Source: an uncultured Clostridia bacterium (GTDB taxonomy: Bacteria > Bacillota > Clostridia > TANB77 > CAG-508). From it: a DNA stretch of 40,000 bases. The position numbers and the translations under genes were made by a program. The first letter of the stretch is position 1, and the number at the start of each line of letters is the position of its first letter. Shown in pieces: positions 1 through 40,000 of the stretch. A model generated the notes under the pieces. That model made no database searches. It was not told where the DNA came from and saw only the letters and a program-made list of their open reading frames with translations. The stretch spans positions 9,296 through 49,295 of the forward strand of contig CALXUZ010000001.1 in the NCBI GenBank assembly GCA_944391825.1, given 5' to 3'.

Positions 1-372
1 TGTATCTAGCAATCTTATTACATTTTTTATTGTATAATAAAGATATTCTTCATCAATAGGCGCTTTTATATAATGCTCTACACATGCCTGCAAAATCTCT
101 ATACGGTGTGCTTTTTCTTTATTTGATGATATAACAATAATTGGTGTAATGCTATTATCTTCGTTTTCACGAATTTGGTTACATAGCTTTTTAATATCTT
201 CTTGTATACCATCTTCATTAATTATAATTAGTGCTGGAATATTTTTTAAAACCGTTTCTATTTCTTTTGTTTTTGCCTTTTTAAATTTATAGTCTTTTTC
301 CTTTTTAAATAATTCGGTTAATCTAGATTTTAAATCTGTTCCATCATCAATTAAATAAATCTCTTGTGCCAT
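1..372 (-). CDS. CheY-like receiver-domain protein (N-terminal part; gene runs off the window start)
   Basis: My own translation from ATG at 372 (AAGGAG just upstream) gives MAQEIYLIDDGTDLKSRL...PALIIINEDG...PIIVISS...HYIKAP. The beta1 DD pair, beta4 Ser and beta5 Lys-Pro of the receiver fold are present. The frame is open to the window edge, and the ORF is missing from the supplied track because it is truncated. Confidence 0.6.
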   Translation of the reverse strand, partial: MAQEIYLIDDGTDLKSRLTELFKKEKDYKFKKAKTKEIETVLKNIPALIIINEDGIQEDIKKLCNQIRENEDNSITPIIVISSNKEKAHRIEILQACVEHYIKAPIDEEYLYYTIKNVIRLLDT

Positions 373-393
373 ATTTTATCTCCTTCTTTTGAT

Positions 394-1329
394 TTATGGA
401 GTATATTGAAGTTCTGTAGATGCTTTTTTAGTATATCCACTAACATTTGTTACTTCTACTAAAATAGTATTATTTCCTTCTTGTAATGCTACTGGTCCTA
501 GCTGTATATTCTTTTCTCCATTTAATTTATTTACATATTGCTTACCATTTAAATTCAATTTAATTTCTGCTAATCCATCTTCGTCAGAAGCTTCTATAAT
601 AATTTGACTAGCATTTTGAATTAATTGCATTGTTGGCTCTGAAGTAGTAGCTACAATTTCTTTTTCTATTTTTTCAATATTTCCATTTATGTCTTCTGCA
701 ATTATATTAATTTTTCTTGTACCTGGTGTTAAATCTAGTTCTTCTGTTATTTTAAATTGTCCCTCTTCTGTAGGTTCAATAATTACAGGCTCTTCATTTT
801 CCCATTGGTATGATAAGTATGCAATTTCTGTGTCATCTGTAGCAGTTATAGTCATTTTTTTGTTTCCATCTTCAACTTCAACATCTATAACTGGTTTTGT
901 AATGTCCATACCTTCTATATTATATTGTTTTTGGTAATTAACTCTTTTTCCGTTCATATCTTCAACTGTAATATTTAATACGCTATTTTGATTTGGAAGT
1001 AATATTGTTTCTTGTGCGGTTAGTCCACCTTCTGGCAATACTGTTTCTTCTCCATTATTCCAAGAATATGTTATTGTAGAGATTTCCACAGTATGTTCAA
1101 CATAAATAACTGCCGTATCATTTAATCTACCAATTGTAAGTATTGGCATGGTTGTTGGGTCATTTTCTTCTGCTTCTTTATAGATAGCATAAGATCCTTC
1201 TCCTATTAGTGTTAATCCAAATATTAATATTACAAATGCAAAAAAACGAACAATTCCTTTAATTTCAATTGGTCCACTGCTCTTTTTTTCTTTCTTTTTT
1301 TTATTCTCTGTCATAAGAATTTGGTTCAT
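394..1329 (-). CDS. Membrane-anchored protein with three Ig-like beta-sandwich repeats (function unknown)
   Basis: 311-aa ORF with AGGAG RBS, a basic N-terminus and one TM segment (FFAFVILIFGLTLIG). Three ~80-aa repeats follow, of the type ITATDDTEIAYLSYQW / IIEASDEDGLAEIKLNLNG. The gene ends 21 nt before the receiver gene, so the two are probably co-transcribed. Confidence 0.7.
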   Translation of the reverse strand: MNQILMTENKKKKEKKSSGPIEIKGIVRFFAFVILIFGLTLIGEGSYAIYKEAEENDPTTMPILTIGRLNDTAVIYVEHTVEISTITYSWNNGEETVLPEGGLTAQETILLPNQNSVLNITVEDMNGKRVNYQKQYNIEGMDITKPVIDVEVEDGNKKMTITATDDTEIAYLSYQWENEEPVIIEPTEEGQFKITEELDLTPGTRKINIIAEDINGNIEKIEKEIVATTSEPTMQLIQNASQIIIEASDEDGLAEIKLNLNGKQYVNKLNGEKNIQLGPVALQEGNNTILVEVTNVSGYTKKASTELQYTP

Positions 1330-1402
1330 TTGTTTTTCTCCTAATTATTAAATACAATAAAATTATACCACACGCTTTTTTTAAAGTAAATAAAAAATAA
1401 GC

Positions 1403-1438
1403 AAAAAAAATTGGAAAAAGGCTTAATCCTTTTTCCAA
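1403..1438 (-). terminator. Rho-independent terminator after the 1276-aa adhesin gene
   Basis: 11-bp stem TTGGAAAAAGG / CCTTTTTCCAA (1411-1421 / 1428-1438), followed on the minus strand by a run of eight T. Confidence 0.6.
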
Positions 1439-1445
1439 TTTTTAA

Positions 1446-4400
1446 CTATATTACGAATTTTTTAATTAATATTATTCCTGCTGCTAAAATTGACATACAA
1501 GATAATGTTAAAATAATATAGCTTGGTGCTTTACCTGTTGCTGGAGTTAATAGAACTGGAGCTTCATCTATATCGTCCTCATCTTTTTCGTTATTTCCTG
1601 GTGTTGAATCAATATCTGGTGAATCATATTCATTTTCGTCTTGACTAATTTCTGCCCAATTTACTTTTTCTCCCATGTTGTCTTTTCCATTAATCCATTT
1701 AAGTACTATTTCTACTGTTGCACTTTCTCCTGGTTGTAGTAAAGTATCTGCTAATTGTGTAGTTATTACTCTACCATCTTCTGTAACTTCCCACTCTGGG
1801 TTATCTTCTGGTACAAATTCTAGTCCTTCTGGAATATAGTCTATTAATTCTTTTGCATATCCTGCAATTTCCCCTTCGTTAGTTACTCTAATGCTAAATC
1901 TAAATTTAACTGTTGTTTTATTAATATTTGCAGTTTGAATTTCTACCTTCATTGGAGCTTCTGGGTCATCTTCTGCCTCATGACCCGATTTTGTAACTGT
2001 TGTTTTTCCATCAACTGTTACTATAGATTCTGTTACCCATTTTCTTAAACTTAAGTCAAAGTATAATACTTTAATTTTTTCTATGTCAATGTCATCTTCT
2101 CCATCCACATCATTATCGGGAGTAGAATCCACATCATCTATTGGGTTGCCATCTTCATCAGTATCATCTGTAATTTCTGCTGTATTAATTATAATCCTAT
2201 CAGAAGTATTTGGTTCAGTTACTTTAAATGCAATTTTTAAATCTTTGTAATCCGGCATTGTCATAGTTTCTGGGTCAAATGCCTCTATTAAGTTGGCATT
2301 TTCTTCTGTTTCGTTCTCTTTTGATAAGAAGTCTGTTTTGATATATTCAGCTTCTGTTACATCATCTGTTTCAGTTCCATCTGTAGTATACATTTTCCAG
2401 TTGAATGCAGTATTTATTGCATGCTCTGGCAAAAACTCTAATCCATCTGGTAAATCATCTTTAACTTCAGATGCATAACCTGCAACATTTCCTTCATTAA
2501 ATATTCTTAATGTGTAGATAACAACATTTCCGTTTGCTACTTGTACTGGTTCTTTAGTATGTTCATAAGTATATTCATTTTCTCCAATCTGTGTAAATAC
2601 TGGTGCACGGTTTGTTATATCTGTTGTAGTTTCACCATTTTCCACACCTGTTATGAATTTTCTTAATGCTAAGTCAAATCTACGTAATACTAATTTTTCA
2701 AAATCATCATCATCTTGTTGTCCTGGTATGTATTCCATGCCACTTTCAATTTCAGAGTCTTTATATTCTGGTAATGTAGCATCACTTGGAAGTGTTACAT
2801 TATCTTCTTGTGAATCCCTATCTTCAATTTCTGCTCCTTCACTATCTGTAAAATCTGAAATTTCTGCAATATTGGTTATTTTTTCATATAAGTCAATGTT
2901 TTCTTTTACTCTGCATCTAATTTGAACATCAATGTAATCTAATTGTGTTTCTTCATTTCCATCATATGCTTTTAATAAAACTTTATCTGTTTCGCTTCCA
3001 GTATTTCTATCAGCATAAATTGTATCCCTATTGGCTGAAAGTTCTGTATCTGGTGAAGTAATATCTGTTGTTACAGTTCTTCCATCAGCCGAAACTGTCC
3101 AACCATATCTAGCATTTATTTCATCATCAACTATAAACTCTAATTGTGATGGTAGATGGTCTGTAATTTCTGTTACATATCCATCTAATTTTCCTTCGTT
3201 ATATACTCTTATTGTATATGTTACAATATCACCATTTGATACTCCTATAGGTTCTTTTGGATGATTATATATAGCTGTTGTAGAGCTTCCATCTCTTAGT
3301 GGAGTAGTATCAACAACTGGCTCTCTACTAGGAATATTGGCTTGTGTGCCATTTGCACTTGTTACACCACTAATAAATTTTCTTAATGATAGGTCAAAAT
3401 ATTTTCCTATTAAAATTAAATCTTCATAATCATCATCATCTTGCTCACCCATACCTTTTGTTGGGGCTTGTGGATTATATCTATCTGGGTCTGTTTCAAC
3501 ATTACCTGGCTCTGAATCACGGTCAATTGTGTTTCCATTAATATCTTTATGTTCTGTAATTTCTGCAATGTTTTTTAAGATTTTATCTTCTTCTCCTACT
3601 TTTGCAGTTACTTTACATTCAATTTGTAAATCTATGTAATCTAATTCTAATGTTTCTTTATTAAATGCTAAAAGTTTATTTTCGTCACTTGCTAAGTAGT
3701 CTGTTGAAATTGTTTTTCCGTCGCCAGATGGATTTTCCCATCCATATTTAGTGTTTATTTCACTATCTTCCACAAATTCTAATCCTTCTGGTAAATAGTC
3801 GGTTATCTCTGTTGCCCAGCCATCAATGTCTCCTTCGTTATATATACGAATTGTATAAACAATTGTGTCTCCTGTTTCTATTAATAATGGAGTTTTTGTA
3901 TGTGTTTTTTCAGCAGTTAGTGTTCCACCATTTGCCAAATTTTGAAGTGCTTCCTGTGTTATTACTGGCTCTCTGCTATTCTCACCTGTTAATTGTTCTC
4001 CTTTTATAGAATAAATAAATTTCCTTAATGCTAAATCAAATTTTGCATCTACTTTTTCATTTTCGTATTTAATACTATCTTCAAAAGGTTTATTTATTTT
4101 TTCAATTTGCACTACTGGTTGGTCTGTTCCTGTTGGATTGTCTACTGACCAATAAATTACTTCAGTTGTGAAAAAGTTTCCACTAATTTTAAATGTAATT
4201 AAATCTGTATTTATATTTGAAGGAATAGAAATATAAAAATTCTCTCCAATTAGGTCTTTTATTGTTGTTCCTTCTTCTACTGGTTCTTTGTTAGCATTTA
4301 AATACTCAATATCTGTAATCTCATTATTATCTCCATCTGTAAAAATAGCTTCTAATGAATAACTAACTTTCTTTAATTCCTCTATTTTATATGGTCCAAC

Positions 4401-5276
4401 AATAATTCTATTTCCATCTGTTTCTGTTTTTATATCTGTATCTACTATTTCTACCGGATTAGTACTACTACTTTCATTTCTATAGTCATAGCTAAAATCT
4501 TCTGCTAATGGTGTTTGAGTTAAATATGCATATAAAGCATCCATAGCATGAATTCTTGCCGCATCTTCATCATCGTTTATATCAAGATTTTGGTAATTTC
4601 CATCTGTATTTAATACAGCATTTATTTTAATGGTTGGGTTTCCTTCTATGTGGTATTCATCATCATTAGTAAAATACCAAATTGCTAATTGTTGAATTGC
4701 ATCAATATCATCATCTGATAAATTATCTGTCAACTTATCATTTATTAAGCTTGTATTTTCATAAACACCAGGATATTTTTCCGCATATTTTTCAACTTCA
4801 CTTAGAAGTGCTTGCTTACTTTCCTCTGCTATCGATTTATCTTCATCTGAAGCATTTGTTTTAGGTTGTACATAGCATTGGTCTAAAACCCACATTAATC
4901 TTTCATAGTTTTTACTTTCTATATCCGGTAAGGCTGCTAAATATTTTTCTGTGATTTCTTCTGGTTTTTTCATGTCAAAATACTCTGTGTAATCTGTTGG
5001 AACAATGTCAAGTCCCATTTCAGTTGAGCCAAATCCAGGTCCACCTTTAATACAGTAAAATGTTTCGTTAAGATTATTATTTGTATTATATATTTTCCAA
5101 ATGTATTTTTCTCCGTTATTTACTACCTTGTAACCTTGCCCAGAGTTTCTTAATGGCTTTATACTAAGTGTTATTGGAGTAGTGGCTGTCGTAGCATGAA
5201 CTTCCACAAAACAGCTAACTATGGTAAATAATACAAATGTTAGTACAAATAATAAAATTCCCTTTTTAAGTTTCAT
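1446..5276 (-). CDS. Giant cell-wall-anchored adhesin: signal peptide, TQXA thioester-like domain, four DUF11-like repeat modules, TPATG sorting signal
   Basis: 1276-aa ORF with an RBS and a signal peptide (MKLKKGILLFVLTFVLFTIV). It contains YCIK (Cys75) and QQLAIW (Gln196). There are four modules starting FDL[AS]LRK[FW] that contain GDxVxYTIRxYNEGxxxGY..D.LPxGLEF and D[IR]DSxPxN..DDDD. The C-terminus is TPATG, then a hydrophobic helix, then KKFVI. Confidence 0.85.
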   Translation of the reverse strand: MKLKKGILLFVLTFVLFTIVSCFVEVHATTATTPITLSIKPLRNSGQGYKVVNNGEKYIWKIYNTNNNLNETFYCIKGGPGFGSTEMGLDIVPTDYTEYFDMKKPEEITEKYLAALPDIESKNYERLMWVLDQCYVQPKTNASDEDKSIAEESKQALLSEVEKYAEKYPGVYENTSLINDKLTDNLSDDDIDAIQQLAIWYFTNDDEYHIEGNPTIKINAVLNTDGNYQNLDINDDEDAARIHAMDALYAYLTQTPLAEDFSYDYRNESSSTNPVEIVDTDIKTETDGNRIIVGPYKIEELKKVSYSLEAIFTDGDNNEITDIEYLNANKEPVEEGTTIKDLIGENFYISIPSNINTDLITFKISGNFFTTEVIYWSVDNPTGTDQPVVQIEKINKPFEDSIKYENEKVDAKFDLALRKFIYSIKGEQLTGENSREPVITQEALQNLANGGTLTAEKTHTKTPLLIETGDTIVYTIRIYNEGDIDGWATEITDYLPEGLEFVEDSEINTKYGWENPSGDGKTISTDYLASDENKLLAFNKETLELDYIDLQIECKVTAKVGEEDKILKNIAEITEHKDINGNTIDRDSEPGNVETDPDRYNPQAPTKGMGEQDDDDYEDLILIGKYFDLSLRKFISGVTSANGTQANIPSREPVVDTTPLRDGSSTTAIYNHPKEPIGVSNGDIVTYTIRVYNEGKLDGYVTEITDHLPSQLEFIVDDEINARYGWTVSADGRTVTTDITSPDTELSANRDTIYADRNTGSETDKVLLKAYDGNEETQLDYIDVQIRCRVKENIDLYEKITNIAEISDFTDSEGAEIEDRDSQEDNVTLPSDATLPEYKDSEIESGMEYIPGQQDDDDFEKLVLRRFDLALRKFITGVENGETTTDITNRAPVFTQIGENEYTYEHTKEPVQVANGNVVIYTLRIFNEGNVAGYASEVKDDLPDGLEFLPEHAINTAFNWKMYTTDGTETDDVTEAEYIKTDFLSKENETEENANLIEAFDPETMTMPDYKDLKIAFKVTEPNTSDRIIINTAEITDDTDEDGNPIDDVDSTPDNDVDGEDDIDIEKIKVLYFDLSLRKWVTESIVTVDGKTTVTKSGHEAEDDPEAPMKVEIQTANINKTTVKFRFSIRVTNEGEIAGYAKELIDYIPEGLEFVPEDNPEWEVTEDGRVITTQLADTLLQPGESATVEIVLKWINGKDNMGEKVNWAEISQDENEYDSPDIDSTPGNNEKDEDDIDEAPVLLTPATGKAPSYIILTLSCMSILAAGIILIKKFVI

Positions 5277-5316
5277 AGTAATATCCTTCCTTTTTTACCT
5301 ATTAATATTATTATAT

Positions 5317-5345
5317 ATTTTACTTTCGTTCTTTTCACTTGTCAA
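5317..5345 (-). promoter_or_regulatory. Candidate sigma-A promoter of the 1276-aa adhesin gene
   Basis: On the minus strand, TTGACA (5345-5340), a 17-nt spacer, then TAAAAT (5322-5317), about 40 nt upstream of the ATG. Confidence 0.45.
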
Positions 5346-5575
5346 TAGCAGTATTTTCCTGTTTTTCTTATGTTTAAATTTATCAAATTTAGGGTATTAC
5401 GGAAGTTTGGTTTTCAAGTTTTTGTTTTCCAAAATACCCATATATTACAATTATATTACATTTTTGTCACATTTTCAAGATTTTATAGGTATAAAAGTAA
5501 GTTTTCTCTTGTATCCCTAGGATTTTAAGTGTGTACTTTACATAAATTTGTCATATTTAATTATATAAAACAATG

Positions 5576-5730
5576 GTCTATTTATATTATAACGTTGGTC
5601 CTTGCTGTCGCCTTCCATCCCCATGTCAAAAATATTTATAATATTTTGACTTAAGTTAAGTAGTTGGAAGGCTCTAGAACTACGCTAATGTTCCGCCTGC
5701 GCGTATTGCACTTATATAATATAAATAGAC
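5576..5730 (+). repeat. Intergenic repeat element, copy 1 (unclassified; strand label arbitrary)
   Basis: The core is roughly 85-90 percent identical by eye to 18391-18542 and to the reverse complement of 13412-13571. It has a perfect 16-bp terminal inverted repeat, GTCTATTTATATTATA / TATAATATAAATAGAC. Inside, GCCTTCCA..TGGAAGGC encloses an AT hairpin, GTCAAAAATAT..ATATTTTGAC. Confidence 0.8.
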
Positions 5731-5763
5731 AATTTTAATAATATTTCATTATGAAATTGGGAT

Positions 5764-5802
5764 TTAAAAATAATGTGCACCTTGATAAAAGTGCACATTA
5801 TT
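5764..5802 (-). terminator. Rho-independent terminator after the histidine kinase gene
   Basis: 12-bp stem AATAATGTGCAC / GTGCACATTATT (5769-5780 / 5791-5802), followed on the minus strand by TTTTT. It starts 4 nt after the kinase stop codon. Confidence 0.65.
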
Positions 5803-5805
5803 TTA

Positions 5806-7872
5806 TTAGTTTTCGACTGATTTATCTTCCAATAAGTAAAATCCCAATGTTACCTTAAATAGATCCCCATCTAAGTATATATGGAATTTTCCGCCTTGAA
5901 GTTCAGTTAAGCTTGAAGCAATTGAAAGTCCAAGTCCGCTTCCTTCAGTGTTTCTAGCGCCATCACCTCTAACAAACCTTTGCATTAATTCATCTGCAGA
6001 AATATTTAATTCTTCCTTAGAAATATTTTTCATTTGAATTACTACACTGTTTTTGTTTGGTATAACATCAACATATACTCTGGTATTTTCTAAAGCATAT
6101 TTTGAAGCATTGGAATATAGATTTTCTAAAACTCTATATATATACCTTCCATCTGCTTTAATATAAATTGGTTCTTCTGGTAATGTCATTACTTCCTCCA
6201 GGTTTCGTGCTTTAAATTTATCTTCAAACTCGCCAGAAACTTGTTTCACTAATTCTTTAACCTCAATTTTTTCCATTTTTAGTTTTATATTTCCAGAAGA
6301 TGCCTTGGAAGCTTCTACTAAATCTTCTGTTAGCTTTTTTAGTCTTTGAGATTTATTATCAAGTATCATTAAATATTCTGTTGTCTTTTCATTTGGCATT
6401 TTTTCCTTTTTTAATAAATCCACATAATTAATAATAGAAGTAAGTGGTGTTTTAATATCATGTGATACATTTGTTATCAATTCTGTTTTTAATCTTTCAC
6501 TTTTTAAGCTTTCATTTACAGCATTTGAAAGTCCTCCTGCTATATCTTCAATATAAATTCCAAGTTGTTTTAGCACTCCTGTTAGTTCATTTTCATTAAG
6601 CTTTATATTTGTATTTCCTTCATAAATGGCTTTTATTGCATTTTGAATAGTGTTAAACTGTTTTATTTTTCTAAATAAATAGCAAAATGTTGCTATGCCT
6701 AATGACACAAGTGCTACAAACCAGAAAAGTGAACCACCTGCCGAATATGAACCTACTATACCAAATGTAGCTATAAAGCCAACTGCACAAAATCCCCAAT
6801 ATGCAAGTGTCAATTTTGTAGCAATTTTTCTATTATCTATTAAAGTTTTAATTCCATGCCCTATCATATATAAAAGTGTAGTTTTCCATAGGGTATGTGT
6901 TTTCATCCTTTTTACTACAGTTTCTAATAGCAAAATCGCTCCTAAATAACTTATAATTGTTCCTATTGTAACACCACTAAATATAACTGCTCTAAGTTCT
7001 GATTTCAATGATGCAAAGAATATCATGCCAAAACCAATAATGCAAAATCCTATAAAAAAGGCAATTTCTAGTGGTATCTTGTCAAATCCATTTAAGTGAA
7101 TTCCTGGACCTTTTCCTTTTTTACCAATACCATTTAATATGATTAATCCCAATGCTAATAGTGCTGCAATACATATTGGTATTAAAATTGGTGCCAATGT
7201 ATTTGCTCTCATTGATAAATCATAAGCAAATTTAGACATTGCATAATCATCTCTGTATGGCAAATCTTCTACTAAAGATGTGTATATTTCTTTAATATTT
7301 GAACTACTTATTTCTTCATATTGGCTGGTATATCTTATTTCTTCCATACTTAAATATGAAATATTAGTATCTATATTTCCGTTTTGTAAGTTCCAATATG
7401 TTGGATTTTCTGCTATAATTCCTTTAATTTCATCTATTGTATCTGTTCTCATTGTATGTTCCAAGTTAGTAACAGCAATCCTATTTTCATGATCTATCAT
7501 TAGATATTTAAAATTGGAATTATTATCTGTTTTGTACCAAATAAGCCCAGTGCCACCATTAATTTGTACATTTTCCTGTATGTCATATCCATATGAACGC
7601 ATATCTATCATATCACTTTGAGAATTGCTTTGCTCTTCGTTACCTTCCTCTTTTAAAAATATTGGAATATATGTGTTTGCATATATTGACGATAGATAGT
7701 TATTTGAAAATATCTTGGTATCATAATAATTGCTTGTATTTTCCAGCTCTATTTCTGTATCCATTATTATTAGTCCTGCTATGCATGCAATTAGAATAAG
7801 TCCAAATATTGGTGCAATAAAATAGCATATATTTTTGCTTACTCTTGCTAAACTAATTTTACTTTCTTTCAT
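5806..7872 (-). CDS. Sensor histidine kinase (HisKA + HATPase_c) with a large extracytoplasmic segment and a multi-TM block
   Basis: The H-box is VSHDIKTPLTSI, the N-box NLYSNASKYA and the G-box region EGSGLGLSIA. The N-terminal TM is followed by a ~190-aa external segment and about six TM helices. The start overlaps the response regulator stop (ATGA). Confidence 0.9.
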   Translation of the reverse strand: MKESKISLARVSKNICYFIAPIFGLILIACIAGLIIMDTEIELENTSNYYDTKIFSNNYLSSIYANTYIPIFLKEEGNEEQSNSQSDMIDMRSYGYDIQENVQINGGTGLIWYKTDNNSNFKYLMIDHENRIAVTNLEHTMRTDTIDEIKGIIAENPTYWNLQNGNIDTNISYLSMEEIRYTSQYEEISSSNIKEIYTSLVEDLPYRDDYAMSKFAYDLSMRANTLAPILIPICIAALLALGLIILNGIGKKGKGPGIHLNGFDKIPLEIAFFIGFCIIGFGMIFFASLKSELRAVIFSGVTIGTIISYLGAILLLETVVKRMKTHTLWKTTLLYMIGHGIKTLIDNRKIATKLTLAYWGFCAVGFIATFGIVGSYSAGGSLFWFVALVSLGIATFCYLFRKIKQFNTIQNAIKAIYEGNTNIKLNENELTGVLKQLGIYIEDIAGGLSNAVNESLKSERLKTELITNVSHDIKTPLTSIINYVDLLKKEKMPNEKTTEYLMILDNKSQRLKKLTEDLVEASKASSGNIKLKMEKIEVKELVKQVSGEFEDKFKARNLEEVMTLPEEPIYIKADGRYIYRVLENLYSNASKYALENTRVYVDVIPNKNSVVIQMKNISKEELNISADELMQRFVRGDGARNTEGSGLGLSIASSLTELQGGKFHIYLDGDLFKVTLGFYLLEDKSVEN

Positions 7873-8597
7873 TTAGCGCTTTTCTCCTTTTCATCTAAAT
7901 TTTCAATTTTATAACCAACTCCCCAAATTACTTTTAGGTATTTGGGCTCTCTTGGGTTTATTTCTATTTTTTCTCTAATGTGCCTTATATGCACAGCAAT
8001 TATATTTTCTGCGCCATAGCTTTCTTCTTCCCATACATTTTCATAAATTTGCTCAATTGAATACACAATTCCTTTGTTCTTAGTCAAAAATTTCAAAATA
8101 TTGTATTCTGTAGGGGTTAGCTTTATCTCTTTTCCCTCTACTTCTACTTGTTTTGTATTGTCATTAATTATTAAATCACCTGAGTGATAAATATTATTGC
8201 CTTTTTCCACTTTATCTGCAATTGAACCTAAAGAAGTATATCTACGAATTTGTGAGTTTACTCTTGCAATTAGTTCTAATGGATTAAATGGTTTTGTAAT
8301 GTAGTCATCTGCACCATTATTTAGTCCTGTAATTTTGTCATAATCTTCTGATTTGGCAGAAAGCATTATAATCGGAACTTTTTTATCCTTTCTTATTAGG
8401 TTTGCTGTGCTAATTCCATCTAATTTTGGCATCATAATATCTAATAATATTAAGTGAATATCATCATTTTCCTTAACAATTTTAAGGGCTTCCATGCCAT
8501 TATATGCTTTTAAAACATTGTACCCTTCCTTAGTCAAATAAATTTCAATTGCATTTACAATCTCCTTATCATCATCTACTACTAAAATGTTATACAT
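7869..8597 (-). CDS. OmpR/PhoB-family response regulator
   Basis: The receiver carries VVDDD...LILLDIMMPKLDG...ITKPF. The C-terminal winged helix carries LTPTEYNILKFL...VWGVGYK. An AAAGGAG RBS precedes the start. Confidence 0.9.
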   Translation of the reverse strand: MYNILVVDDDKEIVNAIEIYLTKEGYNVLKAYNGMEALKIVKENDDIHLILLDIMMPKLDGISTANLIRKDKKVPIIMLSAKSEDYDKITGLNNGADDYITKPFNPLELIARVNSQIRRYTSLGSIADKVEKGNNIYHSGDLIINDNTKQVEVEGKEIKLTPTEYNILKFLTKNKGIVYSIEQIYENVWEEESYGAENIIAVHIRHIREKIEINPREPKYLKVIWGVGYKIENLDEKEKSAK

Positions 8598-8629
8598 ATG
8601 CTACTCCTTTATTTTTAAACTTCCCTTTT

Positions 8630-8638
8630 ATTATATCA
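8630..8638 (-). promoter_or_regulatory. Possible extended -10 element (TGATATAAT) for the two-component operon
   Basis: The minus strand reads TGATATAAT about 30 nt upstream of the RR start. There is no good -35 hexamer. Confidence 0.3.
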
Positions 8639-8705
8639 TTTTTGACACAATTAGTATAGCATGAATTTATTAAGAAAAAAGTTATTAAATTATTAATATT
8701 TCCTT

Positions 8706-8742
8706 AAAAATAAGCAAAGCGAATTTTGCTTTGCTTATTTTT
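8706..8742 (-). terminator. Rho-independent terminator after the AAA ATPase gene
   Basis: 11-bp stem ATAAGCAAAGC / GCTTTGCTTAT, followed on the minus strand by TTTTT. It lies a few nt after the stop codon at 8747. Confidence 0.65.
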
Positions 8743-8746
8743 CTTA

Positions 8747-10039
8747 TTATATACAAAATACTGCATATAAAGGAACTGATTTTATATTATTCTCAAATCC
8801 AAAGTTTTTTTCTGAAATTCTAATTGCATATTCAGTGTTATATGTTTTCATATATAAATCCAAGCTTCTTGATTTAGTGTGTATACTAGTTTTTACTTCA
8901 ATTGGTATTATATTTAAATCTTTTTGTATTACAAAATCCAATTCTGCCTTTCCTTCAGATTCCCAATAATATGGCTCATATCCTTTTTTAATTAGTTCAT
9001 TTGCAACATAGTGTTCTGTGAGTGGCCCCATTGAAATCATTGTTGGAGGTGTACTTAAATCTATTTGATATAATGGATATCTAGCTTTATTCACAAATAA
9101 TCCAACATCACTCATATATAATTTAAATGAAGATAAGTCTTTATGCATTTCAAGTGGTAACTCTGGAGTAACTTTATATATTTGATTAACTATTCCACTA
9201 TTTTTAAGCCACAATATTGCTTCACCAAATATACTAGATGTAGCTCCCTTTGAAATTACTTTATATTGAAATTTTTGATTATCTTTTGCAAGCTGTACAG
9301 GTATTGAGTCAAATGCTGATATTATTCTATTTGACAAACTATTATCTGCATATTTAGTCATATCACTTTTATAATCTGACAATATTTCTGCTTGAATATC
9401 TATACTAGAAATTACCTTTTGCTCATCTAAATATGTTTGCACAACTTCTGGCATGCCACCGATTACAAGATATATTCTATATAGTTTCAAACATAATTCG
9501 TGTATATCATTATCCATCCTCTCATCATTTTCAAAATGTTTTTTTATCTCATCAATTAAATTTTCTCTACCCACTGCAATTAAAAATTCTTTAAAAGATA
9601 TTGGATACATTGTAAGTGTTTGCACTTTGCCCACTGGAAAAGAATAATTATCCCTGTTCATAGTTATTCCTAGCAATGAACCTGCTGCTATTATATGATA
9701 CTCGTTTGCATCTTCGCAAAAATATTTTAGTGAGGTTAATGCCCTTTCATTGTCTTGTATTTCATCAAAGAAAATTAAAGTTTTGCCTGGAATTATTTTT
9801 TCACCATAAAATAATTCTAGCTTATTTATTATATATTTTGCATCTATTGTTTCTTCTATTTGTGAACTCATCTCTTTATTAGTCTGAAAATTAACATATA
9901 TTAAATTATCATAATATTTTTTTCCAAATTCCTTTATTATATATGTTTTACCTACTTGTCTAGCACCATGGATAATTAAAGGTTTTCTTTTATCTGATTT
10001 TTTCCATTTTATCAAATCATTTATAATTTCTCTTTCCAT
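8747..10039 (-). CDS. AAA+ ATPase of the COG1373 / DUF4143 type
   Basis: 430 aa with Walker A GARQVGKT and Walker B LIFFDEIQ. The C-terminal region (ELDFVI...IPIEVK) looks like a restriction-endonuclease-like fold. Family assignment is from memory of this common architecture. Confidence 0.8.
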   Translation of the reverse strand: MEREIINDLIKWKKSDKRKPLIIHGARQVGKTYIIKEFGKKYYDNLIYVNFQTNKEMSSQIEETIDAKYIINKLELFYGEKIIPGKTLIFFDEIQDNERALTSLKYFCEDANEYHIIAAGSLLGITMNRDNYSFPVGKVQTLTMYPISFKEFLIAVGRENLIDEIKKHFENDERMDNDIHELCLKLYRIYLVIGGMPEVVQTYLDEQKVISSIDIQAEILSDYKSDMTKYADNSLSNRIISAFDSIPVQLAKDNQKFQYKVISKGATSSIFGEAILWLKNSGIVNQIYKVTPELPLEMHKDLSSFKLYMSDVGLFVNKARYPLYQIDLSTPPTMISMGPLTEHYVANELIKKGYEPYYWESEGKAELDFVIQKDLNIIPIEVKTSIHTKSRSLDLYMKTYNTEYAIRISEKNFGFENNIKSVPLYAVFCI

Positions 10040-10066
10040 AAACTTAATTTTCCCTCCTTAAGAAAA

Positions 10067-10095
10067 ATTATACTGGATAAGTTCCAAAATGTCAA
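10067..10095 (-). promoter_or_regulatory. Consensus sigma-A promoter of the AAA ATPase gene
   Basis: The minus strand reads TTGACA (10095-10090), a 17-nt spacer, then TATAAT (10072-10067). AGGAGG and the ATG at 10039 follow. Confidence 0.6.
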
Positions 10096-10190
10096 ATATA
10101 TTTATGACTTTTTCGAACTTATCTGTCAGTGTTGTTAATTTTATGAACTGTATTCTAATACATCTTAGATTTGCAATATAAAAGAAATTC

Positions 10191-11306
10191 CTAATTTCGA
10201 TAATCCACATATTCTTCTATTAATAATTTAATTACTGTAAATATTGGTACTGCTAGGAACATACCCAATACACCAAAGTATGCTCCACCAATAGTTACTG
10301 CAAAAATCACTAATAATGGGTTAATAGATAATGAATGGCCTATTATTTTTGGGTTTATAATATTTGCATCTATTTGCTGGAGTATAATTACTATTACTGC
10401 CATTAAAATTGCTTGACCTAATCCACCTGTAAATATTGTAACAATTATTGCAATTATTACCGCAATAATTGCACCAAAATATGGAATTAGATTAAATAGA
10501 CCTATCATAAAGCCTAATAGCACAGAATATCTTACGCCTATAATTGACATTGCAATAGATGTTAAAACTCCAATCACAAATGCATCTAACACTTGCCCAC
10601 CTATAAAGCTAAAAAATACTTCATTTGATTTATTAAAATATTTTGCCACCATTTTATATGTATCTTTAGTAAATATTGCACGTGCTAATTTCTTAAAGAA
10701 AGCTAGTATTCTGCTTCTGCCTGCTAATAAATATATTGAAACTATGAAAGATACAAATATGTTAAATACACTATTTACAACATTTATAGCACCCTTTACA
10801 TATTCTGTTAATCTTTCCATATTTAAATATTGTTTTAAATCAATATTTTGTATACTTTGGATTAAATCTTTTATAACTTCATTTTTCCAAACCGAATCTT
10901 CTGGCAAAGCATTATATGTTTCCATGGTTGAATTATAATAATTTCCAAAATTATTAATAAAATCCGTAATACTTCTAGTTATATTTGGAATAACAAAATT
11001 TAAAGCTATAATTACTAATAATATTGCAATAATATACACTGTAATAATAGATAGCCCTCTTGCTCTTTTTGCTATTATTTTAGGTTTTTTTAGTTTTCTA
11101 TATGCACTTTCAACTTTTCTACAAGGAATATAGAATAAATATGCAATTAGAACACCAATAATAAATGGCATTAATACATTAAATAGATTAGAAAACCACT
11201 CTCCAATTTGTGTAAAATTATCCAATAATTTATAAACTAGAATAATTGCTAAGCCTAAGCTAAACCAATAAAGCCATTTGCTAAAGCCTTTTTTCTTTTC
11301 TTCCAT
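10191..11306 (-). CDS. AI-2E family transporter (PerM/UPF0118-like permease)
   Basis: 371-aa polytopic membrane protein. The C-terminal segment ...NPLLVIFAVTIGGAYFGVLGMFLAVP... is typical of the family. Confidence 0.85.
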   Translation of the reverse strand: MEEKKKGFSKWLYWFSLGLAIILVYKLLDNFTQIGEWFSNLFNVLMPFIIGVLIAYLFYIPCRKVESAYRKLKKPKIIAKRARGLSIITVYIIAILLVIIALNFVIPNITRSITDFINNFGNYYNSTMETYNALPEDSVWKNEVIKDLIQSIQNIDLKQYLNMERLTEYVKGAINVVNSVFNIFVSFIVSIYLLAGRSRILAFFKKLARAIFTKDTYKMVAKYFNKSNEVFFSFIGGQVLDAFVIGVLTSIAMSIIGVRYSVLLGFMIGLFNLIPYFGAIIAVIIAIIVTIFTGGLGQAILMAVIVIILQQIDANIINPKIIGHSLSINPLLVIFAVTIGGAYFGVLGMFLAVPIFTVIKLLIEEYVDYRN

Positions 11307-11362
11307 ATATACCCCTCTTTCTTTATTTCATTTTATGGACGTTAGTTTAACTTACCCTAATG

Positions 11363-12124
11363 CTAAATTATTAACCCTACTGGGCAATGGTCACTACCTA
11401 CTACTTTATCATATATTATACTTTCTTTTATTTCTCCTTCAATTGATTTTGATACAATAAAATAATCAATTCTCCAGCCAACATTTTTTTCTCTTGCATG
11501 GAACATGTATGACCACCAAGTGTAACAATTTTCTTTTTCTGGGTATAAATATCTAAAGCTATCTGTAAAGCCTGCAGATAGTAGCTCAGTCATTTTTCCT
11601 CTTTCTTCATCTGTAAAGCCTGCATTTCTATGGTTTGTTTTAGGATTTTTCAAATCTATTTCTTCGTGTGCTACATTAAGATCTCCACAATATATTACAG
11701 GCTTTATCTTATCCAAAGATACTAGATATGCTCGGATTTCATCTTCCCATTTCATGCGGTAATCTAGTCTTTCTAATTCTCTTTTTGAGTTTGGTGTATA
11801 GCAATTTACTAAATAAAATCTTTCAAATTCTAGTGTGATTATTCTTCCTTCTTGGTCGTGTTCTTCTTTACCTATTCCATATGTCACATTAATTGGCTTT
11901 ACTTTAGTAAATACTGCTGTTCCAGAATATCCTTTTTTTACAGCACTATTCCAATAGCTGTAATATCCGTTAAAAACACTTTGTATCTCCAAATCTATCT
12001 GGTCTTCCTGCATTTTAGTTTCTTGAATACAAAATATATCACTATCAATTTCTTTAAAGAAATCCTTAAAGCTTTTTTTTAATACTGCTCTTAATCCATT
12101 TACATTCCAAGATATTAGTTTCAT
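11363..12124 (-). CDS. xth: Exodeoxyribonuclease III (AP endonuclease, EEP superfamily)
   Basis: MKLISWNVNGLRA, CIQETK, GDLNVAH and GSDHCPV motifs are present. Length is 253 aa. Confidence 0.9.
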   Translation of the reverse strand: MKLISWNVNGLRAVLKKSFKDFFKEIDSDIFCIQETKMQEDQIDLEIQSVFNGYYSYWNSAVKKGYSGTAVFTKVKPINVTYGIGKEEHDQEGRIITLEFERFYLVNCYTPNSKRELERLDYRMKWEDEIRAYLVSLDKIKPVIYCGDLNVAHEEIDLKNPKTNHRNAGFTDEERGKMTELLSAGFTDSFRYLYPEKENCYTWWSYMFHAREKNVGWRIDYFIVSKSIEGEIKESIIYDKVVGSDHCPVGLII

Positions 12125-12145
12125 TTTTTCCTCCGATTATATATT

Positions 12146-12179
12146 TTTAAAAAAGCTTCCGATACCTGGAAGCTTTTTA
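12146..12179 (-). terminator. Rho-independent terminator after the wall-hydrolase gene
   Basis: Stem AAGCTTCC / GGAAGCTT (12153-12160 / 12168-12175), flanked by A and T runs. Confidence 0.65.
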
Positions 12180-12188
12180 TTTCTAATA

Positions 12189-13193
12189 TTACATAGCATT
12201 AAAATATACGTTACCACCTATATTTACACCTGATGCACAACCAGCAGCACGGAATGATAAGTAATTGTGGTTTCTTTTACCATTTAAAGCATCTATTACT
12301 GCTTGCTTAACAGCAGATGAATAATTTCCGTTTAATCTCTTTTTCCAGTGTGTATCTATTGAATAACAGAACTGACCTTTTGCCATATATTGACTCAATG
12401 GGTCTTTACCGTTATATGCCCATTTGCTACTTTCTGCCCTGTTACATGCACATGTTATAACTGCTAATGCACCATTATAACTTGAACTACACTCTTGAGC
12501 TGTAATAGCACATAATAAGTCTAATTCTGCCTCTGAGTAACTCCATTTTCCTGCATAAGTAATTCTTGTTGAACCTCTTGAAGTCACCTGTTGCTTATTT
12601 CTAACTTCTACAATTTTATCAATTGGTTCTTTGATAATTTTAGAAGAAATTTCTGTTTTTTCTATTTCTTTATCATTTTGATATTTTACTTTATAAGTAA
12701 CTTCTTTTAAACCATCTACACCATATTGTACAATTTTATCTTGTTTTGTTCCAGAACCAGTTGCAACGTTTTTAGTAATTGTTTCATATGGGATTTTAAC
12801 TTTTTCTACAACTATTTTTTCAACAATTGTATCATAGCTTGCTAATATTTCTTCTGCTGTAATATTATCTGAAGTCTCGATTGTTTCTGCAACTTCAATT
12901 TCTTCTTCTGATAATTTTGAAATTTTAATTGTTTTATTATCTGGTAACTCAGATTCTAAATCTGGTACTACTTTTTCGTCATCTAATAAAATAATGTGGT
13001 TTTCATCAAGTATCTCTGAAATAGTTGTTTTGCTTGTTACAACGTTCATTTCATATCCACTAGCTAAGACTATTTTTACATTTTTAAATGTAACATTTCC
13101 AGCTGTTACAGTAGCCATCATGATAAAAATAAAGATTAAGCTAATGCATAGAATTTTTCTCAGCGATATTGATGCTTTATCATCATTTTTCAT
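12189..13193 (-). CDS. Membrane-anchored DUF348-G5-SleB/CwlJ-like cell wall hydrolase
   Basis: The track ORF runs to 13271, but the ATG at 13193 follows AAAGGAGGG while the 13271 start has no RBS. The protein has a TM anchor, a DUF348-like segment (VKIVLASGYEMNVVTSKTTISEILDEN..) and a G5-like segment (IPYETITKN...VQYGVDGLKEVTYKVKY). The C-terminus resembles the SleB catalytic domain (DLLCAITAQECSSSYNGALAVITCACNRAES...GQF...AVIDALNG). Confidence 0.75.
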   Translation of the reverse strand: MKNDDKASISLRKILCISLIFIFIMMATVTAGNVTFKNVKIVLASGYEMNVVTSKTTISEILDENHIILLDDEKVVPDLESELPDNKTIKISKLSEEEIEVAETIETSDNITAEEILASYDTIVEKIVVEKVKIPYETITKNVATGSGTKQDKIVQYGVDGLKEVTYKVKYQNDKEIEKTEISSKIIKEPIDKIVEVRNKQQVTSRGSTRITYAGKWSYSEAELDLLCAITAQECSSSYNGALAVITCACNRAESSKWAYNGKDPLSQYMAKGQFCYSIDTHWKKRLNGNYSSAVKQAVIDALNGKRNHNYLSFRAAGCASGVNIGGNVYFNAM

Positions 13194-13411
13194 AAGATAT
13201 TTGTTCCCTCCTTTAAAAGCAACAATTGTATTATACCATTTTTTAGAAGGTTTGTCAAATTTTTGTAACATTTCTGTAATACTACGGCTAGTTGCTTTTC
13301 AAGATTTGGGTGTTTTTTTAAGCTTTTGTAAATCCCCATATTACATTATATGCGAGCTTGTACAAAAATATGTCAATTTTGACGAAAATTTTTGGCAAAA
13401 AATTATTATAG

Positions 13412-13571
13412 ACCCACAATAGTATTATGAAAGTGCAGTCCGCGCAGGCGGAGCGTTAGCGTAGTTTTAGAGCCTTCCACCTACCAAACCTTGTCAAAAA
13501 ATATAAAATATTTTTTTGACATATGGCTGGAAGGCGACAGCAAGGACAAACGATATAATACAATTGTGGGT
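13412..13571 (-). repeat. Intergenic repeat element, copy 2 (inverted relative to copies 1 and 3)
   Basis: The reverse complement aligns with copies 1 and 3 across the whole core. The terminal inverted repeat is ACCCACAATAGTATTAT / ATAATACAATTGTGGGT, with one mismatch. Confidence 0.8.
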
Positions 13572-13615
13572 ATATTATATTATTGCAAAATTTTGTAAAA
13601 AAATCTCCGTCCACA

Positions 13616-13645
13616 TTGACATTGATTTTTTTTCATAAATATGCT
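13616..13645 (+). promoter_or_regulatory. Possible lemA promoter
   Basis: TTGACA (13616-13621), an 18-nt spacer, then TATGCT (13640-13645). The -10 is weak. Confidence 0.3.
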
Positions 13646-13681
13646 ATTATTGGATAAAATATTAATAAAGGAGTGAATAAT

Positions 13682-14239
13682 ATGTGGTGGATTATACTTA
13701 TAGCTATTGTTGTTATTCTAATTATTGCAGTTATTGCTATTTACAATAATTTAGTAACATTAAGGCAACGTGTAAAAAATGGTTGGAGCCAAATTGATGT
13801 GCAACTTCAAAGAAGATTTGATTTAATCCCAAATTTAGTTGAAACTGTAAAAGGCTATATGACACACGAAAATGAAACTTTTGAAAAAATTGCTGAGCTT
13901 CGTAGTGCTTGGGCAAATGCTAATTCTGTAGATGAAAAGGCACTTTTAGATAATCAATTATCTGATACTTTAAAATCTATTATGGCACTTGCTGAAAATT
14001 ATCCAGATTTAAAGGCTAACCAAAACTTTATGTCATTACAACAAGAATTAAGCAACACTGAGGATAAAATCTCATATTCAAGGCAATTTTACAATGATAC
14101 TGTTACACGCTATAACACAAAATTAGAACTATTTCCTTCTAATTTTATAGCTTCTATTTTCCATTTTGAAGCAGAGCCTTTATTTGAAGTAGAAGAAACA
14201 GCAGCAAGGAAAAATGTAAAAGTAGATTTCAATAAGTAA
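13682..14239 (+). CDS. lemA: LemA family membrane protein
   Basis: The ATG at 13682 lies 8 nt after AAGGAG, whereas the track starts at a GTG at 13673. The protein has an N-terminal TM and the signature [33 protein letters not shown]. Confidence 0.85.
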
Positions 14240-14242
14240 ACT

Positions 14243-14276
14243 AAAAAATCCAACTCTTTTCGAGCTGGATTTTTTG
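14243..14276. terminator. Bidirectional terminator between convergent lemA and tatD
   Basis: Stem ATCCAACTC / GAGCTGGAT (one mismatch), with an A-run on the left and a T-run on the right. Confidence 0.6.
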
Positions 14277-14307
14277 TTTCCAATTTTTCTTTTTCAGTAC
14301 AGCCTTT

Positions 14308-15090
14308 TTAATTTACAAATAGTTTCAGTGCGTTTTCATATGTTATTTTAGCAATTTCTGCTAATGGCATTTCTTTTACTTTTGCTATTTTTTCTGCCAT
14401 GTATTTTACATTTCTAGAGTCATTGCGTGTTCCTCTATGTGGCTCTGGTGCCAAATATGGGCTATCTGTTTCTATTAATATTCTATCTAGTGGCACAGCT
14501 TTTATGGCTTCATCTGCATTTTTGGAGTTTTTAAATGTAATTGGTCCTGCAAATGAAATATAAAATCCCAGCTTTAAACCTTCACGGATTAAATCTAAGT
14601 TTAGTGGAGAGCAGTGGAAAACTCCCTTTTTTATTGGTGTAATTTCATTTTTTAATATATCTAAAGTATCATATACTGCTTCTCTTGTGTGTATTATAAT
14701 TGGCAAATTTAGTTCATTTGCAAGTTCTATTTGCTTTTTAAAAGCATGCTTTTGTTCCCATTTATTTTCTTTATTCCAGTAGTAGTCTAAGCCAATTTCA
14801 CCAATTCCCACTACTTTCTTATTTTTAGCTAGTTCCTTTATTTCATTTAATTCTTTTGATAATACTTCATTAAAATTTTTGCCAGGTATGTCATTTGGCG
14901 AAATTCCAGCAGTTGCATATATATATTCATGTAAATTGGCAATATTTATAGCTTCTTTTGAAGAAGCTATATCATATCCTGCACAAATTAATTTTGTTAC
15001 ACCACTATCATAAATACTTTTTAGTATTTCTTCCCTATCTTCACTAAATTTTTCATCATTATAATGTGCATGTGAATCAAAAAATTGCAT
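14308..15090 (-). CDS. tatD: TatD-family metal-dependent hydrolase/DNase
   Basis: FDSHAHY, GEIGLDY, IIHTR, FHC and ETDSPYL motifs are present. Length is 260 aa. Confidence 0.9.
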   Translation of the reverse strand: MQFFDSHAHYNDEKFSEDREEILKSIYDSGVTKLICAGYDIASSKEAINIANLHEYIYATAGISPNDIPGKNFNEVLSKELNEIKELAKNKKVVGIGEIGLDYYWNKENKWEQKHAFKKQIELANELNLPIIIHTREAVYDTLDILKNEITPIKKGVFHCSPLNLDLIREGLKLGFYISFAGPITFKNSKNADEAIKAVPLDRILIETDSPYLAPEPHRGTRNDSRNVKYMAEKIAKVKEMPLAEIAKITYENALKLFVN

Positions 15091-15102
15091 TTTTTCCTCC
15101 TG

Positions 15103-15477
15103 TTATTCTTTAAATAGAATTGTAAAACTAGCAATTGCATATTCTGCTATATGTGAAAGGCTTAAATCCTTGCTTTCCACATTTTGCAAATTTAATTCTT
15201 TCAAATCTGCTATAGGTTTTCCATTTTCGACATTATAGATTTTTATTTTAGTCCACAAATCTTCTTTAATAGAGATTTCATCAGAAATAGCCTTGAATAT
15301 TGCCTCTTTTGCAGCAAATCTAGCTGCATAATGCTGATATTTCATTTTTCCTGTATTTTCACAAAATTCCGTTTCCTGCTCTGTATACACTTTATCTAAA
15401 AAGCTTTTTCCTTGCCTTTCTATTGCTTTTTTTATTCTTTCTACTTCTATTATGTCTATTCCAGTTTTAACTCTCAT
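15103..15477 (-). CDS. acpS: Holo-[acyl-carrier-protein] synthase
   Basis: 124 aa with GIDIIEVERI...FAAKEAIFKA. Confidence 0.9.
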   Translation of the reverse strand: MRVKTGIDIIEVERIKKAIERQGKSFLDKVYTEQETEFCENTGKMKYQHYAARFAAKEAIFKAISDEISIKEDLWTKIKIYNVENGKPIADLKELNLQNVESKDLSLSHIAEYAIASFTILFKE

Positions 15478-15486
15478 TTTGCACTC

Positions 15487-16719
15487 CTATTTACTAAATA
15501 CTACAAAAAGATTTATTATATTTAAAATAACCATTATTGCTATAACAAGCACAAGCCAGGTATTCCCTCTTTTTGTTTTTTCTATTTCATAATCTTTATA
15601 TAATAAATCATATTGCTGTTTTAGTTTATTAAAGGTTTCTTTCATATCTTGCTGCTCTGAATAGTATTTGTCCAAAATTTCTCCAGTTTCATCTCCTGTT
15701 ATTTCATAAATCCAATCTTTTTTAGCAAAATCTAAAAATTCATTTTTAATTTTTTTAAACTTTTTGTTTTGTTGCAATTTGTACATTAGTTTTTTTAGAT
15801 ATATTTTTTTGTATAGACTGAAAATGTAATGGTATAAGTGCTCATTTTCGTGTTCAAATGGTACTGTAGTATAGTTTTTAATATTATTATCACATGTAAA
15901 TAACACAGCTGAATTACTAGTAAAGCCGTAATATAAATATTTTTCCTTATATACATTTTTTTCTTTCAATATAATGTCTGGCAATTGTTCTTCTGCAGGT
16001 CTTATTTGCCTATATTTTTCAAATTCTTTTTCTACAAATTTTATATCTGTTTTCTCGTTCCACTCATTTTGATTTAAGCATACATATGAATATGTAATAA
16101 GCCTATCAGTATCTAAATTAATTTGCTTTGCCTCTATATTTGGTCCTGCAATTTCTTGGATAAATTCTGAAAATTTTTGCATATTGTCAAATTTTTTAGT
16201 CTGAATTTTTATTGCTTCATATTCTTTGCTATGTTCTGCTTTTGAATTTATATCCCTAAATTTGTAATTAAAATTTAACAAATCAGAAAACTGCTGACCT
16301 TCTGTTAATGCAGTTTTAAACAACAAGAAGCATACTCCAGTATTAAAACATATAATTTCTACTTTTGTAATATCAAAAAATATTCCGTTTCTTTCGCCTA
16401 TTTTACCTGGTATATCGCCACTCAATTCATATTCAAACATATTGCATGGCTTTTTACTTAATAATGTGGCTTGCATTTTTTTGTCCATGTCATCATAATC
16501 TTTTATCCCTTTTTTAGAAGTATCTAAAGACCAAAACATTTTGTCTTTTATCTCAGGCAAAAAATATTTATCTATTCCTACATCTTTTTTTCTATCAAAT
16601 AATTTTAATTTACATTTTGGATTTTTCAGTAAAGTATAAATATGTGGCTTATATTCATTTTCTTCTATAAGATATGGATATATAAAGTATGTATATTGGT
16701 ATTTCAACTTAAAGTCCAT
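15487..16719 (-). CDS. Hypothetical protein with a coiled-coil region and a single C-terminal TM helix
   Basis: 410-aa ORF with an RBS, tightly packed between the WG-repeat gene and acpS. The C-terminus is ...KRGNTWLVLVIAIMVILNIINLFVVF. I recognised no diagnostic motif, and the loose resemblance to RMD1/YagE (DUF155)-type proteins is unverified. Confidence 0.7.
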   Translation of the reverse strand: MDFKLKYQYTYFIYPYLIEENEYKPHIYTLLKNPKCKLKLFDRKKDVGIDKYFLPEIKDKMFWSLDTSKKGIKDYDDMDKKMQATLLSKKPCNMFEYELSGDIPGKIGERNGIFFDITKVEIICFNTGVCFLLFKTALTEGQQFSDLLNFNYKFRDINSKAEHSKEYEAIKIQTKKFDNMQKFSEFIQEIAGPNIEAKQINLDTDRLITYSYVCLNQNEWNEKTDIKFVEKEFEKYRQIRPAEEQLPDIILKEKNVYKEKYLYYGFTSNSAVLFTCDNNIKNYTTVPFEHENEHLYHYIFSLYKKIYLKKLMYKLQQNKKFKKIKNEFLDFAKKDWIYEITGDETGEILDKYYSEQQDMKETFNKLKQQYDLLYKDYEIEKTKRGNTWLVLVIAIMVILNIINLFVVFSK

Positions 16720-16739
16720 CTTTTGTTTCCCTCTTTTCT

Positions 16740-18266
16740 TTATTTATCTGTGTAATAGTTCAAGTTCAAATCTTCTCCTCTATGCCAATTATTTATAAAC
16801 TCTATTAATGAGGCATTTTCTAGTGTATATGTTGGCTCTACAGCCACTCTACCTCTTGAATCAATACATCCCCAAACGCCATCTTTTTTTACACTTGAGT
16901 AGCCAAACTCATTTTGCTCTCTCGCATCATCATAAATATAATCTACAATAACAACACCATCTTTATTTACATAGCCGTATTTCCCATCTTTTTTATCTAA
17001 AAATAGAGTATTGGTTGTTAATAATTCTATATTTGTTTTTTCTTCAAATTTAAAATTGTAATATTTGTATTCATCATCAACTCGTATTTTCATATATCCA
17101 TCTTGAGTATTAATTTCTGATAATATTCCACTTAATTTTATTGTAAAATCATTTCCTATAAAATCAGTATCTACAGAATCTGATTTGTTTCCTTCAAAAA
17201 ATCCGCTATCTGCCCTATATATTAAACTATCATATATTGGCTCAAGAACAATATCACCTGATAAATTTATAACACCATATTTTCCTTCTTCTTTAAAAAT
17301 ATAGTTTTCATCAAATGCATATTCTAAGCCTTGGTATTTTGCATCAATTTTTGTTTCACCCGATAACGTTACAACTCCATAGTTCTTATCTGAAACAATT
17401 ACAACATTTTCACCATTTATAGATTTTACACTATCAAATTTGTCCTCAAGATAGCTTTTTCCTTCACTATTCACGATTTTCCATTTTCCATTTTCTTTTA
17501 CTACATAATTTCCATTGCCATAAATAGGCTCAACATCTTGGTATTTAACCTCTACTGCAGCTGTTTTATCACGATTAATTACTCCAACTTTATTATCATT
17601 ATCTGTTACAATATATCCATTTTCATATCTATCTGAAATAGCTTCAATTTTTTTATATTCTGGCTCAATGATAATTGCTCCAATATGATCTACTAAGCCG
17701 TATTGATTATTTTTCTCAATTAATACACTGTTTGTAACACCATTTAATGCTTTGATACTGTCATATTCACATGCTAAAAGCTCTTTACCTCTAAAATCCG
17801 CTAAGCCAAATTTTCCTTCTTTTGAAACAATTAGCAAATCTTCCTCATACCACAAATTGTTGTTAGCATCATAGTTTTCAACAGCTTGGATAGTATCATA
17901 ACCAGTTACTATTTCTTCATTTTTACTATTAACTACTTTTGATTTATAGGAACCAGTTTCGTAATCTACGTCATAGGTACAAATAAAAACGTCTTTTGAA
18001 TTGTCTGGAATTATAATTGCTTCATCATATTCTGGCTCTATAATGGTTTCACCTTTTGAATTGATTACTCCCCATTTGTCGTTTGTATATACTGCAAAAT
18101 ATTGATTTGCAACTGTTTTTTCATCTGTTTTTCCTGCGCCACTAATTAATTTGCTAATGCCTATTATTACCATAATAATTACGGCAAGGGCAATAATAAC
18201 AGCAAAAACTTTTTTAAGGTTAAGTTTTTTCTTTTCACCATTGTATCTTTTGGCTCGACCACTCAT
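16740..18266 (-). CDS. Membrane-anchored WG-repeat (KWG-type) protein
   Basis: 508 aa with an N-terminal TM (VFAVIIALAVIIMVIIGI). It has more than eight repeats of the form [WYF]G[VL][IV][ND]xxGxxhhxPxY[DK]. The RBS is AAGGAGG. Confidence 0.8.
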   Translation of the reverse strand: MSGRAKRYNGEKKKLNLKKVFAVIIALAVIIMVIIGISKLISGAGKTDEKTVANQYFAVYTNDKWGVINSKGETIIEPEYDEAIIIPDNSKDVFICTYDVDYETGSYKSKVVNSKNEEIVTGYDTIQAVENYDANNNLWYEEDLLIVSKEGKFGLADFRGKELLACEYDSIKALNGVTNSVLIEKNNQYGLVDHIGAIIIEPEYKKIEAISDRYENGYIVTDNDNKVGVINRDKTAAVEVKYQDVEPIYGNGNYVVKENGKWKIVNSEGKSYLEDKFDSVKSINGENVVIVSDKNYGVVTLSGETKIDAKYQGLEYAFDENYIFKEEGKYGVINLSGDIVLEPIYDSLIYRADSGFFEGNKSDSVDTDFIGNDFTIKLSGILSEINTQDGYMKIRVDDEYKYYNFKFEEKTNIELLTTNTLFLDKKDGKYGYVNKDGVVIVDYIYDDAREQNEFGYSSVKKDGVWGCIDSRGRVAVEPTYTLENASLIEFINNWHRGEDLNLNYYTDK

Positions 18267-18289
18267 CTTAATTCCTCCTTATGCCTAAT

Positions 18290-18319
18290 ACTATATCATA
18301 TTTGTGTACATAATTACAA
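18290..18319 (-). promoter_or_regulatory. Candidate promoter of the WG-repeat operon
   Basis: The minus strand reads TTGTAA (18319-18314), an 18-nt spacer ending in TGA, then TATAGT (18295-18290). This is an extended -10 configuration. Confidence 0.4.
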
Positions 18320-18390
18320 GGTGTTTTGAAAGTTTTTATATAACAATGTGGACAGAGATTTTTGACAATTTTTTTGCCAATTATATTATT

Positions 18391-18542
18391 CACACAATTG
18401 TATTATAACGTTTGTCCTTGCTGTCGCCTTCCATCCCCATGTCAAAAATAAATTTTTGACATGGGTTAAGTAGCCAAAAAGGCTCTAGAACTACGCTAGC
18501 GCTCCGCCTGTGCGGACTGCACTTATATAATACAATTGTGTG
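18391..18542 (+). repeat. Intergenic repeat element, copy 3
   Basis: Perfect 17-bp terminal inverted repeat CACACAATTGTATTATA / TATAATACAATTGTGTG. The core matches copies 1 and 2, and the central stem CCCATGTCAAAAAT / ATTTTTGACATGGG is perfect. Confidence 0.8.
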
Positions 18543-18614
18543 GAATTTGTAACATTATTGCTTTTTCTTTCAAATTGTCAAAATCTCTCTTTTCATAGAC
18601 TGACCTGTCCCAAA

Positions 18615-19646
18615 TCACCCCAAATTGGGCAAAAAGGGACTGTCCCCAATTACTCCAACTACTACTGTCATGTCGTCCTTTTGTCTGCCGAAATCGCTAT
18701 CTATTGCTTCTTCTAATATCAGGTTGGCTATTTGTTGGGCGTCTTTTGTTTCTAGGTCTTCTAGCAGATATCTTATCCATAGTTCTTTGTTTATGTATTC
18801 ATTATTTGCTTCTATTACGCCATCACTGCACATTACTATTATGTCTCCTTGTTGTAAGTCGTAGTCATATACAATTAAATCACTTTTTTCTAGCACTCCA
18901 GCTGGTAGTGTGGTTGATTTTAGTAATTGTACTTCACTTCCTCTTTTTACATATGTTGGGCATGCGCCATTTTTTATAAATTCCATATTTCCACTGTATA
19001 AGTCTAAAATTTGAATATCAAGTGTGGCATACATGTCTTCTTTACTGTTTGCAAGCAATATTGAGTTTATTAATTGTAGTGATGCTTCTTTTTCAAAGCC
19101 TGCTTTTAATAGCCTTTCTAGCATTTTTAATGCTATTTTACTACTTTTCATTGCTTCTGGTCCTGAGCCCATACCATCACTAATTGCTAACAAATATTTT
19201 CCATCTTCTAGTTTTGTTTCTAAGTGACTGTCTCCTGATACTATTGAATCTGCTTTTGTACTTGAAGATACTCCTATTTGCAATTTATATTTATCTTTTG
19301 ACATGTATTTAAATTTGCACTGCTCTGTATTTTCCCTTAGTCCACATACTTGTGATTGAATTAGGAATTTGTCTCCTAATGATTTAGTTAAAATTCTAGA
19401 TATTTTTTTTATATCACATTTTGTTCCTTCTATTTCATCACATAGTTTTGTACATACTTCTACAAAGTACCTTCCGGAATTTGCTCTTTTAATTTTTAAT
19501 GTTTCTATTTCTATATCTTTTTCTTTTAATAGTACTTTAATTTCTTGCTTTTTTTCTTCAAATGGGTCAATTTCTTTTTCTTCTTTCATTTCATTTGCTA
19601 AGTTTGATATAGCATTTGACACCTCTTCTAAACCGATTAGCAACAT
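18615..19646 (-). CDS. spoIIE: Stage II sporulation protein E, C-terminal regulatory + PP2C phosphatase part (second frame of a split gene)
   Basis: PP2C/SpoIIE motifs are present: LLAISDGMGSGPEA, MYATLD, VMCSDGV, DDMTVVV. The ORF overlaps the upstream ORF by 56 nt in a different frame. Confidence 0.8.
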   Translation of the reverse strand: MLLIGLEEVSNAISNLANEMKEEKEIDPFEEKKQEIKVLLKEKDIEIETLKIKRANSGRYFVEVCTKLCDEIEGTKCDIKKISRILTKSLGDKFLIQSQVCGLRENTEQCKFKYMSKDKYKLQIGVSSSTKADSIVSGDSHLETKLEDGKYLLAISDGMGSGPEAMKSSKIALKMLERLLKAGFEKEASLQLINSILLANSKEDMYATLDIQILDLYSGNMEFIKNGACPTYVKRGSEVQLLKSTTLPAGVLEKSDLIVYDYDLQQGDIIVMCSDGVIEANNEYINKELWIRYLLEDLETKDAQQIANLILEEAIDSDFGRQKDDMTVVVGVIGDSPFLPNLG

Positions 19647-21141
19647 TCCTTTTGCTTTCTTCCATTTTCTTTTTCCAAATGAAATTAATTTTGCTCATCC
19701 TATATGAAGAATTAATTGCCTTTATCATTTTAGATACATCTTGTATTACTTGTTCATTTTTTTCGTAAAAGCCTACTAAGTAATTATTGTGTTTTTCTAA
19801 AATTCCTACAAGTTGTTTTTCTGTTATTACATCTTCTTTTAATAAAAGATGAAAAATATCATCTATGATTCCATTTTGGTTTTCATATATTTCATCATAT
19901 AGCATGTTTTCTTCAAGTTCTTGCAAGTTTATTCTTAATTCTTCTATAAAAATTTGCTCATTTGATAGTTCTTGTTGTCTTAAGTCTTCTTCGTTTATAA
20001 CTGTACTTGCCGCTTCACCATAGCTTTTTGCCATTTCATTTATTGCCTCTGACATGTTGTTTAACCTGAATATTGCATCTTCATTTTCTGTTAAGCTTCT
20101 GCCTGAAAGTGTAGTTTCTGGCAATAGTTTTTCTCTGCCTAAAAAGTCTTGTATATCTATTTTTACTTTTTTAGGAACTGCTAACAATCCTAAAAATGCA
20201 ATTAAAATTTCTTGAATAAGTATTACAGGCACTGTGTTACCATTTGCTGCATATGTTAATGCAATGTTACCTAGGATAAATCCAATTACTACTCCAACTT
20301 TTCCAAGCCTATTAAATAGCCCGGCTATCATACCAGATATGGCATATGAAGCAACTAGTATTGGCTCTGAGCCACTTATTATTCCAAGTGTAACTCCTAT
20401 TAGCACACCTGAAGTTGCACCAATTAGCATGCCATTTTTCCAACCTAAAATTAGTACAATTAAAATACTTAATATATTTTTTACACTATAACCAAAAATT
20501 GTAAAATTATCTAATGCACAAATTGCAATTGCAAGTAATAAGCTTGTCCCCATTACTTCTTCTACTGAAAATACTGTTTTTTTACCAAATTCTTTAATAA
20601 TTGGGATACTGTTTGCAAATATTTTGTAAAACACAAAACTGCTAATTGCTAGCATTATGCTTGTTAGCAAATCATAAACATAAAAACTGGTAAAAAACAT
20701 TGGTATTATTTGCACTGCAAGCACTGATATAAAAAGCCTAGAACCAAGCCTTTTTTGTTCATTTACTATTTCTTCTTCTCTTGGCCTTTTAAATAATACT
20801 AGTGCAAAAAATACAAGTGTTGTTATAAAATATGTAAAAAGACTGCTTGTACCAAATTTTAGCCATGTTCCCATTAATGTTAATATGTACACTATTCCAA
20901 CTGGTGAATAATTGCTAAGCATTGCTGCTAAAAAGCTAATTGCAAATGGGCTTATGCTAAGCATTAAGTTTTCCGAACTAAATCCAACCATTGAAATTAA
21001 GAAACTGATAGTGTATAAAATAATATTTTGTATGCCGAAAAGATTTTTTAAAGTCTCTTTTATTAATTTTTTATTCTTTATTTCTTCTTGCTCATTTTCG
21101 CTATTTTCGCCTGTAAAATCCTTTAATATATTTTGAAACAC
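19591..21141 (-). CDS. spoIIE: Stage II sporulation protein E, N-terminal polytopic membrane part (first frame of a split gene)
   Basis: 516 aa with about ten TM helices followed by a soluble linker. The GTG start follows AGGGGTGA. The frame ends inside the start of the PP2C-encoding ORF. Confidence 0.75.
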   Translation of the reverse strand: MFQNILKDFTGENSENEQEEIKNKKLIKETLKNLFGIQNIILYTISFLISMVGFSSENLMLSISPFAISFLAAMLSNYSPVGIVYILTLMGTWLKFGTSSLFTYFITTLVFFALVLFKRPREEEIVNEQKRLGSRLFISVLAVQIIPMFFTSFYVYDLLTSIMLAISSFVFYKIFANSIPIIKEFGKKTVFSVEEVMGTSLLLAIAICALDNFTIFGYSVKNILSILIVLILGWKNGMLIGATSGVLIGVTLGIISGSEPILVASYAISGMIAGLFNRLGKVGVVIGFILGNIALTYAANGNTVPVILIQEILIAFLGLLAVPKKVKIDIQDFLGREKLLPETTLSGRSLTENEDAIFRLNNMSEAINEMAKSYGEAASTVINEEDLRQQELSNEQIFIEELRINLQELEENMLYDEIYENQNGIIDDIFHLLLKEDVITEKQLVGILEKHNNYLVGFYEKNEQVIQDVSKMIKAINSSYRMSKINFIWKKKMEESKRNVANRFRRGVKCYIKLSK

Positions 21142-21343
21142 TTTTTAATCACCCCTACTTTTTTAATTTGATATTTATTTTAGTACATGTTATTTAAAAT
21201 ATTTGTCGTATTTAATACCAAATTTAAAAAAGTTTTTTATCTTTTTTGCCATCTTACGTGTTTATTTTACTTTTCTTTAGTTTTTATAAGTTATATTTTA
21301 ACTCAAAATAGCATAAAATTCAATATATTGTAGAAAAGTGCAT

Positions 21344-21379
21344 TAAAAAAGAGTGAAATTTTTTGATTTCACTCTTTTA
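21344..21379 (-). terminator. Rho-independent terminator after the giant surface-protein operon
   Basis: 11-bp stem AAGAGTGAAAT / ATTTCACTCTT (21349-21359 / 21366-21376), flanked by an A-run on the plus strand. It starts about 20 nt after the stop at 21395. Confidence 0.6.
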
Positions 21380-21394
21380 AATTAGGCTAGCTAA

Positions 21395-24300
21395 TTATTT
21401 TTTTAGAACTTTCTTTTTAATAAAGATAATTCCTACTGTTATTACTCCTAATGCTACTATTGATAATGTAATATACACTACTATTTCTCCAATACCTGTT
21501 GGTGGAATTACAATTACTTCTTCTGCTTTAACACTATCTACTTCGCTAGGTTCTTCGGCAGTTGGATTTTGGTTACCTTGAATTGAGTATGCCATCCTTC
21601 TACCCACACTATTTGAAATATTAACAATCTCTGCAATATTGTTATATGTTCTATCATCTGCTGTGTTTTGAGATGTCATTAATTGCGTTAAAACTAAACT
21701 TGTTGTTGTTTCTTCACCTGGTGTTAATTCTTTATTTAAGCTTTCTGTTTTTATAATTGTGTTAAATGATTTAACAGGTTCTTGTAGTTGTGTATCCAAT
21801 CCTTCTGAAGATACTACATTTTCAACTGAAGCCCATCCACCTTCTGTATTATCATCTGCCCTAAATTGAAGGTTATTTGCTACATAATCTACTACTGTAT
21901 TAGCAGTTGTTGTTACAACTTGATTTGCTCCTCTAGCTTTATAGTAGAATTCCTGTCCTTCATAATCTGTTTCACCTGCATTTGTTACTGCTAGTTCATA
22001 TGTGATACTAATAGTTGCACCATGCATTAACTCATTATCTATTTCTATCTTAATTAATCCACTATTATGGCTAGCATCATATCTTGAAGCTACTAAGTTA
22101 TCAATTTCTGTTCTGTAAGCATAACGATGATCTTTATTATAATATTCTTCGTATTTGTTATTGTCCATTTCGTCAATTAAGTTGTATTTCTTGTTTGCTG
22201 CCCAAGTAATATCTGTTGCGCCTTTGTTAGTATCAATTAATGTGCTTCCATTTGCTAAGGTTAATTTTACATTAGTTATTTTCTTTGCTAGCTCTAGCTG
22301 TGCTTTTGGTCTTTCTGTTAAACCAAAGTCTACATTATTTAATGTATAGTTTCCGTTATAGTCATTATCATATAAGTATATATCAGCACCATTGCTATTT
22401 GTATTATAACCATCTGTGTTTGTTCTGTTATATTCTCCTTCTAGCACAATTATCGCAGTTTCAGCTGTCATATTTGTGTTTTGTGCTAATTCATTTATTA
22501 GTTCATTGTTAACATCATCTGCGTATGGAGAAGCTAATACTTGAGCTTTGTGGTTAGTTACATTTGAGCTACTATAATCATTAACCTCTTGTCTTCTCTC
22601 CCAAATATCTTTTGCATCTGATAAATTACCATTAAATGCATCTGATGCCTGAATATTGTAGTATTCTTCTGTATAGTTAGATATTCCTGAGTTGTTATTT
22701 AGGTTTTGCTGATATACTGTAGATTTAAAGTCTTGACCATTATATGATACCTCATTTGCTCCACCATTTTCATCTGTTAATATTGTTGCTGTTGTATTTC
22801 CATAGTGGAAGCGTATTATATAGTTACCTGGTATTATGTACACATTACCACTTTCATTTGTTCTAAACTCATAACGTCCATTTTCATCTGTTGTGGTGGT
22901 TTGCCATACATATTCATTTCCATTTTCTAGTTTTTCTACTAGTTCTACAGTGACACCTGCTATTCCTATTTCATCATCTCTTAAGCCATCACCAATCATT
23001 GCATTTGAAACATTTTGTGTTCTTTCATCTTCCCAAACTGTACCATTAATGCTTCTTATTGCTTCATTATCCAATGTTACCTTTATAGATTTAGCACGGT
23101 CTGTGTCGTCTTCAAAGTTTCTTTCATATCTGTTTCCATTAATATCATCTATACTTAGGTTACCTGGGTTAGAATCAATATCTATTAATCCTGCTGAGTC
23201 ATTGCTGTTCATTATTTGGTCGTTTGGTAATTCTGTTCCATCTCTATAGTATGTAGTATATCCATTAATTTCAGCATAGTTTTGTTTTAAGCTATTGTCT
23301 TCATCTAATATTACAGGACCATTGTTATCTGACCTTACTTTAAATGTCAAATAAATATATGCTTCTTCACCACTTGCCAATTGTTTTCTGTCAAGTCCTC
23401 TAATATATACAGAATTATATTCTGATTCCATACCAGATTGCTGGCTGTTTCTTCCATATCTACTGCTATTATGGCTATCTATATCTTTTCCTGTAGTTCT
23501 TAAATCTCCTTGTAATGAAAGACTGTTTATAGTGTTATAGTAATCTTGCTCTGATAATGAAATTTCTGAATTGTCGCCATCACTATTGTTTTTATACATT
23601 ACCCAAGATAGGTCTTCCATATATTCATAATCTTCATCATAGTAATCTACTACTTCTGTTATTTCACTTAAAATGCTTGTAGAACTATTTCTTACAGTTA
23701 GCTTATATGTTACATATAGTTCTAGCTCGTTATCAGCACTAACCCCATTTGTTGTAGCACGATATGTATAGTCTGCTGGGTAAAGCTCTCTTGAGTATGC
23801 AGTTGCATAATAGTTATTGTAGTCCCTCATTCTTAATTGGATTTCCCAATAGTATTTATTTTCTATTTCTTCTGCATAATCCAAGTATGCTTGATAGTTT
23901 GCTAGATTTGTTCTATCTTGTTCATATATAGCTCTTAATCTAGCTAGTTCTTCTGCTTCTGCATCTGTCATTTGACTTCTCTTATCATATGTATATACTT
24001 CTGTTTTACCATTTATTCTTGTTGCTGCATATGCTATATCTTTTCTTAAAGCCAAGTCAACTTCTTGTCTTCTCCACAATCCTTGATTTACAAAGAACTG
24101 TCCTGGGTAAATCGGACTATACACTACCTCATCAAATACATCTGCATTTAAATCATATTCTCCATTTTGCATTTGTTCAATTGTTGTATATTCTGCCCTA
24201 TCATTTATTTTAAATTGATCATATACTGGATATAAATCTAAATCTCCGTCTTGTGGCTTAGTATATGATTGTATTTTACAATCTTCAATAAATTGTAGTT

Positions 24301-26476
24301 TTCTCCATAGTTCTGTATTATTTCCTGCTATTTCCCTATATATATCTAGCATTGCATCTTCATCTGGGAATACCTTGTTCTCTAAGATATATTGTTTTAT
24401 TTTTGTACTTATTATTCCCTCTTTTAATATATTGGTTTCTACAATATTACCATTATTAATCTCATAAAAACCGTCAATTAATGCAATGCTATTATCCTTA
24501 TAATAATCTCCATCTTCATCTAATACAAATCCCATTAGCTCATATTGTGAAAAAGTTTCATTATATCCATTTGCTAATTTTCCACTATTTAGTGAATCAC
24601 TAGATGGATAATTCAATGGAGATGAGCCTATTTCTACAAATTGCTCATTATAATCTGTTCGCTCTGATTCTTCTTCCGTTCCTTTTGAGGTGATTTTCCA
24701 ATCATTTGTGTTATATAATTCTGCATTTACCATTTGTGTAACAGATGAATATTGTCTTTCTTCTGTGTTTAGGTACTCTGTTGGTAAATATGTCTGTCCA
24801 TTATATTCAAATGTTACATAGTATTTTCTCATTGGGTCCAATCCTTCAAATAAGTAATTGCCATTTGCATTAGTATATGTTGGGTTTACTCTATACATTA
24901 TTTGTTCATCTGTAATTCCTTCTTCTTCAGGATTTGATAATAAGTTTGCAATTTCTCCGTCTTCTGTATATAGTGTAACTTTTACATTTGGTATAGCTCT
25001 ATCCATACTATTTTCTGAGTTTGTAAGTATATCGCTTTGACCATCTGCAATATTTTCTTTTCCAGTAGGCACATCTTCCCAAACATGTCCACCTAAATCC
25101 ATAGTCATTTTTATTTTATTTTTACCAATTATTATTTCTTGTTCGTATAAACTTCTTATTGCATCTGCTGCCATTAGCCATTGTTGTTGCATTTCTGATA
25201 AATAGCATGTTGTTATACAGCCATGGCAACTTCTCCAACCAGTTGGAACACGCTTACCAGTTTCTGGATCTGTTTTGTATTTTCTATGTCTATGTGGATT
25301 ATAGCTATGGTTATGGCTATATTGTACTGTGTATTTTGTACCTCTTAGTTTTGTATATTCACCATTTGCCATCATATATTTAAATTTTATTTTAATTGAT
25401 ATAGATGCTATGTATTCATCTTCATCTTCCACTTCTTCATTAGGATTACTAAATACTATTTGGAAGTCTTGTCCAGGTGCAGGATATATTTGCTCTGTTT
25501 CATCAACTTTTAAATCCTCACTTGGCTCAAAATATTCTGGCTCTTGAGCTTCACCGTAAATTCCTGTTGTAAGGTCTTTTAGAATTATTTTTTCTATTTC
25601 AATGTCATCTCTGACCTCTTCGCCTTTTCTGTTATACCCAACTACTGTCATCTCAGAAATACCTGCAAATGCAATTTCACCATAAATTCCATTTGTGTAC
25701 TCTACATTAAAAGGTCCTACTATGAACTCTCCTGTTTCTTGATTTACTTTTGTATATAATCCATCAAGGTCTGTTTTATCTTCTGGCTGTAATCCTTTGT
25801 CCCTTACTTCAGTATCATATTTAGCATAGTCTTGAGCTTCTTGGTCATAAATAGATGGTCCATCATGAACAGAATCCGCACCACCAACAATCAAATCATC
25901 ATCTGCTGGCACATAGTCTTCATCTGACTCAATATAAATAGATTCATCTCTTAAATTCCAAATTGCTTTTTGTTTTTCTTCGCTCCACTCTCCAATAGGT
26001 TCATCAGAAACAATATATGCTGCTGCTACTGGCAAGTCATTTGTCTCAACTGGCACAAATCTTGGTGGAGTTGTAGAGCCTTGATATGGTGTACTAGCAT
26101 CACCACAACTACTTCTATATGTATTTCCCACTAAAGCTGCAGCCTGACTATAAAGTAAATTATAGCTAAATCTAAGTGGTGAACCTGGGTTAATACAATA
26201 TATCTGAAAATCTTGATATACTGGTAGAGAATATGAATTTGTGCCATATATAGCTTCCCATGTACCTGTATTAATATGGTAAGAATATGTTTCTGGGTCT
26301 TCTTCTCCATCTGCAAGGGTTCCAATATCTGTAGTTTCTGCTTCTTCTAGCGCTTTTAAGTTAGTATCTTTTGCTTGCATGGTTATTGTTTCATATTTAC
26401 TTACTTGATATATCCCTATTACTGTAAGAACAGCAATTACAAAGAATACACAGGTTTTTATAATTTTCTCCTTCAT
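21395..26476 (-). CDS. Giant cell-wall-anchored surface protein: TQXA thioester-like N-terminal domain, SdrD-B-like domains, IPPTG sorting signal
   Basis: 1693 aa with RBS GGAGG and an N-terminal TM/signal. It contains IYCIN (Cys94) and KQKAIW (Gln169). Two SdrD-B-like units are present (GGHVWEDV...NANGNYLFEGL; GTVWEDE...DENGRYEF...GNYIIRFHY). The C-terminus is IPPTG, then a TM helix, then KKKVLKK. Confidence 0.85.
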   Translation of the reverse strand: MKEKIIKTCVFFVIAVLTVIGIYQVSKYETITMQAKDTNLKALEEAETTDIGTLADGEEDPETYSYHINTGTWEAIYGTNSYSLPVYQDFQIYCINPGSPLRFSYNLLYSQAAALVGNTYRSSCGDASTPYQGSTTPPRFVPVETNDLPVAAAYIVSDEPIGEWSEEKQKAIWNLRDESIYIESDEDYVPADDDLIVGGADSVHDGPSIYDQEAQDYAKYDTEVRDKGLQPEDKTDLDGLYTKVNQETGEFIVGPFNVEYTNGIYGEIAFAGISEMTVVGYNRKGEEVRDDIEIEKIILKDLTTGIYGEAQEPEYFEPSEDLKVDETEQIYPAPGQDFQIVFSNPNEEVEDEDEYIASISIKIKFKYMMANGEYTKLRGTKYTVQYSHNHSYNPHRHRKYKTDPETGKRVPTGWRSCHGCITTCYLSEMQQQWLMAADAIRSLYEQEIIIGKNKIKMTMDLGGHVWEDVPTGKENIADGQSDILTNSENSMDRAIPNVKVTLYTEDGEIANLLSNPEEEGITDEQIMYRVNPTYTNANGNYLFEGLDPMRKYYVTFEYNGQTYLPTEYLNTEERQYSSVTQMVNAELYNTNDWKITSKGTEEESERTDYNEQFVEIGSSPLNYPSSDSLNSGKLANGYNETFSQYELMGFVLDEDGDYYKDNSIALIDGFYEINNGNIVETNILKEGIISTKIKQYILENKVFPDEDAMLDIYREIAGNNTELWRKLQFIEDCKIQSYTKPQDGDLDLYPVYDQFKINDRAEYTTIEQMQNGEYDLNADVFDEVVYSPIYPGQFFVNQGLWRRQEVDLALRKDIAYAATRINGKTEVYTYDKRSQMTDAEAEELARLRAIYEQDRTNLANYQAYLDYAEEIENKYYWEIQLRMRDYNNYYATAYSRELYPADYTYRATTNGVSADNELELYVTYKLTVRNSSTSILSEITEVVDYYDEDYEYMEDLSWVMYKNNSDGDNSEISLSEQDYYNTINSLSLQGDLRTTGKDIDSHNSSRYGRNSQQSGMESEYNSVYIRGLDRKQLASGEEAYIYLTFKVRSDNNGPVILDEDNSLKQNYAEINGYTTYYRDGTELPNDQIMNSNDSAGLIDIDSNPGNLSIDDINGNRYERNFEDDTDRAKSIKVTLDNEAIRSINGTVWEDERTQNVSNAMIGDGLRDDEIGIAGVTVELVEKLENGNEYVWQTTTTDENGRYEFRTNESGNVYIIPGNYIIRFHYGNTTATILTDENGGANEVSYNGQDFKSTVYQQNLNNNSGISNYTEEYYNIQASDAFNGNLSDAKDIWERRQEVNDYSSSNVTNHKAQVLASPYADDVNNELINELAQNTNMTAETAIIVLEGEYNRTNTDGYNTNSNGADIYLYDNDYNGNYTLNNVDFGLTERPKAQLELAKKITNVKLTLANGSTLIDTNKGATDITWAANKKYNLIDEMDNNKYEEYYNKDHRYAYRTEIDNLVASRYDASHNSGLIKIEIDNELMHGATISITYELAVTNAGETDYEGQEFYYKARGANQVVTTTANTVVDYVANNLQFRADDNTEGGWASVENVVSSEGLDTQLQEPVKSFNTIIKTESLNKELTPGEETTTSLVLTQLMTSQNTADDRTYNNIAEIVNISNSVGRRMAYSIQGNQNPTAEEPSEVDSVKAEEVIVIPPTGIGEIVVYITLSIVALGVITVGIIFIKKKVLKK

Positions 26477-26491
26477 GATATCCTCCTTTCA

Positions 26492-29400
26492 TTAATTATT
26501 TTTTTTATTTAAAACATGTCTTTTTATTTCAAATATTCCAATTCCTAATAGCATAACTACTGCTAATGAAAGTGTTATATACATTATAACCTTACCAGTT
26601 GCTAATGAAATCATTATATCTGCATTTGAAATATCATCTTCAGATTCTAGTCTATTTGCTTCTATTGAGTCATAATCTTTAATACCTTGGTCATTATAGC
26701 TTTCATATATTTCAGCATTGTTATTAATTATTGTGCTAAGGTTTTTATCTGTAATATTTAGACTTAATATTAATGTAACTTCTTTACTTTGTCCTGGCTC
26801 AATCTTCTCATTTGCCAATGCAGTATTATATACTGCTCCATTATTATCAGATATATACCAGTCATTATTTAATTCACTATTAAATCTTACATCTTCTGGC
26901 AAATAATCTATAATCTTTTTAACATATCCAGGTATTTGTCCTTCATTTGTTACAACTATTTTGTATTCTATAATCATACTGCTATTGTTAACATCTCTTG
27001 AATAAACATCTTGTTTAGTCAATTTTGAGTTTTCATAATAATATACTTTTGTTCCTGCAGATGGTGTTGTTAGTGTTATTTTGCTTATGTATTTATCCAA
27101 TCTTAGGTCAAATTTTTCTGCTATATAAAGTCCAATGTCTATATCTCTTGCATTTGAACCAGCAATTTTGATTGTGTCTGTTACACCTGCATAGCGTTGT
27201 TCTCCATCTAAAACAATTCTCATATTTATTGCGTCTGAGTTATAGCTTTCAGTCGCTGCTTCTGCTTGATAATTTGTTATATTGTATTTTCCAGCATCAT
27301 ATAAGAATACTACTAAATATTCACCTGATACTAAATTTGAAAACTCATATTTACCTTCACTATCAGTTGTTACAATTTTTTGTTCTCCTGTATCTTCATC
27401 TTTTATAATTTGGCTATTAGCTTTATTTATTAGCATTACTTCTATTCCTGGCAAAGTTTGTTCTTCTTCATCTCTTATTCCGTCTTTATTTTCATCAAGC
27501 CATGCAGTTCCTGTGATTTTATATCTGTTTATTGTAGGTCTATCTGTATTATCAGCTTGATCATGGATTTCCTGATAGTATTCTATAATGTTTGTTACTT
27601 CATTTGTATTTCTACTTTCATAATTATTTGCCAAAATAGTCATGCTATTTTTTATTTCTTTATCATTAGTATCTGGTAAAAGTCCAGCTTTTGCTACTAC
27701 ATTAATTGTGGTAGTTTCCCCACTTGATAGTTGATTTATTGATATTTCTAATCTACCATTTGTTAGATTTGTAATTGTTTCTTCTTTACCATTATATGTG
27801 TAAGTAGCATTTACTAAAGTTAAACCTTCTGGCAATGTATCATATACTTTTATTCCAGTAACTCTAGAGCTACCAGCATTTTTTATTGTTAATGTATATG
27901 TAACATTACTTCCTTCTTTTACATATCTAGGGCTTGATGTTAATTCTGATATTTCTAATTTTGCCACTTCAACATTGTATTCTGTTATGTTTGAATATTG
28001 TTCTTCTATTCCATCTGCTCTTGCTGTGGCAGTTATAGAAATGTTACCTTCAATTTCTCTTGCCACTTCAACATCTAGCATTATAGTTTTTTGAATACTT
28101 AATGTTCCAATATTAACAGACACAGTGTTATTAGCTTCATTATATGTTATCCCTTCTGTGGTTCCATTTTCTGCTGACCAACTATCTTTTACTTCACCAC
28201 TTACATATCTTAGTCCTTCTGGTAATGGAACAGTAACTACTACATTATTTAAATTTCCAGCTCCAGAAATATTTTTTAGGTTCAATGTATAATTTAGCAC
28301 TTCACCCTTTTTAATTACTTGTGATTCGCTGGTTTCTGAAATTAATTGTAAAGCTATGTCTCCATCTTCTAAATTAAATATGTAATCATTAGAAGGTATT
28401 GAATTTTCAATATCATCTGCAGTAACTGTCACTTTATGCACTATTTCTTTTGGATATATTGGTCCTGTATCTTCAACAGAAGCAGTTTCATCATTTATTT
28501 GTGGAACTATATCATCATCAAATTTTATATAATATGCTACTTGTTTGCTTTCACCAGCTTTTAATTCTCCTACTGTTAAAACCTTTTCCTTGATTGTTTC
28601 TTCATAAAATCCATTTCCTGTTACATAATCAATAAAAATTGCATCTTCTGGAACTGGAACATTTACTTTAATATTTTTTACAGTTTCTGAGCCATCATTT
28701 TTTACTGTAGCTTTCATTTTTACAATTTGTCCTTCGCGAACAGTATCTGAAGTTGAAGCTAGTTCTACAGAAATGGCTGGTGCTTCTCCAGTTGTTAATC
28801 CTATTGTTCCTGCAACTTTTGATTCTCCCAATGTAGCATCTTCTAATTTATTATCATAATATACTTTATATGTAGTATAACTGCTATTATCATAATTTAA
28901 GTTTTCTGGCAATTCTGCTTTATATGTAAAGCTAAATTGTGCTCCTGTTCTAATTTCTCCACTTGGTACAATTAAATAGCTTTTAACTTTGCTTAAATCG
29001 CTTGGGTTCTCTGTCCAAGCATTTTCTGAATTTATTAAATCCTTAGTTGCCTCACCATTTGTGCTATAATAAATTTTTACTTTACCTTCATCTATTCCAC
29101 TTACTGAAATTTTTTCTTTCATGCTCATAGTAAAGTTACTACCAAGTTCTTCTGTTCCATCTATTTGCACATTTCCACTAAATGGTAACCTACCTAATAC
29201 AAATACATTTTCAATACTATTTGCATAATTGTTTACAATTGTTCCCCCAATTGTAACTTCTTTTGCTTCATCATTTACATTTATAGTATCTACTTTTGTT
29301 TCAGTTTCTGTGTTTGAAATTGTTTTTGTTCCATTGTATCCACTCATGTTGTTTTCTGTAACAACACCATTTGGAGATACAATTTCAATTTTTGTACTTG

Positions 29401-31606
29401 CTAATCCTATTTGATTTGCAGTTCTAGCTTTTCCCTGCATAGCTGTTTTTTCATATAAATTGCTATTTTCATTTGTATAATATAGTAAAATATCACTATT
29501 TGCACTTGGTGCAAATTTTTTAAATGTAATATCTGTTTTAATAACTATATTTGCACCTTTGGCAATTACATTTTCTTCATTTTTATCAGTTGTTCCATTA
29601 TCTGTATATTTTGTTTGTGTGCCTTCTAATGATACTAAAATTCCTTTTCTTCCATCTTGCTCATATACTTTGCTTTCTTTAATTTTTAGTTCATCATCTA
29701 ATAAAATATTTGTGCTTTTAATTTCTACATTTTCAATGTTTTCTGGCAACACTATTTGTAATGTTGGATTTTTATATAGTGCATTTTCAATACTTGAAGT
29801 ATCTAATAATACTCTTAATTCAACATTTTTATTCTCCACTATTGTAGATAAACTTTCTGCATCAATATTAATTTCAGCTTTACTAACTGGCTCTGTCAAT
29901 TTAAGCTCAGTAGTTTTTTTGCTTTCTCCAATTACTCCTAGCGTAATTGTTTCAAAGTCTTGCATATTTTCCTTAGAATAGCCTTGTTCTGCTGAAATTG
30001 CTTTTTCTACTAAAACTGTTATTTTTCCTTCTGTAATTGGTTTAGTTGTTTTAATAATAATTTCATTTACTTTTGCTTCTTCTATATTTGCTGCATAATT
30101 TTCTGTATCTTTTGTAATTTCTGCTAGTTTTTCTCCTTTTTTATTAGTTATTTCAATTTTGCCTTCTTCTCCTAGCATTTTATCAAATATTTCTTTTTCT
30201 ATTTTTACAATTTTACTATAAATAGTTTCTTTATTATTAACTTTGCTATCATATTCATTTTCATTTGAATCTACGTATTTTTCAGCTACTGTTTCAAAAG
30301 TCACACCATCTGTTAATTGTTTATCATATACATTAACTGTATAATTTACTGTAAAAGGAGTATCTTTTTTACTTTCTGCATTTTCTTTATCTTCTTTTGC
30401 GTAATTTGCATAAATATATCCTTTGCTAATTGATTTTGTACTACTAATTGAAGTAGCAACTATTTCTCCGCTTTGTTTTTCTAAGTTATAATTAATTTTT
30501 TCTGTTTTTGAAATTTCAGGTTCTTTTGCTCCATATACTTCTACATTTGCAATTACTTCTAACTCGCCTGTTATTGCACTTTCATTTACTTCTCCTGCTT
30601 TTATTTGTTCTTCTGTTTTTATTGTTTCTTCAGCTTTTTCTAGTTGCTCACTAATGTAGTTATATATTTCTTCACCTGCATAAACATATGTTATTATATA
30701 TTCATCTTCTACATTTTTTGCCCATGTAATCTTTCCATCTTGCTCAGCATTTTCTACATTTATTTCTATTTTATTAGTTTCTGCATTATATGTATAATTT
30801 GCCTCTGTAAATTCTGTGCTACCATTTCCGTTTGTAGCTTTTGTTGAATTTGCTACTACAGTTACTCTTGTAGGAGTTACTTCCACTTCTTCACCAGCTT
30901 CATTTTCCATTTTTAATTCTGGCATTGTAACTTCTAGTCTTGTTTTCGCTACAGGTAATGTATTATCTTTTATACCAGTTTTAACTACTGCTTGTAATAG
31001 CACTCCCTTTTCTTCAGTCATTTCATATAATTTTATTTTATTCAAATTTCCACTTAAATTTAGCTCTGCTTCACCTTGCCAAATTAACTCATTATTAATT
31101 TCTTTTTCAACTGAATTTTCTTTTCCATTTTTATCTATATATGTACCTGTAAAGGTTACTTTGCTTGCTTTTGAGAAGAAATCAGTTTCAATTTCTTCAC
31201 CATTTTTCATAACAACTGGAACTTCTATAATAGTTGAGTTAGAACTATTATTTATTTGTTTTAATTTAATTTCAGTTTTGCTACTACTTTGTATATTGCT
31301 ATTTTCTATTTTTTCTGTATCTATTTCAAAATTTGCATTAGAAAACTGAACTACTGTGTTTTTCAAGTAGCCCACATTTTTCACTTTAATTTCAAGATAC
31401 ATTTTAGCTTCTTTACCAATTTCAAATGTCTTGCTATGCTCTCCTCCACCAAAATAGCTATTAAATTCAATATTTGAATTATTAGTCCTACTATTTTGTG
31501 TGCTCAGACTTTCACTTGCTGCTATAGCCACATTTCCTAATGTTATCAAATAAGTTCCCAACATTGTTAGTGTTAAAATTATTGCTGTTATTTTTCTTTT
31601 TAGCAT
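26492..31606 (-). CDS. Giant cell-wall-anchored surface protein with many DUF11-like repeats, one SdrD-B-like domain and an SLATG sorting signal
   Basis: 1704 aa with RBS AGGAGG and a signal peptide (ILTLTMLGTYLITLGNVAIAAS). DUF11-like units include VKEGSNVTYTLTIKNAGSSRVTGIKVYDTLPEGLTLV. The SdrD-B-like unit is GTAWLDENKDGIRD...DSEGKYEFSNLVSGEYLV. The C-terminus is SLATG, then a TM helix, then KRHVLNKKNN. The stop lies 15 nt before the next gene's start. Confidence 0.85.
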   Translation of the reverse strand: MLKRKITAIILTLTMLGTYLITLGNVAIAASESLSTQNSRTNNSNIEFNSYFGGGEHSKTFEIGKEAKMYLEIKVKNVGYLKNTVVQFSNANFEIDTEKIENSNIQSSSKTEIKLKQINNSSNSTIIEVPVVMKNGEEIETDFFSKASKVTFTGTYIDKNGKENSVEKEINNELIWQGEAELNLSGNLNKIKLYEMTEEKGVLLQAVVKTGIKDNTLPVAKTRLEVTMPELKMENEAGEEVEVTPTRVTVVANSTKATNGNGSTEFTEANYTYNAETNKIEINVENAEQDGKITWAKNVEDEYIITYVYAGEEIYNYISEQLEKAEETIKTEEQIKAGEVNESAITGELEVIANVEVYGAKEPEISKTEKINYNLEKQSGEIVATSISSTKSISKGYIYANYAKEDKENAESKKDTPFTVNYTVNVYDKQLTDGVTFETVAEKYVDSNENEYDSKVNNKETIYSKIVKIEKEIFDKMLGEEGKIEITNKKGEKLAEITKDTENYAANIEEAKVNEIIIKTTKPITEGKITVLVEKAISAEQGYSKENMQDFETITLGVIGESKKTTELKLTEPVSKAEINIDAESLSTIVENKNVELRVLLDTSSIENALYKNPTLQIVLPENIENVEIKSTNILLDDELKIKESKVYEQDGRKGILVSLEGTQTKYTDNGTTDKNEENVIAKGANIVIKTDITFKKFAPSANSDILLYYTNENSNLYEKTAMQGKARTANQIGLASTKIEIVSPNGVVTENNMSGYNGTKTISNTETETKVDTINVNDEAKEVTIGGTIVNNYANSIENVFVLGRLPFSGNVQIDGTEELGSNFTMSMKEKISVSGIDEGKVKIYYSTNGEATKDLINSENAWTENPSDLSKVKSYLIVPSGEIRTGAQFSFTYKAELPENLNYDNSSYTTYKVYYDNKLEDATLGESKVAGTIGLTTGEAPAISVELASTSDTVREGQIVKMKATVKNDGSETVKNIKVNVPVPEDAIFIDYVTGNGFYEETIKEKVLTVGELKAGESKQVAYYIKFDDDIVPQINDETASVEDTGPIYPKEIVHKVTVTADDIENSIPSNDYIFNLEDGDIALQLISETSESQVIKKGEVLNYTLNLKNISGAGNLNNVVVTVPLPEGLRYVSGEVKDSWSAENGTTEGITYNEANNTVSVNIGTLSIQKTIMLDVEVAREIEGNISITATARADGIEEQYSNITEYNVEVAKLEISELTSSPRYVKEGSNVTYTLTIKNAGSSRVTGIKVYDTLPEGLTLVNATYTYNGKEETITNLTNGRLEISINQLSSGETTTINVVAKAGLLPDTNDKEIKNSMTILANNYESRNTNEVTNIIEYYQEIHDQADNTDRPTINRYKITGTAWLDENKDGIRDEEEQTLPGIEVMLINKANSQIIKDEDTGEQKIVTTDSEGKYEFSNLVSGEYLVVFLYDAGKYNITNYQAEAATESYNSDAINMRIVLDGEQRYAGVTDTIKIAGSNARDIDIGLYIAEKFDLRLDKYISKITLTTPSAGTKVYYYENSKLTKQDVYSRDVNNSSMIIEYKIVVTNEGQIPGYVKKIIDYLPEDVRFNSELNNDWYISDNNGAVYNTALANEKIEPGQSKEVTLILSLNITDKNLSTIINNNAEIYESYNDQGIKDYDSIEANRLESEDDISNADIMISLATGKVIMYITLSLAVVMLLGIGIFEIKRHVLNKKNN

Positions 31607-31669
31607 TATAGTAACCTCCTAATTTTTTAACATATTTTTATTTTTTATGTACACTTTCATACATAATAT

Positions 31670-31698
31670 ATTATACGACTTTTTTGCCCATTTTTCAA
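31670..31698 (-). promoter_or_regulatory. Candidate sigma-A promoter of the 1704/1693-aa operon
   Basis: The minus strand reads TTGAAA (31698-31693), a 17-nt spacer, then TATAAT (31675-31670), about 60 nt upstream of the ATG. Confidence 0.55.
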
Positions 31699-31923
31699 TG
31701 CTTTTATAGTTTTTTTTACTATTTTCCATATATTTCATGTGTATTTTCATTACGGATGCTTGTGTTTTAATGTCAAATATTAAGTTTTTATTACAAATTC
31801 GTAATATTGTTACATTTAAACTTTAAAATAACTTTTTTACGAATTATGTTTACAATTAAAATAATTGTCACATTTTTTATAAAACCGAATATATTATATA
31901 AGAATAAAAAAGGAGTGGATTTT

Positions 31924-32082
31924 ATGGGACAAATGAACAATATGGATATGGGAAAGCTAATGGAAATGCTTTCTCAAATGGATAAAAAGCAAATAGAACA
32001 AGGGTTAGCAAAGGCAAGCCAGATACTAAGTGCTGAAGATAAGAATAAAATTATTAATATGTTAAATAAAAATCAAAAATAA
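31924..32082 (+). CDS. Small hypothetical protein (52 aa, Met/Lys-rich)
   Basis: The ATG at 31924 lies 6 nt after AAAAGGAGTGG. The track ORF starts earlier, at a TTG with no RBS. Sequence: MGQMNNMDMGKLMEMLSQMDKKQIEQGLAKA... Confidence 0.5.
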   Translation: MGQMNNMDMGKLMEMLSQMDKKQIEQGLAKASQILSAEDKNKIINMLNKNQK

Positions 32083-32105
32083 AATACTAAGGGGGTTACT
32101 ATATT

Positions 32106-32510
32106 ATGAGTGATGATATTTCAGAAATGATGCAAAAAATGAGCGAAATGCTTAAAAATAATGAAATACCTGATAATGTAAAATCTATTATTAATAATTT
32201 ATCTTCCAAAAGTTCTGAAGCAAATACTTCCTCAGAAAATGGTAATTCTTTTAATAAAAATTCAACTAGCGAAAATAGTAATTCGGATTTTCCAGACATT
32301 GACTTAAACACTATGCTAAAAATGAAATCTATTATTGATTCAATGAACAAACAGCAAAATGACCCAAGAGCTAATCTTTTAAGGTCTTTGAAACCATATT
32401 TAAAACCAAGCAGAAAAGAAAAAGTAGAACAATATATAAAATTATTTAGCATGGGTAAAGTATTTGAAACATTAAATCCATTAGGTGGTGAAAATAAAAA
32501 TGATGTATAA
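32106..32510 (+). CDS. Hypothetical protein (134 aa) with a low-complexity centre and a conserved-looking C-terminal LKPYLKPSRKEKVEQYIKL segment
   Basis: AAGGGGG RBS upstream of the ATG, with codon and amino-acid usage typical of the window. The fully overlapping minus-strand ORF has no RBS and is treated as a shadow. Confidence 0.6.
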   Translation: MSDDISEMMQKMSEMLKNNEIPDNVKSIINNLSSKSSEANTSSENGNSFNKNSTSENSNSDFPDIDLNTMLKMKSIIDSMNKQQNDPRANLLRSLKPYLKPSRKEKVEQYIKLFSMGKVFETLNPLGGENKNDV

Positions 32511-32670
32511 TTATCCATTTTTTAGTTTTCCTCACCTAAGAAGATACCCAAATCAATACGTACCACGCACTCCATATATAAAACCTAATATAAAAAAAGA
32601 AGAACCTAAAATTCAGAAAGAAAAAAAGACAAAGGAAGCTTCTTACGGAAACAATGCTTTTCGGCTTTAG
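32500..32670 (+). CDS. Small hypothetical protein (about 56 aa, Pro/Tyr/Lys-rich)
   Basis: The ATG at 32500 lies 9 nt after AGGTGGTG and overlaps the previous stop (AATGATGTATAA), suggesting translational coupling. It may be the 5' part of a gene that continues in another frame at 32654. Confidence 0.35.
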   Translation: MMYNYPFFSFPHLRRYPNQYVPRTPYIKPNIKKEEPKIQKEKKTKEASYGNNAFRL

Positions 32671-32851
32671 CTTTTTAAATAATTTTTTAAATCAAAAAGA
32701 TAGAGGTGCAGATGAAGAGTATTTTGAATTATTTGGACTTAAATTATACTATGATGACATTTTACTAATAGGACTTATTTTCTTTTTATACAAGGAAGAC
32801 GTAAAAGACCAATACCTATTCTTCGCATTAATATTATTATTACTAAGTTAA
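32654..32851 (+). CDS. Small hydrophobic hypothetical protein (65 aa)
   Basis: The ORF overlaps the previous one by 17 nt and has no obvious RBS. Its C-terminus, DDILLIGLIFFLYKEDVKDQYLFFALILLLLS, looks membrane-embedded. Confidence 0.4.
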   Translation: MLFGFSFLNNFLNQKDRGADEEYFELFGLKLYYDDILLIGLIFFLYKEDVKDQYLFFALILLLLS

Positions 32852-32875
32852 CGGGTGCCTTTAGGCACCCGTTAA
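32848..32875. terminator. Strong hairpin between the convergent small-ORF operon and minC
   Basis: Perfect 12-bp stem TTAACGGGTGCC / GGCACCCGTTAA with loop TTTA. It overlaps the plus-strand stop codon and ends just short of the minC stop. The U-tracts are weak. Confidence 0.55.
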
Positions 32876-32876
32876 T

Positions 32877-33488
32877 TTAGTCTAACATAACTGTATCATC
32901 TTTTATGTACGCATAAGTCTTTAACTCTTCCTTGACCTCTGCCCTTTCTATTTCCTTTACAATGTTTGCTATACGAATTTGTGGCGATTCTATAGAAGCT
33001 GCAGCAATTATTGCTTCTTTATTTCCCTTTGCTCCTGCATGTGCCATACCTCTTAAAATACCAAGTACAACAATGTTCTCACCTGCTAACACTTCTGCAC
33101 CTGCATTTACATCACCTAAAATTACTAAGCTACCTTCATATTCAATTTTTTGCCCAGAACGTAATGAACCCCTATGAAATTGAGTTTCTGAAGTTGCTAT
33201 ATCCTTATTAAATGTCTTTTTAATTCCATGTAAGCCTAAAATTCTTGGGCTATCAAATTCTATCTCTACTTGTATTGTCCCTTGTATAACTTCTTTTATT
33301 TGGTCCATTTCATCATTTTTAATTATTTTGCCTGTAATTAAAATAGGTGTTGTATCATTTTTATACAATTTTTTTAATTCTGGAAGTTTCTTTTTTAAAT
33401 CCTTTAATATTTCTTCTTGCGTAGCCTCTTCATTAATTTTAATCATTACACTGTCTTTTTTTGTTTGAATAGTAATACAATTTTTCAT
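32877..33488 (-). CDS. minC: Septum site-determining protein MinC
   Basis: 203 aa with the C-terminal beta-helix signature GSLRSGQKIEYEGSLVILGDVNAGAEVLAGENIVVLGILRGMAHAG. Confidence 0.85.
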   Translation of the reverse strand: MKNCITIQTKKDSVMIKINEEATQEEILKDLKKKLPELKKLYKNDTTPILITGKIIKNDEMDQIKEVIQGTIQVEIEFDSPRILGLHGIKKTFNKDIATSETQFHRGSLRSGQKIEYEGSLVILGDVNAGAEVLAGENIVVLGILRGMAHAGAKGNKEAIIAAASIESPQIRIANIVKEIERAEVKEELKTYAYIKDDTVMLD

Positions 33489-33505
33489 TTTTTATACTTC
33501 CTTTC

Positions 33506-35608
33506 TTAGTTATTTGTTTGTGTACTTGGTATTGCAGTTGTATCTTCATTTAATTTTTTTGAATTCATCCCAAAGTATTTTTGTATAATTTCTTTACCTG
33601 AAGTTGCTACATTTCCACCTGCTCCTGCATTTTCTATAACAACTACCACTGCTATTTCCGGGTCTTCATATGGTGCAAACCCTGCAAACCAGCCATTCAC
33701 CTCATCATCAATACCAGTTTCTGCAGAACCAGTTTTTCCTCCAATATCCATACCTAAATCGTGGAAAACATAGTATGCTGTACCACCAGACTCGCTCGTA
33801 ACCCCTTTCATACCTTTTCTTATGGCATCAAAAGTTTCCTCTTTAATATTTAAGTCTGGTACATTTGCGCTATCATCAATTCCTAATTTTTCATTTACTT
33901 TTTGCTCTATTTCTTCTTTTGATACTGTATTTCCATTTGCATCTGTTACAGATTTTATGATTGATACATCAATTGCTTTTCCGCCATTTGCGATTAGACT
34001 TATATATCTTGCTATTTGAATTGGAGTATAGCTATTATAGCTTTGACCTATTGCAGATGATAATGTTTCACCTAGTTGCCACTCTTCCCCTGTTTGCTCT
34101 TTTTTATATTCTTTTGTTGCTACAATTCCAGGTGATTCTCCAGATAATTCTATTCCAGTTTTTTTGCCCAATCCATATTTATATGCATAATCTGCAATTG
34201 TGTCAATTCCTAATCTATATCCCGCTTCATAAAAATAGTAATTGCATGAATATTTAATTGCTTCTATTATATTGATGTTTCCGTGCCCATAATGCCTATC
34301 TGTATAAATCCAGCAAACTGGATGATGTCCCAATGGATATGGTCCATTATCATTTACCAATGTTGAAGTTGTGAATTTGCCCGTTTCAAGAGCAGCTGTT
34401 GCAACAACCATTTTAAAAGTAGAGCCTGGTGCATATGTGCTTGAAATTGCCCTATTATACAAATTGCTACCTTTTTCATATTCTTTTAGCTTTGCTTCAC
34501 TAATTCCTTCAAAAAATAATTCTGGTTCATAAGTTGGATAACTTGCTAATGCCAAAACCTCGCCAGTTTTTATATTCATTACTACAGCAGCCCCTGCTTT
34601 ACAATCATATTTTGTGTTATCATATGCTCCGCTTGCAATTTCTTTTATATTTTTTTCAAGTGCACTTTCCACTTCTTTTTGCAAATTAGCATCAATTGTT
34701 AAAGCAACATTATCACCTGCTATGGCATCTTGTGCTATTGCTTCTTCTGTTATAGTTCCATCAACTGCCATATCAATTTGCTTCACACCATCTTGCCCTT
34801 TTAAATATTCCTCTAATGTATACTGAATTCCAGACCTTCCTATTACATCATTCATTTTGTATGTTTCTTTGTTCTCGTTATATTCTTGCTCATTAATGCT
34901 TCCAACATAACCTAGCAGATGTGCTGCCAGACTTCCATATGGATATTCAATAACTGGACTTGTTTCTATTGAAGTTCCTGGGAATTTGTCGCTTTGCTCT
35001 TTAATTTGATTTGCGCTTTTCCTACTTATATTTTTAGAAATTGTAATTGATTTAATATTGCTAAATCCACCAATTATAGCCTCATAGCGTACAGTCATTA
35101 TTTTTAAAGCATCTTCATTACTATCAGTATTAATTTCATATCTTTCCTTTAAGATATTAAAAGCTTGCTCTGCTGTAGCATTTTCGTTAATTTCATTATT
35201 TATCTTCCATTCTTTTTGTTCTTCTTCATTTTCCTGTTCAAATTCTATTGGATTTATTTTTAAAGGTAAATTATCTATATACTTGTCCTTATTTTTTTCT
35301 AGTAAATTAATTAAATTTAGAATTGTATTATTTAATGTTTGATTATCTATCTTAGTTTTGAATAGCTCTAAACTAAATCCCATCTCTGTAGTTACCAGTT
35401 TATTTCCACTGCTATCTGTAATATCCCCTCTTGCTGCTTTTATGGCGGATTCTCTTGTTAGCCTTGTATTTGAAGTTTCTAAATATTCTTTTCCATGAAT
35501 GACTTGGAGATTAAATAATTGTGCAAGCAAAATAATACCCACTATAATAACAATAATGGAAAGTATGTTATACCTTATTTTTCCTCCATGACTTTCTCTT
35601 GCTCGCAT
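33506..35608 (-). CDS. Class B penicillin-binding protein (PBP2/MrdA-type transpeptidase)
   Basis: 700 aa with an N-terminal TM. It carries SxxK (STFK), SxN (SCN) and KTG (KTGS), and sits immediately after mreD. Confidence 0.9.
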   Translation of the reverse strand: MRARESHGGKIRYNILSIIVIIVGIILLAQLFNLQVIHGKEYLETSNTRLTRESAIKAARGDITDSSGNKLVTTEMGFSLELFKTKIDNQTLNNTILNLINLLEKNKDKYIDNLPLKINPIEFEQENEEEQKEWKINNEINENATAEQAFNILKERYEINTDSNEDALKIMTVRYEAIIGGFSNIKSITISKNISRKSANQIKEQSDKFPGTSIETSPVIEYPYGSLAAHLLGYVGSINEQEYNENKETYKMNDVIGRSGIQYTLEEYLKGQDGVKQIDMAVDGTITEEAIAQDAIAGDNVALTIDANLQKEVESALEKNIKEIASGAYDNTKYDCKAGAAVVMNIKTGEVLALASYPTYEPELFFEGISEAKLKEYEKGSNLYNRAISSTYAPGSTFKMVVATAALETGKFTTSTLVNDNGPYPLGHHPVCWIYTDRHYGHGNINIIEAIKYSCNYYFYEAGYRLGIDTIADYAYKYGLGKKTGIELSGESPGIVATKEYKKEQTGEEWQLGETLSSAIGQSYNSYTPIQIARYISLIANGGKAIDVSIIKSVTDANGNTVSKEEIEQKVNEKLGIDDSANVPDLNIKEETFDAIRKGMKGVTSESGGTAYYVFHDLGMDIGGKTGSAETGIDDEVNGWFAGFAPYEDPEIAVVVVIENAGAGGNVATSGKEIIQKYFGMNSKKLNEDTTAIPSTQTNN

Positions 35609-35623
35609 TTATTCCTCCAAACT

Positions 35624-36169
35624 TTAAAAATATCTAGTAAGTACTTCTTTTTTCTTAAATAAGCTTTCTACGTAATTTCCAGATTTTTGAATAATTGGAT
35701 ATAATATAATTACAAGTGCAATATTGAAAATAATTTCTAATGCTAATATCTTTAAAAATGGCAATATTTCAATTATAGCCCCCCACCTTATAATCTGAAA
35801 GAAATAAGAACCAATTTCATAAAAAGCTGTACTTCCTATTACCATTAAAATTATAGTAACCCTACTATCTTTTGAAAAATTTTTGTCTAAATATTCACCT
35901 ATTAATCCAACAATCCCAAGCATTATGCCAGAAATTCCAACTGCTTTACCCAGCATTAAATCTAAGTAAATACCAAATATCAAGCCAAATACAAAACCTA
36001 ATTTTCTGCCTATAAAAAGCCCTATGAATAGCACTAATACTATAAACAGATTAGGCATTACTCCAGATATGGTGAACCACGTAAAAAAATTTGCTTGCAA
36101 AAAATATATAATAAAAAATGTCAAAATTAGACATATAATTGTAAGAAATTTTTTCAAACTTTCACCCAC
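35624..36169 (-). CDS. mreD: Rod shape-determining protein MreD
   Basis: Small polytopic membrane protein directly after mreC. The true start may be the TTG at 36157, which follows GAAGGTGGGTG. Confidence 0.75.
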   Translation of the reverse strand: MGESLKKFLTIICLILTFFIIYFLQANFFTWFTISGVMPNLFIVLVLFIGLFIGRKLGFVFGLIFGIYLDLMLGKAVGISGIMLGIVGLIGEYLDKNFSKDSRVTIILMVIGSTAFYEIGSYFFQIIRWGAIIEILPFLKILALEIIFNIALVIILYPIIQKSGNYVESLFKKKEVLTRYF

Positions 36170-36195
36170 CTTCTCTGCTCACTTTTCACATCTTA

Positions 36196-37011
36196 TCAGT
36201 CAATTATTACCAATACCGTCTCGATTTTTTTAAAGTCAACTGCTGTTTCTACATATGCATATCTATCTGTAATATTCTTTGTATTTACAATTTCTTTAAT
36301 TGTTCCAATTGTAATTCCCTTTGGGTATATACCACCAATTCCAGAAGTCTCAACCCTATCATTTTCAAGAACTTTAGCTTCTGTTGGTATATATGTAGCC
36401 TTTAGTGTAGAGGCTTTTTCCAATGTACCTGTAACTATTATTGCATCATCGGAAGTACTCATTGTTGCACTTACAGAACTTGCAGTATCTATAATAGTTT
36501 GAACCTTTGCTGTAGTTTGCGTAGTAGAAATCACATGCCCTACTAGCCCTTGGTCTGCAATAACTGTCATATCAGGCTTAACCCCATCTTTTTCACCAAT
36601 ATTTATCACAATGGTATTATTATAATTTGTAATATCTTTGTTAATAACATATGCTGGGATTGTCTCATATTCATTATATTTATCTTTTAAATTCACATAT
36701 TCTTTTAATGTTTCATTTTCTGCTTTTAATATTTCAAGTTCTCTTAATGATTGCTCAAGCTGACTATTTTTCGTCTTAAGTTCCTCATTTTCCTTCTGTA
36801 AATTGCTGATATCATCAAAAAAACTATTATTTCCTTCCACCTTATTTTTTAAATATGTTAGCCCATTTTGAATTGGCATTACAAGGCTATTAAAGGCATT
36901 TTCTATATAGGACATATTTTTAACATCTATATTAGATAAAATAACTACTAAAATTAAAATAATAATAGTTATAATAATCCCAATAATTCCTGTTTTTTTG
37001 TTTCGGTACAT
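36196..37011 (-). CDS. mreC: Rod shape-determining protein MreC
   Basis: N-terminal TM, a coiled coil (LQKENEELKTKNSQLEQSLRELE), then GLVGHV...TSGIGGIYPKGITIGTI. Confidence 0.85.
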   Translation of the reverse strand: MYRNKKTGIIGIIITIIILILVVILSNIDVKNMSYIENAFNSLVMPIQNGLTYLKNKVEGNNSFFDDISNLQKENEELKTKNSQLEQSLRELEILKAENETLKEYVNLKDKYNEYETIPAYVINKDITNYNNTIVINIGEKDGVKPDMTVIADQGLVGHVISTTQTTAKVQTIIDTASSVSATMSTSDDAIIVTGTLEKASTLKATYIPTEAKVLENDRVETSGIGGIYPKGITIGTIKEIVNTKNITDRYAYVETAVDFKKIETVLVIID

Positions 37012-37031
37012 TAAAATTCTCCCTTTTTAAT

Positions 37032-38060
37032 TTATCTCCTTCTAGAGTTTATTAAAACATCCCTTAATTTTTCCAAATCTTCCAATGTTTTTTCTGCACC
37101 CCTTGCTACGCACTCTAGTGGATTTTCAGCAATATATACCGGCATTTCAGTCTCCTGTGCTAGCAATGTATCAATTCCTTGAATTAGTGCCCCACCTCCA
37201 GATAAAACAATTCCTCTTTCCATGATATCAGAGGCAAGCTCTGGTGGCGTTTTTTCTAAAGTTTGCTTAACAATATCTACAATCTTTTGAACGGATTCGT
37301 TCATTGCCATGTACACTTGTGTAGAAGTTATTGTTAATGTTTGTGGGTATCCAGTAAGTAAATCCCTACCACTAATTTGCATACTAGTTTCTGTTACTGG
37401 CAAAATTGCACAACCTATTTGCTTTTTTATTTGCTCTGCAGTAGTTTCACCTATGGCAAGGTTCATTTCCCTTTTTACATAGTTTATGATGTCTTCATCA
37501 ATTTCATCACCTGCTATTCTTAAAGAATTACTTACAACAATTCCACCTAGTGAAATAACAGCAACTTCTGTAGTTCCACCACCAATATCAACTATTATAT
37601 TTCCACTTGGTTCAGAAACCTCTAAATTTGCACCTATTGCAGCTGCCATTGGTTCTTCTATTAAATACACCTCTTTAGCTCCTGCTTGCATCACAGATTC
37701 TTCCACAGCCCTTTCTTCAACCTCTGTAATTCCAGATGGCACACCAACCACAACTCTAGGCTTACCTGCATTATACCTTTGGCAAACCCTCTGTAGCATA
37801 CTTTTAAGCATTATTTGAGTTGCAGTATAATCTGCAATTACACCATCTTGTAATGGTCTAATAGCCTTTATATCTTTAGGTGTTCTTCCTAGCATTTCCT
37901 TTGCTTCTGAGCCAGTTGCCAAAATTCCACCTGTTTTTTTGTCAATTGCAACAACAGAAGGTTCATTTAACACAATACCTTTTCCTTTAAGTGTTATAAT
38001 AATATTTGCTGTTCCTAAATCCACACCAATATCTTTTGTATTAAAACCTAAAAACCCCAT
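37032..38060 (-). CDS. mreB: Rod shape-determining protein MreB
   Basis: The ATG at 38060 follows GAGGAAAGGAA and gives MGFLGFNTKDIGVDLGTANIII..., the canonical actin-like N-terminus. The longer track ORF (to 38144) would overlap radC. Confidence 0.9.
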   Translation of the reverse strand: MGFLGFNTKDIGVDLGTANIIITLKGKGIVLNEPSVVAIDKKTGGILATGSEAKEMLGRTPKDIKAIRPLQDGVIADYTATQIMLKSMLQRVCQRYNAGKPRVVVGVPSGITEVEERAVEESVMQAGAKEVYLIEEPMAAAIGANLEVSEPSGNIIVDIGGGTTEVAVISLGGIVVSNSLRIAGDEIDEDIINYVKREMNLAIGETTAEQIKKQIGCAILPVTETSMQISGRDLLTGYPQTLTITSTQVYMAMNESVQKIVDIVKQTLEKTPPELASDIMERGIVLSGGGALIQGIDTLLAQETEMPVYIAENPLECVARGAEKTLEDLEKLRDVLINSRRR

Positions 38061-38091
38061 TTTAAAAATTCCTTTCCTCGTACTTATACCT

Positions 38092-38799
38092 CTAACTTCT
38101 AGAATATAAACACGATTTAATACTTGTATATTGATTATACCCAATTACAATATGATCTAGTAATAAAACTCCTAAAATTTCAGCTGCTTTTTCTAACCTC
38201 TTTGTAAAAGTAATATCTTCAATGCTTGGCTTTGCATCCCCACTTGGATGATTATGAATAACAATAATTTTAGGTGCACCAATTTTTACTGCTTCCATTA
38301 ATATATCTTTTGTATTTACTTGTACCGAGCTAGTTCCTCCTTGTGATATATTTTGTATTTTAAGGATAACATTTTGAGAATTCATAATTACTACTTTCAC
38401 TATTTCCCTTTTTTCTGTTTTTAATTCATCCATAAATAAATTTGCAATATCTTCTGGTGTTTTAATTTTTATTTTTATTTCTTTAATTGGTTTTGAAATA
38501 CGCTTTGCCAATTCACAAGTAGCTTTTAATTGAATAGCTTTCACCTTTCCTATTCCTTTAATTTTCATAAACTCCTCTATTGACAACTCCTGCAAAAACT
38601 TTAAATTATCTTCTTTGCAATTTTTACTTTTACCTAGTGAAAGTATTTTTTGTGCCAGAGTAACTGAACTTTCATCCTTTGTTCCACTCTTAATAATTAT
38701 CGCTAGTAACTCTGCATTAGATAATGTATTTGCACCATACATTTCTAGTTTTTCGTAAGGTCTTTCTGAAATAGGGAGTTCTTTCATTTTAACTGACAT
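38092..38799 (-). CDS. radC: RadC-like JAB-domain protein
   Basis: It contains ELPISERPYEKL, a helix-hairpin-helix-like GIGKVKAIQL and the JAB motif HNHPSGD. The ATG at 38799 lies 9 nt after GAAAGGA, whereas the track starts at a TTG at 38808. Confidence 0.85.
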   Translation of the reverse strand: MSVKMKELPISERPYEKLEMYGANTLSNAELLAIIIKSGTKDESSVTLAQKILSLGKSKNCKEDNLKFLQELSIEEFMKIKGIGKVKAIQLKATCELAKRISKPIKEIKIKIKTPEDIANLFMDELKTEKREIVKVVIMNSQNVILKIQNISQGGTSSVQVNTKDILMEAVKIGAPKIIVIHNHPSGDAKPSIEDITFTKRLEKAAEILGVLLLDHIVIGYNQYTSIKSCLYSRS

Positions 38800-38864
38800 A
38801 AAAATCAATCCTTTCTATTTAAAATTGCCCCCTATTAAATTTTTGAATTAAATATATAAGATAG

Positions 38865-39122
38865 TTAAATTTTCTTATAAACAAATATTGCTAAAACAAT
38901 TCCTAATATACTTGCTATATTTATTTTAAACATTAATGCAAATGTAACTTTAATTACATTTAAATCTAGTTCTATTGGTGAGGTTAATCCAAATTCTTCT
39001 CCATATGATAGCCATGATAAAAAGCTAACATTTGAAGCTAATTCACCAAGTAATCCCCCTACCACTATTCCAGATAATATAAATAAAATTAAAATCCATA
39101 TACTTTTTTCTCTAACTGCCAT
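38865..39122 (-). CDS. DUF4321-like small membrane protein
   Basis: The ATG at 39122 follows GGAGGAGG, and the track's first six codons are that RBS read as coding sequence. The protein has two hydrophobic segments and sits upstream of radC-mreB, as is common in Clostridia (from memory). Confidence 0.65.
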   Translation of the reverse strand: MAVREKSIWILILFILSGIVVGGLLGELASNVSFLSWLSYGEEFGLTSPIELDLNVIKVTFALMFKINIASILGIVLAIFVYKKI

Positions 39123-39496
39123 CTTTAGTTCCTCCTCCAAAATTCTTATCTAAATACTCTTTGTAAATTTTTAATTCAAATTTCTAGTTTCTATCTTACA
39201 TTAATTTTTTATTAAAGTAAATAGTTTTTTATTAATTTTAAGATAAAAAAGCACATAAATACAAGTATGATACCATCATTTTTATAAAATTACTACAATT
39301 ATATAATGAGATTTTAAATTATGTAATGATATAAAATTTAATTTTATATTTATTTTTTCAAAACTATTCACTTTTTATTTTAATTGTGCTATATTATGAA
39401 TACAAAATCTACAATTTTCCATAAATTGTTGGTTTCATTTATTAATAAAAAGTAGTATAATATTAGTATCATAGGAAAATATATGGAGGCATTTTA

Positions 39497-40000
39497 ATGA
39501 AATTTGAAAAGCTAAGCGAAAACAAAATAAGAATTACCCTTACAATTCAAGATTTAGCAGAAAAAGAAATTGACTTTCACGTTTTTATGTCTAATTCAAT
39601 TGAATCACAGGATATTTTGCTAGATATGCTTGAACAAGCAAAAAAGGAAACAGGCTTTGACCCAGAAAATTATAATTTAAAAATTGAAGCTTTGGCTATG
39701 GCAGATAAGAGTTTTATTTTTACTATAACAAAAGATATTCCCGAAGAAAAAACAAAAGCCCCAAAGAAAAAATTTGTTGTAAAAAGAAAAACTTTAAGTC
39801 CATCATCAACTCAAGCAATTTATTCATTTAATAGTTTTGATGACTATTGCAATTTTCTTCAATTTTTAAAAGATAGTAATTTATTTTATGATGTTAAAGA
39901 AATAGCAGATTCAGTTACACTTTATGAATATAAAGAAAAATATTATTTATTATTAGATTTAATACATAGCGATATTGTTAGCAAATTAAAATTTTATGCA
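39497..40000 (+). CDS. mecA: Adaptor protein MecA (N-terminal part; runs off the window end)
   Basis: My own translation from ATG 39497 (GGAGG 8 nt upstream) gives MKFEKLSENKIRITLTIQDLAEKEIDFHVFMSNSIESQDILLDMLEQAKKETGFD... This matches the characteristic MecA N-terminal pattern. The frame is open to position 40000. Confidence 0.7.
   Translation, partial: MKFEKLSENKIRITLTIQDLAEKEIDFHVFMSNSIESQDILLDMLEQAKKETGFDPENYNLKIEALAMADKSFIFTITKDIPEEKTKAPKKKFVVKRKTLSPSSTQAIYSFNSFDDYCNFLQFLKDSNLFYDVKEIADSVTLYEYKEKYYLLLDLIHSDIVSKLKFYA

Follow-up and report, generated by a model that had tools for sequence, protein, structure and literature searches.

The window, by which we mean the whole 40-kb stretch of DNA that was analysed, is ordinary chromosome and carries mreBCD, a PBP2-type gene, minC, radC, spoIIE, tatD, acpS, a two-component system and large adhesins. 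Its host lineage comprises uncultured gut Clostridia related to 'Clostridium sp. CAG:508/567', and the relatives of SigG and ScpB, at ~82-84% identity, come from Clostridium sp. CAG:567 and CAG:508. Three intergenic spacers of the window hold copies of one non-coding element (Table 1), which face the start of an adhesin gene, of the LemA gene and of a WG-repeat gene, always in the same relative orientation. The positions and strands of the three copies given in an earlier note, made from the sequence alone, were confirmed by alignment and by two 20-mers, GTCCTTGCTGTCGCCTTCCA and AAGGCTCTAGAACTACGCTA, each of which occurs three times in the window, where none is expected (100 shuffles).

As had also been noticed, the cores of these copies are more GC-rich than the spacers around them (41.5-47.5% against 29.5% for the window; five of the six flanks measured have 17-31%, and the sixth, 16 nt to the right of copy 3, has 50%). 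No transposase or recombinase gene was found anywhere in the 40-kb window, no flanking direct repeats were seen beside any copy, and a search for small ORFs or a type I toxin gave just peptides of 6-17 codons, without ribosome-binding sites and in frames that are not conserved; on these three points the earlier note was right. A large serine recombinase lies ~8 kb past the window end and has no evident link to the element.

Anatomy of the element

From the outside inwards, the element consists of an outer inverted repeat (~25 bp), a middle zone (~25 nt), an inner arm (15-22 bp) and a core (~120 nt), after which the same parts follow in mirror image. The inner arms correspond to the 16-17 bp that had been described as a terminal inverted repeat: they are complementary, but they are not terminal, as the outer inverted repeat lies further out. 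Because complementarity resumes beyond the inner arms, in this outer repeat, the elements take up the longer spans given in Table 1; for copy 1 the outer ends are uncertain, since its outer repeats have decayed. In copy 2, the two arms align over 76 nt at 74%, and the outer repeat on the A side has a terminal TTGACA 18 nt upstream of a TATGCT, before lemA. Complementarity reaches ~70 nt per arm, and the fold of a whole element is a rod, with energies as low as -118 kcal/mol.

Table 1. Positions of the three copies and of their parts in the window
Feature	Positions	Strand	Remarks
Copy 1, whole element	5527..5754	+	~228 bp; from arm-to-arm alignment (41 nt at 80% identity), fold and strain alleles
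Copy 1, inner arm, left (GTCTATTTATATTATA)	5576..5591	+	Has CTATTTAT, the mirrored 8-bp insertion that sets it apart from other copies
Copy 1, conserved asymmetric core	5592..5714	+	41.5% GC
Copy 1, inner arm, right (TATAATATAAATAGAC)	5715..5730	+	
Copy 2, whole element	13371..13621	-	251 bp, bounded TGTCAAT...ATTGACA; from filled-versus-empty alignment
Copy 2, outer inverted repeat, A side of core (TGTCAATGTGGACGGAGATTTTTTTACA)	13594..13621	-	
Copy 2, inner arm, left in element orientation (CCCACAATTGTATTATA)	13554..13570	-	
Copy 2, core	13430..13553	-	44.4% GC
Copy 2, inner arm, right in element orientation (CATAATACTATTGTGGG)	13413..13429	-	
Copy 2, outer inverted repeat, B side (TGTCAATTTTGACGAAAATTTTTGGCA)	13371..13397	+	Partly decayed
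Copy 3, whole element	18344..18598	+	~255 bp; from sequence, fold and strain comparison
Copy 3, outer inverted repeat, left (CAATGTGGACAGAGATTTTTGACAA)	18344..18368	+	
Copy 3, left middle zone	18369..18390	+	Unmirrored; TATTAT -10-like box 16 nt past TTGACA
Copy 3, inner arm, left (CACACAATTGTATTATA)	18391..18407	+	
Copy 3, core	18408..18525	+	47.5% GC; A part 18408-18435, B part 18466-18525
Copy 3, AT-rich hairpin H1 of core (CCCATGTCAAAAAT..ATTTTTGACATGGG)	18436..18465	+	
Copy 3, GC hairpin H2 of core (TCCGC-CTGN-GCGGA)	18503..18516	+	Fourth loop base differs among alleles
Copy 3, inner arm, right (TATAATACAATTGTGTG)	18526..18542	+	
Copy 3, outer inverted repeat, right (TTGTCAAAATCTCTCTTTTCATAG)	18575..18598	+	Degenerate

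The consensus of the outer inverted repeat, from 12-15 aligned copies, is approximately CAATGTGGACGGAGATTTTTGACA, and the ends of the element are of the CAMTGTGGACGGAGATTTTTGA type. In the best-kept copies the outer repeats are near-perfect (24/24 in L015, 27/29 in L147 and 22/24 in L076; L-numbers are the labels of the compared strain sequences, assemblies or alleles), and they differ greatly in sequence from one copy to another (for instance, among L147, L015 and W2). The middle zone is not mirrored and carries indels, and both the outer and the inner repeats around it are near-perfect in several copies.

The core is asymmetric and consists of three parts, namely an invariant part A, the AT hairpin H1 and a part B with the small GC hairpin H2. 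It is conserved far better than the arms, with 90-95% identity between copies, whereas the arm alignment shows substitutions and indels in the middle zones and in parts of the outer repeats. The tip of H1 varies in length between copies, and its changes are mirrored (TAT/ATA in L074 versus TAG/CTA in L118b). The pair GCCTTCCA/TGGAAGGC, which had been thought to bracket a hairpin inside the element, is not kept in copy 3 or in its subfamily, which has AAAAAGGC instead.

Several described classes of sequence were considered and set aside. A scan of the whole 40-kb window against Rfam at the gathering threshold gave no match, and sensitive scans of W1, L116 and L015 returned only plant-miRNA-type and long-hairpin noise. 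One copy, and neither W1 nor L015, gave a score for IS605-orfB-II (the TnpB omega RNA) of 17.1 bits, against a threshold of 88 (E = 1.1); there is some sequence in common, the result was not reproduced, no TnpB-like gene is adjacent, and we treat it as a chance match. ARAGORN found no tRNA or tmRNA, and the reverse strand has a D-arm-like string that forms no pairs. An integron attC site would not account for the element, which has neither R''/R' boxes nor a cassette context, and the resemblance to a single-strand origin comes down to CS-6 TAGCGT on the reverse strand, a mere 6-mer in a chromosomal housekeeping context. Spo0A boxes or promoters for sporulation sigma factors had no consistent match in the core.

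A dispersed family in two species

The element belongs to a lineage-specific, dispersed, fold-back family. Its members are ~230-270 bp long, have no credible ORF and occupy at least 14 loci across two related uncultured Clostridia species. Every locus is intergenic, and the neighbours include sigE/sigG, spoIIP, glmS, proS/scpB, the ftsZ region and similar genes. For the window species, many assemblies, including GCA_947857065.1, were retrieved by look-ups with proteins of the window. The second species came from a 17-mer scan of species-representative genomes: most of the matches listed were due to chance, and among them at least nine loci fell in the MAG 'uncultured Clostridia bacterium BRZ_NB bin52' (CALXVE01), where all nine loci found are full copies or copies severed by a contig end. 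Contigs and assemblies break inside elements.

In CALXVE01, the copies lie beside sigE/sigG, spoIIP, glmS, proS, scpB and an aminotransferase gene, in mixed orientation relative to them. Because these copies adjoin housekeeping genes in mixed orientation, the association with envelope genes is not a property of the family; the link to such genes and the fixed orientation that had been described hold for the three copies of the window and fail in the related species. The element had no match in phage and plasmid collections, nor in JGI metagenomes (two patterns) and viral contigs, and a literature search for the core sequence gave no match in the papers covered.

The core half that is common to the window and L068 is 94% identical, against 85.5% for the adjacent coding DNA, and the core consensus is the same in the two species, whose coding DNA is ~85% identical. 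In all the DNA examined, the outer-repeat motif was found solely beside cores and, conversely, every core found sits within the same kind of outer frame. Beside the copies of the related species no partner recombinase or transposase was found, the sole candidate being a PDDEXK_2 gene 410 nt from one copy.

Inversion, exchange and loss between strains

The interior of the element flips in place between its own inverted repeats. Between sigE and sigG, the interior of L148 (~200 bp) is identical to the reverse complement of L147 at 192 of 205 positions, as opposed to 134/242 in the direct orientation. Both alleles keep the asymmetric markers of their outer repeats in place, between flanks of 98-99% identity; as these markers and flanks stay put, the crossover lay inside the outer repeats. 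At scpB, fixed flanks enclose a 219-bp stretch that is found inverted (92.7% identity), and assemblies with an identical ScpB protein are divided four to four between the two orientations. The middle zones of the spoIIP-pgi locus have traded places between the two species, and the truncated copy that the related species carries at spoIIE points the opposite way. By contrast, no inversion was seen at four loci of the window species (the three copies of the window and a fourth locus) in 5-9 assemblies each.

These differences in orientation were found between strains, in assembled consensus contigs. We consider an assembly artefact unlikely because the inverted alleles have SNPs and indels of their own and turned up repeatedly, in independent samples; the repeats, which are imperfect and at most 30 bp long, are also shorter than the final k-mers of metaSPAdes and MEGAHIT. 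Since alleles of opposite orientation differ by SNPs and indels, they are old haplotypes and not the outcome of fast switching. An invertible DNA switch had been among the explanations offered in the earlier note: inversion was indeed found, at sigE-sigG, scpB and spoIIP-pgi, with the clear cases recombining in outer repeats that the note had missed, but neither a recombinase nor an orientation-dependent output was found for a switch, and the window copies have one orientation in all the strains examined.

The idea of a switch nevertheless deserves a fuller account. The elements might be 'mobile invertons', a family of programmed switches in which a site-specific recombinase encoded elsewhere would recognise the repeats or the conserved core, flip the interior and thereby turn an internal promoter or terminator toward or away from the neighbouring gene, a reading that we regard as unlikely. 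Three loci have an inverted interior, and at scpB neither orientation is rare, but the alleles involved are old haplotypes, as explained above, and the orientation of the window copies is fixed. These copies precede surface-protein genes and share one orientation relative to them, which is the usual setting of an inverton (PMC11892184), whereas the related species has housekeeping neighbours and mixed orientations. Promoter-like hexamers are found in the arms, and H2 together with a T-run gives a strand-specific terminator score in some copies; in consensus scans, however, both kinds of site were present in some copies only, with variable spacing, and were not conserved between copies. Finally, although the conserved core could be the site of a recombinase or of an accessory protein, no recombinase gene lies in the window or beside any copy, and the outer repeats of L147, L015 and W2 differ greatly, unlike sites for a single recombinase. 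Somewhat less probable still is a portable, self-contained inversion module, whose core and paired arms would be the target of a recombinase that acts in trans and flips the ~200-bp interior; the copies would then be mobile phase-variation switches able to land beside any gene. If that were true, such switches may act on the adhesin, LemA and WG-repeat genes of the window and, if the flipping were both enzyme-driven and regulatory, the element would be a dispersed mobile switch of relevance to phase variation in gut bacteria.

In addition to flipping, the copies exchange sequence and decay by deletion. For instance, copy 2 is missing from L118 and L125, whose empty site has neither arm sequence nor a target duplication, and the fourth locus, absent from the window, is filled in L118 and in L130-132, its presence being anticorrelated with that of an AAA_14/DUF4143 gene. 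L117 has a 1.1-kb island in the place of copy 3 and has kept only the first ~22 bp of that copy (the left outer repeat). Between sigE and sigG, the window species has four structural alleles: one holds just a repeat-like 18-mer, two carry full elements that differ from each other, and one is of mosaic structure (as are L139 and L141). As the 18-mer is also present in a third species, it is either old flanking sequence or an old remnant. A lone outer repeat has possibly been left in L142-145. At spoIIP-pgi, where CALXVE01 has the full element, the window species has become fixed for a derivative that lost the core by deletion.

Different members of the family fill the same site in different strains. 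The interior of L179 is closer to its paralogue L074 (227/242) than to L175 (220/241), which is an allele of the same locus, and among alleles of copy 3 the difference inside the element is 3-6 times that in the flanks. None of the four pairs of filled and empty sites showed a target-site duplication or a clean empty site, and such pairs may be deletions or allele replacements; since they are messy in this way, they do not demonstrate recent transposition. On whether the arms might be duplicated target DNA, the evidence is divided: the empty site of copy 2 holds no arm sequence, but the 18-mer next to the element between sigE and sigG is ancestral and resembles the outer repeat. The element marks hotspots at which strains of a gut Clostridia species differ by inversion, deletion and allele swapping beside core genes (sigE/sigG, spoIIE, scpB).

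Two further readings depend on these comparisons. The mobile unit might be smaller than the element, consisting of the core and short ends (TTGTATTATAACG...TATAATACAA) that insert at the dyad centre of pre-existing palindromes, in which case the arms would be the two halves of the target. The spoIIP-pgi allele of the window species, an outer palindrome with one central ACAATTGT box and no core, looks like such a target; however, it also lacks 19 nt of one middle zone and, because the deletion is asymmetric, it is not a pristine one. The inner arms and core of L179 behave as one exchangeable block, and the insertion in L118 ends exactly at the inner arm, but mirrored substitutions are also found less than 10 nt from the core (GTATTGTAA/TTACAATAC in L116 and TATTAAAA/TTTTAATA in L015), where the ends of the smaller unit itself would be, and all cores found lie within the same type of outer frame. 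We give this smaller unit a very low probability. The second reading is that of an inert, decaying relic, with mirrored changes produced solely by generic quasi-palindrome correction during replication. Many copies have decayed or been truncated or deleted, and neither a target-site duplication nor a partner gene was found; against this, the core consensus is shared by two species with ~85% coding identity, several copies keep near-perfect outer and inner repeats, and one site may be occupied by different family members in different strains. The chance that the element is a relic of this kind seems slim to us.

Mirrored arms and comparison with known systems

The complementarity of the arms is maintained at the DNA level. 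In 13 aligned copies or alleles, 15 of the 20 pairs of the inner arm have changed on both sides, a number that was equalled in none of 500 shuffles, and the arms pair in 91.5% of the cells, compared with 33-53% when the partner column is slid. The co-variation of the arms that had been noticed between the window copies is therefore real. The mirroring of the differences between these copies stands as well, but they are not the approximately six substitutions reported: copy 1 differs mainly by a mirrored 8-bp insertion (CTATTTAT / ATAAATAG), beside a ACAATTGT-like box. Counted over 15 copies or alleles, the arm pairs comprise 283 Watson-Crick pairs, 2 T·G, 3 A·C and 12 other mismatches, and many of the switches between arms are transversions. 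None of the 30 helix pairs of the core has changed on both sides, and the GCCTTCC/GGAAGGC core helix is broken in one subfamily. The near-zero frequency of G·U, the mirrored insertion and a core without covariation point to copying at the DNA level and not to an RNA helix. Against such copying, recent changes in a single arm are unmirrored in the alleles of copy 3 in L118-L120. The asymmetric middle zone, together with perfect inner and outer repeats, is not readily explained by simple homogenisation of the arms and would also fit selection for two separate helices.

A multicopy gene for a structured small RNA, which would start at the inner arm and be closed by a co-varying helix between its 5' and 3' ends, is highly improbable in our view, although it was among the first explanations to be put forward. 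The arm covariation is statistically strong, but it comes almost without G·U in ~300 arm pairs and with transversions and the mirrored 8-bp insertion. The core is GC-rich and conserved, yet its helices do not covary, one of them (GCCTTCC/GGAAGGC) is lost in a subfamily, and there is no Rfam match. Most copies have a TATAAT-like box 3-8 nt upstream of the left inner arm, and H2 and its T-run score as a terminator in L015 and L076; by contrast, both strands of the element fold equally well, the ~70-nt complementarity of the arms exceeds any plausible transcript end, and the element functions, or at least persists, whichever way it lies relative to the promoters in its arms. More generally, mirrored ('compensatory') changes do not prove the existence of an RNA helix, and caution is needed when they are found. 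In this element nearly all of them keep Watson-Crick pairing, an insertion is mirrored as well, and they occur alongside demonstrated DNA inversions.

We therefore favour, with a confidence only a little above even, the reading in which the three sequences of the window are members of an undescribed, non-coding, fold-back (palindromic) repeat family that has spread as a mobile or recombining unit and whose arms are homogenised by recombination. According to this model, the family would have spread into intergenic DNA beside housekeeping genes, and a transposase or recombinase would move the element in trans. As the strain comparisons show, recombination between the element's own inverted repeats flips the interior in place, and copies also trade stretches with paralogues and shed parts of themselves. 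The same kind of recombination from arm to arm, or template switching (gene conversion), would copy changes, insertions included, from one arm to the other, a process that we infer and that may explain the mirrored differences between copies. The conserved core, for its part, would be recognised in a sequence-specific manner or be otherwise selected, while the arms may need just to match each other. In terms of kind, the element is best read as a new, MITE/REPIN-like member of the palindromic intergenic repeats. The suggestion of a REP/ERIC/MITE-like element is consequently supported in kind: the repeat is dispersed, intergenic and multicopy in two species, its presence is polymorphic and assemblies break there.

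Two general processes bear on how the arms are kept alike. Template-switch correction of quasi-palindromes is reportedly known from the work of Ripley and of Lovett in E. coli, and gene conversion between inverted repeats is known from the concerted evolution of large inverted repeats. Without any selection, they would explain mirrored substitutions and insertions like those of the element, as well as inversions where the inverted repeats are short. They are, however, part of a general mutational process which, alone, leaves the spread of the element and the conservation of its core unaccounted for.

Among bacterial palindromic repeats, target duplications include TA for the Correia elements of Neisseria and TTTAT for bcr1 of Bacillus. 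The bacterial MITEs and related repeats (Correia, ERIC/IRU, bcr1, pneumococcal RUP/BOX) are like the element in being 100-300 bp long, intergenic and species-specific, in having terminal inverted repeats and long hairpin folds, and in that they can bear promoter-like boxes at their ends. Their terminal repeats are conserved, and most of these families make a short direct duplication of the target, whereas no duplication was seen for the element described here, its repeats vary between copies, it has two nested pairs of repeats and its core is better conserved than its ends. A review of such families is available (PMC3184786).

Invertons, such as fimS, the polysaccharide promoters of Bacteroides and the RecV switches of Clostridioides difficile (PMC11892184, PMC11602134), also consist of a ~200-bp segment between inverted repeats of 20-30 bp, and the element shares with them its occurrence in both orientations and the position of some copies upstream of surface-protein genes. 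It differs in that there is neither a nearby recombinase nor a repeat sequence conserved between copies, no conserved promoter was found, many copies lie beside housekeeping genes, orientations vary between strains and the unit is itself a dispersed repeat.

The closest analogue of the element is the REPINs, which are ~70-110 bp long and mostly known from Proteobacteria. To our knowledge, in-place inversion has not been reported for them. REPINs are doublets of REP sequences that form hairpins, in which compensatory changes on both sides are common and which leave single remnants behind (PMC3116915). Like them, the element is short, non-coding, intergenic and multicopy, and forms a long hairpin with compensatory changes; REPINs have no target-site duplication, and none was seen beside the copies of the element. 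The distribution of conserved sequence is different, as REPINs conserve their two terminal REP 16-mers around a variable spacer, whereas here the asymmetric centre is conserved and the arms are variable. In addition, REPINs are moved by RAYT transposases, and the 40-kb window has no RAYT (Y1 transposase) gene. The family described here thus adds an example from the Firmicutes to the small set of hairpin-type intergenic repeats, and one with an unusual layout, in which variable arms with two nested pairs of repeats enclose a conserved asymmetric centre.

Strain differences at the sites of the main element

Strains and related species differ at the sites of the main element, the non-coding fold-back repeat. 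Where copy 2 is present, its end provides lemA with a perfect TTGACA (window 13616-13645), 18 nt upstream of TATGCT, ~37 nt ahead of the start codon. As this -35 box is missing before lemA in strains without copy 2, the sequence suggests that copy 2 may alter lemA transcription. In two assemblies, a segment carrying TnpV, HTH_36, YhcG-like and DUF4160 genes takes the place of the sequence that otherwise precedes lemA, and its breakpoint is the same point as that of the copy 2 insertion.

At the copy 3 site, one strain carries an island (see table) that starts directly after the left outer repeat of copy 3. Besides ATGACATAAAATGTC-type repeats, this island has a gene of the Xre HTH type and two further, small ORFs. 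Some strains have the AAA_14/DUF4143 ATPase gene, while those that lack it have a fourth copy of the main element ~150 bp away, between response-regulator and AI-2E transporter genes. Additionally, in a third related species (retrieved stretches L155-L159), a 215-aa ORF, for which no Pfam match was found, is inserted between sigE and sigG, occupying the site where the other two species have the main element.

Features in the window and in retrieved contig stretches (L-numbers, own coordinates)
Feature	Location	Relation to window
Segment replacing DNA upstream of lemA, two assemblies	L119 1-5000; L120 1-1460	~13620
1.1-kb island replacing copy 3, one strain	L117 14683-15990	18366-18600
AAA_14/DUF4143 ATPase gene and fourth-copy region, strain-variable	window 8747-10039; L118 6304-6750	
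PD-(D/E)XK 'transposase' gene (PDDEXK_2, Rpn/YhgA-like)	L074 1560-2618	
Large serine recombinase gene (Resolvase + Recombinase + Zn_ribbon_recom)	L134 364-1935	~8 kb past high end
spoIIE, two overlapping ORFs, - strand	window 18615-19646 + 19591-21141	
Two adjacent giant surface-protein genes	window 21395-26476 (1693 aa) + 26492-31606 (1704 aa)	
~50-bp palindromic repeat	L161 3638-3685; L011 1190-1222; L018 407-450 + 507-539; L068 321-353; L134 5468-5510	
~50-bp repeat family, degenerate motifs	window 18600-18650	

Genes of mobile-DNA type

The only gene of this type observed near any copy of the main element is the PDDEXK_2 gene of a related species, 410 nt from one copy. The large serine recombinase gene adjoins a truncated Zip-family ORF, and this region is probably an integrated element; no connection between the recombinase and the main repeat family was found.

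Split spoIIE, surface-protein genes and a shorter repeat family

The spoIIE gene is read as an N-terminal part of 516 aa and a phosphatase part of 343 aa, and since all retrieved strain assemblies have the identical split, it does not stem from faulty sequencing of the window. At its 3′ end, the ORF reads into a repeat-like GGGAC.GTCCC sequence. The giant surface-protein genes, the first of which is of SdrD_B type with CarboxypepD_reg according to strain annotations, vary between 1664 and 1717 aa among strains.

Besides the main element, a second palindromic repeat family of ~50 bp (TTGGGGACGGGTCCCAGTCACCCTATTTAGGGTGACT.GGGACGC) was observed. Its presence differs among strains directly 3′ of the spoIIP stop codon, and it often adjoins the main element, whose outer repeat (GGACGG) its ends resemble.
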